Below are positions 1 to 64,000 of a DNA stretch of 64,000 bases, piece by piece. The position numbers and the translations under genes were made by a program. Each line of letters begins with the position of its first letter. Positions within the stretch are counted from its first letter, which is position 1. The notes beneath the pieces are model-generated. The model was not told where the DNA came from. It saw only the letters and a program-made list of their open reading frames with translations, and made no database searches. Location: positions 9,486,001 to 9,550,000 of the forward strand of contig OZ024746.1 of the NCBI GenBank assembly GCA_964016885.1, read 5' to 3'. The DNA is from Eledone cirrhosa. Its lineage: Eukaryota.

Positions 1-452
1 CACAAGCATTCATATACACACATATTCACAAATACACACACAAGCATTCATATACACACATATTTACAAATACACACACAAGCATTCATATACACACATA
101 TTCACAAATACACACACAAGCATTCATATACACACACATTCACAAATACAGACACAAGCATTCATATACACACACATTCACAAATACGCACACAAGCATT
201 CATATACACACACAAGCATTCATATACACACACATTCACAAATACACACACAAGCATTCATATACACACACATTCACAAATACACACACAAGCATTCATA
301 TACACACATATTCACAAATACACACACAAGCATTCATATACACACACATTCACAAATACACACACAAGCATTCACATACCCACATATACACACACAAGCA
401 CTCATTTACACACACATTCACAAATACACACACAAGCACTCACATACACACC
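1..452. repeat. Tandem minisatellite, ~36-38 bp unit (CACAAGCATTCATATACACACATATTCACAAATACA)
   Basis: About 12 consecutive units read directly from the sequence. Confidence 0.95.
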
Positions 453-643
453 TAAGTATATATTTGGGAGAGAAAATAAAAGAGAACTAGAGTTAAATTT
501 TGTGTTTATTTTTATTTTTACTTCTTGTATTGTTTTACTGCTATCATGTGACCCAAGTGACAATTTGTTATTAATTGGATGCCTGAAATACTTCTATCAG
601 TTTGAACACACACAAACACACATATATTTACATCTATATATAT

Positions 644-696
644 AGGCTTCCTTATGATTTCTCCCAAATGAAACAGTTCTAGTCCTGTAGAAGCCT
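644..696 (+). ncRNA. Type I hammerhead-like fold with mutated core (family A)
   Basis: aggcttc-CTTATGA-(stem II region)-GAAA-cag/ttctagtc/ctg-TA-gaagcct; 7-bp stem I; core G5 is replaced by T; same stem III as 39858-39910. Confidence 0.6.
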
Positions 697-1262
697 GTCT
701 ATATTAAATATTTATACTCTGCTATGTATTGAGTACCTTACTTACTGTGGTTACCCCCGATTGAACCTGGGATGAACTTATATATATATATAATGTCTAC
801 AGCATGAAAACCAGGAAGACCACAAATTAGAGTAGTACTCAAGGCATGGTTAGATACAGTGTTGTGTATGTGTGTATATATATATATATATACAAGCCGA
901 ATATTACATAAAAGAGGGACATCCCCCAACTATATAAACCTTAATCTAGTTAGAAAAATATAAAAACAATCTCTTCTCAACATATATTAATAACCTTAAA
1001 TTACCATACTAATAATGAAAAGATATGCTGATGAGAATAGGTACAAATATGCGATAATGAATGTGTCTAAAAACGTCCATAAGTATGTATATATATGTGA
1101 AAATGTATATAAATAAGTAAATATATATATATGTTTGATGTGTATAGTTAGATGTAAGTGTATTCATGTATTAAAGTGCTTATATATATGTATATATGTA
1201 TGTATGTGTATATGTATATATATGTATGTATGTATATGTATATGTATATGTATATATATATA

Positions 1263-2024
1263 TATAAGAGGGATCAGATGTTGTTTACTCGAGAGAAGGC
1301 TACGTTGGTACGGTCACGTGATGCGCATGAAAGACGACAGCTGTATAACAAAGTGCAGGGCAATAAAGATAGACGGTAGCCACGGAGTAGGCAGACCCAG
1401 AAAAACATGGGACGAGCTGATAAATTCCGACCTCACACGCTTACACCTCTCCAAGACAATGTCACTGGACCGAGACCTTTGGCGGTACTCAGTAATAGAG
1501 AAGACCCGCCTTACCTAAATACAAAGTAAAAACCTACTACAGTCAGTAGGCACCTCTATCAAAACACACCCCCGTCCCACCACCTCCACCCCACCCACAC
1601 CGCCCCTTTCAATGTAAAGTTATGTTGGTCCCACAACATCCAGGCCGAAACAAATGAGATCGTGTAGGTGTCACGACAAAAAACACACAGTCCACGCTGT
1701 AAATGTGGCCGTGTAGGCAACACGGTAAAAACTTCCCAGCCCCACACTGTAAATGTGGTTGGTGTTAGGAAGGGCATCCAGCTGTAGAAAACCCGCCAGA
1801 CAGTCCACGCTGTAATGTGGCCGTGTAGGCAACACGGTAAAAACCTCCCAGCCCCACACTGTAAATGTGGTTGGTGTTAGGAAGGGCATCCAACTGTAGA
1901 AAACCCGCCAGACAGTCCTATGCGAGCAAGACAACCACTCTTGCCTCAAGTGGGAAAACCCCCGTCCAAACCCATGCAAGCGTGGAACACGGACGCTAAA
2001 CCTGATGATGATGATGATGATGAT
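1263..2024 (+). mobile_element. 5'-truncated RTE-clade LINE: ORF C-terminus (to 1518), 3'UTR and (GAT)n tail
   Basis: Peptide [13 protein letters not shown]...GRPRKTW...DRDLWR typical of RTE ORF ends; ~113 bp tandem duplication in UTR (starts 1688 and 1801); tail GATGATGAT; homologous to 52842-53667. Confidence 0.9.
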
Positions 2025-2775
2025 ATATGTATATATGTGTATATGTATATATATATATATGTGTATGTATGTATGTGTATATGGATGTGTATGTATGTGT
2101 ATGTGTGTACACATGGACTAGAGTATGTATGTATATATGTGTGTGTCTATACGTGTGTATATAAAGATAAGTTGAGTATGAAAATGTATACACATGAGCG
2201 CGTATGTATGTACATGAATACATGTGTGTATATATATGTGTATCCATGTGTATATATATGTAAGTATGAATATGTGAATTGTGAGTATATGTATTTTGTA
2301 GAGGTGTGCAAATATATTTGTGTGAATGCGTGGGTGAAAGGATACGTACACTTGAAAGAAAAATTTAAGTCTGAATATTAATTAAGTGCAAACACAAAAC
2401 CAACCACGCATATCTTCACTATCTCTAATCCTTCTATAGATTTAGAAAAATAACCAATAATATATTCTATAAAAAATGTCAAAACAACAGATGGGAATCT
2501 AATTACTCACTGCCACCAAGAATTCTCACTGCTATCGAAAAACCACTCCTTCAACTATTCTTCTAACAACTTCACCCCTCCCTCCTAATATTCTCTATAA
2601 AAACTAAATAGGTCCTCAGTAATATTATTCTGATGAAATGACAGTAAATAATAACATTGAAATATTGAATGTCTGCATAACTAAAAGTTTGTAGATAGCT
2701 GTTTTAGGTTATGTAACTGTTATAGAAACACGTGTCAATAAATTCCTTTCAACTAAACTGTATCCATTCAAATCT

Positions 2776-2811
<36 letters not shown>

Positions 2812-2814
<3 letters not shown>

Positions 2815-3085
2815 GGCACTCCGTTGGTTACGACGACAAGTTTCAATTGATATGATCAACAGAACTCCCAGCTCGTGGAATTAACATAGTTCTGAGGGAG
2901 ATTCAGTGTGACACAGAACATGACATGGCTGGCCTGTAGATTTACAGGTACAACTCATTTTTGTCAGCTAAGTGAACTGGAGCAATGTGAAATAAAGTAC
3001 CTTGCTCAAGGACGCTACACGCCACCGGGAATCGAACTCATAACTTTACGGTTGTCATACGATTACCTTAACTACAAAGCCATAT
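2812..3085 (-). mobile_element. tRNA-derived SINE
   Basis: Minus strand has A/B-box-like head (GAGTTCGATTCC) and the CCTTGAGCAAG...TTTATTTCACATTGCTCCAG core shared with the other SINE copies. Confidence 0.75.
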
Positions 3086-5645
3086 ATAGCTGTGTATGTA
3101 CATAGTATACAGTACCAAGTTACTTGCTTTTCATTTATATATTGACCCAGAGCATTTGTGCAATCGCAGTTTGCCCTGAGATTTTGTACTTTTACATTTT
3201 GTTTTGTGGATTCTTTGGTCTATACACTAAAGAACCCATTCTTCTGCATTTATATTCTTCTCTGCTGTTCTTCAACATTCTGCTAAAAGGAAATAGGTGG
3301 TTGAATGGGCTTCTTGTTATACATATAGCTATCCTTATTGCAAAAGAGGATATTATTTTCTAATCAAATTTGTATTAAGTATCAGCACTATCAGTTAGTT
3401 GTACTTTAATAAAACTAGAAGCAGAAGTTATCAGACAAACAAAACTTTTCTGAACACTTCATATGGCTTCAGATAGATCATAATTCAGTCAGCTCTGGGA
3501 GTGTGTTGTAGTATGGCTTGATATGTGATGTTTGGCCAAAACAAGGTGCTGAACTGTAGTTATGGCATGTGTTGTCTGTTTTTTCTTCTTTTTTTTTTTA
3601 GTATCTCTCTGTGTCAATGAAGGCAGCAAATTAACAGATTCTTCTGGTTTTCTCTGCTCTGAGTTCAAATCTCATTGAAGTCATCTTCAAATTTCATCCT
3701 TCTAGAGTCCATAAAATACTAGTCAATTCCTGGACTCTATTCCTCTCTCTCTCTCTCTCTCTCTTCACTCCCCTTCTCTCTCTTCAAATCTTCCCCCCTA
3801 TCTCTCTCTTTCACTCCCTCTCTCTGTCTTCCCCTTTATGACAACCTTCTGTCTCCACCCCTCTCTCTCAATTGGCTAAGTTTCTCTGTAAAAAAAGTTA
3901 GTCATGGGAAACCCGACCAGTGGCCATTTCTCCAGAAATGGAGAAAGATTAAGTGAGAGGTTAGTTATCTCTTCTTACAGGAAATCTGATATGTCACTGG
4001 AATTGTCCAAGGATGGACTGTACAGCCCAATATGAGACAGATATGAAGAAGAGATGATTTAATGGGGGGGGGGGGGGAGTATGTATTGTCTTTGGAAAAT
4101 GTAGAATATAGCAGTCACATTTCCCCTCACTCTCGAATTTCAAGAAAACCCCCAATATAAGAACATCAAGGGTTAAGGTGGCTGTGCCAGGCCAGATAGA
4201 AAGAGGTGAGTGAGGAGATACAAAGAGAGAAAGATACAGAATGAGAGAGGGGAGAGAGAGAGAATGCCAATTGAAGGAGGAAGAAAGTAAGCTGGATACC
4301 AGGTTCATGCTATATATTGTTGTTGTTTAGCCTCAAGTTAGTTGTAATCAAACAGATCAATGATCAACAATCTTCCACTGATGGCCATTCTGTCAATTTA
4401 TGAGGGTCAGCTGAAAATGTTAAAGACTGACCAAGATACTCTAATGGAATGACCATATGAGGTTTATTTTACAACATAGTCCCTGGAAAGAAACAATGCA
4501 GTTATTAATAAAAAGAGTTGAAATTAATACATGCAAGATTTCACAGCTCTAGCATCACCCCTTCATAGTCAGTCTATGAACTTTTCAGCCAACCCTCATG
4601 TTTGTCTAATATAATATTAGCCATTGTGTCCCTTTTGTTACAATATTTGTCCTGCCTACAACAGGACAGCCCGTGTAACCCATGCTGGCGCAGAAGAATG
4701 GACGTAAAACGATGATGATGATGATTTCTAATGAGACACATAACCTGTGGTTTTCAAGTCATCTTGAAAATAATCAAAGATTTGAAAGGATTTAGTAAAA
4801 TAACTTCCTCATTATTAAGCTGGAGTTTGGAACATAACTTAAGAAAGGCTCTAACATAGGATTATGATGGAAGGTCTTTAGTTAACTGTGAACACTTTAA
4901 AATAAATTGCTTTTTATCATAGAACAAAGGGTGGATTTAGGTAGTTTGGTATCAAAAGGATTTCTGTCAGAAGGGAAGCCTCCCACCCTTTAGTCAACTT
5001 TGCCCTTCCCTCACATGCATTAGTTGTTTTTTGTCTAGATTAGAAACCAGTATGATTGACATGACATAGGGTAGAGATGATTCTGTAGTCTTGTTTGAGG
5101 TCATAACCTCTCTTGTACTTATGATATAATAAAATGAACCCAGTACACTCTGTAAAAAGGTTTGTGGTATCCAGACACAAACATCATGCCTAAGTAGAAC
5201 ATACTTTAGAGGGGCAGTAACTTCAAAGAGAACTGAATTGGCCCCTGATGATCCATTCAACAGATGTCAGTATAGAAAACAGATGTAATATGATAAGAAT
5301 GAGAGTTTGATTTCAAAGAATAAAGGATTTGGCAGCTACTTCAAACTGGTCAAGTGACAGCTTCGAGTTCTTCCTTCTTGATTTGGTATGGAGCAATGTG
5401 ATTATATTTTAACTAAGTTCTCTGTTTGATCAGTCAATGTTTAATACATAATGCAACAATTATTAGTAGCAACAGTTGCAGCAGCTGGCAGCAGTTACGA
5501 CAGAGGGAGGGTGGTGTGGTGTTGCTGGTGGCAGCTGGAGTGGTAATGATGGTGGTGGTGGTGTTGACGAAATAGTTGGTGATTGGTGGTGGTGGTAGTA
5601 CTAAGGATGGTAGAGGTGTTCTGGGAGTGGTGATGATGGTCTTAT

Positions 5646-5992
5646 ATCATCATCATCATCATTTCATTTTACGTCCGCTTTTCCCTGCTTGCAAGGGTGG
5701 GACAGGAACTGATTCTGGCTTGATTTCTACAGCTGGATGCTCTTCCTAAAACCAACCTCATTTACAGTGAGTGCTGGGTGCTTTTTTGCCATGGCACCTC
5801 CACGACCACTTTGCAGTGGAATGATAGGGACCCCAGTCCCTATCATCTCATTTCTACAGCTGAGTAAACTGGAGCAATGTGAAATAAAGTGTCTTGCTCA
5901 AGGAAACAACACATCACCTGGTCCGAGAATTGAACTCACAACTTTCCGATTGCAAGGCCAATGCTCTAACCACTAAGCCATATGCCTCCATT
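5646..5992 (-). mobile_element. Full-length tRNA-derived SINE with RTE-type 3' tail
   Basis: Minus strand: TGGCTTAGTGG A box, GAGTTCAATTCTC B box, CCTTGAGCAAGACACTT core; ends CCCACCCTTGCAAGCAGGGAAAAGCGGACGTAAAATG then (ATG)n, as in the RTE at 31121-31175; near-identical copy at 27738-28072. Confidence 0.88.
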
Positions 5993-6144
5993 ATATATAT
6001 ATTGGTAGAAGCAATGAGGGTGGTGATGATGGTGGTAACGTACCAGTGGTAGTATTAGTTGGAAGTGGTTGTAGTCTTAGTGAAGGTTTTTATGGTATCA
6101 AAGTGAGACAAACAGTACAGATTGTATCTGTCGATAATGAAAGT

Positions 6145-6297
6145 GAGATTGTGTCAATGGCTGTTGCTTAATTTCATCTATCTACCTACCCATCTACCTA
6201 TACATACATACATACATACATACACATACATACATACACACACACACACACATACATACATACATACATACATACATACATACATACATACACACAT

Positions 6298-6328
<31 letters not shown>

Positions 6329-6344
6329 TACATACATGCATACA

Positions 6345-6375
<31 letters not shown>
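6145..6375. repeat. (TACA)n microsatellite
   Basis: Direct reading. Confidence 0.85.
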
Positions 6376-6376
<1 letters not shown>

Positions 6377-6423
6377 CGTGTGCAGGGAAAAGCAGACGTA
6401 AAATGATGATGATGATGATGATG

Positions 6424-6606
6424 AATTGTTTCTACTTTTGGCACAAGGCCAGCAATTACCCAGTGCATTACTGGTACTTTATTTTATCGACCCGGTAAGG
6501 ATGAAAGGCAAAGTCAACCTCGGCGGGATTTGAACTCAGAATGGAAAGGGCCGCAACTCTATGCATCAAAGCATGGCGTCCAACCCTCTACCGATACTGC
6601 CAATCT
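6424..6606 (-). mobile_element. SINE with Meta-domain-like core
   Basis: Minus strand: TTGGCAGTATCGGTAGAG...GAGTTCAAATCCCGCCGAGGTTGACTTTGCCTTTCATCCTT...GGTCGATAAAATAAAGTACCAG; multiple copies in the window; resemblance to the MetaSINE/Sauria core is from memory. Confidence 0.75.
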
Positions 6607-6697
6607 AAAATGTCTGTTTGTCTACCAATCAGTGCTGATGATAATGGTGTTGGTTAAAGTGAGAGCTTTGCCATGCATCAGGTAGGTGACAGCATGA

Positions 6698-8350
<1,653 letters not shown>

Positions 8351-8949
8351 CCTATCTAAAGCTCTATCTCTCCCCTCGAACAAACAAATCAACAGATTGC
8401 ATCAGCAAGTTAACAGCACATTCTAGGGGAAGACTTGCTTAGCTTTCCCTGGAGATTCCTCATAGACATTGATATAAAACCCCATAATGGATTACACATA
8501 AAACCACTGCTGGCATGAGATAACTGAGAGGAAAGTTCATCAATAATATAATCCAAAAGTTCTTTCATATGGATATTATTTCATATAGTAATTCAAATAA
8601 TTCAATTGAAAAATATTCTACATTCGTTTGAGATAGGGATGGTGGTGGTCTGCTTGCTATATTTTTTTCATTCCCCCACCCTCCCCTATTTTGTTACCTC
8701 ACCACCACCACCACCCTCTCCTACCACTACCTTCTCTTACCATTATTTATTTCCATTTTTGTGTTAATATGGTGATTGTGAAATTCCCTGTTTTCATGTT
8801 CAGCTTTCATCAAGCAAGACTCCGAAAGTGTTTAGCTTATTTTAGAGTGAAAATATGACATGAAAGGAATATATTAATATTTTTATTCGCTCTTCCTCTT
8901 TTTTTTCATATTTGTAGCCATTCCCTTGAATAAAAAGAGATGCTGCTTC

Positions 8950-8973
8950 CATACATATATATATATATATATG

Positions 8974-9005
<32 letters not shown>

Positions 9006-9042
9006 CAGTAAACCACAAATCTACTGAACCATCTTGTATATA

Positions 9043-9120
<78 letters not shown>

Positions 9121-9124
9121 TCAT

Positions 9125-9171
<47 letters not shown>

Positions 9172-9198
9172 TCATCATATATATATATATACACACAT

Positions 9199-9243
<45 letters not shown>

Positions 9244-9445
9244 TCATATATATATATATATATATACATCATCATATATATATATATATATACACATCAT
9301 CATATATATATATATACACATCATCATATATATATTTACACACACACATCATCATATATATATATATATACACACACACATCATCATATATATATATACA
9401 CACACACACACATCATCATATATATATATATATGATGATGTATAT
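8950..9445. repeat. (TA)n/(CA)n/(CAT)n compound repeat
   Basis: Direct reading. Confidence 0.9.
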
Positions 9446-9709
9446 ACAACATTGTGACTGTGTGTGTATGTGTGTGTTTGCCATAAAAAAGTTGACTATT
9501 ATTAAATCAAAAATACCTTTTTATATGTACTTCAAATTAGGAATTCAGTTCACACACACACTAACAAATACCACACACACACACAAATACACATAAAACC
9601 GCAATCACACATATACACATACTTGCATGATATCAAGCACACACATAATTACAAACACTATTAGTTAAGGTAGCTGGCTTAGTATTATATATATAGATAG
9701 ATATATATA

Positions 9710-9788
<79 letters not shown>

Positions 9789-10144
9789 GCATTCAGAAAC
9801 TCCTAAACACTTTAACATGGAGGTTGAGAAGGGTAAAATACATGACATTTAGTGGAAAAGGATAAAATTGCAAACCTACATTCAGAAACTTCCATTCTTA
9901 TTTATTACGTAACTAGCATAATCTTTCATGTCATATTACAATCCCTCTCTTTATCTCGCGCACACTCACTATATATATGTATATGTGTCTGTAGAGTATA
10001 TATATATATATATATATGTACATGTGTGTTTGTATATATATATGTATATGTGTGTATGTGTATATATATATATATATATATATTTATGTGTGGATTATAT
10101 ATAAATATGCATGTGCAAGCATGAACTCATGAATTTCAAATTTC

Positions 10145-10189
<45 letters not shown>

Positions 10190-10322
10190 TAAATGTATAT
10201 ATACGTGTGTGAGAGAGTCTATATATATAGAGAGAGAGAGGGAGAGAATGAGAGAGAGAGAATGAGAGTGAGAGGGAGAGAATGAGAGAGAGAGGAGGGG
10301 AGAATGAGCGAGAGAGGGAGAG

Positions 10323-10364
<42 letters not shown>

Positions 10365-10848
10365 AATGAGAGAGGGAGAGAATGAAAGAGAGAATGAGAG
10401 AGAGAGGGAGAGAATGCGAGAGGGAGAGAATGAGAGAGAGAGGGAGAGAATGTGTGTGTGTGTTTATTTTGTGGTGCAATAACATAAAAGTGTTCGATTC
10501 AAAATTGTTCAGTATTGGAAGTCTTTAGAATGAGATATGTTTAGTTATGTGTGAGATAAACAGGATTTACATTCCCAGGCCTCAGTTTCATTTGATCACC
10601 ATTTTAGTCGACCATATATGTCAATGTATTTGCAAGTAATGAAATGGGTTGAAGGTTAGTGATGTAAACACTGCAAGTCATGTCAGCACTGCACAATGTC
10701 TAAGAGGTGTAAATCCTTCATGTCTGTTATCAAGTCATGTGTCGGAAGTGAGATTTCCCATTACAATTCCCAAGAAAGAATTTGATCCTGTGTCAGTATG
10801 TCAAAATTAGCTAGTAATTTATATGTAAATATATGTGTGTGTCAGTGT

Positions 10849-10880
<32 letters not shown>

Positions 10881-11010
10881 AAGGTAAACATAAATAACAA
10901 AAGTAACAAAACAAATGGCAAAATATATGGAAGAAATATATTAGTTTAATGCTTGAAATAACATAATATACCTATATATACATATACTTACATATATATA
11001 TTTATATATT

Positions 11011-11049
<39 letters not shown>

Positions 11050-11429
11050 GTGTTACAACACTCACAGTCCATCTCCCACCTGCCATTATATTCCTGAAAT
11101 CATTGCCGCTATACTCCTGACCCTCTTCTCCACCCTAAACCTGAAGAAACAGAGAGATGGAACAACTCTCAGGTCCTCACCTGCCAATATAGTCACTCTA
11201 ACCATGCTAGCATGGAAATCTAGGAGTAACCTTAACTGATTCACCTTCCCTGCTAAACCCTTACACCCCCAACACCCTCCCTACCTAAGAAAACCCGGCA
11301 CACGACAAAAGATGGACATCATCCGGCAAACTACATGACCGAAGCAGTATATAAATGCCCCCTTTTAGGCCACCAATGCAAGTTAGGTACCAAAATGACC
11401 CACCTCTCTAACACAAACATATACACTAA

Positions 11430-11650
11430 ACACCCTAGTACTGTAATGAAATTGTGCTGGTGCCACTCACTACAAAAGCACCCAGTCCACTCTGTATGGT
11501 TGTGCTGCTGGTGCCGCAGCAAAAAGCACCCAGTCCACCCTGTAAGGTGATAGGGGTGGAGTCATGATGGAATGCTCCCAGTACACTGTGTAGTGGTTGG
11601 CATTAGGAAGGGCATGCACATTAAAAACCAAGCCAAAACCAAGCCATTGC
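11430..11650 (+). mobile_element. Degenerate remnant of the SINE/RTE-3'UTR family (AAAAGCACCCAGTCCAC units, GGTTGGCATTAGGAAGGGCAT)
   Basis: Motifs shared with 1740-1910, 35800-35980 and 37322-37560. Confidence 0.6.
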
Positions 11651-13911
11651 ATAAGTGCGCGCGTGTGTGTGTGTGTGTGTGTGCAATTATCTTCATAATC
11701 ATTACTTTTACATCTGATTGTTTTTCATCTCAAGGGAAATGAAACAGTAATTTGCAAAGAAAACCTTTTTCTTCTGTTATACAAGGAAGGTTCCTACCGG
11801 TTTTTTTTAAAGTTTGTTTGTTTTTTTTATTACTACAATAGATGGATGTTTGCTTTGATTGATCAAGATATTGGCATGTTATCAATGCTTCATGTTTGTA
11901 TGTACAAAAATACTCATATTTCATTTTATTCTTTGTACTTTTTTAAAGGACTAGATGTAGATATTGGATATTAAACACACACACACACATATATATGGAT
12001 ATTAAACACACACATATATATATATATATACACATATGTACGTGTGTAAATAGATGCATATATATATATATATATACATGTGTGTGTGTAATCATCTTCA
12101 TAATCATCACTTTTACATCTGTTTGTTTTTCATCTCAAGGGAAATGAAACAGTAATTTGCAAAATTCAAATCTAATATCTTAATACTTTAAATCAATTGT
12201 ATTTTTCAATCTTTTTTTTATTTTTTTATATAGATTTTTGCATCATTTTGAGTAGAAATTTATTCTATAAACCATTGCAACAAATGGAGCAGAGTATATA
12301 GTTGTTTTAAATTCTGCCACAAAGAAGACTGAGTAGTTTATTATTTATTTATTTATTCTATTTTATGTCTTAGTCAGAAGTGGCAGGACAGCATCGATGT
12401 GGGTTTTTATCAGACTCAAAGATAGTTCTCAGACTAGAGGTCTCGTTTCTGTACAAAGTGGAATTTTCTACAGATACTCAATGTCAAAGAGGCTCTACTA
12501 AACCGTAACAAATTATGTCTTCCCTGACAAGCCAGGATCAGTTCATTCAACAAGATTCCACATATTTTCTGTCTAACAATTTCTCTAACAAGGCATTGAG
12601 TAACCAATGTTATAGTAGAAGAATCTGGATTAAGGTACCAAGCTGTGGGATCATGCATGAAACTATGAAGCTGCAATATAAATTTCTTAACATATAGCGA
12701 AGCTTGTAACCATAGATTTTGCTAAATTTTATACTTCCAAATCATTTCATTGTAAAGATTGTCCTGAAAGAAAAGCATCTGGTTTTGGAACCGTTTGCTT
12801 TAAATTCATATAGAATCTCCTTAACCTGCAGCCTAATTCTAAATCATCCATAGAAAATAGAGAAAAGCAGATATTTTGTACATTGATATGAAGCCTCAAC
12901 TTCAAATGACAATGAATATGGATAGTTGTGTTTGTACTTTTACCATAGCAAGTGCATAAGTAATGAAAGCAGAGTGGTTCTAACTGGAAAACAAATTCAG
13001 GTAGCTGTGTGTGATTCATTTATACTGCAACATTTGCCATATAGATTATATTAGTGTGAATATAGTTTTGGCTATAAAATAGATATCTTCGACTATAGAT
13101 ATCTTCTGATATTTATAGCTTCTTTCTATTTTGCTAAATTCTTGTCTTATTAAATTATATTGTTACTTAATCACATGTTACTAGCTACTAAATTACATTG
13201 ACTTTTTATTACAGAAAAAAAAAAATTAAAAATTAAAATTCTTCTCATCTAAGTTAGTAGCCTAACACAGTTCAGCATTTAAAAAGAAATATAAAGATTA
13301 ATTCTAAATAGCTTTCCAGTTGATTCTGTGAGATTAAACAACAATAATTTATGTTTTATAGTAACTTAAAATTTAAACTTGATATTCATGTCTTAAGTTC
13401 CAGCAATCAGTTAATAAGCAAACAGAAAGTTATTACTTAACAGTAATTATTAACATAAATTGACTTCGCTCAAAGAAATGAAAAGAAAACAGAAGAGTGT
13501 GTGTTTTAAGCATATGATGCTAAAATCATTGAACAGTTGTGATGATAGATTTATTGATCGGCATTGTTTGCTTATGTACATTTTTGTAAGTATTTTCCAA
13601 GAGGAGGAGGGGCAGTGCCAATGACCTTTGCAAGTCTTTGATCACTGATGAAATTAATGCAGTTAATGTTCAGCCGGAAAATCTCTTGGTTGTTATCTCT
13701 ATGAAACAGGTGGGGAATGGAAGAGAGATTCTAGAAAATCAGTGTTCTCACAAGGAAAGGATTGCATGTAATGTCTCAGATTTTATTCAGTCGTTACTCT
13801 CCTAAATAGGTTACCTGCACTCTGTCTTGAGAATTTATCATTTGTTTGTTTCTTCCATTTGTTTTATTACACACACACATGTGTGTGTGTACATACACAC
13901 ATATCTATATC

Positions 13912-13950
<39 letters not shown>

Positions 13951-14334
13951 ATGTATGTGTGTATATATTGTTTATTAAGACCTGGAATTTCTTCTGTGTG
14001 CTCATAATAAAGTCTTCAGAAGATGCTGTAAGTACACAGGAGAAAGTCCAGAGCAACAAAGCTCTAGCCTTAATAGAGAATATATTAATCTCTGTTATGG
14101 TATTGAGTACTCATTCTCACAACTCTCAATTCTAAGCATATATATATATATATGTGTGTATGTGTGTTACATTTTAAAATAGATTTATTCTTGAGATTGC
14201 TTATGTTCAACATGTTCACCAACATATGAACCATGATGCAATTTCAATGCATTTTTCCTGCTGCTTTTCAGTTATATCCTGAATTACATTAGTTATTATA
14301 ACTCACATTTCATCTATACAGAATGAGTTTTAAC

Positions 14335-14585
14335 ACCATCATCCTCATCACCATCGTCGTTTAATATTATTTTGCATGCTAGCATGGTTTAGATGGGTCA
14401 TCCTGTTTGAGGCGAGTTGGGTGAGGTGACCATGTCTTGCTCATACAGAACTGTTTCTGGCTTAGCTTCTACAGCTGGATGTCCTTCCTATGCCAACCAC
14501 ATTTACAGTGTGGGCTGGGTGCCTTTTTGCTGTGGCACCTACACAACCAGTTCACAGTTTGGGCTGGGTGCTTTTTTTCATGATG
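14335..14585 (-). mobile_element. Degenerate (CAT)n-tailed SINE/RTE-UTR family copy
   Basis: CATCATCC...GTTTAA...CATGCTAGCATGG...CTACAGCTGGATGTCCTTCCTA, homologous to 37322-37560. Confidence 0.7.
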
Positions 14586-14697
14586 AACTTTGAAAGCCCC
14601 AAATTCATAATTCTTGGTCCACACCTAACCTAATATACATTTGAATTTTACATCTGTATTCAATCGTGTATAGCATGCACTCAATGTTCATGTATAT

Positions 14698-14758
14698 AAT
14701 ACCAACACTATACCAACACTATACCAACACTATACCAACACTATACCAACACTATACC
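14698..14758. repeat. 11-bp tandem repeat (ATACCAACACT)x~5.5
   Basis: Direct reading. Confidence 0.9.
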
Positions 14759-15819
14759 AGAAACTACCAGAAACTACTGAGCAGGTGTATATTCATAGTC
14801 ACCGTTCTCATAAATCTATACACAGAATTTACAATCAATACATTTGTTGTGTACTTCTCTGGATGAAGAATATTTCGGAAATTGAAGTGTCTAGGCATTA
14901 TGTCAATTGATTAGCTCTCAATCAACATCAATTATGATTAACTAATTAGCAGACACCTATGTAGGTTTTATTTATTTATTTATTTTTCAACATAAGAAAC
15001 TAATGCATGGCATATAGTTTAGAAATCATTGGATTGTTGATAGAGATGAATAGATTTAGGTCATCTGTGGTTTCACTGATTAATGAAAGTCTTTTGTATT
15101 GCAATGTTTGGCTATTATGTACATTTTGTAAAGTTTATACATTTAAATTAACCTTGATAGAACCTGCACTAAGTGTCATATATTACTAAGACACTTATAA
15201 ATTGAATCAATACAATGTTCCTTTGTTTATTTTAATTTTAAAGGATTTTAATTGAACTTAGAAGATGGTGTTTGCAGATTGGATTTGCCATAAAATCGAT
15301 GCAATGACAATAGACATATACAAAATAAACATATAGTCAAGACTAATTGGTCCATCAAATATAGCCAAATGAATGTTAGAAACTTCTATCTAGGTATGTA
15401 ACTCTGCATCATATGGGTCAACAAGGCCTACAAGCTAAGAGAACCTCTGTGGTAGCTCTGGGGATGCATGTCCTTTTTTTCCACCCAACTGCCACTTTCC
15501 AGAATATTCTTCTTGTTTTCTCAAACTAATAACCGACAGAAATATAAGCTGAACCTCAACCACATAGTCACACAAGAAATAGCAGTGAAATCACTCCCAA
15601 ATCTCACCCTAGCATCATAAAATAGATTTGTTGGTCCTAGATTCTCTGCAGATAGAAACGAGATGGAAGGGCCATAATTGGAACACCTATGACCATAGAT
15701 CTATTTAAGGACCAAGAAATGTTTACAGTAACTTACACCCCCCTTCTCATACTAAGTGATATATTTTATTTTTAATACTTATCATCTAATTCATCTAATC
15801 TATTACATAACGTATTTGG

Positions 15820-16100
15820 GATTAGATAACATAGAAGTTAAATGGGCTTTTTACTAGATTTGTATAATATGATTTACGTAATAGATTTAGATAAGAATAT
15901 ATATCAAATTTACATATGATTTACATAATTGATTTAAACAATATTTACATATTAGATTAACATAATGAGATTTATATAAGAATGTTTACATATTAGATTT
16001 ACGTAGTAAGATTTAGATAACAATATTTATATATTAGATTTACAGAAGAATATTTTCATAGCAATATTTGCATATAAGATTATATAATGAGATTTTATCA
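15820..16100. repeat. Degenerate tandem repeat with AGATTTACATAAT-like core
   Basis: Recurrent GATTTAC/GATTTAG words spaced about 15-20 bp apart. Confidence 0.6.
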
Positions 16101-16714
16101 AGGAAATATTTTAAACCTATGTAAACACTTTTGTATGATTAAGAAGTTAGATGATATGAAAAACCAAGTGTCTTAGATTTACACATTGCTGTTCTGAATA
16201 TTTTTGTCCTTGTACATTATCTTATACAAATCAATCTATGCTAATGATACACAACCATTTTAGAAAGTGGTACACGAAATTCAAGAGAAAAACTTCATGG
16301 ACCACTAATTAAAATGAAACACAGTAGGGCATAAATATTTTTAAATTAAGAAATTAATCATGCATTGTATAATATGATATATGTAAATTTACTTTAAATT
16401 AGTTTTAGGGAGGTGTGTAAAAAAAAAATGAGCAATTCTTTGCTCTTATGAAATTTGATACCACTCTTACTTCATATATTTGGTAGTTGGAATTTGAAAA
16501 AGGACACAAAACACCAACTTAACAATCTATGTATCTGTAGATGAAATAGTAAAAATACCTAATCCATACAAAACATTTTTTTAAAATGTTAGCCATTTTA
16601 AAATTAAGAAAAACCATCTCTACCTTTACAATTCATATTATTATTCATATTATAAGCAAATTTAATTAAAAACGTTAGTATCTACATCATCATCAATCTG
16701 CAAGAAATCACAAT

Positions 16715-16872
16715 GAAATCTCCCACGAATCTCAACCTACCATCATAAAATGGGTTTATTGGTAGTAGATTCTCTGCACATAGAAACAAGATTGGAGGGC
16801 CATGGTTGGAATACCTTTGACCATAAATCTGCTTGATCAGGGATGATCTATCAATAAACAATAACAAAAACA
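16715..16872 (+). repeat. Old dispersed repeat with (AAC)n-like end; relatives at 15580-15710, 44500-44620, 50360-50545 (+) and 41000-41170, 57420-57640 (-)
   Basis: Shared GGAATACCTTTGACCATA..TCTGCTTGATCAG.G motif followed by an AACAACAA tail. Confidence 0.55.
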
Positions 16873-19800
16873 AAATGCAATGATTAGGTGAACATAGGAG
16901 AGAGTAAAACATATCCAGACAATCATACTGCAACAGTATACCTTATGTTTCATTATTGTATGTTAGAGAGTATATTATGTCACTCAGCTTGGCAGAGGCA
17001 AGGTATGGCTGGAAAAGAAACATATGTGGGTGGCAGCTGACTATCAGTTTGCAATAGGATTGTTTGATTAGACTTCGGATTACATTATTACAACACCACC
17101 AATAATAATAACAACAACCTACCAGGATTAGGAGGTGCTGTTTGGTTTCTCTGTGCTAATCTAAGAAACTACACTTGTAAATAAATGATCATTTCTAGCT
17201 GGCTACTTGATGTTAGACGATTTGGAAATCTTCTAGATTAAAAATATTACGATTTAATGTTTTGTTTCATATCATTCTGATCTGAAATCTTGCTTCTTCG
17301 CCAGGTGTTGTTACTGACAGGTAGTATTGGCAATGGAAAGACAAATGAAAATGTTGTTTCCTTGTTTCAATCTGATGATCAACAACTTTCTTTTCCTTTT
17401 ATAGCTAGCTATAAAAATTTCAATTTATGAACACTTCACGTTAACTCAACATACAGTACAGACCAAATAAGACAGAAGTTTGGAAATATTTTGAATATAT
17501 TGGAATGCATATAGTGCTAAAAGTAGACTTAATCCATTACCCAGTAATACTGTACTAACTGATCCTTCAGTGCTCTCAGTGGAATTCATTCTATTGCAAG
17601 GGCTGCAGTTTGAGGAAAACTACTTTTCTTCTGTCCACAAGTCTCAAAGATTCTGAAAACTAATGGGTCATATGCTGCAAGGCATTTTGTTCGATGCTCT
17701 AACGACTCTGCCAAGCCATCAGCCCTCTTACTACTACTCTAATAATACAACCTTTCCTTTCATCACTTTATTTTTCACCCTCTCTCTTTACCTCTGCCCA
17801 CTAACACTTGTTACCTCTTATCCCCCCCCCCCCCTGTGCTGTTTTACTCTTTGCCTGTCCCACTACAACAGATAAAAATAGGTTGGTAATAGTTCTAACT
17901 GTTATTTCCCTTTGAAAATGTAGTGTAACAGTGAAACACATGTCACAAGTTGAATAATATTACAGATATCTTCACTTTCCTGTATTTGCTGCATTACTTT
18001 TTCCAGCTACCATTACTCTGAAAGTCATTTCCAGCTATCTAATTTCAAATCTCATTTAGCATGCTACTAATTAAGTTTGTAGCAATCAACTGCTCAGAAC
18101 ATTAGTTTTGTCTCAATCTTCACTTCCATTCTCATCATATTGTCTATATACCATTACAAATTACATTTTACTCAGTGCAGTAAACAGCACATAATGTCAT
18201 CAAATTCATTCAGAATTAAAGCTTAGCCTATAGCTTAGATTTGTTCTGTTTCCTCTAGACATAATAGACATACAAACTAAGATCTTTGATAATAGAGCTA
18301 TGGAATTAAATCGTCTTTTAGAAACGTTTATACATTTAGTGCCATTATTTCTTTATTTTAAGCAGTGTTTTCATTATCATAAAAGTACTGAAGACAATGA
18401 ATTGACAGAGAGAGGGAAAAAAAGGAAAAAATAACTCTGAACTGAAATTTAGTTTCATGCTTCTCTGTTCTAAGTTCAAATCCTACTAGGCTATATGTTG
18501 TTTTTTCTGTAGCAAACCAAGTGTTTTAAGGCGATTTTCTGTGCTAATGCTGTGTTGCCCCAAGGCAGGATTAAGTATACTCAATATGGGGTTCTACTTT
18601 GATGTAATGTTTTATGACTAGATGTCTTTTCTAGCGTCAATCCTTTTAGTTGCTTTTTAAAACATACTGGGATACAGTGTACTTATTCTGATGGTAATAA
18701 AAGTTGCTATTGTGGTTGCTGTTTCATACTAGATCAAATCACATAAAATGTTCTTATATTTGATTTGGCCTGGAAGAAGCGGCTTAGAATTGATAAGAGC
18801 AACGCAGTTAATGTTCTTCAATGAAAAAGATGGGCAAGGAGAGAATTCAAGACAGCTGACGTTCTGGCGGTAATAAAATAAGGCATAATGATTAGTGCCG
18901 ACCAGGGATACACTCAATGTAGTCCTACATACACTATGTATACAAAAAGAAAAATAGGTGGGGTAGTCCAGAGTGGAATGCTTATGATTAAATGATAATA
19001 TATATATATATATATATATATATTATCATTTATGAAAGGTATAGAGATTGTTTTAGCGAGAAGCTAATAGTATTCTATAACATATATGCGACTATAACGT
19101 CAAGATGGGAAAAGTAGTTAACGTAAGATTTAGGAAAAATAATTCAAACTCATCTCAAAAGAGAATCAGGATACAAATTCATCCACAGAATTTAGTGAAA
19201 TCCATATATATATACACACACACAAACATACACAGGGTGATCCAAAACATGTATACACACTTCAACAGCATTCTAATAGATTACGTGTACAGGTAATCAA
19301 AGTGTCTATACATTTTTTAGGTCTCTCTCTCTATCTCTCTCTCTTTCTTATATATATATATAAAGAGAGAGAGAGAGATGCATACATATGTGCATGTTTG
19401 TGTATATATCTAGAAGCACCTATGTATATATTAAACTAAGATTTTGTTAATGTATTTGTTGTGTGTGTTGTGTGTATCTATGTGCATTCAAATATTAATC
19501 CAATAATTCCATACACAATTGATAAATATGCCAGCTTCTCCATTCCCACCTCTATCCAGTTCATAGATATACCTAAATCTGAAATGTCATTGTATTGGTA
19601 ACAATACATGTTCGATTTGATTTGAAGGTAATCATTTATGCTTTTCTTCATAAGCATGTGTTGGTCATCATATACACATGTATGTATGTTGTGTGTGCAT
19701 GAATATTGAGTTTATCATAAAACAGCTTAACCATTTATATTATATATATAATATATATTTATAAATATACATTTACACACAAATACACACACATATATAT

Positions 19801-19836
<36 letters not shown>

Positions 19837-20642
19837 TTCAAGAGTAACCAATCTTAAAGAGAGAGATGGAGATTGAAGAGGAGATAGGAGAGGAGAGATT
19901 GGTGAATTAGTGTATATATATATATATATTTATAATTTGGCAGCATGACCCACCCACAGTATAACAGTATCTGTTTCAAAACATGATTTCACATCAACAA
20001 TCATGCAAAACAAATACAAAAGCCAAGTACAGCTGTCACTCACAACTAAATATGACTTAGTAGTATGTGCCGTGTTTTTGCTAAGGCTTTGAGATGCATG
20101 CATTCATGAGCAGACACTCCCTTGATCCAGTAGATTATTCAGAACATGACAGCTGTAAAGAAAAAGGGCTGCAGTAGCAATGAGCTGGTACTTTCTATAT
20201 CAGCTCTGAATTTATGAAAGGCTATGTGGACATTATTTTATATTTATTTGAGCTTTTGCATTCTGAGCTCAAATCCTGAGAGATATCCAATACACAACAA
20301 CTTGGCCAAATCACTATATTTATATTTTTTTTGTGTTTGGCAGAGTTTTTGACACATGGTTCATAAAACTATGCTTTTTGTATTATTTAACGATTCTGAA
20401 GAATTCAATACAGAGGAATAAAATGCTACTTTCTCCTGTATTTGAAGGAAACTTGCGTAAATCAATTAAAAATGATGTATTAAACCTTGGTTATTTATTT
20501 ATTCTTTATATATATGTATATATATATATAGCTTGGATGAACTGGGGGAGAAACTGGGATTAAGGGGAATTCAAGGTGATGTGCAGGAGAGAAGACTGTA
20601 TTAGAATGGACATGTGAAAAATGATGATGAGATATATATATA

Positions 20643-20928
20643 TATAAAGAAAAAAAGATGAAATCGAAAATGCAACTGGAGTCTTATTTTTAAAAAAATA
20701 TATATATTTATTTGGTTCCTTTACCGATTTCAAAAGGTAGAGTTGAGATGGAGGGTCTGTGGTTTTTCTCACATCTGGGATGTGAGAAAAACCACAGACC
20801 CTCCATCTCAACTCTACTTTTGAAAAGCAGAAGAACTGTGAAACCGGTAAAGGAACCAAATAAATATATATATATTTTTAAAAATAAGACTCCAGTTGCA
20901 TTTTCGATTTCATCTTTTTTTCTTTATA
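20643..20928. repeat. Long inverted repeat (arms ~133 and ~150 bp, 3-nt spacer at 20776-20778)
   Basis: Arms are reverse complements except for an ~18-bp indel and a few substitutions. Confidence 0.93.
20816..20864 (+). ncRNA. Minimal hammerhead variant (U3-A8 core) followed by AATAAA
   Basis: ctt-TTGAAAA-gcag/aagaa/ctgt-GAAA-CCGG-TA-aag; palindromic ACCGGT stem III; AATAAA at 20859. Confidence 0.6.
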
Positions 20929-22014
20929 CTTTCACTCGTGTAGGACACCTCGGTTATTTTTCATTTTGTAAAAAAACCTCACTTTCTAATATATATATAT
21001 ATATATATACATTCAAAGAGAGATTTGCTAATTCCTATTTTCATTTATTTTGCTACTTGATATTCTAAATTCCGATCTTTTACTCAAGAAACACAATTCA
21101 TGCTGCATTAAAAATTCCTTAAATAATTTTCCATTTCATTTTTATATACTTATTTATTTTTCTCTCTTTATTCAACACTTGGAAAAATACAGGGAAATAG
21201 AGTGTGTGTGTGTGTGTGGGGGGGGGCACCTAAGCAGGATGTTTCTTTTGACTAATATCATCAGCTATGTTGTTGTCTAGAGCAGTGAATTAATATAATG
21301 CAAGATGTAATGGTAAGAAAAGTAAATAAATATATAAATAAATATAAAGCAAAAAAGACAATCATAAGTAAAAAACAAAAAAAACAGACAAAATAAAATT
21401 AAAACAGTGATTAAAAATATATTTATGAAAACAAAGCCAATATATAAAAAAACTTAACATGTGTTAATGTCAGTGTGAGGGTGTGTGTGTGTATGTTTTT
21501 GTATCAGAGAGAGGAGGGGAGTTTGGTTGATTCATGATTCAGGTATTAGAATACTGCAGGGTAAAAAGAAATTCCAGTTTAATCACAGTTGACAGCTTGT
21601 GGTGTTTTTTGTTTTGTTTTCTCACTTGTTGCAGCTTTTCACTTTTAACTATGAATGCAATCATCTTGTAAAGGCTTTTGTCAAATTGGTCTGTTATTTT
21701 TTAAGATTTGTGAAGACTTATAGAATGTTTTTCTATTAATGATGCTTGAACTCTTTTCTCTCACACTTATTATTTTTATTATCATTATTGTTATTATTAT
21801 CATCATTATCAGTAGTAGTAGATATGATTGGCAGAATCATTAGAGTTTTGGACAAAATGTTTAGTGTTATTTTTTCTGATTTTTGATGTACTGTGTTTGA
21901 ATATCACTAAGGTCAACTTTATCTTTCCTCCTTCTGAGGTTAAGTACTGGGTGACTTTGATCGACTTTTCCCTCCTCCTAAAATTGCTGACCTTTTGCCT
22001 AAATTATTGATGGT

Positions 22015-23890
22015 TTACTCAGGCAGGAGAAAACTCAGTAATTATCAAATTTATTGTCCAGTCTCAACAAGGATCTTAGACAGACTATACTTTTCTGGAT
22101 ACAGGCACCATGCCCCGACAGGGCAGTTTTTGGAGGACAGCAACCTATGGTTTGAGGTCTATTTATTCAGTTTTAGTAGTATCAAACCCAATGCTCCAAT
22201 GACAGCTGGAGTTATCATGTTTTCTGGTACTGACCATATTTGTTCAACTTTCATATTTAAGGCAATATATTTGGCTATTTTAAAAAATTTCTTTCAAGTC
22301 TATGTTATTGTCTCCTGAGATGGTAACTTTAATAATCTGGCATCCATGTCTATTTCTGAGCACTATGAGGTATGTTGTGTTCAAGTCTGTAGCTGTTTAG
22401 ATAGTGAAGTCCCAGGGCATCTTGAATTTGTCTTTGCTATTGTTGGCACATTCTGTGATATAGTAGTATCACTTCTCAAACATCTGATATCCATATGTTT
22501 TGCACATTCACCGGTTAAGTTACATACAAATCTTGTCAGGTCTTGTTTTATACACTTTTGGGGTTAGCATTTTGCATGTGCTCACTATAGGGATAACACT
22601 TTCTGTATTAAATTGACACAGACAGCATTTCAAACTTCCACCAAGATAATATATTTCTTCAGTCACCAACTAAAGAGATATATCAAAGCTTCATCATAGG
22701 ATGAGATCAACAGTGCTTCAGTCTTCCTTTTTACATCGCTGTGGAAGAGCCAATCCGTGGAAGAACCAATTCCGTATCTAATTCGGCCATGTAATGTCAT
22801 TCAAACTACTGTTTCTGTTTTTCTCTGCAGAAACTCATCTCTTAAACTATTCTTTACTCTACATCATTCCTTTTTAAAGACCTGTTACTGCTAAGGTATA
22901 CAGAAGATTTTAGTTACTATTTATGGCAATTAATGACTCACTTATCATTCTTGATACATTTTGTAACACCTTTTATCTCTCTCTCTCTTCTACTATGCAT
23001 TTCATGTACAGCCAATTTATATTTTCTTTTGGATGTAATGCTTTATGCATAGTCATCAGTGTTCTTGCTCAGCAGCCTATCTCTTAAGGATCCCAGCACT
23101 GTACTGTATTACAGATATAGGTCAGCTTTTTCTTGCATTCAGTTTATACTTAAGTTTTTAACCTGCTTTTATTTTTCATTGTCTTTCATTGGTCTCACCA
23201 ATCTTTAATATTCCTAGATATTTGTATCTGCCATTACTTTAACCATTCAATTGTTCAGCAGATGGTAATTCAATGCCAGTTAAATGGGATTTATCCTTTT
23301 TCCATGTTGACAACTGCATGTGATTCAATGCTAAATTCCATGCCTATGTCTTGACTGTACCTTAGACTATCTTTACTTGTGACTCTAACTATGTTTAAGA
23401 TTCCACAAACAGTTTCAAATCACCCATAAACAGGTGATTCAAACATGGACTGCAAGCATCTTTTTCCAATTTATACCCCATTCTTACCTGCCTCAGTACT
23501 AATGGGAAAAGAAGTTGCTCTGAAAAATCCTTGCTGTATGTTCACTTTACATAGGAACCAATTATATGAGTATAAATTAGTTCTCCAATCCTTTATGTTA
23601 GATCTTACCAATCTGCATAGATTCAAGAATCCACAAATGAGGCACCATATCATAAACCTGTTTAACTCTATCCATGCACTATTCAGGTTTGAACCCCCAG
23701 GATTTACAGTTTTTGATCACTGTTGTCTATAACAAAAATATTTGTCGTTCCCATTGTTTTCCTGCAGCCTCTTTGCTCTATAGAAAGTAGATTGTTGATT
23801 GAGTGGTGCCATATTTTCTCAGACAATATTCCTGTTAAGTTTCCAAAGCAGGTTTAAGTAGGCAATATTTCTGTAATTTCTAGCTACAGG
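22015..23890 (-). pseudogene. Heavily decayed R4/Dong-like (restriction-like endonuclease) non-LTR retrotransposon
   Basis: Minus-strand fragments: HLFMGDLKLF (RT YxDD-like, ~23400-23435) and KMPWDFTI...HNIP...CQIIKVTISGD...PAVIGALG (RLE-like, ~22180-22430); many stops and frameshifts; (TTA)-rich flanks. Confidence 0.75.
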
Positions 23891-24339
23891 ACTTTAATAT
23901 TATTATTGATATTATTATTATGATTTTGTAAGCATTTGCAGTTATGATATTAAATTCCTTTATTAGCTTTCCTAAAAGATACTATATCCAGATATTAATA
24001 TTATCTCCAATTCCTTCTCAATCTATTAAGGATTCGATGGATTTTCGATTTAAAAGTTGCTGTTTTTTTTTTTAATGTCAATATTTTTCATTTGATTTCC
24101 TTTAAATTTTTTCACAGCTTATATTCAACAATCTCACTCTACATTTCTGTAGGAAATTAGATTGAAAGATCATCTGATCATGACACAAAATAAATTACAG
24201 TATTTGCTCTGGTTTTTTTCCATTCTCAGTTCAAAATCTCACCATGGTGAACTTTGCTTTTTATCCTTCTGGGCATGCTAAAATAAAGTACCAGACAAGT
24301 ACTGGGGTTAATTTATTAACTTATAATCTGTACTAGCAT

Positions 24340-24836
24340 GTAGTAAGGTAGAGTATATTCCAAACCCTGAAGGTAACCATAGAGATCTGATAACATGTAA
24401 AGTGACATTCTGGTTGGGGTACTACTGCCATGTAGGGGTACAACAACTCATTCCCTTCTTTAGGTACCACTTTAGAAGGAGAATCAGAGTGGATAGAGGG
24501 GCACTGCACCCCAGTAAATTTACTGAAAGGTGGGTGAATGTGGCAAAAATGGCCCAAGTTATTGGGCCTTCTCTGTATATAAACCTGTAGGTTGAAGAAG
24601 AGACAAAAGGAAGAAAGGCGCACTTGCACAACACGCTCCTGAAGTTGAGGGTTTTTCTATCTATGGGGTATTAAACAACCCATTTGTGGCGCCTCCCCCC
24701 TTATTGGGGATTTTGATTCTTATATTTGTTTGTTTCATATTTTTACACAATTGTATGTAAAATCCCCGGCATGTGTCTTTGTTTTGTCCCCTTTTCTTGA
24801 CCGCCCTTGTGGCTAATAAAGAAATATATCTATCTG
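24340..24836 (+). mobile_element. 3' end of Tx1/L1-like LINE (degenerate)
   Basis: QLIPFFRYHFRRRIRVDR...KFTERW, then UTR ending GTGGCTAATAAAGAAATATATCTATCT; homologous to 34695-35225. Confidence 0.65.
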
Positions 24837-25059
24837 TAACAACCTAATTACTTACAACACATACACTCCCACAGTCCCTATCATTCTCTGACACGTATAC
24901 ATACACAAACGATAACCCTTTCTATCTTTCTGTCTCTCAATGCAAGCCCTATTAAAAGGATAACACAAATGAAAAGAAAAAGAGTCTAACTTTTCTGTGT
25001 CTTAGTTGCCATTAGACATCATAAACAGGGTCTTCTTTAGCCTATGTTGTTAACTATAT

Positions 25060-25320
25060 ATATTTATTTTCACCATGCTTCCCAGGAAGCAATGAGTGTC
25101 CCGTAATCCACACAACAGGTCAGAACAGCCCATCATCTCTATTGATGGAAAATGAAAGACAGCCCAGCATATGATTGTAGAGACCCTGACAAGACAGTGC
25201 TGCATGTTGTTCAGGATTGTCCCACCAGATGTTTTCTTGGTAGCCTGGAGGTAATCCATGTTACTGCAAATGATGCCTTGGTCTGGCCTGTCAGTCTCAG
25301 CCTGCCTCTCTATCTATTGT
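25060..25320 (+). mobile_element. C-terminal remnant of Ingi/Vingi-like (I-group) LINE
   Basis: SPAYDCRDPDKTVLHVVQDCPTRCFLGSLEVIH...ALVW resembles the CxC..Hxxxx(E/D)CP zinc-knuckle tail of these elements (from memory). Confidence 0.55.
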
Positions 25321-26381
25321 GCATATGTCATATAACAGAAGAACCATGCTTCCATCAATCTAGCCATTTTTAGAACTATAAAATCTAAATAAGGATTTCA
25401 TTTATTAGCCACAAGGGCCAACATGTAGGGGACAAATAAAATCTAAATAATAAACGACTGGTTTCTTGAGATCTTTTTCCTCTTCTCTCTGTCTCACTGT
25501 CATATAGAAGTGAGTATTTCATAATACCTATCCAGCTGTATATAGTCTAGATACTACCTCGAGAAATATTTTTTATGAATGTTAGATATAAAGTTATATA
25601 AATCATTTAGCTAGTGTTTATATGATATAATATAAATTATGTAGATGCTTTTCAATATTTGGATGTTATGTGGAATTTTTTATTTGTTTTCTTCGCTTGT
25701 TTTTTTTTGGGGGGGGGGGGGGGGTTAGCCCTAAGGCAACCCTGATTAATTGATTAAAGAATATGGCAATTATATAAAAAATGATTATATTTCCTATCTA
25801 GATTCTTCAATAATTTGTTAATGTGAATTAAAATGACTAAATAGATAAAGTACTATCCTTTTCTGAAGCCTTTGATGTTTGCCTTAAGATAAAGAAATTA
25901 AATTTATCAACCATGAAGCCAATCCATATATTTTTATAATTCATGTGAAGAAGTGTATGCTTCATGTGTTCATATATAATATTGATTTATAATGATTTTT
26001 AAATATTGATTTATAACAGGATGTGTTCATACAATATGCTGTGTATATTGAAAGGTTCACAGAAATCATGTTAATATCATATGAAGATATCAAGCATATA
26101 ATTTTAAATGAAAAACTTTATACTTGATATTTTCATACAATATTGCCATGTAAATTAAAAGCTTCATACAAATATGGCAATATCATCCACACCTATAAGG
26201 CAAATGCTTGATATATTTATATGATATTGCCATATTAATTGAAAGGTTCTTACAAGATAAACTTAAAGTGAATGAATCTTCCCCATTTTCGATGATGAGC
26301 TCTTCAGTTTTTCATCAAAAGGGAGATACCTGCTCCGTAATTTGGTATGTAAGTTGTTGAATATTCAACAGATAAATACAT

Positions 26382-26602
26382 CCCTTTAGCATTTACATTA
26401 CTCTATATATATTATTATATTTTCACAGTAAAGGCTTTATCTTACATAATTATCTCACAAAATATCGAATCTATCAGATGTTGATATTATATATTTTGAG
26501 AACAATACCTTGACATCAGTATGAGAGGCCAGTTACAGCCAGTTTGTACAGAAAGAGATGCAAGAATTCTGGCCAGATATGGCTAATTTAAATGCTAAAG
26601 GG
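26382..26602. mobile_element. piggyBac-type MITE (~220 bp)
   Basis: TIRs CCCTTTAGCATTTA / TAAATGCTAAAGGG with TTAA on the right flank; homologous copies at 44279-44486 and 55768-55976. Confidence 0.75.
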
Positions 26603-27589
26603 TTAAAGTAATCCTTGGGCAGAATCAGCATGATCCAACTACAACAAGGCTGGACATTTGAAATAGAGGTATAATTCATCTGAAAGGGTTTCCTACTTGT
26701 TTCATACACCTGATTCCTCCAACATTACTTGGGTCAACTGAGGTTATGGTAAGTTCTTCTTGCCTCAATATGACTTAGAGGGGAATCAAACCTCTGACCT
26801 CATGATAGTGAAGTGAAATTCTTAACTATTAACTCATGCTTCATCCACACACAAAATAAAAATACTACAATAAATATTTCCTAAATATTTCACAAGACAT
26901 AAATATATTTCCAATTTAAATTATAACCTCTGGAAGATTTAATATTAGCTTCAATCAAAAATAGGTATATTTAAATTATCATCTTTTCAGAAAAATGTTA
27001 TTAGATATGAATTGATTTGATATAAAAATATGAATGCACTCACACACTCAGAAGATGCAAATATAATTACATATATATAAGTACGTAATAGCTATGTGGA
27101 TATGGAAATATATTTTGAAACTATATTTCTGTGTTTGATTCTGTTGCACAGCACCTTGAGAAAGTGTCTTATATTATAGCCTTGAGTTCACTAGTGCCAT
27201 GCACATGAGGTTTAGTATGCAGATATTGTGTGGAAGCCCATTATATGTGTGTCTATTATTATCATCATTTGAGGTCCCTTTTCCTTGCTTAGCAAAGGTC
27301 GGACTGTATGTGTGTGTGTGTATGCGGGTGTGTGTGTGTATATATACATGTGTGTGTATATATTATATATATGTAAAAAGTAAACAGAAATATCAAAGCA
27401 AACAGAATATTGAAGAAATATATTAGTTTAACCCTTGAGATGTGTGTGTATGTGTGTGTGTGTGTGCAGTAAGGTGAGGCCCTTAGACTTCAAAGGTAAC
27501 TTAGCCATCTAATGAAAAGAGATTTTAACATGAATACTTTTAGCATGGACACAGTCCAATGACCGTAACCAGTAATCGAAGAACATGCA

Positions 27590-28325
27590 TACAAATACAT
27601 ACATACATAAATATATACCAAAATACATACATACACATACATATATACCATCATACATATATACATATATACCAACATACATATATACATACATATATAC
27701 CAACTTACATACATATATACAAACCAACATACATACATATCATCATCATCTTACGTCCGCTTTACCCTGCTTGCAAGGGTGGGATGGGAACTGATTCTGG
27801 CTTGATTTCTACAGCTGGATGCCCTTCCTAACACCAACCTCATTTACAGTGAGTGCTGGGTGCTTTTTCCCGTGGCACCTCCACAACCAATTTGCAGTGG
27901 AATGATAGGGACCCCAGTCCCTATCATCTCATTTCTACAGCTGAGTAAACTGGAGCAATGTGAAATAAAGTGTTTTGCTCAAGGAAACAACACATCACCC
28001 GGTCTGAAAATTGAATTCACAACCTTTCGATTGCAAGGCCAATGCTCTAACCACTAAGCCATGTGCCTCCATCTTGTACCTACATACATATATACCTACA
28101 TACATATATACCAACTTACATACATATATACCAACATACATACATATATACCAACCAAAACACCTCCATACATATATATACCAACATACATACATATATA
28201 CCAACTTACATACATATATACCAACTTACAGTCATATATACCAACTTACATACATATATACCAACATACATACATATATACCAACCAAAACACCTACATA
28301 CATATATACCAACATACATAGATAC
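27590..28325. repeat. ACATATATACCAAC(A/T)TACAT minisatellite interrupted by a SINE
   Basis: About 20-bp units on both sides of 27738-28072. Confidence 0.8.
27738..28072 (-). mobile_element. tRNA-derived SINE with RTE tail (second copy of 5646-5992)
   Basis: Collinear high similarity to 5646-5992. Confidence 0.88.
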
Positions 28326-28329
28326 ATAT

Positions 28330-28863
28330 ATGATGACTGCCCCCTCGTTATTGAGTATGGCCATTGCACGATTTACCATTATTAAACATTATTAATTAAT
28401 TCTATCGTGCAATGCTTATGCCTGAAGATATTTTTTAAAGTGAGGAAAGACTGTGCACTGAGCCAATCCCACTCTATGAGCGACAGTAGCTATAACCCGA
28501 AAGAAGAAAAGATCAACATCATTGGTAACTACCGAGCTGTAGGTTTTATATCGGAGTTATCCCAGTTTCCTGAGTTGCCTTCTCCTAGAAGAATACCCTG
28601 ACAAAGGCTAGGGGTCCTTCACTCCCAGTGGTTTAACCGGGTGGTACATGTCTATATACATATTTACACACTTTTGGATGGCCGTTGACTCTTCTGTATT
28701 TTTCCGCCCTTTGTCAGATTTTGTTTTTTGTCCTGCAGGGTGTCCCAAATCCCCCTCCTCACCAAGTAAACTTGTTGGAGTTGCCGGTTTAGTTGCCGAC
28801 GACACGACCATGCGACAGGTTGTACTGGGTTACATGTTACCAGTAGCACTCAAGAGTGACCCG
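28330..28863 (-). mobile_element. Non-autonomous element resembling an RTE 5'UTR plus short tail
   Basis: Minus strand has TAGCCTTTGTCAGGG...CTAGGAGAAGGCAACTC; diverged homolog at 48985-49395 (+); ends in CATCAT. Confidence 0.55.
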
Positions 28864-29811
28864 ACATATATATATATACCAACATACAAAATTATTGATT
28901 ATATTTTTGATATGCTACAGTTTGCTGTAGAAGTCAAAATTTCATGTCATAATTTAATTAATATAGTTATATGGTTAAAAGGTGTTTCATTTTTGGTGAT
29001 CTTTCATTTTTCTCCATTTCTAATTTTATTCTTTCTTCTCAACTTCTGTTAAGAATTTTTAACATATTTCATATTTTTTCTTTGTGTTTAGACCGGTTAT
29101 TATTTGTATTCTTAATTTTACTTTGTTTAATTAGATAGTTTAAGTTTTTTATTTCTTAAATTATTGATGGCTTCTTCTTAAGAAAGTAGCACATTCTATG
29201 AAATGATAGAAATGTTTGCTTTATAACAAGGTTTACTGCATCAAGACATTAAAAAATAAATTGGAAGAAAGCAAATTAGACATTATATAATTATGTAATG
29301 TTGAATTTTGCAAAAATCTACCAAAAAGAAGTCAGAAGAGAAGTCCATAAACCAGATGAACTACTGGGTTCATTATATAAGAAAAGAGGCAGTCGATTGG
29401 CAGTATCAGTAGAATTTCAAATTGCTGGAGTTGTGCGAAATGTAGAAACAATTATATAAGAAAATGTGAACAGACAATATTCTTGTGGGGGGAAAGCAGG
29501 CAATCACGTCATTAATGCAAAAAAAAATCACTCGGGTGATGGTATGTTGGGGAGATAAGTTTTCAGACTCATCAATAATATAAAAGAGAAATCAATCAAT
29601 GAGATCCTAAACCTCATTCACTTACCAAGTGAGATGGAACTCATCAAATCAGGCCAAGAAAACAATGTTTACATTGCTGATACTAGCTAACAGTTACAAC
29701 TCCTGGCAGAAAGAGCAAGGTGTAATATGTCTTGCTCAAGGATATAACCCATCGTTTTCTCTGGAAATCGAACTTGTAGCCTCATGATTACAAATTTAGC
29801 CTCTCTATATG

Positions 29812-29842
<31 letters not shown>

Positions 29843-30261
29843 GTATATATATATGGGAGTATATATATATATATGTATATATAGGTCTCTAAAAGGAAAC
29901 CTTGATTTTATAATGTAATTTATACTTGAAAGTCACAGTTTTCAACAAAACTGAACAATTCAATGTCTACAGAAAGCAATTTCTTGAACTGCACAAAGAA
30001 AAGAACTTCAATCTTTTATTAAAAGTTTTCTTCAGAGATGAATCATATTTTCCACTTCCACTAGATAGACATTACAAATGCATAAAATAAAATAAAATGT
30101 TCAAGAAATATTGCATATAATGGAGAAAACTGTTTGGAAATACAGGGAGGCAGGGCATTTTATGAGTCAAGTTATTGAGCACTCATTATATATGGGTGGT
30201 GTCTATAGGTAATTATATCTTCAAATGTTTGCTAGAAACATGGCTACATATCCAGAGACAT

Positions 30262-30615
30262 GTATATATAGTATGTATATATAGTATGTATATATAGTAT
30301 GTATATATAGTATGTATATATAGAATGTATATATAGAATGTATCTATAGTATGTATATATATAGTATGTATATATATATATATATATAGTATGTATATAT
30401 ATATATAGTATGTATATATATAGTATGTATATATATAGTATGTATGTGTAACAGGTTGGTAATACACGAACAGTGACATATTCTAATGATTGCATAACTA
30501 CAACCTATGGTTATGTGTGTGTATGTGTGTATGTGTGTATATATATTTATAATTATGTGTGTGTGTATATGTATATATGTGTGTATATATATTTATATAT
30601 ATGTGTATGTGTATA

Positions 30616-30672
<57 letters not shown>

Positions 30673-30821
30673 GTGTATATATATATGTATATATATATGG
30701 GTGTATATATATATGTATATATATATGGGTGTATTTATATATGTATATATATGGGTGTATATATATATATATATATATGGGTGTATATATTTATATGTAT
30801 ATATATATATATGGGTGTATA

Positions 30822-30885
<64 letters not shown>

Positions 30886-30891
30886 TGTATA

Positions 30892-30938
<47 letters not shown>

Positions 30939-30949
30939 GTATATATATG

Positions 30950-30984
<35 letters not shown>

Positions 30985-30999
30985 GTATATATATGTATG

Positions 31000-31036
<37 letters not shown>

Positions 31037-31039
31037 GTG

Positions 31040-31070
<31 letters not shown>

Positions 31071-31120
31071 GTGTATATATGTATATATATGTATATATAT
31101 ATATATATGTATATATATAT
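30262..31120. repeat. (TATATAGTATG)n then (TA/TG)n microsatellite field
   Basis: Direct reading. Confidence 0.9.
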
Positions 31121-32024
31121 CATCATCATCATCATCATTTTACGTCCGCTTTTCCCTGCTTGCAAGGGTGGGACGGGTCTTATTCAGCACAGCATCTCTC
31201 CACTCGTCACGGTTCCTCGTCATCTCCACCGTGAGCTTCAATGATCTGAGGTCTGTTCTCACCACCTCCGCCCATGTTTTTCGTGGTCTACCTCTACTAC
31301 GTCTTCCTTCAACTGGCATTTCCTGGCACTTCTTCACCCATCGGTCATCCTCCATGCGCATCACATGTCCATACCACCTCAGTCTCCTCTCCCGTACACT
31401 ACATTCTATCCCTCTCAGACACAGTTTCTCTCTCAACACATTTATGCTGGGTCGTTCACGCACATTTACACTGCACATCCAACGGAGCATGCTTGCATCA
31501 TTTCTCTCCAGCCGTCGCATATCTTCTGCGGTAGCTGCCCATGTCTCACTACCATGCAGCATCGCGCTCCTCACACAGGCATCATACAACCGGCCTTTCG
31601 TACGCAGGGAGAAACCCTTCTTCGTCAACAGAGGAAGCAGCTCCCTAAACTTCTTCCAACCCGTCCTTATTCTAGATACTATGGCCTCGGAACACCCTCC
31701 TCCCATGCTAATCTGATCTTCTAGGTACCGGAAGCTATCCACCACTTCTATAGCGCCCTCTCGCATTTGAAAAATGTGTCTATCAGTGCGACTTCTACTG
31801 TCTAATTTCCCTGTACATCTACTGCATACATATTTCTCCCTACCTGTTAGTTTGCCTGCTATCCCGCTACATCTCTTGTGTACCCAGGACCTACATTGTG
31901 TGCATTTTATAGAATTTATGCCAGTTCCTTTTCTGCATATCGAACATGGCCATTTCCCTGACGGAATCAGGGTTTTGTCCTCTTTTCTACTCATCAACAC
32001 TTTTGTCTTAGCTAGATTTACTTA
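31121..32024 (-). mobile_element. 5'-truncated young RTE-clade LINE; uninterrupted ORF remnant 31140-32000 with PHD-like finger; (GAT)n tail
   Basis: 286-aa open frame: [64 protein letters not shown]; the stop codon abuts the (GAT)n tail. Confidence 0.95.
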
Positions 32025-32074
32025 GCTATATATATATATATATATGTATATATATGTATATATGTATATATATG

Positions 32075-32129
<55 letters not shown>

Positions 32130-32243
32130 GTATATATGTATATATATGTATATATATATGTATATATATGTATATATATATATGTACATATATATATATA
32201 TATTATATGTATATATATATATATATGTATATATATATAAATG

Positions 32244-32302
<59 letters not shown>

Positions 32303-32333
32303 GTATATATGTATATATATATGTATATATATA

Positions 32334-32480
32334 TCATCATCATCATTATCATCATCGTTTAACGTCCGTGTTCCATGCTTGCATGGGTTTGGACGGGAGT
32401 TTTCCCACTTGAGGCAAGAGTGGTTGTCTTGCTCGCATAGGACTGTCTGGCGGGTTTTCTACAGTTGGATGCCCTTCCTA
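32334..32480 (-). mobile_element. Short 3' end of the RTE family seen at 1263-2024
   Basis: Reverse complement matches ~1878-2024. Confidence 0.85.
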
Positions 32481-32667
32481 ATATATGTATATATATATAT
32501 GTATATATATATGTATATATATATATATGTATATATATAATGTAGGAGGTGAGTTTTATTGTAGTACAATAAAGCAATGCAGATATCGGATAAGAAGCAC
32601 TCTACAATTTGTAGGACTGGAGTATGCATAATATAAGATCAAAAGATGGTTAAAGGAGTTCCATGTA

Positions 32668-32734
32668 TTTTATTATGCGCATTTCAAAAACAAACATCAT
32701 CATGCAATAATATTTGTGTTTTCATCAGATAAAA
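32668..32734 (-). ncRNA. Type I hammerhead ribozyme (family B), minus-strand copy
   Basis: Reverse complement: ttttat-CTGATGA-stem II-GAAA-TGCGCA-TA-ataaaa. Confidence 0.75.
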
Positions 32735-32844
32735 CAGGAGAACATGATATGAAGGCTAAAAAACACTTGTGGATAGTGCAGATATGTTGATTTAAAACTG
32801 CACTATCCACAAGTGTTTTTTAGCCTTCATATCATGTTCTCCTG

Positions 32845-32911
32845 TTTTATCTGATGAAAACACAAATATTATTGCATGATGATGTTTGCTTTTGAAATGC
32901 GCATAATAAAA
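32845..32911 (+). ncRNA. Type I hammerhead ribozyme (family B), plus-strand copy
   Basis: Stem I ttttat/ataaaa; CTGATGA 32851-57; AU-rich stem II; GAAA 32894-97; palindromic TGCGCA; predicted AUA cut after 32905. Confidence 0.75.
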
Positions 32912-32964
32912 TACATGGAACTCCTTTAACCATCTTTTGATCTTATATTATGTATATATATATG

Positions 32965-33011
<47 letters not shown>

Positions 33012-33133
33012 GTATATATATAGTATTTACGTATGGAGAAAGAGGAAAAAAAGGGGGATATATAATGAACCTTGATGTGGATTTAACACCAAAAACTCTC
33101 TCCGAGCAATATAAGGAAAACTTGTGATTATTT

Positions 33134-33188
33134 ATGCCCTTGAGAAGCCCAACTGGGCGAAACGTACGTAGGTGCTGTTTTAAATAAA
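33134..33188 (+). ncRNA. Hammerhead variant (family C)
   Basis: C-TTGAGAA-gccc/aact/gggc-GAAA-CGTACG-TA-gg; perfect 4-bp GC stem II; palindromic stem III; weak stem I; AATAAA at ~33183. Confidence 0.55.
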
Positions 33189-33234
33189 CATGTTTTAACG
33201 GTCTATTCTCCAATTTTTTACTTTCCCACGTATG

Positions 33235-33315
<81 letters not shown>

Positions 33316-33600
33316 GGGTGTATATATATATGTATATATATATGGGTATATATATATATGTATATATATATGGGTGTATATATATATGTATATATATATG
33401 GGTGTATATATATATGTATATATATATGGGTGTATATATATATGTATATATAGATTTTGAGTTTATGTTGGTTGTATACCAACACCTCAGTATGCAGGCT
33501 GAAGCACTCGACGAAGTGCGCAGGTTGGTTTGGTTACTCCGGAGTAGTGTAAAATAAAGTTAAATAAAAGTCAAATGATTAAAATTTAGCTTCGTTTATT

Positions 33601-33655
33601 ACTGCTATATATATTTCAGTGACAGCCATCTTTGGCTGTGACCTCTTCAGGCAGT
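33601..33655 (-). ncRNA. Type I hammerhead ribozyme (family D), intact copy
   Basis: Reverse complement: actgc-CTGAAGA-ggtcacagcc/aaagat/ggctgtcact-GAAA-tatata-TA-gcagt, then AATAAA. Confidence 0.8.
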
Positions 33656-33689
33656 TTGAATTAGTATGGTATATACCATACTAATTCAA

Positions 33690-33744
33690 ACTGCCTGAAG
33701 AGGTCACAGCCAAAGATGGCTGTCACTGAAATATATATAACAGT
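33690..33744 (+). ncRNA. Type I hammerhead ribozyme (family D) with a stem I mismatch next to the cleavage site
   Basis: As above but A at 33740 instead of G; AATAAA at 33745-33750. Confidence 0.7.
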
Positions 33745-33969
33745 AATAAACGAAGCTAAATTTTAATCATTTGACTTTTATTTAACTTTATTTTATATGT
33801 ATATATATATGGGTGTATATATATATGTATATATATATATATGGGTGTATATATATATGTATATATATGGGTGTATATATATATATGTATATATATATGG
33901 GTGTATATATTTATATATGTATATATATATGTGTGTGTATATATATATATGTATATATATATGTGTGTG

Positions 33970-34021
<52 letters not shown>

Positions 34022-34023
34022 CC

Positions 34024-34056
<33 letters not shown>

Positions 34057-34081
34057 ATATATATATATGTATATATATATA

Positions 34082-34188
<107 letters not shown>

Positions 34189-34694
34189 ATATATATATAT
34201 GTATACATGTGTGTGTGTATTGAAAGTTCTATGATCTTTAAATCTCATGTTTTAACTTCAGAGAAAAGAAAGATATTTGTAGTAAAATAACTAAATGTAC
34301 ACATTAGAAGGATGCTTTCTATCTGTTAACTTCTCTCACTCTCACTCCAGTCTTTATTTTCTTTATTATTGTTGCTATTATAAATAGAATGATAAAATAA
34401 CCATAGTTGAATTATATATCTGTGCATGGAAGAATTGAAAACTTGCTATAAGTTGGGAAAGTTATGCAATGCTATAACAGAGCAATGTAATAAACAATTA
34501 TATGTCTATCTTTAACTATTAACCTCTGTCACTCTCCCTTTATCCTTTTCTCATTCTCATATTTATTCTGTTTATTACTGCCATTATTTTAGATATATGT
34601 TATCTTCACCAACATATAAATTAGCCACATACACAGCCATGTCTATAGTTATGTGTATATACATATATAACTATATACATACACATATATATAG

Positions 34695-35225
34695 AGATAG
34701 ATAGATAAATTTCTTTATTAGCCACAAGGGCACAAAAGAAGGGGACAAATACAAATGGGGAGTTTACATACAGGTATATGAAAATAAAACTATTAATACA
34801 ATAACAAATAACAATTGAAATCCCCAATAGAGGGGAGGTGTTACACAGGGGTTGTACACACCCCGAAAAAATGTACAACCCTCATCTCCAGGAGCACCAA
34901 GAGTGAGTACTCCCCTCCTCTCTTCCTCTTTTTCCTCAACCTACAGGCTGATATAGAGAGAAGACCCAACCACTCAGGCCATCTTTGCCACATTCCCCCA
35001 CCTTTTATAAAATTTGCTGAGGTACAGCACCTCTCTCTCCATCCTGATTCTTCTTGCAAAATGATATTTGAAAAAACGAATCAGTTGCACGCCGGAGAGA
35101 AAGGTGTCTGACCTCAGCCCTTTTAACCTCGTCCACAACATAACCTCTTTCACCATAGCCATAACACATAGGAAAACCGCCTCTCCCTCGTTTTTGAAGG
35201 AGGGTGGCGGTTTGATCATGACAAT
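34695..35225 (-). mobile_element. 3' end of Tx1/L1-like LINE
   Basis: Minus-strand peptide AMVKEVMLWTR...QLIRFFKYHFARRIRMERE...FYKRW; UTR ends GTGGCTAATAAAGAAAT then (TATC)n. Confidence 0.7.
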
Positions 35226-35789
35226 GATAGATAGGTAGATAGTTATACAGACAGGTAGGTTATGTACACACACACACACACACACATGCCCCCTAGATAG
35301 ATATGAGTGTGTGTACATATATATACATGTTTATGTGTGTGTGTGTATGTGTGTGTGTGTGTGTTTTTATGAATATATCATTATCATTTAATGTACACTT
35401 TCTCTGCTAGCAAGGTTTGAATTTCCCATATATGTTTGTGTATATATATATGTGTATATATATGTGAGTGTGTATACAAAGATTAATAAATGGAAATATC
35501 TGCTTAGTTTTGACTAAACAAGATGATGGGAAGCTAAATGTGTTGTGAGGTCCAGAGGGGGAGAAAGAGAGAGAGGAAGGTAAAAAAAACCCAGCTACAA
35601 TGCCTAGCGGTTTCAGCTTGAATTCTGCAAGAGTTTGCAAGGATGTACATCCTTGAAAAGGCTTGCTGAATACTACAGAAACTATTAGGCATTGCCATCA
35701 TGTTTTTACATTCCTCTATACCCACTCTGTTTCTTGACATGCCTAGAGTACTCCCTTGATTTGTGGTCTTTTCGGTCTCAGCATTGTAG

Positions 35790-35980
35790 ACTTATATAAA
35801 AAAGCATCCAGCACTCACTGCAAATGAGGTTGGCTTTAGGAAGGGCATCCAGCTGTAATCAAACCAAAATCAGTTCTGTATGAGGAAGACATGGTCACCC
35901 AACCTAGCATTGCCCACAACAGGACAACCTGTTTAACCCATGCTAGCGTGGAAGAATGGACATAAAACGATGATGATGAT
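35790..35980 (+). mobile_element. (GAT)n-tailed SINE/RTE-UTR family copy
   Basis: GGTTGGCTTTAGGAAGGGCATCCAGCTGTA...CCCATGCTAGCGTGGAAGAATGGACATAAAACGATGATG. Confidence 0.75.
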
Positions 35981-36274
35981 TATATATATATATATATAAA
36001 TCAGGATAGAATCAGTTTGAAACTAGTTAGGCCATTACTCAACATAGAACTCCATACTTGGGGTAGTAGAGTAGAGTTATATTATATAGTCAGGATCCAA
36101 TGAGTGAGCTGTTGCTGTTCCAGACCGAACAGCTATTTCCAGACTCTCTCTCTCTATATATATGTATATATAATGCTCATGTATGTATGTATGTATGTAT
36201 ATATATATCATCATCATCATCATCATCCTCGTTTAACGTCCACTTTCCACGCTAGCATGGGTTAGACATGGGTT

Positions 36275-36314
<40 letters not shown>

Positions 36315-36730
36315 TCATCATCATCATCATCATTTTACATTCGCTTTTCCCTGCTTACAAGGGTGGGAAAATTACTCAACAGATAACTCGATACTTGGGG
36401 TAGTAGAGTAGGGTTATATATTATATATATATTATATATATATATATATATTATATATATATATATGTGTGTGTGTGGGTGTGCGTGTGTGTGTGTGTGT
36501 GCCCATCCATACATGGATACTTATCATAAATGAATAGTTAAGAAGTACACTCCATGGCATGTCTTTTTACGAGAACTTTAATTTATACAAGCCATGTGAG
36601 TGAATGTGTGTAGGTACAAGGTCTGGTGGGATTAATTGTAACTGTAATTCAAAGACCCAGCCTTGTCACAAATTGTGTATATAAACATGGGCGTGTGTAC
36701 ACATATATAGCCACTTGTATATATATATAT

Positions 36731-36784
<54 letters not shown>

Positions 36785-36956
36785 CACAGATTTGATCTCT
36801 CTTTCACCCTGAACCACCTTGCATAATCTGGGGAGATGGTCATAAATGGACCTTGAAACCTTAGGTAGCACTTTTTCTTCTGTATGTATGAATGTGCAGC
36901 CATCATATATATATATATATATATATATCATCATCATCATTTTACGTCATATATAT

Positions 36957-37290
36957 GAAGGTGCATGGCTTAGTGGTTAGAGCATTGGGCTTGCAATGGA
37001 GAAGTTGTGAGTTTGGTTCTTGGACCAGGTGATGCATCGTGTCCTTGAGCAAGACACTTTATTTCACGTTGCTCCAGTTAACTCAGTTTTAGAAATGAGA
37101 TGTGACGTCACTGGTGCCAAGCTGTATCGGTCAGTGCCTTTCCCTTGGACAACATTGGTAGCGTGGAGAGGGGGGAGGCTGGTATGCATGGGTGACTGCT
37201 GGTCTTCCACAAAAACACACTTGCCCAGGCTTGTGCCTTGGAGGGAGGTGCAAAACCATGATCATTCGTGACCAAGTGGGACCAAAGCAC
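36957..37290 (+). mobile_element. Full-length tRNA-derived SINE
   Basis: TGGCTTAGTGG A box, degenerate B box, GTCCTTGAGCAAGACACTTTATTTCAC core; flanked by (TA)n. Confidence 0.85.
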
Positions 37291-37321
<31 letters not shown>

Positions 37322-37325
<4 letters not shown>

Positions 37326-37660
37326 ATCATCATCACCGTTTTACGTCCGTTCTTCCACGCTAGCATGGGTTAGATGGGTTGTCCTGTTGTGGGCAGTGTC
37401 TGGTCAGCTGACTATGCCTTGCTCATATGGGAACTGATTTGGCTTGATTTCTACAGCTGGATGCCCTTCCTAACACCAACCTCATTTACAGTGAGTGCTG
37501 GGGGCTTTTTTGTGGCGCCTACACGTCTACTTTACAGTGTGGGCTGGGTCCTTTTTTTCCATGGCACCTCTGTCTATATGCTTCAGCTTGTACCCATGGG
37601 AGGTCGGGTACTCTGTATTACTGCGTGATGCCAGAGGTCACGGTCGTGTGTCATCGCCTT
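37322..37660 (-). mobile_element. (CAT)n-tailed SINE/RTE-UTR family copy
   Basis: Reverse complement homologous to 35790-35980 and 14335-14585. Confidence 0.75.
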
Positions 37661-37745
<85 letters not shown>

Positions 37746-38297
37746 CATATATATATATATATGAGACAGAGAGAGACACGTGTATATCCATGTATACTTA
37801 TGTGTATACATATATGTGTATATGCATGTATACTTATATGTGTATATGTATGTATTTATATATATGGCTATAGATTTATATAGGTATTGTATTTATCTAT
37901 GTATATATTAAAACATGTAAATATATGTGCATGCATTTGTGTGCTCATGTCTGTGTGTGTGTGTGCGTGCACATGCACACACAAACAGACACACACATAT
38001 AGGGACACACAAGCATACACTTTTCTAACATCTCTCAATTCAACACTTTCTTTAGAAATTGCTGAAGAGGATTGATTTTTCTTTTTGTTGTCCCCACCCC
38101 CATCTTTTTATTATTATTATTATTATTTTTCTTATTTATTTATTTTATATTTTTTAAATTATTTTCTTCTTTATTTATTGGCAAGGAGCTGTTTGACAGG
38201 AATTTAATTCCTCTTATATCCAGAAGATGGTGTCTCATTCGTCATTGATTGTAAAATGAGAATTTTTCAGTGAAATTCAATATACAGATATTTGGTA

Positions 38298-38338
<41 letters not shown>

Positions 38339-39424
38339 TTCTCTCTTTCACTCTCTCTGACCTCCCCCTCTCTCTCTCTTTTTCTCTCTCTCCCTCTCTT
38401 TCACCCCCCTCTCTCCTCCCTCTCTCCCTCTTTCTCTCTCTCCCCCTCCTCCCTCTCTCCTCTCTTTCTCTCTCTCTCACAAAACTTTACCCCAACAATG
38501 TTAGAATTTTTTAATTTTATTATTTTTGTCTTTTTCTTACCTATGTGTTAGCATTTAGTCTTGCAGTTGCTTTATTATTGGAATTATTTTAGTTTTTGTA
38601 ATTATTCTTTTTTGTTATCCTGAACTCCACCACCAAACCTCTCCCGTATCACCTCCACTACCATCTTTGTCAGTATATTGACAATCCTGTGGCTGAACCA
38701 ACTACTTTGTTAAATGATAAAATAAAAACATATACATATAATGTGCAGGTTTATGTGTGTGCACGTGCACATGTATGTGTGTATTGCTGTCAATAGCAAA
38801 TTTTGTTTTAACAAGGTATGGTTCAGCTTGTATTGGAGTTTTTACAGATTGTCAATACTTTTATTTAGTGTCTGACAAGTAATTTGCAAATCTGATCAAT
38901 AATAAAAAATAAACGAAATTATGAAATACTTTAAACATACACACACACACACACACACATTTATATCCACATGTATTAACAAATTTCAAAATAATGACAT
39001 GCATGTATACATACTTCTCTATACACAAGTCACGGAGGAAGATTCAACTTCTATTGTAATTTTGAAATTACATCCAGGTATATCCACCTCACTTCTAGAA
39101 GAAAACATTTAATTTTACTAAAATTAGCTGTCTTTATAAAAACCAGGAAACATAAAAAAGAAAGTAAATAATGACAAGATTAATCTATTTAATGTTTTCT
39201 TCCATAGATCTGTAGAAGTATGTTTCGATCTTAAATATAGTATGCTTGTTTGTAAGTGCCAATAATCATCAGTTAAATGTAGTGTTGTTTATAGTATTTG
39301 TATGCAGTAGCAGGAACCACATAACAGGTTTTAGTTTAAAATAATGTTTAGTTAAAGCAACCAGATCGAGGTGAATAAAAGTTATGAAAAAATATTAATA
39401 TAGTTAGTTTTTCTTTTATCTCTG

Positions 39425-39710
39425 TTGTTCCTGCACACTAACATTACACATCCACCAGAGCATGCTTGCATCACTTCCTTTTAGTATTTATGAATCTTCT
39501 GCATTCATGGCTCATGTCACACTACCATCAGTATCTTACTTTTTACACAAGCATCATACAATTTTCTGTCATTCTAAAAGCAAACCCCCTTCGTTGTAAT
39601 AGCTTACCTGAACGTTTTTTTAATCGATTCTTAATCTAGCTAGTATATTTTTAGAGCAACACCATCTAATGTTAATTACATCACCAATTACATGCCTTTC
39701 TGTCAAGGAA
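39425..39710 (-). pseudogene. Decayed RTE LINE fragment
   Basis: Homologous to 31470-31740 (DASMLxWMC, LYDACV motifs). Confidence 0.7.
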
Positions 39711-39742
39711 AACATGTTAAATAATGTTGATGATATATATAC

Positions 39743-39817
<75 letters not shown>

Positions 39818-39857
39818 GTTATTCCAGGTTGAATCGGAGGTAACCACAGTTAGATTA

Positions 39858-39910
39858 GAGATTCCTGATGATTTCTAAAGAATGAAACAGTTCTAGTCCT
39901 GTAGAATCTC
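39858..39910 (+). ncRNA. Type I hammerhead ribozyme (family A)
   Basis: gagattc-CTGATGA-tttctaaagaat-GAAA-cag/ttctagtc/ctg-TA-gaatctc; 7-bp stem I; GUA site; weak stem II. Confidence 0.72.
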
Positions 39911-39995
39911 ATCTATATATATATATATATATATATATTTCGTTTCTGAATTTGTTTAGCAAGATTCTTTATCTGAAAACGTGTGTTTGAAACTG

Positions 39996-40083
39996 ATATT
40001 GTTATACTTTGGGAGGGTCATGTTGCCATGCTGGTGCGTGTGTTTCTTATTGGCAACATGACCCTCCCAAAGTATAACAATAT
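39996..40083. repeat. Perfect 33-bp inverted repeat with 22-nt loop
   Basis: ATATTGTTATACTTTGGGAGGGTCATGTTGCCA ... TGGCAACATGACCCTCCCAAAGTATAACAATAT. Confidence 0.9.
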
Positions 40084-40188
40084 ATATATATATATATATA
40101 TATATTGAGTTAGAAACTCAAAATAGTCTCTTACAATTAAATAGCTCAAAGAAAGGTTTTTCTGAGCTGTGTAATATAATTGAATATA

Positions 40189-40597
40189 AAAGAAAGATAA
40201 ACACAGATATAAACATGTGTTCAAATTGTAAGGGACTAGATTTGCTAGGGTGAAAAAAATACTAACTATTAACAATAGGGTTTGCCAGACTCAATTTAAA
40301 GTAATAAATCAAGAAAAGAAATACAAACCGATATTGGAGTGAAGGTTTTACTAATTTTACACCCACTGATGAGCAAAGAATTGGTAATTCCCTTCGCTAA
40401 AATTGCGAAACAGCTTACCAAATGCTGTCTGGATGTCCGGCAGTTGCCCAATATCGGTTTGTATTTCTTTTCTTGATTTATTTTAAATTGAGTCTGGCAA
40501 ACCCTATTGTTAATAGTTAGTATTTTTTTCACCCTAGTGAATCTGATCCCTTACAATTTGAACACATGTATGTATATATCTGTGTTTATCTTTCTTT
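40189..40597. repeat. Long inverted repeat, ~150-bp arms (40189-40337 / 40448-40597), 110-nt spacer containing a hammerhead
   Basis: Arms are reverse complements with a few substitutions and indels. Confidence 0.93.
40359..40436 (+). ncRNA. Canonical type I hammerhead ribozyme (family E)
   Basis: acaccca-CTGATGA-gcaa/26 nt/ttgc-GAAA-cagc/9 nt/gctg-TC-tggatgt; all core residues present; G10.1-C11.1 pair; GUC site, predicted cut after 40429. Confidence 0.85.
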
Positions 40598-42199
40598 AAT
40601 ATATATATATATATATATATTAATGACATACAACAGGAATGTTTATAATAGGTATCCTTTATCAGGGCTTACCTAGGGTTAAACATAAACAACAACTTTA
40701 TATTGAAGCATTAATGCTAATTCAATTACAACATATTTATTTTCAATGGTAGACTATTGCTACTGAAAACCAAATTTCATAATATTCTCAATAAATAATT
40801 AAAACATTAAAATATGAATATAATTAACATATTGAAGTGAACACCTGAAACACCAAGATATCCCCCAATTAACACAGTAATTGAAACTAATTATATTTAA
40901 CATTGAGTCTAATAGATACCACATTTAATGTAGGATACTAAGAATTATAAGCATGCATTTTCCCAGCTTACTAGGAAAGAACATTTTAAACCCCTAATTG
41001 TTGTTGTTACTGCTTTTTAAGCTCCAATTTGGCTCCGGTAGATCAGAATTAGGAAAAAAGGCATTCTAGCTTTGGCCTATATATTTAGGGCTACGTTGTT
41101 CAGTATATTCTTTCATTTGTAAGACAGTGAGATGTGATTTGAGAGAGACTTCCCTGCTATTTCTAAAATGTAACAGTTCTCTTATTAGGTCAAAGCCTCC
41201 CTTTTAAGGTTGAAGGCCTCCTCATTGTTTGTAACTTCAAGATTTATTATGGTAGGCAGTATACATTTTAAATTTGGCTAATGTCTTAATCTGAGATTGT
41301 GTTAAATCTCTATCAATTGCATCACGTTAGAATCATAATGATTTAAAAAAACATTCACTAATACATTGTTACTTAATTTTGTGTTGGTATGAGTTTTAAA
41401 TACTGTCAAGGGTTAAAAATATTTCAGATTTGTACTCATGTGTCAAGCAATTTGATCTTAGATTGTGTGTTGAAACTAAAACAATTATAGCATGGAGTTG
41501 TATTTTATTTATTTACGAACACAGAAGGATTGTTTTATTCATTTTTCATTAATTTCCTTGAAGTATCAACAAATTTTCAGTGTCCTGACATCAAAACTGC
41601 AATGAAAATATTAACTAAAGAAATATATGTGAAAGAGAACATAACATATTTTTATAGTTAACATGGTTCTTCTGAGATGTAATTGCTTCTCAAAATGCAG
41701 TTGTATATCTAATGCCTGGTCAATGACATTTCCAAATGTAGCGAAGTAGTGTCAGTGACCAGATCTTAGTTGTTAAACAAAATGTCCTCACACTTCATAG
41801 TTTACAATTTCCAATTACTGTTTTTCTAACCACGGTTGAATGAAGTCTCAGCATTCTTTGGCCAGTTTATATAGTATGGTTGTATCTGTCCACGCTGGTC
41901 AACTGTAGTTTAGATGGAGTGATCCCATGGTTAAGTCAATGACCCTTGCCATTGATACATACAATACAATCATGGAAATAAAACAAATGAAGATTAGGAT
42001 ACTAAAGCTATAAATTGTCTGTAGCGTTAGTGTCAAATGAAATGCCTTGCAGTATTTATTCCAACTCTGTGTGTTCTGAGTTCAAACTCTGCTGGGGGAT
42101 GGACTGTATCTGTAATTCAAGGATGTACAACATTGATTCCAGTTGAGAATTACATTAATGATTCACATATCTTTGAAATACTCAGCCACTTTACATACA

Positions 42200-42686
42200 A
42201 GTTCAATGAAGAGGGTGTTCAGTTAAGTGAACAACTGGATGTGTACAATGTGTTCCAAATGCGATGTCTTCATCAGATACTTGGTGTCTCCCTACATAAC
42301 CAAATCTCAAACAACAACATCCAAGAACAATGCCAGCAGCAACTGACCATTGACAACCAAATCTGGCCACACTGGCTACTGTGGTTTGGCCATGCCTGTA
42401 GGATGAGCACCAGAAAAGTACCACACCAACTTTTGTCATGGCAGCAACTCATGCACTGGAATATGCAGCACAGCACACCGAAGAAGACATGGGTGAAACA
42501 AATCGATAAGGACCTGAAATCATAGGACCTTGCTCTCGATCATGCTAAGGTCAGTGCCATGGACAGGAGAGCATGGCAGAACATCATTATCATCAGTCCA
42601 TCATCCAGCAGTATCAACAGCAGTGTATTGGTTGAGAGAACAACCTCCCCCAATTGCCAGCTAGAGATTAAAGAACAACAACAACT
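42200..42686 (+). pseudogene. Old RTE-clade LINE 3' remnant with (CAA)n tail
   Basis: FQMRCLHQILGVS...WFGHACRM...PKKTW...DRRAW; tail ACAACAACAAC. Confidence 0.75.
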
Positions 42687-43594
42687 GAATACTCATATGC
42701 TGTTCCTGCTGGGAGAATCCATCATAGTGCAAGAATAAATAAATGATTAACGAATGAAATTTTACGATGGTTCTGCAAAAGAAGAGGTAAACGACCAGTA
42801 AGTTGAGTTCCTGATATGTTTTGAATTACTCTACTAATGCACCTGAGAATGATAATTACAACATATCTTCCATTTCCTCCTCTTTCCTCTATAACATTTG
42901 TGATATTATATGTCACACTAAGAACTCAATTTTACTGTAATGATAACGATATTAATGTGCAACATAATATCTTTCCTTGTTTTGTATTCTATACATCACT
43001 AGTTATTTGTATTAATAGCATCAGAACTTAATATATAGAAAAGATTTATTATACATCTATATCCACATAGACTATTAGTTTCCATCATAATTAATGTAAA
43101 TAATATTAATATAGTTTTCATTTCTCCTCTGATTACCTTTTATATATGACATATATATTATGAATGGTTTTACATTAACTACTAATCTGCTAATTTCCAT
43201 CTTCATTTAGCAATTAAGTAACCATTTTAATCAAATTATATCAGTATCATTCATTCTTTCTCAATAACTCACTGGTTAAAGTAATAATCTACTATGATTG
43301 TTTACACATACACTCACACACAAATATATATATCTAATTAGTTAATATGTAGCATTGTGAGATATGGAATAATTGATTGGTAAGGACTTCACAAAGTCAG
43401 TACAATGCAGTAGAAATATATAATTTGCCACTTTTTGCCCTTTATATATTTCAACATAATATTTCAGGGTTATTACCATCTTCTCAAATGCATCGTTTTT
43501 GTGTTGTATTTGAAAAGAGTGGGATTACCCTGAAAAGATAAGAGAACATTCTAGGTTCAAATCCCATGGTCATCCATGGCCAAAGGTAGTTTTC

Positions 43595-43660
<66 letters not shown>

Positions 43661-44278
43661 GGTTGTTCAGTGACTATATTACTGCCTCAATAGTCAGAAA
43701 TAGTCTTTTCTAAGACTATTTCTTACTATTGAGTCGACAATGCAGGCACAATTAGGCTTTGCACATCACTTTTAAAAAAATCTCTCCACTCTATTGCCAC
43801 AATGCAAAGATAAACCAGGGCAAGATATCTGGTGTCAATATAGGTCACAGTATAGAAACATCAGGATCTTCAGTTGGTGTTGAAGATCTGCAAAATGGCC
43901 AACACTTTCCACCTGCACAAATGGCTTTTATATCATAGAAACCTTTTCCTAGATATATGCTTTCACAAGAACTTGGAATAGCTTAAATCCCAGTGGTCTT
44001 ACAGTGCACTGGACACAAAAATGGAATTTTAAAATCTCTGTGCTCTTCCTAGATAGTTCTGATACCTACACTGGGTTCATCTGAACTTTTCACAATTATT
44101 TTCTTGTCCTACTTCATTTCTAGTAAACCACCTCACCATACTAGCTATGGGGGTGAGTTTAGTCATTGTCGACCCAACCAGATGCACTGGATACGCACTA
44201 CTTATTTTCATCCTATTCTACATGATCTGGAAGAAACAGCATTTAAATTTCTTTCAAATCCCACCACCACCCACTTAA

Positions 44279-44486
44279 CCCTTTAGCATCTACATTACTC
44301 TATATTTACTATTGTATTTTTGTGGTAAAAGCTTTACCTCACATAATATCAAAGTTATGAGATTTTGATGTTATTTATTTTGAGAACAACACGTTAACAT
44401 AAGTATGAGCAGCTGGTTACAATCAGCTTGAACATAAAGAGGTGAGAGAATTCTGACCAGATATAGCCAGTTTAAATGCTGAAGGA
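44279..44486. mobile_element. piggyBac-type MITE copy
   Basis: TTAA-CCCTTTAGCAT ... ATGCTGAAGGA-TTAA. Confidence 0.75.
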
Positions 44487-45857
44487 TTAAAGGAGGACAT
44501 ATTTCTATAATGATGTCCTGAACTACATGCACACAGAAGAAAAGGCAGGATAGTCATGACTGGAATACCTGTAATTATATGTCTGCTTGATCAGAGGTGA
44601 GCTGGGGTTAAACAACAATAACTAAGCTACCCAATAGTTTCAAATATATCAGAGTTGAAGAAGTAAGCCTGTGGTAACTGCAATAAGTTTCGTAACTACC
44701 TGAACATTTTTTCAAAAAACTGTAAAATAAATGCAAGACATTTAGAGAAAACACACAAACACACATTATACATATTTATTCTGCTTCGTTCTTAAAATTG
44801 CTGCAGGTGTATGTGTGGTTGTGTTAAATAGTTTGTGGTTATGTAATGCGTATTGAATACAGTCTTCAAGTAAAAGTGCTGTAGAGAAAATAAAAATACA
44901 AATAGAAATTTTTAGTCAAGATAATCGTATAAACATCCCAATAGCATCTTTTTTTTAGTTTCTACAATCTTAAAAAGTTCAGCTGCTCTTTCTCTTCACA
45001 AGATGTTTGTTGTTGATAGTCATGATAAACATAATACACAGTCTGGAAAATACTGTTACCAAAAATGTTTGCTTTTTAACATCCAGTTTCAATTTCTCTT
45101 TGATAGTTTCTAGCTTCTGTATGTGCATGTGTGTTTTTGTGTGCATATGTGCATGTGTGTGTGTGTGTGTAATTATGTGAGTGAGTGTGTGTGATTGTGT
45201 GTGTGAATATAATAGTGTGTGTGTTTATACATGTGTACATATGTCTGTATACTTTTACGTTTCAACATCAGATTCAATTTCTGTATCATTGTGTGTGTGT
45301 GTGTGTGTGTGTGTTGTGTCTGAGTATTTGAGGGTTCTTATGTGTGTTTGTGTTTGTACATATTTCTGTATATTTGCATGAAGATCTACCAGGTATAACC
45401 TGTTAGAGTAATAGTGGAAGTGATGGAATAACATTACAGAAAAGAATCCTTATATGTTATTCCAGTATTTGATAATTTGTATTTATTTTTATTAAATTAA
45501 AACTACATAACGGTCTATATTATCTGATGCTTATTTATAGAATACTACAAGAAATTGAAGCTGTGTGGCTTCATAGTTAGGGAATTCGATTAAAAATTGT
45601 GAGGTTGTGAGTTCAATTCCCAGACCAGACAACAGATTATGTCCTTGAGCAAGATTCTTTATTTCACATTGTTGTTTCTGCCAGGAGTTACAACAGGTAG
45701 TTAGTATCAGCAATGGAAAGACCATTGGAAACATTGATTCCTTGGTCTGATTTGACGAGTTCCACCCCACTCATTAAATGAATGAGGTTTTAGATCGACA
45801 AACAAACAAAAGCAAAAAAAAAGGAAAAACAAATATTAACATAGAAGAAATCATTAT

Positions 45858-46255
45858 TTTGGCAGTATTGGTAGAGGGTCAGACATGCTTTCCACCATAG
45901 TTACGTCCTTTTACGATCTGAGTTCAAATCCCGCCGAGGTTAACTTTGCCTTTCATCCTTACGGGGGTCGATAAAATAAAGTACCAGTAATGTACTGGGT
46001 AATTGCTGGCCTTGTGCTAAAGGTAGAAACAATTATTATTTTTAAAAAAGTCGGTAGAGCGTCGGACAACTTGCTTTGCGGCTTGTAGTTATGGCCCTTT
46101 ATGTTCTGCATTAAAATCCCGCCGGGGTTAACTTTGCCTTTTACCCTTACGGGGTCAATAAATAAAGTACCAGCCATGCGCTGGGGACGATCTAATCAAC
46201 TTCCTCCTCCTTCCTAAAATGGTTGGCCTTGTGCCTAAATCAGAAACCCTTATTA
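45858..46255 (+). mobile_element. Two tandem Meta-domain-like SINEs
   Basis: Two copies of ATCCCGCCG(A/G)GGTTAACTTTGCCTTT..CCTTACGGGG..TAAAGTACCAG. Confidence 0.78.
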
Positions 46256-47069
46256 TTGTAGAATGAAATTAATAAATATCATTTATAGAATACCATTCAC
46301 TTTATTTTGTTTTTAATAATTTGTCAAAGAAAACATGGCTGAGCTCATGATAACATTTAGAGACTCTGAGATGGGTGGGTACACGAGTTTCTTACCACAA
46401 ACAGAGGTAAAACACTCTCCTGAGAGTTTCTTACCTCTGTTTGTGGTATTTGACTGCAGATTGTTGATGTCCTTCACCATGATACCAGTAATTGAAGCAG
46501 GTTTGTTTTAGTTTTACTGGGAAGGCTGAGGTATTGCTTTGAAGGATGTGTTTGAATTTACTTTGTCTTGAGTGGTGTGTGTCTGATGAGTGAGGTTGAT
46601 TGTAGCATTATGGGTTAAGTTCATTGAGAGCAAGGGTTTGGTGTTATACATATAATATGATATTAGATATATGTATAGAGAGCACATATAATGAAGTATA
46701 TATATATATTAGATATAGATATATATAGAGAGAGACCAATATGTGTGCTTTCTATACATTTCTCATGTATATGGTCTTGTTGATATTCCAATCAAGAAAA
46801 CTGCCAATTTCTCATTAGGTTTCTACTTGTTCAACTGTTGAAAATTTGTAAAGTGATATTCAGTTGATATGAAAGTGTTAGATTTTCTGGTATCACATAG
46901 CAACACGCACAAGCATACAAGATATTCATTATTTCACTTCATTTTGTAGATATAATTAAATAATATTTCAACTTCACATTGATTTCTGTTGACTACTTGT
47001 TAGAAACATGTATTTATCTACTAGAATCTACATACATTTTCACAGGTTAATTTACTACTACTACTACTG

Positions 47070-47112
<43 letters not shown>

Positions 47113-47187
47113 AACTATTATCATTATTATTATTATTTTTATTAATATTGTTATTGCATTTGATAATTATTCTCCTTTTGAAGAAAA

Positions 47188-47221
<34 letters not shown>

Positions 47222-47467
47222 TGTATCATTGGCTTAATTATTCTTTTCAATTTCACCACTCCATATATCTAAGAGTAGTTTCTTTGAAGAATCTTCATCA
47301 TTGTAAGCTGTCATTGTCATTGTTACCATAAGCTTTATCACAAAACCTAATCATATCAGTTTATTCACCATCAACACCTCACTTTTGTTCATATGATAAG
47401 AAGCTACATTTATAAAAATTCCACTTCTATTTTGCCATAACATTAGTGGAAGTATAAAAAGCAGGGA

Positions 47468-47585
47468 TTATATATATATATATATATATAATGCACACAC
47501 ACACATAGACACACACATACATACATTCATACATACATACATATACATACATATATATACATACATACACATAGACACATACATA

Positions 47586-47627
<42 letters not shown>

Positions 47628-47634
47628 CATATAA

Positions 47635-47665
<31 letters not shown>

Positions 47666-47702
47666 CATACATATATATACATATATATACATACATATAT
47701 AC

Positions 47703-47751
<49 letters not shown>

Positions 47752-47816
47752 TATACATATATACATACATATATATATACATACATACATATATATAAAT
47801 ACATACATATATATAA

Positions 47817-47873
<57 letters not shown>

Positions 47874-48125
47874 CACATATATATATATAAATACATATAT
47901 ATATATATATATATATATAAATACATATTATATATATATAAATACATATATATATATATAAATACATACATATATATATATAAATACATATATATATATT
48001 TAAATACATACATATATATATAAATACATACATATATACAAACACATACATATATATATATACATACATACATATATATATATACATACATACATATATA
48101 TATATACATACATATATATATATAT

Positions 48126-48158
<33 letters not shown>

Positions 48159-48185
48159 CATACATACATATATATACATACATAC

Positions 48186-48218
<33 letters not shown>

Positions 48219-48224
48219 CATACA

Positions 48225-48266
<42 letters not shown>

Positions 48267-48391
48267 AACACATACATATATATATATAAACACATATATA
48301 TATAAACACATACATACATATATATATAAACACATACATACATATATATATATAAACACATACATATATATATATATATATACATATATAC

Positions 48392-48448
<57 letters not shown>

Positions 48449-48460
48449 CATATATATATA
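47468..48460. repeat. ~1 kb (TA)/(TACA) microsatellite
   Basis: Direct reading. Confidence 0.95.
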
Positions 48461-48942
48461 TTGCTATTTTTGTTAGAATAATAAATGAAACTTTCTCTTT
48501 CATTTCTTCTACAACATTTATAACTTTCTCCATAAGATAACTTAGTTGGGATGAGTTCAGACATTTGCAGATATTTTTATGAAACGTTTTTCGTGCCAAT
48601 GATTGGGAGAAGTGATCCTTCTGAATGGCTTTGAATCAATCATGAATTGGGGCTACCATTTTGTGTGTACGTGTAAGTATATATATGTATGTATGTATAT
48701 GTATGTATATATATGTATATATATATATGTATATATGTATATATATATATGTATATATGTATGTATATATATATATGTATGTATATATATGTATATATTA
48801 TATATGTATATATATATATATGTATGTATATATATGTATATATATATATATGTATATATATATATGTATATATATATATATGTATATATGTATGTATATA
48901 TATATGTATGTATATATATGTATATATATATGTATATATATG

Positions 48943-48976
<34 letters not shown>

Positions 48977-48984
48977 TGTATCTC

Positions 48985-49395
48985 TCCGGGAGAGATGACC
49001 CCTTAGCCTTTGTCAAGGCAGAAATCTAGAAGGAAAACTCTGATATAACACCTGCAACCCTGATGGTATCCAATGATGTTGACTTGTTCTTCTTTTTGGT
49101 AAATATCATCTTGGTTAAGAGAGTGGGACTGGCTTTGTGCAGTGCCTTTGCTCACTATAAAAGCTTCACAGCACAGGCATTGCTTTATATCTGGAGATCT
49201 CTCTGCACTTGTCATCACATGGTACCATGGGCCCAGCACTATGTGTCAATAATGGTCACAAGTGTAGTCTTTGTACCAGAGTTTTCAAGTCGCTGGCTGG
49301 ACTAAAAAGTCACACTCGTTTAGCGCATCGGTAGGGGTTCTCCTACATGGATATAAAGTAGTGGCCGTACTCGAAAACGAGTTGGCAGCCACCAT
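48985..49395 (+). mobile_element. Diverged homolog of 28330-28863
   Basis: CCCTTAGCCTTTGTCAAGGCAGAAATCTAGAAGGAAAACTCTGATAT...CCAATGATGTTGA...GAGTGGGACTGGCT...TGGCCGTACTCGAAAACGAG. Confidence 0.6.
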
Positions 49396-49406
49396 ATATA
49401 TATATG

Positions 49407-49437
<31 letters not shown>

Positions 49438-49591
49438 GTATATATATGTGTGTAGATATATGTGTGTATATATATGTATATATATATATGTAAGTATATA
49501 TATGTATATATATATATGTATATATATATATGTATATATATATATGTATATATATATATGTATATATATGTGTGTAGATATATGTGTGTAG

Positions 49592-49625
<34 letters not shown>

Positions 49626-51180
49626 TTATTTATATATATATATATATTATCATCATCATATCCATTAGTATTGGCGAATATGAAAATTAGTACCTAATAC
49701 TATGGTGTGTATATATATATATATATATATATTCCATTCAAAGAAATTTGCAGGTTTGTTGATTAGAATAACAACAAAAATGTATTCATGAGAAATGAAA
49801 AAAATATGCAAAGTATACATATCTGGGTAGATACGGAAAGGACAGTTTTATAGGTAAATTGAGCAGTGTACATGGAAATAGCTTGTGGTAGTTGTTCTCC
49901 TCTAGATATAGTCATTCAAATTACCATGGGAAATTACTTTAGTTGATATATTCAAGAAACTGAACAATAAAAATGAGAATGAAGCTGTTAGCAGTTATCC
50001 ATCATATAAGATGGTACTGCAGATGAATTAGCTTTAGTCATAGTAATCGTTCCACTGAAAGGGTTACTATCAAGTGTTTACTTTTCTGGAAAGTTCTTGA
50101 TTAGTTCTGTTTTATAATGAAATAATTCAAAGATGTTTAATATTGTAAATGCCTGCATCTAATATCTAAGAATACAGAGAACTATTGCAAAAGGATTACT
50201 CAGCTTTGTCCATTCAAATCACCCTAAAATTCACAGAAATGTAACACTTTGAATGATCACCGTAAAATTTGTTGTACACTGGCTATTACCCAGTGAACTG
50301 TTTCACTCTCAAGTGCCCTGGAAACAGGATCTATTGTGAGAAAATCCCTGTCACTAGATCTGCTGGAAATAGCAGCTGAATCACCCTTAAATCACTCCCT
50401 ACTCTTTTATCTAAAAAAGATCAGGATTCGTTGTATAATGGAGCCCTGAATAAACAATGTCCCAAAAAATGTTAGTATTATCTTGTTTGAAATTCCTTTA
50501 ACCATATATGTGTTCAGAACTGGCCTGGGATTAAATAACAACAATAGCAGCAACAATCCTGCATATTACTTATAAAATTACATTTCTGCCAATGCCAGTG
50601 AATTGTAGATACAAAGAAGTTCAATCCTCTACAAGACAAAACCCTCCCACTCATGTTAACATTAAACTGTATTATTTGAAAAGACAGTAAGTCTTAAAAT
50701 GATGAAAGTTTTACTCTCTTTTTCATGAGATATTTCTTTACTAGTTCACATACCTTCCACAATTGACATAGTTTTCTTTCAAAGTTTATGCAATATTTCT
50801 TTACAATGGGGATCTTTTTTTTTTCTCTACAAAAGATATCATTTAAGTTTATATTCTCTAATGTATGTTTTTTAATATATCATTCATGCTAGAGTGGAAG
50901 ATAGACATTAAACGATGATGATGATGATCATCATCATTATTTTTGTTTTTTGCCTCATTTTAAAATCCATTCTTTATCAGTACACCTATAGATAGATAGT
51001 CACACATACAGAGAAGCAGACAGGCAAGCTGATAGACCAATACAGGCTGTTAGATCTCTTTGCTGACCCAGTGTGAGTGTGTGACTGTGAAATATATACA
51101 TAAACACCAGGCCTGAACACAGATGAACCAAACACCCACTGTCACTGCCTCCATCTTTCCTGTTCTCCCCATCTCTCACC

Positions 51181-51303
51181 ATGACAAGCAATTGGGGGTC
51201 CATGTGCAGCCCTGGTGGACAGAATAAAGGTGTTTCCCCAGAGGATGGTGAGGGAGACATGCTGGAAGAGCCATTCCAGCTCGTGGATCAGGATTATAAT
51301 CCA
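51181..51303 (+). CDS. Possible first coding exon of a host gene (MTSNWGSMCSPGGQNKGVSPEDG...)
   Basis: Locally GC-richer unique sequence; CACC-ATG context; candidate donors G|GTGAGG after 51247 or A|GTATAT after 51303; no recognised homology. Confidence 0.25.
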
Positions 51304-52841
51304 GTATATTTAGTTTTCTTTTTCTCTGGCTTCCTTCTGTGTTGATCAGTGTCTGAATTCTGTATACACACATGCAGACATATGTATTATCTTTTTCATT
51401 TCTGTGCCCAAAATTCCACATTAACCTTTCCTTTTTCTCCTTTACACTTCATTATGCTTTACAAACATATTTGGAAAGTAAAGTAATTAAATTTGATTCC
51501 GTTTATCATCATATACATTGTTCTTGTGTTTCTTTCTGTAGGCAAAATATGCAACCACTTCTTATCTTCCAGCCACTCCTCACCACAACTAACCCTCATC
51601 ACTGCTACAACCACTTCATTCAACAATACCAGTACAGAAATATCTACATTATAAATAGTTAATTCAAAAATAGCTTCAGTTTACATTCATTTCAATGATG
51701 TCGATACATCAGGCATGTCAGACTTATCATTCTGTTTATTTCTCTGTCTGCTTTGAATTTTAACATCCAAAATATCGTTTACTTCACTTTTATCGTGTTT
51801 TTTATTCAATTAATAAATGTTTTCAGTTCAGCTTACTTTACTATTTTCATTTTATTTACTTTATTATTTGTTGTTTTTGTTTTTGGTTTCTTCTTTTGTT
51901 AGACTTAGGTTTTTAACTTTTGTTTTCCTTCCCTTATCTCTGCTCTTTTATCCACTCTGTTTATTGTATCTGTTATGTAGACAAAGTTTTGTCATGTATT
52001 TATTAATTTGTCTAAAATTTTAGTTTGGATAAATATTTTACTCCCACTGGTTTAAAAGTTAGCAATGCCATAATTTCGGTTTTCTTGATTAGATTTCTTA
52101 CAATATCTTTGTTGATGACTTTTGTGAGCTTATTTGCTTCTTTTTTATTTTATTTTATTTTGTTTTATGTATCTATTTATTTATTTATGTGGTGGTTAAA
52201 AGCATGAGATACACACAAAAGACAAATGTATTTTTATCTTGAATAACAATTATACGAGAATTTACTTTTAAGCCATGGGCCTAAACATGAGCCACTCCAG
52301 ATGTTCAGTAATAATAGGGAGATAACTAGAATTTGATTAAAGGGAAGTTGAATTGTATCTTTGCTAAAAGATACAATTCAACTTCCTTTTTTTCTTTTCT
52401 TGTAGTTTATCTTCCTTATTACCATTCTCATTTAGATTGTAAGAAAAGTCCATGCTATCTGCAAGTTGTTCAGATAATATTGATTTCTAGCATAAGCACA
52501 GTGCCTAGAATTTAAGAATAGGTATAGATGATTATAGTGATACCATTACATCACTGGTATTGACTTCAAAACAATCAAAACAAAGTCAATCTCAGCAGAA
52601 AGCCTTCAACTCAGAATATAAATTTTCATAACTAAATACTGCAAGGCCTTTTCTCCACTGCTATAGTGATTCTATTGTAACTAACTGCAGGTCTAAAGTC
52701 TGTCTCATGCCAGGAAGCTCATCAGGCGAGGTTGCATGGCATGAAGTGACTGGGCATTCAAGACTCCCCTTAGACAGGATGCCAGTGCATCACAGGGTTA
52801 AACTCCCAACAATTGATAGGTACTCATTTTCAGCTGAGTAT

Positions 52842-53667
52842 ATCATCATCATCATCATCATCGTTTAACGTCCATCTTCCACGCTTGCATGGGTTTGGAC
52901 GGGAGTTTTCCCACTTGAGGCAAGAGTGGTTGTCTCGCTCGCATAGGACTGTCTGGCGGGTTTTCTACGGCTGGATGCCCTTCCTAACACCAACCACATT
53001 TACAGTGTGGGGCTGGGAGGTTTTTACCGTGTTACCTACACGGCCACATTACAGCGTGGACTGTGTGTTTTTTTTGTCGTGACACCTACACGACCTCATT
53101 TGTTTCAGGCTTTACATTGAAGGAGGGGGGGTAGTGGGACGGGGGGTATTTTTGTTAGAGCTGCCTACTGACTGTAGGTTTCGCTTTGTACTTAGGCAAG
53201 GTGGGTCTTCTGTATTACTGTGTAGCGCCAAAGATCTCGGTCCAGTGACATTGTCTTGGAGAGGTGTAAGTGTGTGATGTCGGAATTTATCAAGTCGTCC
53301 CAGGTTTTTCTGGGTCTGCCGTCTATTTTTATCGCCCTGCACTTTTTTATATAGCTGTCGTCTTTCATGCGCATCACGTGACCATACCAACATAGTCTTC
53401 TCTCGAGTAAACAACATCTGATCCCTCTTATTCCTAATTTCTCCCTTAGTTCGTTTATGCTTTGCCGTTCACGTATATTACTATTACACATCCAGCGGAG
53501 CATGCAAGCTTCATTCCTCTCCAGTCTGTGTATATCCTATGCACACAATGCCCAAGTCTCACTGCCATGTAACATTGCTGTTTGTATGCAGGCATCATAC
53601 AGCCTGCCTTTCATTTTTAGAGAGAACCCTTTAGCGGCCAATAGTGGTATAAGATCTCTGAACTTTT
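52842..53667 (-). mobile_element. 5'-truncated RTE LINE (family of 1263-2024) nested in an older SINE
   Basis: KGRLYDAC...[28 protein letters not shown], 3'UTR and (GAT)n tail; SINE halves on either side. Confidence 0.9.
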
Positions 53668-53668
53668 C

Positions 53669-53790
53669 TGGACTAAAATGAAATGCAGTGTTTTGTGCAA
53701 GAATACAACACTCAACCCAGCCTATAAATCGAACCCACAGCATTATGATGATAAGTCCAACACCCTTACCACTAGGCCACATGCTTCCAC
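53669..53790 (-). mobile_element. 5' half of an old tRNA-derived SINE (3' half at ~52740-52840)
   Basis: Minus strand: TGGCCTAGTGG A box, GGGTTCGATTT B box. Confidence 0.65.
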
Positions 53791-54254
53791 AACTGTAGGT
53801 AGTCAGTTGAATTAGGACAAGTTTGAATTTAAAAATCCAGTGCTCTAATGTCCTGAAGTTAATATTTCAGTTTATTTCTCTTCCCCTTCTTCCTTTTCTT
53901 CAGACTTGATTCAAGACATCACCCACTCTTCTTCAGGAAATGTAATCCTTTTTGAGACCCCACCTACTGTCCTTCATTGGATAAAAGTCTCTTCTTACTG
54001 CTGCGGCTTGCTCTGGTTTTGTGTTTTCTACACCATCTTGGTCTAAGTTCCTCAAAATCATATTTCCATGTGATGAACATAACTTCATTGATAGTTCCAG
54101 AGGACAGAGGACGAGTTGGCTGATTTTGAGGTTTATCTGTTACCTGTGATTCTCAACTCATGACCCACCAGCTTCAATTCAACTTGGTTGTGTCTGAGAT
54201 ATTTTGACATTTTTGACATCTCAAACCAACAGATGCCCCACAAACATTTAGATC

Positions 54255-54390
54255 CCTCCCTCTCTCTCTCTCTCTTTCTCTCTCCCCCTACTCTCTCCCT
54301 CTCTTTCTCTCTCTTTCTATACTCTCTCTCTCTCTTTCTCTCTCTCTCTACTCTCTTTCTCTCTCTCTCTCTACTCTCTCTCTCTCTCTC

Positions 54391-54421
<31 letters not shown>

Positions 54422-54442
54422 TGCTCTCTCTCTCTCTCTCTT

Positions 54443-54505
<63 letters not shown>
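54255..54505. repeat. (CT)n microsatellite
   Basis: Direct reading. Confidence 0.95.
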
Positions 54506-54507
<2 letters not shown>

Positions 54508-55767
54508 AAAGATTGCTAATTTAGTTTAATACTTCCTTAAATTAATCAGTGTTTAAAATAATTTAAAATAATACTTATAAAAGTGACATGATTTCAAACA
54601 GCAAGATGTTCATAGATATGTTGCCTTGTTCACAGCATAGAAAGGTTTCTTCTATCATGATTAAATTCTATGTTCTATATATTGAAAGAGTAGCAGTTTA
54701 GTCCCAGGTCAGTATTCAAATGAGCTCTAACAATGACCATACCATCTTTTTTAATTATCTAAGACCATATAGTTCAATAGGTTCTTTATTTTATACAATA
54801 AGGTGTGGTTTTAGGGAGATTTAACTGCTCTTTCTAGCAAACCAAACGATGGCATTGAGGAACCCTCTTGTCTGGTAGTGAAAAGTGAACTGTAAATTTA
54901 AAAAAAAAAAGACACACATGAAGTAAATTGGAATAAATTGAGTATGACTTGATATATGTGTACTGTAAGTCTCACTGGCAGACTGAGTGCTGAGAGGGCT
55001 GAGGAAATGAACATTGCATGCAAATGATAAGATTGCATAAACTTTGGATATGATGAAAAATAAATTATCTAAATAGCAAGAAAAAGGTGTTATGAGTTAT
55101 TAATTGAATGTAATCAAGATTGGAATAGGTAAAGTAACTTGTAGAAAGAAGTATGTAAAATACTAATCAGAGAACTGAGAATAAGGTAGACTGTTAGAGA
55201 AATATTCTCCTACCACCGGTAGTTTGTTTGCTCTAATTCCTTTCAACAGGAAGAAAAAGCAGATGCATCAGGCAGATGATGGTGATTATAATGATAATAA
55301 TTATGATTTATGAGTATAGAGAATATTTCAGGTATGTATGACAGGGAATTATGGTTGAATGGGTGGTTAGTAACTTATCCTGTAAATATACTCCAGCTAA
55401 AAACTTCTGACATAATTTGCTGTAGAGGGTACATTTTTTTTCATTAGAATCACAAAGATTTAGACAGATGAGCATACATGCTTGAACATACATGTACACG
55501 CATATATGCAACTATGTGGTAAATAGACAGAAGTCTTAGTGTCAGACGAAATTCCTCGCAATATTTATTCCACCTTCTTACATTCTGAAGTCTTCTTTGC
55601 CTTTCATCTTTCTGAGCTTCATAGATTTAGTACTAGTCTAGGGATGTTGACTTATGAAGTCATTGAAACATCAATATTTGTTCTGGTTCTGTATCTTCTG
55701 AGTTCTAATCTTGAAGTATCTTACATATAATTCTTTGCCTGAATTGACACATCCACCTTGCCTTTAA

Positions 55768-55976
55768 CCCTTTAGCATTTAAACTAGCCATATCCGGCCA
55801 GAATTCTCTTGCCTTTTTCTGTTCAAACTGGCCATAACTGACCACTCATATTTATGTTAAGGTATTGCTCTCAAAATAAATAATATCAATATCTCATAGA
55901 TTCGATATTATGTGAGATAAAAGCCTTTACTGTGAAAATACAATAGTAAACATAGAATAATGTAAATGCTAAAGAG
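55768..55976. mobile_element. piggyBac-type MITE copy (opposite orientation to 26382-26602)
   Basis: TTAA-CCCTTTAGCATTTA ... TAAATGCTAAAGAG-TTGA. Confidence 0.75.
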
Positions 55977-58019
55977 TTGAAGGAATTTAGAAGAAACCCC
56001 TCTAATGCCAGCATTCGAGCTAGGTCTCAATATTTAAGGATATCTTTCTCTCTTCTTACCAGTCTTGGAGACAAGAAAAGGAGCCATCAGCAGTGCTTTT
56101 CCTTTTGACTAAACAATTTCCCAAAATACATGTTTGAACACACCCACAGCACACCCACAACACATATACATTCACAACAAATATGGGTAATCACATACAT
56201 TGTTACATACTCTTAAGTTAGTCATAAATTTATCACATGTTAATAGATGTATAGACTTTCATTTCGCAATATAGTGCCTACATGTTCTGTGCACATTTAT
56301 TAGCAATAATGTGTACAATAGGTGTACCCATTAATTTACAGATTACCTTTCACAAAGATCAAAATTAACTATTTTCTAATATGAAAACCAAAATTATAAA
56401 ATAAATCATTATAGATTCAGAAAATTAATCTATATGATAATGAAATAAATCAAAATAATTTTTTCAAATTTTATTTAATTTCCAACTGCATAATTCAAAA
56501 CACTTCTTATGGATTAAATAATGAACAGTTAATTGCAAAAGTACAGACTTTCTCAACTGATAGCATTTTACATTAAAAGAGATCAATTTTGATTGAACAT
56601 GCTTTGAGAAGACCAAATGTTTCAGTGGGAATCACTTGAAATAAAAACAAGATTCAAACAATGTACATTTATCATGTTAGGGGAAGCTTTGCATAGAACA
56701 TCCAAATTAATGATGGTATAGTCAAGTACAGTGTTAGATGTAATGAAGCTACCTAGCATGGTACAGTTAAGGACGAATGGCACAAACCATATTGTCTAGC
56801 ATTGTGCACATATCTCTATGTTGTGGACTATCCTTTAGTAGTAGTAGTAGTTGTGATTATAGTGGACTAACATTTCAGTTTTCAAAATTATGCAGTTATC
56901 AAATACATATTCCTATGTTTCCAGCCATGAACTTAAAATATTCAGTTTCTAATCACATGCTTTTGTCTTAAATCACATTGAGTGGTATTTTAACCAGGCT
57001 TTTTAACCTTATTGAACTATCACCTGGATCAACACAATAACCTGACCATTGGGTGTCTTTAACATATGGACCACATCACTGATGTGAAAATAACTAGATA
57101 TCTTGATGTGATTCATTCTACTATAGTAACCCATGAGGTGTTGTTTCTTACTACCTTTAATCAACCTGCATACCTTGCCATCATCCTTTGATTAGGCCAT
57201 AAACTTTCTTTTTCTGGTATTCTGTTTATTTTTTTTTATTCTGGTCCCAGACATTGGCCCATAGTCAAACTGGGACACTGCCAGTAGTTAAAAATGATAA
57301 AACAAATAAGTGAACTTTTAAAAAAACCTTCAGTTCAGTTTTATGTTTAAGTTCTATTTCTGCTTTCTAATAACTAATGAAATATGTTACAGGAATATAT
57401 AAATTGCCAAATGAAGACATAATTGTTATTGTTGTTCAGCTTAAGCTCAGCCCTGATTAAGCAAACCTAGGATCAAATACATGCCAGCACTGATCATCGG
57501 GATCCTTTTACTCTTATATAGTATATCTAGAACTACATTAGCCAATGCGTACTCTTCTTTCTGAGATGTTATAGTGTGATTTGAGCTAGATTTAGCTACT
57601 ATTTTCCTACATCGTCAAGTGACTGCATAAAGGCTTCTTTATTGACAGTTTTGAAATAAGATCAAGATATAAAAAGATTTGTAGACAAAATTTGATTAAT
57701 TAAATTTACATAAGAAAAGTTGTAGCTGTCAAAACCGTCAATATCAATTAAAGCAAAATCAGTTTATAATTATATTGGTAGACTTCCATTATAGAAGCTG
57801 TTTTTCTGTTTTCAGTCTAGCCATGCAAAGAACGTTTGTGTTGTTGCCTGTGTTTGAAACATGACTGCAGACATATTTGTATTAGTTTGTGATTAACATG
57901 TTTCATACCAAGGCTAAGATTCTTTTGTTTTCTATCCATCCCTGTTTATTAATAGGAATATTAATAATAATATTAAACAAATACCGTTTATAATGATATT
58001 GTTTCATCATTATTGGTAG

Positions 58020-58190
58020 TTTGGCAGTATCGGTAGAGGGTCAGATGCCATGCTTTGACGCATAGAGTTACGGCCCTTGCCATTCTGAGTTAAAATCCCG
58101 CCGAGGTTAACTTTACGGGGTCGATAAAAGTACCAGTAATGTACTGGGTATTTGCTGGCCTTGTGCCAAAAGTAGAAACAATTATTATCA
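58020..58190 (+). mobile_element. Meta-domain-like SINE (partial copy also at 58836-58925)
   Basis: Homologous to 6424-6606 and 45858-46030. Confidence 0.75.
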
Positions 58191-59708
58191 TTACATCTGA
58201 TTTGGAGATAAAATTCTGTTTAATCTTGATAATGTAATTAGGAAAAGTATTAATTCCAAATTTCTTATTTCATTTCCCAAATTAATTCATCAAATATATT
58301 TTTAACTGAGAAATCAGTTGTATTTGTTTTTGCTTTTTTTAATTGCTTAGACACTTTTCAAAGCCTTACAATTGTCTTGTCATCAGTTTCTGTCAGATAC
58401 TTGTTTTTTCTGATGATGTAAACTTTTGCATAATCCATTTTAAAATAATTTTTATGCCTCAGCTTCAAGTATGCATTGCTCTATTAACCTGGGGATGAAT
58501 GATAGAGTATATATTTGTAGTTTTTCTCTTTTTGAATTGAAGCCAGATAAGTACTGAGTTAGCATGGATTGTTAGTTTATTTATGCATAGCATTAGATCA
58601 CCAACCACTATGAATATTTGTAATACATTAATTATATGAGGTAACGATTAATGAACTGACTCAGGAAAGATTATTCAGGCAAAACCAGCAAGCAGGAGAC
58701 CAAGGGTTTATTTACCTTTCATGTTTCTTAGGTTAATAAAATCTAATACCACTTGAGTACTGGGCTCCCATTATTCAACTAATCCCACAAAAATAATGCT
58801 GACCTTGTGTCCAAATTAGAAATCATTATTAATGATGCCTTTCATCCTCACGGGGTCGATAAAATAAAGTACCAGTAGTGCACTGGGTAATTGCTGGCCT
58901 TATGCCAAAAGTAGAAACAATTATTATTATTATCATCATTATTTCTAGATGCTTTTAATAAACTAAGTTCATGACTTTTCTAATTCTTAGTTGTAATATT
59001 TATCCATGGTATTTATATATTTGTATTGTTAAAGAAACTCTTATCTTCTGATAGGTTTCTTAGTTTTATTTTGCCACTAAACACATTACCTTGCAGGGAA
59101 GTTTTTCAATTACCATAATGATTGTATTAAGTTAGCAATTCAATTTAATATACTTCTTTTTAATAACTTGCTGAAATAGTAACATATATTACATGTGGAT
59201 ATTAGACATTTAATTGGAATTTATAGATTGTTTATTTATATAAAATTGTGTATATGTATGTGAGTGTATGTGTATTCATTCTGAAGGGACATATTCTATG
59301 AAAAGAGACAGATTGCTTTAATAACAGTAGAAATGTTTTGAAGCTATGTAGAGTTTCTCAATTTTTATAAATTATATTTCGTCAATTTGATTGTGTATTT
59401 ATTAAGTCTAAAGTATTATAATCATTGAAAGTTTAAATAAATAGAATTAAACGCTTAGCAAATGAGAAATATATGTGCATGTGTATATGTAGGAGTATAC
59501 GTGTGTGTGTGTGTGTATATGGTGTTATAAATATGAATGCACTCATATGTATCTTTATACATATAAACTATCACTGCCGCTTGGTGCCACGGTCGGGGAT
59601 TTTACATATATGCGAACTGGAAACTACTAAATGTTTGGCCACCCTCTCGTCTCTCGGCCTTTTCAGCCCCATGGATTGTGTCTATTATATTCTTTTGTTA
59701 AATTTTGA

Positions 59709-59772
59709 ATACCTGATGATGTCACTGGATTCATACTGAACCCGGTCATTGAAATGTTCATAGTATAATAAA
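59709..59772 (+). ncRNA. Type I hammerhead-like fold (family F) followed by AATAAA
   Basis: atac-CTGATGA-imperfect stem II (actggattca/tgaacccggt)-GAAA-tgttca-TA-gtat-AATAAA. Confidence 0.62.
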
Positions 59773-61347
59773 CCTTTAAGGAATTACACCAGTCGAGCCT
59801 CTTGTTATTTTATAATAATTAACTCCGTACTCGCACCAACACAAATGAAGACGGGTGAGTTGCATTACGTGCTCTCCCTAATATTACATCAAGGTTGACT
59901 ATACGGAATGACCAGTTCTATCCAGTGGTGAACCAACAAACCTAAATATATATATATATATATAATAACAGGTGGATTCTGAATAGATATCAGATACTCA
60001 ATACATAGGTAGAGTATAGGCTTCTTTATTTTATATAGAAATGACTTCTGCAAGACTAGAACTGTTTCATTTGTATGAAAGCATCATGGATTTCATCTGA
60101 ATGAAACAGTTCTCAGGAATCTAACAGTATTTTCAGGGTAGCTGAAAATGTTTGTAAATCATAAATGCTGTGATTCAGATGAAAGGTAAACAACTTTCAT
60201 ATCTCTATCTTACAATAGTTTGTTTCTGCAAATTGTTTAACAAGAGTGTTATATTCAGGTTAATGTACAGGAAGGTTTTTTTTTTTTTTGTTGTTGTTTT
60301 AACTGGTAATTCAGTGTGAACAATAGTAAAATTGTGGATAGTATTCTTCATTTAGTGTAAGAATATATCATTTGTTTCATGATTTAGTCTTCCCTTTTTT
60401 ACTTTAGAAGAATCATTTTTTTATTGTTAGTTTAGTTTTTATATTTTGTTATATTTTCTTTCATTTTATTTGGTTTCTTTAAAGCCAACTACATGTTACC
60501 AGAGTCATTTAGAAGTGAACTCTCATCAATGAAGAGAGTCTCGTGTATTGGGCTGTGATATTTATAGGGTTAGGGTGGAAGAGGAGAAAGTCTGTTTACA
60601 TAACTTGACAGATTTATGGGCACCATGGTGTCGAATGTCAAATTGTAGTCAACAATATAAAAAGATATTTAAGATGAGCTACCATTTTCTTATAGTGTAT
60701 TTTCTAATTCCCTCACTTGGGAATATCTGAAAAATCAGATTTCAAAACACAAATATAATGTAATAATATTATATTTCTTTAATTACTTCTCAATATATGT
60801 TGTTAAATTCCATTTGAGGAATTTTAATTCTTGAGTGAGAATATAGATAATTAAAGGTTTTATCAGAATACACTGAATTTATAATTCAATTAAAAAAAAA
60901 TATTTGTTCAAAACTCCAGAGGTTTTATTTAGTTTAGTATTATTGTTTAATATTTATTTTCTCTTTAGCTAACATTTTTATTTTCTATTTTGATACTTAA
61001 AAATTTATCTTTAGATAATTTCTTTCCATATATTTTCTAAACATGTTAGATATTTTCTTTTAAATTACAATATTTAACAAATTTTCTTTAGCTCAATATA
61101 AAAATAAGAAATATATCACTGAAAATAGTTAATTTTTTCTTTCAACTGAAGTAACCAAGGGAGATGAATTACTGAGGTATTTGCTGAAAGCGATATATAT
61201 ATATGTATATATATATATATTAAAATAACAGATTAAAGTTTAAGCAAAGAATCGCTGCTTGGATTTTAGTCTTCAAATTTATTATTATTACTTATATATA
61301 TATATTATTACTTATATATATATATAAGTATATACCTATATATAATA

Positions 61348-62487
61348 CTAGCAGCAGTACCCAGCGTTGCCTGGGTAGGTAAAATAATATCTGCTTTGAT
61401 GACAAAGTGTTGATCTTAGCGACTGCTTCTCGATGACTCATCTATGGCCACACACAGGCCATGCAGGAGAGGGTGGTGATGACCTCTATCACTGAGAAAT
61501 GCGGGTGACTGACGAAGGGGCATGTTGGGGGAGGGAGGTAATGACCTCTAACACTAAGCCAAATTTCCTCACGCTACTTGATTGGAAACCGATGAATTCT
61601 CAAATACACAACCAAAAGCTCAGACGATGTCAGTGGCCATCGTTTTGCCTTTGACGATCTATAAGATGTGCAATGATAAGTTCTATCGTAGTATAAAAGT
61701 TGAACCAAATAAATTGATATGTGTGAGGTGGAGCCGAAGTTTCGAATTTGAACGAAATCAGTTGAAAAATGTGGGAGGTAATGATAGGTTGCCGTCCCTG
61801 AACAAAAAATGCAAAGTGTAAAGCTACTATAAGATGTGCAATAATAGGTTCTATCGTAGTAAAAAAGTTGAACCAAATAAATTGATTTGTGTGTGAGGTG
61901 GAGCCGAAGTTTCCAATTTGAACGAAATTGGTTGAAAAATGTGGGAGCTAGAGCCGAAAAGGCGGAAATTTGAGCGAAAAGGTGGTATTTTCGAATATTT
62001 AAGCGGCTGCTACGCCGTTCCTGAACAAAAAATCCAAAATGTAAAGCCCCTTTAAGACGTGAAATAATCAGATCTAGCGTAGTATAAAATGTGAACAAAG
62101 TAGGTTGATTAATGTGGGAGCTAGAGCCGAAAAAGTGGAAATTTGAGTCTAAAAGTGGTGTTTTTGAATATTTAAGCGGCTGCCACGCCGTCCCTGAACA
62201 ACAAATGCAAAATATAAAGCCATTACAGGATGTGCAATGATAAATTCTATTTTGCTTTAAAATTTGAACGAAATCGGTGGCAAAATGTGGGAGCTAGAGC
62301 CAAAAATCTTATTTTTATCTGCAAAATGACCCCGGAATAAAAAACAACGATACGCTGATATATAGAAAACACTCTACGTTGACTAATCTATGAGCCTGTA
62401 AAGTTTCATGAAAATCGGTCGTAAGATGTAGGCCCCTATAGGTAATACACAGACACACACATACTTAATTTGATATATATATACAGA
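61348..62487 (-). mobile_element. Non-autonomous Helitron with internal ~170-bp tandem repeats
   Basis: Minus strand begins TC (62487), ends CTAG (61348-51) and sits between A and T; subterminal hairpin TACCCAG/CTGGGTA (61358-61377); AATGTGGGAGCTAGAGCC recurs at ~61939, 62111 and 62284. Confidence 0.82.
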
Positions 62488-62728
62488 TAGCACTACAAAA
62501 TAAATTATATAGCATTACAAAATATATTCTATATATATATAAGAAAGAGAGAGAGAGTGAGTCTGTGGTGCTGAGACCAAGGAGACCACTAATCATGTGA
62601 GTACTCAACACATAGGGAGATGTAGAGTCTGTAAAGAGGTATGTAAAATCCTGATGACGGCACCAAGCAGTTTCGGTTTGCTAAACACACAAGCTGAAAC
62701 CGCTTGGCACCACAGTTGGGATTTTACA

Positions 62729-62773
<45 letters not shown>

Positions 62774-62919
62774 AATCCCATAACTCCTGATAGTCATATG
62801 GGCACTGTATTGACATACAGTGTTTCTGGGCCATTTTAAGCCTGGCAGAGCCCATCCCTCTCCAGGCCTGAATACAGCAGATTTCTTCCAGAGAAAGGAA
62901 GAAATCAACCCCAGTACTA

Positions 62920-63055
62920 AACTGGTACTTGTTTTATCGACCTCGAAAGGATGAAATACAAGGTTGATCTCGATGGGATTTGAACTTAGAGAGCCGGAAC
63001 GAATACCATAAAGCATTCTACCCGCTGCTCTAACGACTCTGCCAATTCACTGCCC
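62920..63055 (-). mobile_element. Meta-domain-like SINE
   Basis: CTGGTACTT..TTTTATCGACCTCGAAAGGATGAAA...GGGATTTGAAC...CTCTAACGACTCTGCCAA. Confidence 0.7.
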
Positions 63056-64000
63056 ACCCCCCACTCTCTCTCTCTCTCTCTCTCTTTATATATGTATAAT
63101 CTCACTTAACTCTTTGGTCAGTCAGCTTAACTTTTCATGACATTTTTACATTATAGAGTATTTAATGTTAGAAAATGTATACAAATAATAAAGAACAATA
63201 ACAAAAAAATAAACAGACATCTTTTTGTTATTTTTCCTCATTTATTCCTCTCCAGTTTTTACCCCTCTATTATACAGCCAATTCATATTTAGCAACGTCA
63301 AAAGGTTTCACTAAGCAACTTTTTTTTTATTAATATCTTCTTGCTTTTGAAGGTAGAACATATAATTATGAAAATAATATTTCCAAATTTTCCGATGTAT
63401 CTCTTCTGTTTTCAGTATTTGATATTTGAAAATGTATCTAGATGAAAAGCGCTTGCTTTAACAAGTCATCTTTTTGTTGGTTTTCCCTAATATGATCTCT
63501 CACCTGGTGTCTAAACCTTTATTACAGAGCCATTTTTTTTTTATTTAGAAATGTATGAAGGTAATATTAGTCATCCTTTTTATTTAACTGCATCTTGTTT
63601 TTGATGGTAGAACATATTTTGTAAATCATATTTCCCAAAGTATGATTCCCATTACACCTATGAAGACTTCTTTCATGTTTTTTCTGCACCACCTTGATAT
63701 ATTCTTTTCCCATTGGATTATTAATATTTTTATATTTAGTTTGTCACACATTTCATATTTCAGTTGCGTTTTTTTTTTGTTTTTTTTTGTTTTGCCATAA
63801 TCAGGTTGGAATTGCTGTTACCCAATAATGGCTAAATTGCTGGAATTTGGCTTTGATTTCAATTCTTTTGAGTTTAATTAATGATTCAACCCTGAATAAC
63901 TTTTGTTTTGATCATCATCATCGTCTTCACCATCATCAAAAGTCTTCTTTTTTTTGTGTGTTGTGTTTTCATTACACTACCAAAGGCAGCTCTGTATGTG

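Follow-up and report, generated by a model that had tools for sequence, protein, structure and literature searches.

The locus described here raises the question of why a self-cleaving ribozyme motif lies in the loop of a long hairpin, and whether this arrangement was built for a purpose or was left behind when a mobile element inserted. The window, that is, the whole stretch of DNA analysed, is 64 kb long. The first-pass annotation had reported in it a hammerhead whose core was perfect, with stems II and III of 4 bp each, a GUC site and a 6/7-bp stem I, and we confirmed all of these parts from the sequence:

40359-40436, plus strand: type I hammerhead ribozyme motif with a C.A mismatch in stem I and a predicted cut after C40429
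40359-40365 and 40430-40436: 5' strand (ACACCCA) and 3' strand (UGGAUGU) of stem I
40366-40372, plus strand: core, CUGAUGA
40373-40376 and 40403-40406, plus strand: stem II, GCAA/UUGC, with a 26-nt loop
40407-40410, plus strand: GAAA
40411-40414 and 40424-40427, plus strand: stem III, CAGC/GCUG, with a 9-nt loop

The cleavage triplet GUC places the predicted cut 3' of C40429. Stem I pairs at six of seven positions, and the C.A mismatch is pair 4 counted from the core. Together, the CUGANGA core, GAAA, NUH triplet, stems I-III and open stem I define the motif as type I. A strict hammerhead descriptor had this motif as its sole match in the window and gave no match across 200 shuffled 64-kb windows, in line with its earlier ranking as the best hammerhead of the window. 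Rfam, applied to the whole window at the gathering threshold and to 40050-40650 at E<=1, matched no hammerhead and gave a single chance match. By the sequence evidence, the locus holds a real hammerhead ribozyme motif.

We then compared the arms of the hairpin. The motif had been placed wholly inside the 110-nt spacer of an inverted repeat with arms of ~150 bp, and our coordinates agree. The left arm (40189-40337) and the right arm (40448-40597) are identical at 141 of 153 aligned columns, with five mismatches (three of them G-U pairs) and seven gap columns, and the longest perfect run is 56 bp. The hairpin fold has a z of -31.6, and we accept the earlier proposal that a plus-strand transcript would form a long double-stranded stem with the hammerhead in its loop. 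A correction is needed on the left, where the element extends past the arm to ~40099 as an extra unpaired tail of ~84 nt. The layout of the locus is as follows:

40080-40105, no strand: left-hand (TA)n tract of the insertion target, seen in the sequence
40099-40337, minus strand: inverted 5'-truncated repeat copy, reference positions 526 to 282, 93% identity
40099-40188, minus strand: ~84-nt tail on this side only, a pattern seen across inversions of the family
40189-40337, minus strand: left arm, within the inverted copy
40338-40602, plus strand: forward 5'-truncated repeat copy, reference positions 172-439, 92% identity
40448-40597, plus strand: right arm, the element's own sequence 3' of the ribozyme, from the inverted-repeat alignment and the fold
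40597-40621, no strand: right-hand (TA)n tract of the insertion target, seen in the sequence

The reference is a full unit of the repeat (L007:1330-1862), with a tandem spacing of ~520 nt. An inverted copy thus joins a forward copy head to head between two (TA)n tracts. Since the former covers reference positions 526-282 and the latter 172-439, the arms are the part that both copies share and the loop is the stretch reached by the longer copy only. Five non-majority letters are common to both arms, and in sequence this fits one template lineage for the two. No target-site duplication was visible in the flanking TA tracts, and no empty insertion site was found in the contigs of three runs from one sample, which break at the repeats and whose depths are not copy numbers. 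The locus has one ribozyme, and two ribozyme-bearing units occur at some loci of the family (L013/L016, L057). We consider it very probable that one insertion of a ~520-nt non-coding type I hammerhead repeat, likely a non-autonomous Penelope-like element (PLE; a non-LTR retrozyme), accounts for the locus, and that the hairpin is likely a by-product of insertion. Two smaller observations concern the same stretch. At position 40438, contigs of runs X1-X3 have T where the window has C, which may be allelic or come from a different copy. A small palindromic repeat fragment at 39917-40083 shares its (TA)n tract with the insertion, is very abundant in the one-sample contigs and matches L111.

In order to see how such insertions are usually arranged, we examined the family across the 3.0-Gb genome. 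The repeat is dispersed: a first look gave 3,772 candidates, which is no measure of copy number, and its 35-nt end motif has 423 exact matches. Five pooled search sets, after removal of duplicates and of the locus itself (40099-40602), yielded 121 insertions, comprising 74 head-to-head inversions, 43 in a single orientation and four complex cases; end-to-start partial tandems, a class that overlaps with the inversions, were found in 51 of the 121. The one-sided tail was seen in 46 of the 74 inversions, which end at reference ~449 on one side and ~533 on the other. Only one inversion had the same end class twice, and 27 had at least one end elsewhere. Of 242 flanks of other copies, 154 had a (TA)4+ tract no more than 20 nt away, compared with 204 of 2420 background windows. 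The unit has a GC content of 0.31-0.35, and the longest ATG ORF on dimers of the five family majority sequences is 26-84 aa. It is thus a non-coding unit of less than 50% GC with one type I hammerhead, as non-LTR retrozymes are.

The position of the ribozyme was examined in the same sample. In 16 of 35 simple two-block inversions the whole ribozyme lies between the junction points, with loops of 161-412 nt. This proportion depends on the search, at 12 of 15 from sets picked on the ribozyme or the 5' part and 4 of 20 from sets picked on the 3' part, and three of the 16 inversions share no arm sequence. The ribozyme-in-loop layout is therefore common in the family and is not fixed. The expectation that genomic copies share the arrangement held for the general layout, which recurs elsewhere, but not for the junctions or the arm and loop lengths, which differ with each insertion. 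The hairpin has the form of the usual inverted 5'-truncated PLE insertion, and a purpose-built origin is not supported. The hammerhead core is intact in 39 of 65 sampled ribozyme-spanning copies, and five of the 65 carry the stem I mismatch of this locus.

These features recall the insertions of PLEs. According to PMC8557442, PLE insertions are partial tandems truncated at the 5' end, next to which lies an inverted and likewise 5'-truncated copy; they have a tail of 30-40 bp, often at one end only, and microsatellite targets. PMC11167929 explains the tail as the stretch between two internal start sites of reverse transcription (RT), and reports that both target strands are cut and extended. 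The family studied here has the partial tandems with an inverted 5'-truncated copy, the one-sided tail and the microsatellite bias; its tail of ~84 nt, longer than the 30-40 nt reported, counts against the assignment. PLEs are abundant in the genome. A search for GIY-YIG matches gave 10,596 candidates, of which 150 were scored, and 35 PLE loci were examined. All seven PLE ORFs scanned have an RT domain, a GIY-YIG domain or both (both in three of the seven), and the long PLE ORFs carry the CX2-5CxxC linker that the PLE literature assigns to Neptune and Nematis. In the window itself, a palindrome at 20643-21012 consists of an inverted and a forward truncated PLE 3' repeat and is 93-95% identical to the 3' repeat of autonomous PLEs (L093, L102, L104), which indicates that PLEs make this layout in this genome. 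Inspection by eye showed a minimal hammerhead-like motif, its core UUGAAAA, in the same palindrome.

From the insertion anatomy, the PLE papers and the RT/GIY-YIG ORFs, we infer two-sided priming at a nicked (TA)n tract. A PLE protein, probably of Neptune type, would nick both strands of the tract, and two cDNAs would be primed from internal start sites of the repeat RNA, at reference ~533 and ~449. Both would stop early, at 282 and 172, and then join head to head; as the shorter cDNA stopped 3' of the ribozyme, the ribozyme would be left without an antisense copy and located in the loop. The role of the hammerhead in the source RNA would be to process multimers into monomers. Hence the hairpin is likely to be a by-product of Penelope-like retrotransposition. 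As to an autonomous partner, the unit had no above-shuffle similarity to the 3' regions of 15 PLE loci. Four matches near PLE ORFs were considered as a link to such a partner and set aside, being taken as separate insertions of related families.

Instead of a self-contained non-autonomous unit, the repeat might be a solo terminal repeat (pLTR) belonging to an autonomous PLE outside the sample. The pLTRs of PLEs do carry hammerheads and, according to PMC4209133, are mostly found as truncated solo copies, and the 35 loci examined here are a small part of the PLE candidates. Against this, in tandem copies the end of one unit meets the start of the next directly, with no ORF between (L013/L016, spacing 520), (TA)n borders full units, no long flank is common to the first 20 loci, and the unit dimers offer only the short ORFs given above. 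We therefore regard a solo terminal repeat as improbable and keep to the self-contained non-autonomous unit.

Whether the ribozyme could act in its present setting was examined by predicted folding, which drew attention to three segments:

40338-40356, plus strand: segment X, with two predicted partners, loop II (which blocks stem II) and segment Y (which extends stem I)
40377-40402, plus strand: loop II, containing X' (~40379-40398), which is complementary to X
40514-40533, plus strand: segment Y, the permitting partner of X, here paired to the antisense arm

Fold costs were taken from nearest-neighbour models, which include neither pseudoknots, tertiary contacts nor Mg2+, and were calculated without a control ribozyme of known activity. 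In the predicted fold of the locus hairpin, X pairs with loop II (probability 0.86) and stems I and II are destroyed. With the antisense arm present, the hammerhead fold lies +14.9 kcal/mol above the ensemble, and the ribozyme is predicted to be blocked at all seven nascent lengths tested. The earlier claim that this ribozyme cannot be sequestered thus runs against the model, in which X occupies loop II and the antisense arm removes Y. The hammerhead fold costs 11.5 kcal/mol for the forward copy by itself and 10.1 when X is kept single-stranded, while in intact family majority monomers it costs 3.2-6.6 kcal/mol. The penalty therefore comes in part from the sequence of this copy, its stem I mismatch included. 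With X bound to loop II and Y taken up by the antisense arm, the ribozyme of the locus is predicted to be mostly misfolded, and it is probably not displayed in the loop.

This bears on the proposal of a functional hairpin-RNA gene, in which self-cleavage of the loop would leave an open duplex as a substrate of Dicer or ADAR. The stem is very stable, and the core is intact here, as against the 39 of 65 sampled copies that pass the core test. Five other sampled copies have arms of at least 130 nt around the whole ribozyme, and four more, found with the palindrome as query, have loops of 95-127 nt; these similar-layout copies, however, have different junctions and belong to different subfamilies, which points to independent events. 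A conserved fixed arm and loop layout, as expected of a hairpin-RNA or endo-siRNA locus, was not found among the copies in this genome. Loop sizes range as widely as given above, the arms have drifted at 12 of 153 columns, and the predicted block at every nascent length with the arm also speaks against the proposal. No A>G excess of the kind left by ADAR was seen in family copies (1.21% versus 1.38% T>C, p = 0.23). Pfam gave no match in 76 of 83 candidate ORFs, the other seven, which were low-complexity or CT-repeat frames, having been left out; no host gene was therefore identified in the scanned ORFs, though the locus may lie in an intron. Taken together, these findings make a functional hairpin-RNA gene very improbable. 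The free variation in the lengths of arms and loops makes it most likely that the hairpin arose as a by-product when a non-autonomous PLE inserted, and the locus is probably without selected function. Plus-strand read-through would, by the fold model, produce a duplex of 150 bp with the loop either cut or intact, and likewise at many other copies. Dispersed inverted copies are thus a possible source of long double-stranded RNA wherever they are transcribed.

To place the ribozyme in a broader context, we turned to its relatives. Four further related families were found, with units of ~510-560 nt. Over the five families, stem I changes on both sides at seven of eight pairs, in a compensatory manner. 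In alignment A1, which holds 14 copies, the compensatory cells in both helices numbered 40, compared with 13.6 in shuffles and 4-14 when slid; as the rows come from five families only, the shuffle statistic overstates independence and the slid controls are the better guide. A1 does not align stems II and III correctly between families, and these two stems were compared by eye. Stem III is ~25 bp long in three families (L143-L154, L155-L166 and L167-L178), the best copies of which are 95-100% identical, so some are young. Among these three, one has a U3-A8 core variant, also reported in PMC4209133, and one a GUA cut site. The covariation argues that the ribozyme was under selection in the source elements. 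An AU-rich 9-bp hairpin lies 3' of the ribozyme, within the X:Y domain, at A1 columns 220-243 in all five families and is a candidate protein-binding site.

The two pairings of X were also compared across families. Complementarity of both X:loop II and X:Y is retained in all five despite different sequences, and among 120 permutations the cognate pairings rank first for X:loop II and second for X:Y. In the family majority sequence the X:loop II duplex reaches -25.0 kcal/mol, a value as low as which was found in none of 1000 shuffles. By family, the X:loop II counts were 0, 3, 1, 1 and 98 of 1000 shuffles, weak in F5. For X:Y, a first, loose test was not significant (15-77 of 500 shuffles), and with a fixed homologous window the counts were 5, 2, 96, 4 and 51 of 1000, significant in three families and weak in two. 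Full monomers of four families mostly form X:Y, whereas those of family 1 show a split of 0.49 to 0.30. For the family 1 majority sequence, the hammerhead cost is 15.2 kcal/mol before Y, 6.4 once Y is there and 5.6 when X is absent; Y shifts the cost by only 0-1.3 in the four remaining families, so a delay switch is clearly predicted in family 1 alone.

A tentative reading, which we hold to be possible rather than probable, is that the five families carry a conserved two-state switch. X:loop II would keep the hammerhead off until Y, 84-90 nt past the cut, is transcribed and displaces X; the blocker would stabilise circles, and cleavage in vivo would have left a fossil record in the 5' truncations that gather just 3' of the cut. 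If so, the X blocker would answer, for this family, how animal retrozyme circles avoid self-cleavage. X:loop II may alternatively form a partial pseudoknot that stabilises the active hammerhead, in which case the locus copy would cleave well. In microbial hammerheads, loop II is known to form pseudoknots with flanking strands, and the X:loop II complementarity in five of five families with differing sequences, with the cognate pairing ranked first, would suit this reading. However, X' takes ~20 of the 26 loop nucleotides, and on geometric grounds too few would be left to bridge an 18-20-bp helix and close stem II. We thus think the pseudoknot unlikely.

The fossil record that cleavage would leave was sought at the cut site itself. 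In a genome-wide pattern test, 83 exact matches run through the cut site and one starts at it; this single junction is a copy already in the sample, and ~0.16 were expected by estimate. Because most copies cross the cut site, the template was an uncleaved multimer or a re-ligated circle, in agreement with the non-LTR retrozymes of PMC7229834 and bioRxiv 10.64898/2026.07.22.740005. Among sampled copies, four start at reference 264-266 compared with 0.9 expected (p = 0.013), and the truncation rate is 10.4 per 1000 nt over reference 259-300 against 2.5 over 195-258. The strongest zone of 5' truncation, with 13.1 per 1000 nt at risk, lies at positions 346-400 of L007:1330-1862, where it overlaps segment Y, and is partly open to sampling bias. 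As this stronger zone is unrelated to cleavage, stalling of RT explains the excess 3' of the cut equally well. The truncation excess just 3' of the cut site is hence a weak sign in the sequences.

These elements were compared with known systems. Like the metazoan non-LTR retrozymes (PMC7229834; bioRxiv 10.64898/2026.07.22.740005), they have a non-coding low-GC (31-35%) unit with one type I hammerhead, occur in more-than-unit copies and co-occur with PLEs. The unit of 510-560 nt exceeds the 150-450 bp of PMC7229834 and falls within the 51-972 bp of the bioRxiv study. Whereas those retrozymes form long arrays, the family here consists mostly of dispersed monomers and partial tandems with inversions. 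With a stem III of 4 bp or ~25 bp, no dimer would be needed, which again differs from them, and the pLTR homology described for them was not found in the 15 PLE 3' regions compared. A conserved self-pairing blocker is predicted here, in contrast to the freely folding ribozyme predicted for most metazoan circles in PMC7229834. With endonuclease-containing (EN+) PLEs of Neptune type (PMC8557442, PMC4209133, PMC11167929), the family shares 5' truncation, partial tandems, an inverted 5'-truncated copy, a one-sided tail, microsatellite targets and a hammerhead in the repeat; it differs in a repeat without an ORF, a tail of ~84 instead of 30-40, and a canonical instead of a minimal hammerhead. As in plant LTR retrozymes and hammerhead viroids, described in PMC7229834, the ribozyme is predicted to be blocked by complementary sequence in cis, but it is of type I, not type III, and the blocker competes with a second, downstream partner.

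The insertion layout and the element class are already described in the literature, and the locus is an ordinary one for a PLE-rich genome. The study bioRxiv 10.64898/2026.07.22.740005 proposes an origin of non-LTR retrozymes as non-autonomous derivatives of PLEs, argues the link from co-occurrence and pLTR similarity, mainly in vertebrates, and finds cleavage in one of nine elements tested. Our data, which come from an invertebrate, tie a retrozyme-like unit to the PLE machinery through the way it inserts, with inversion, a one-sided tail and TA targets. In PMC7229834, the blocking of the ribozyme in the circles of animal retrozymes is left as an open question, for which X:loop II versus X:Y is a specific candidate. 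PMC6962438 notes 235 Rfam hammerheads in a squid genome without analysis. The open literature searched held no description of this family or of the X/loop II/Y switch, although the supplements of PMC4209133, PMC7229834 and PMC8557442, or repeat databases, may list such families.

Other features of the window are of a similar kind. A near-perfect palindrome at 32623-32956 carries a minimal hammerhead in each arm (cores at 32851, plus strand, and 32728, minus strand) and is 97-100% identical to a stretch in L111, so it probably belongs to a young family. At 33550-33795, a 99% palindrome has CUGAAGA cores on both strands, and a similar motif occurs near the PLE loci L087 and L095. Finally, an open frame of 293 aa on the minus strand, at 31140-32021, appears to resemble the end of a LINE reverse-transcriptase ORF.
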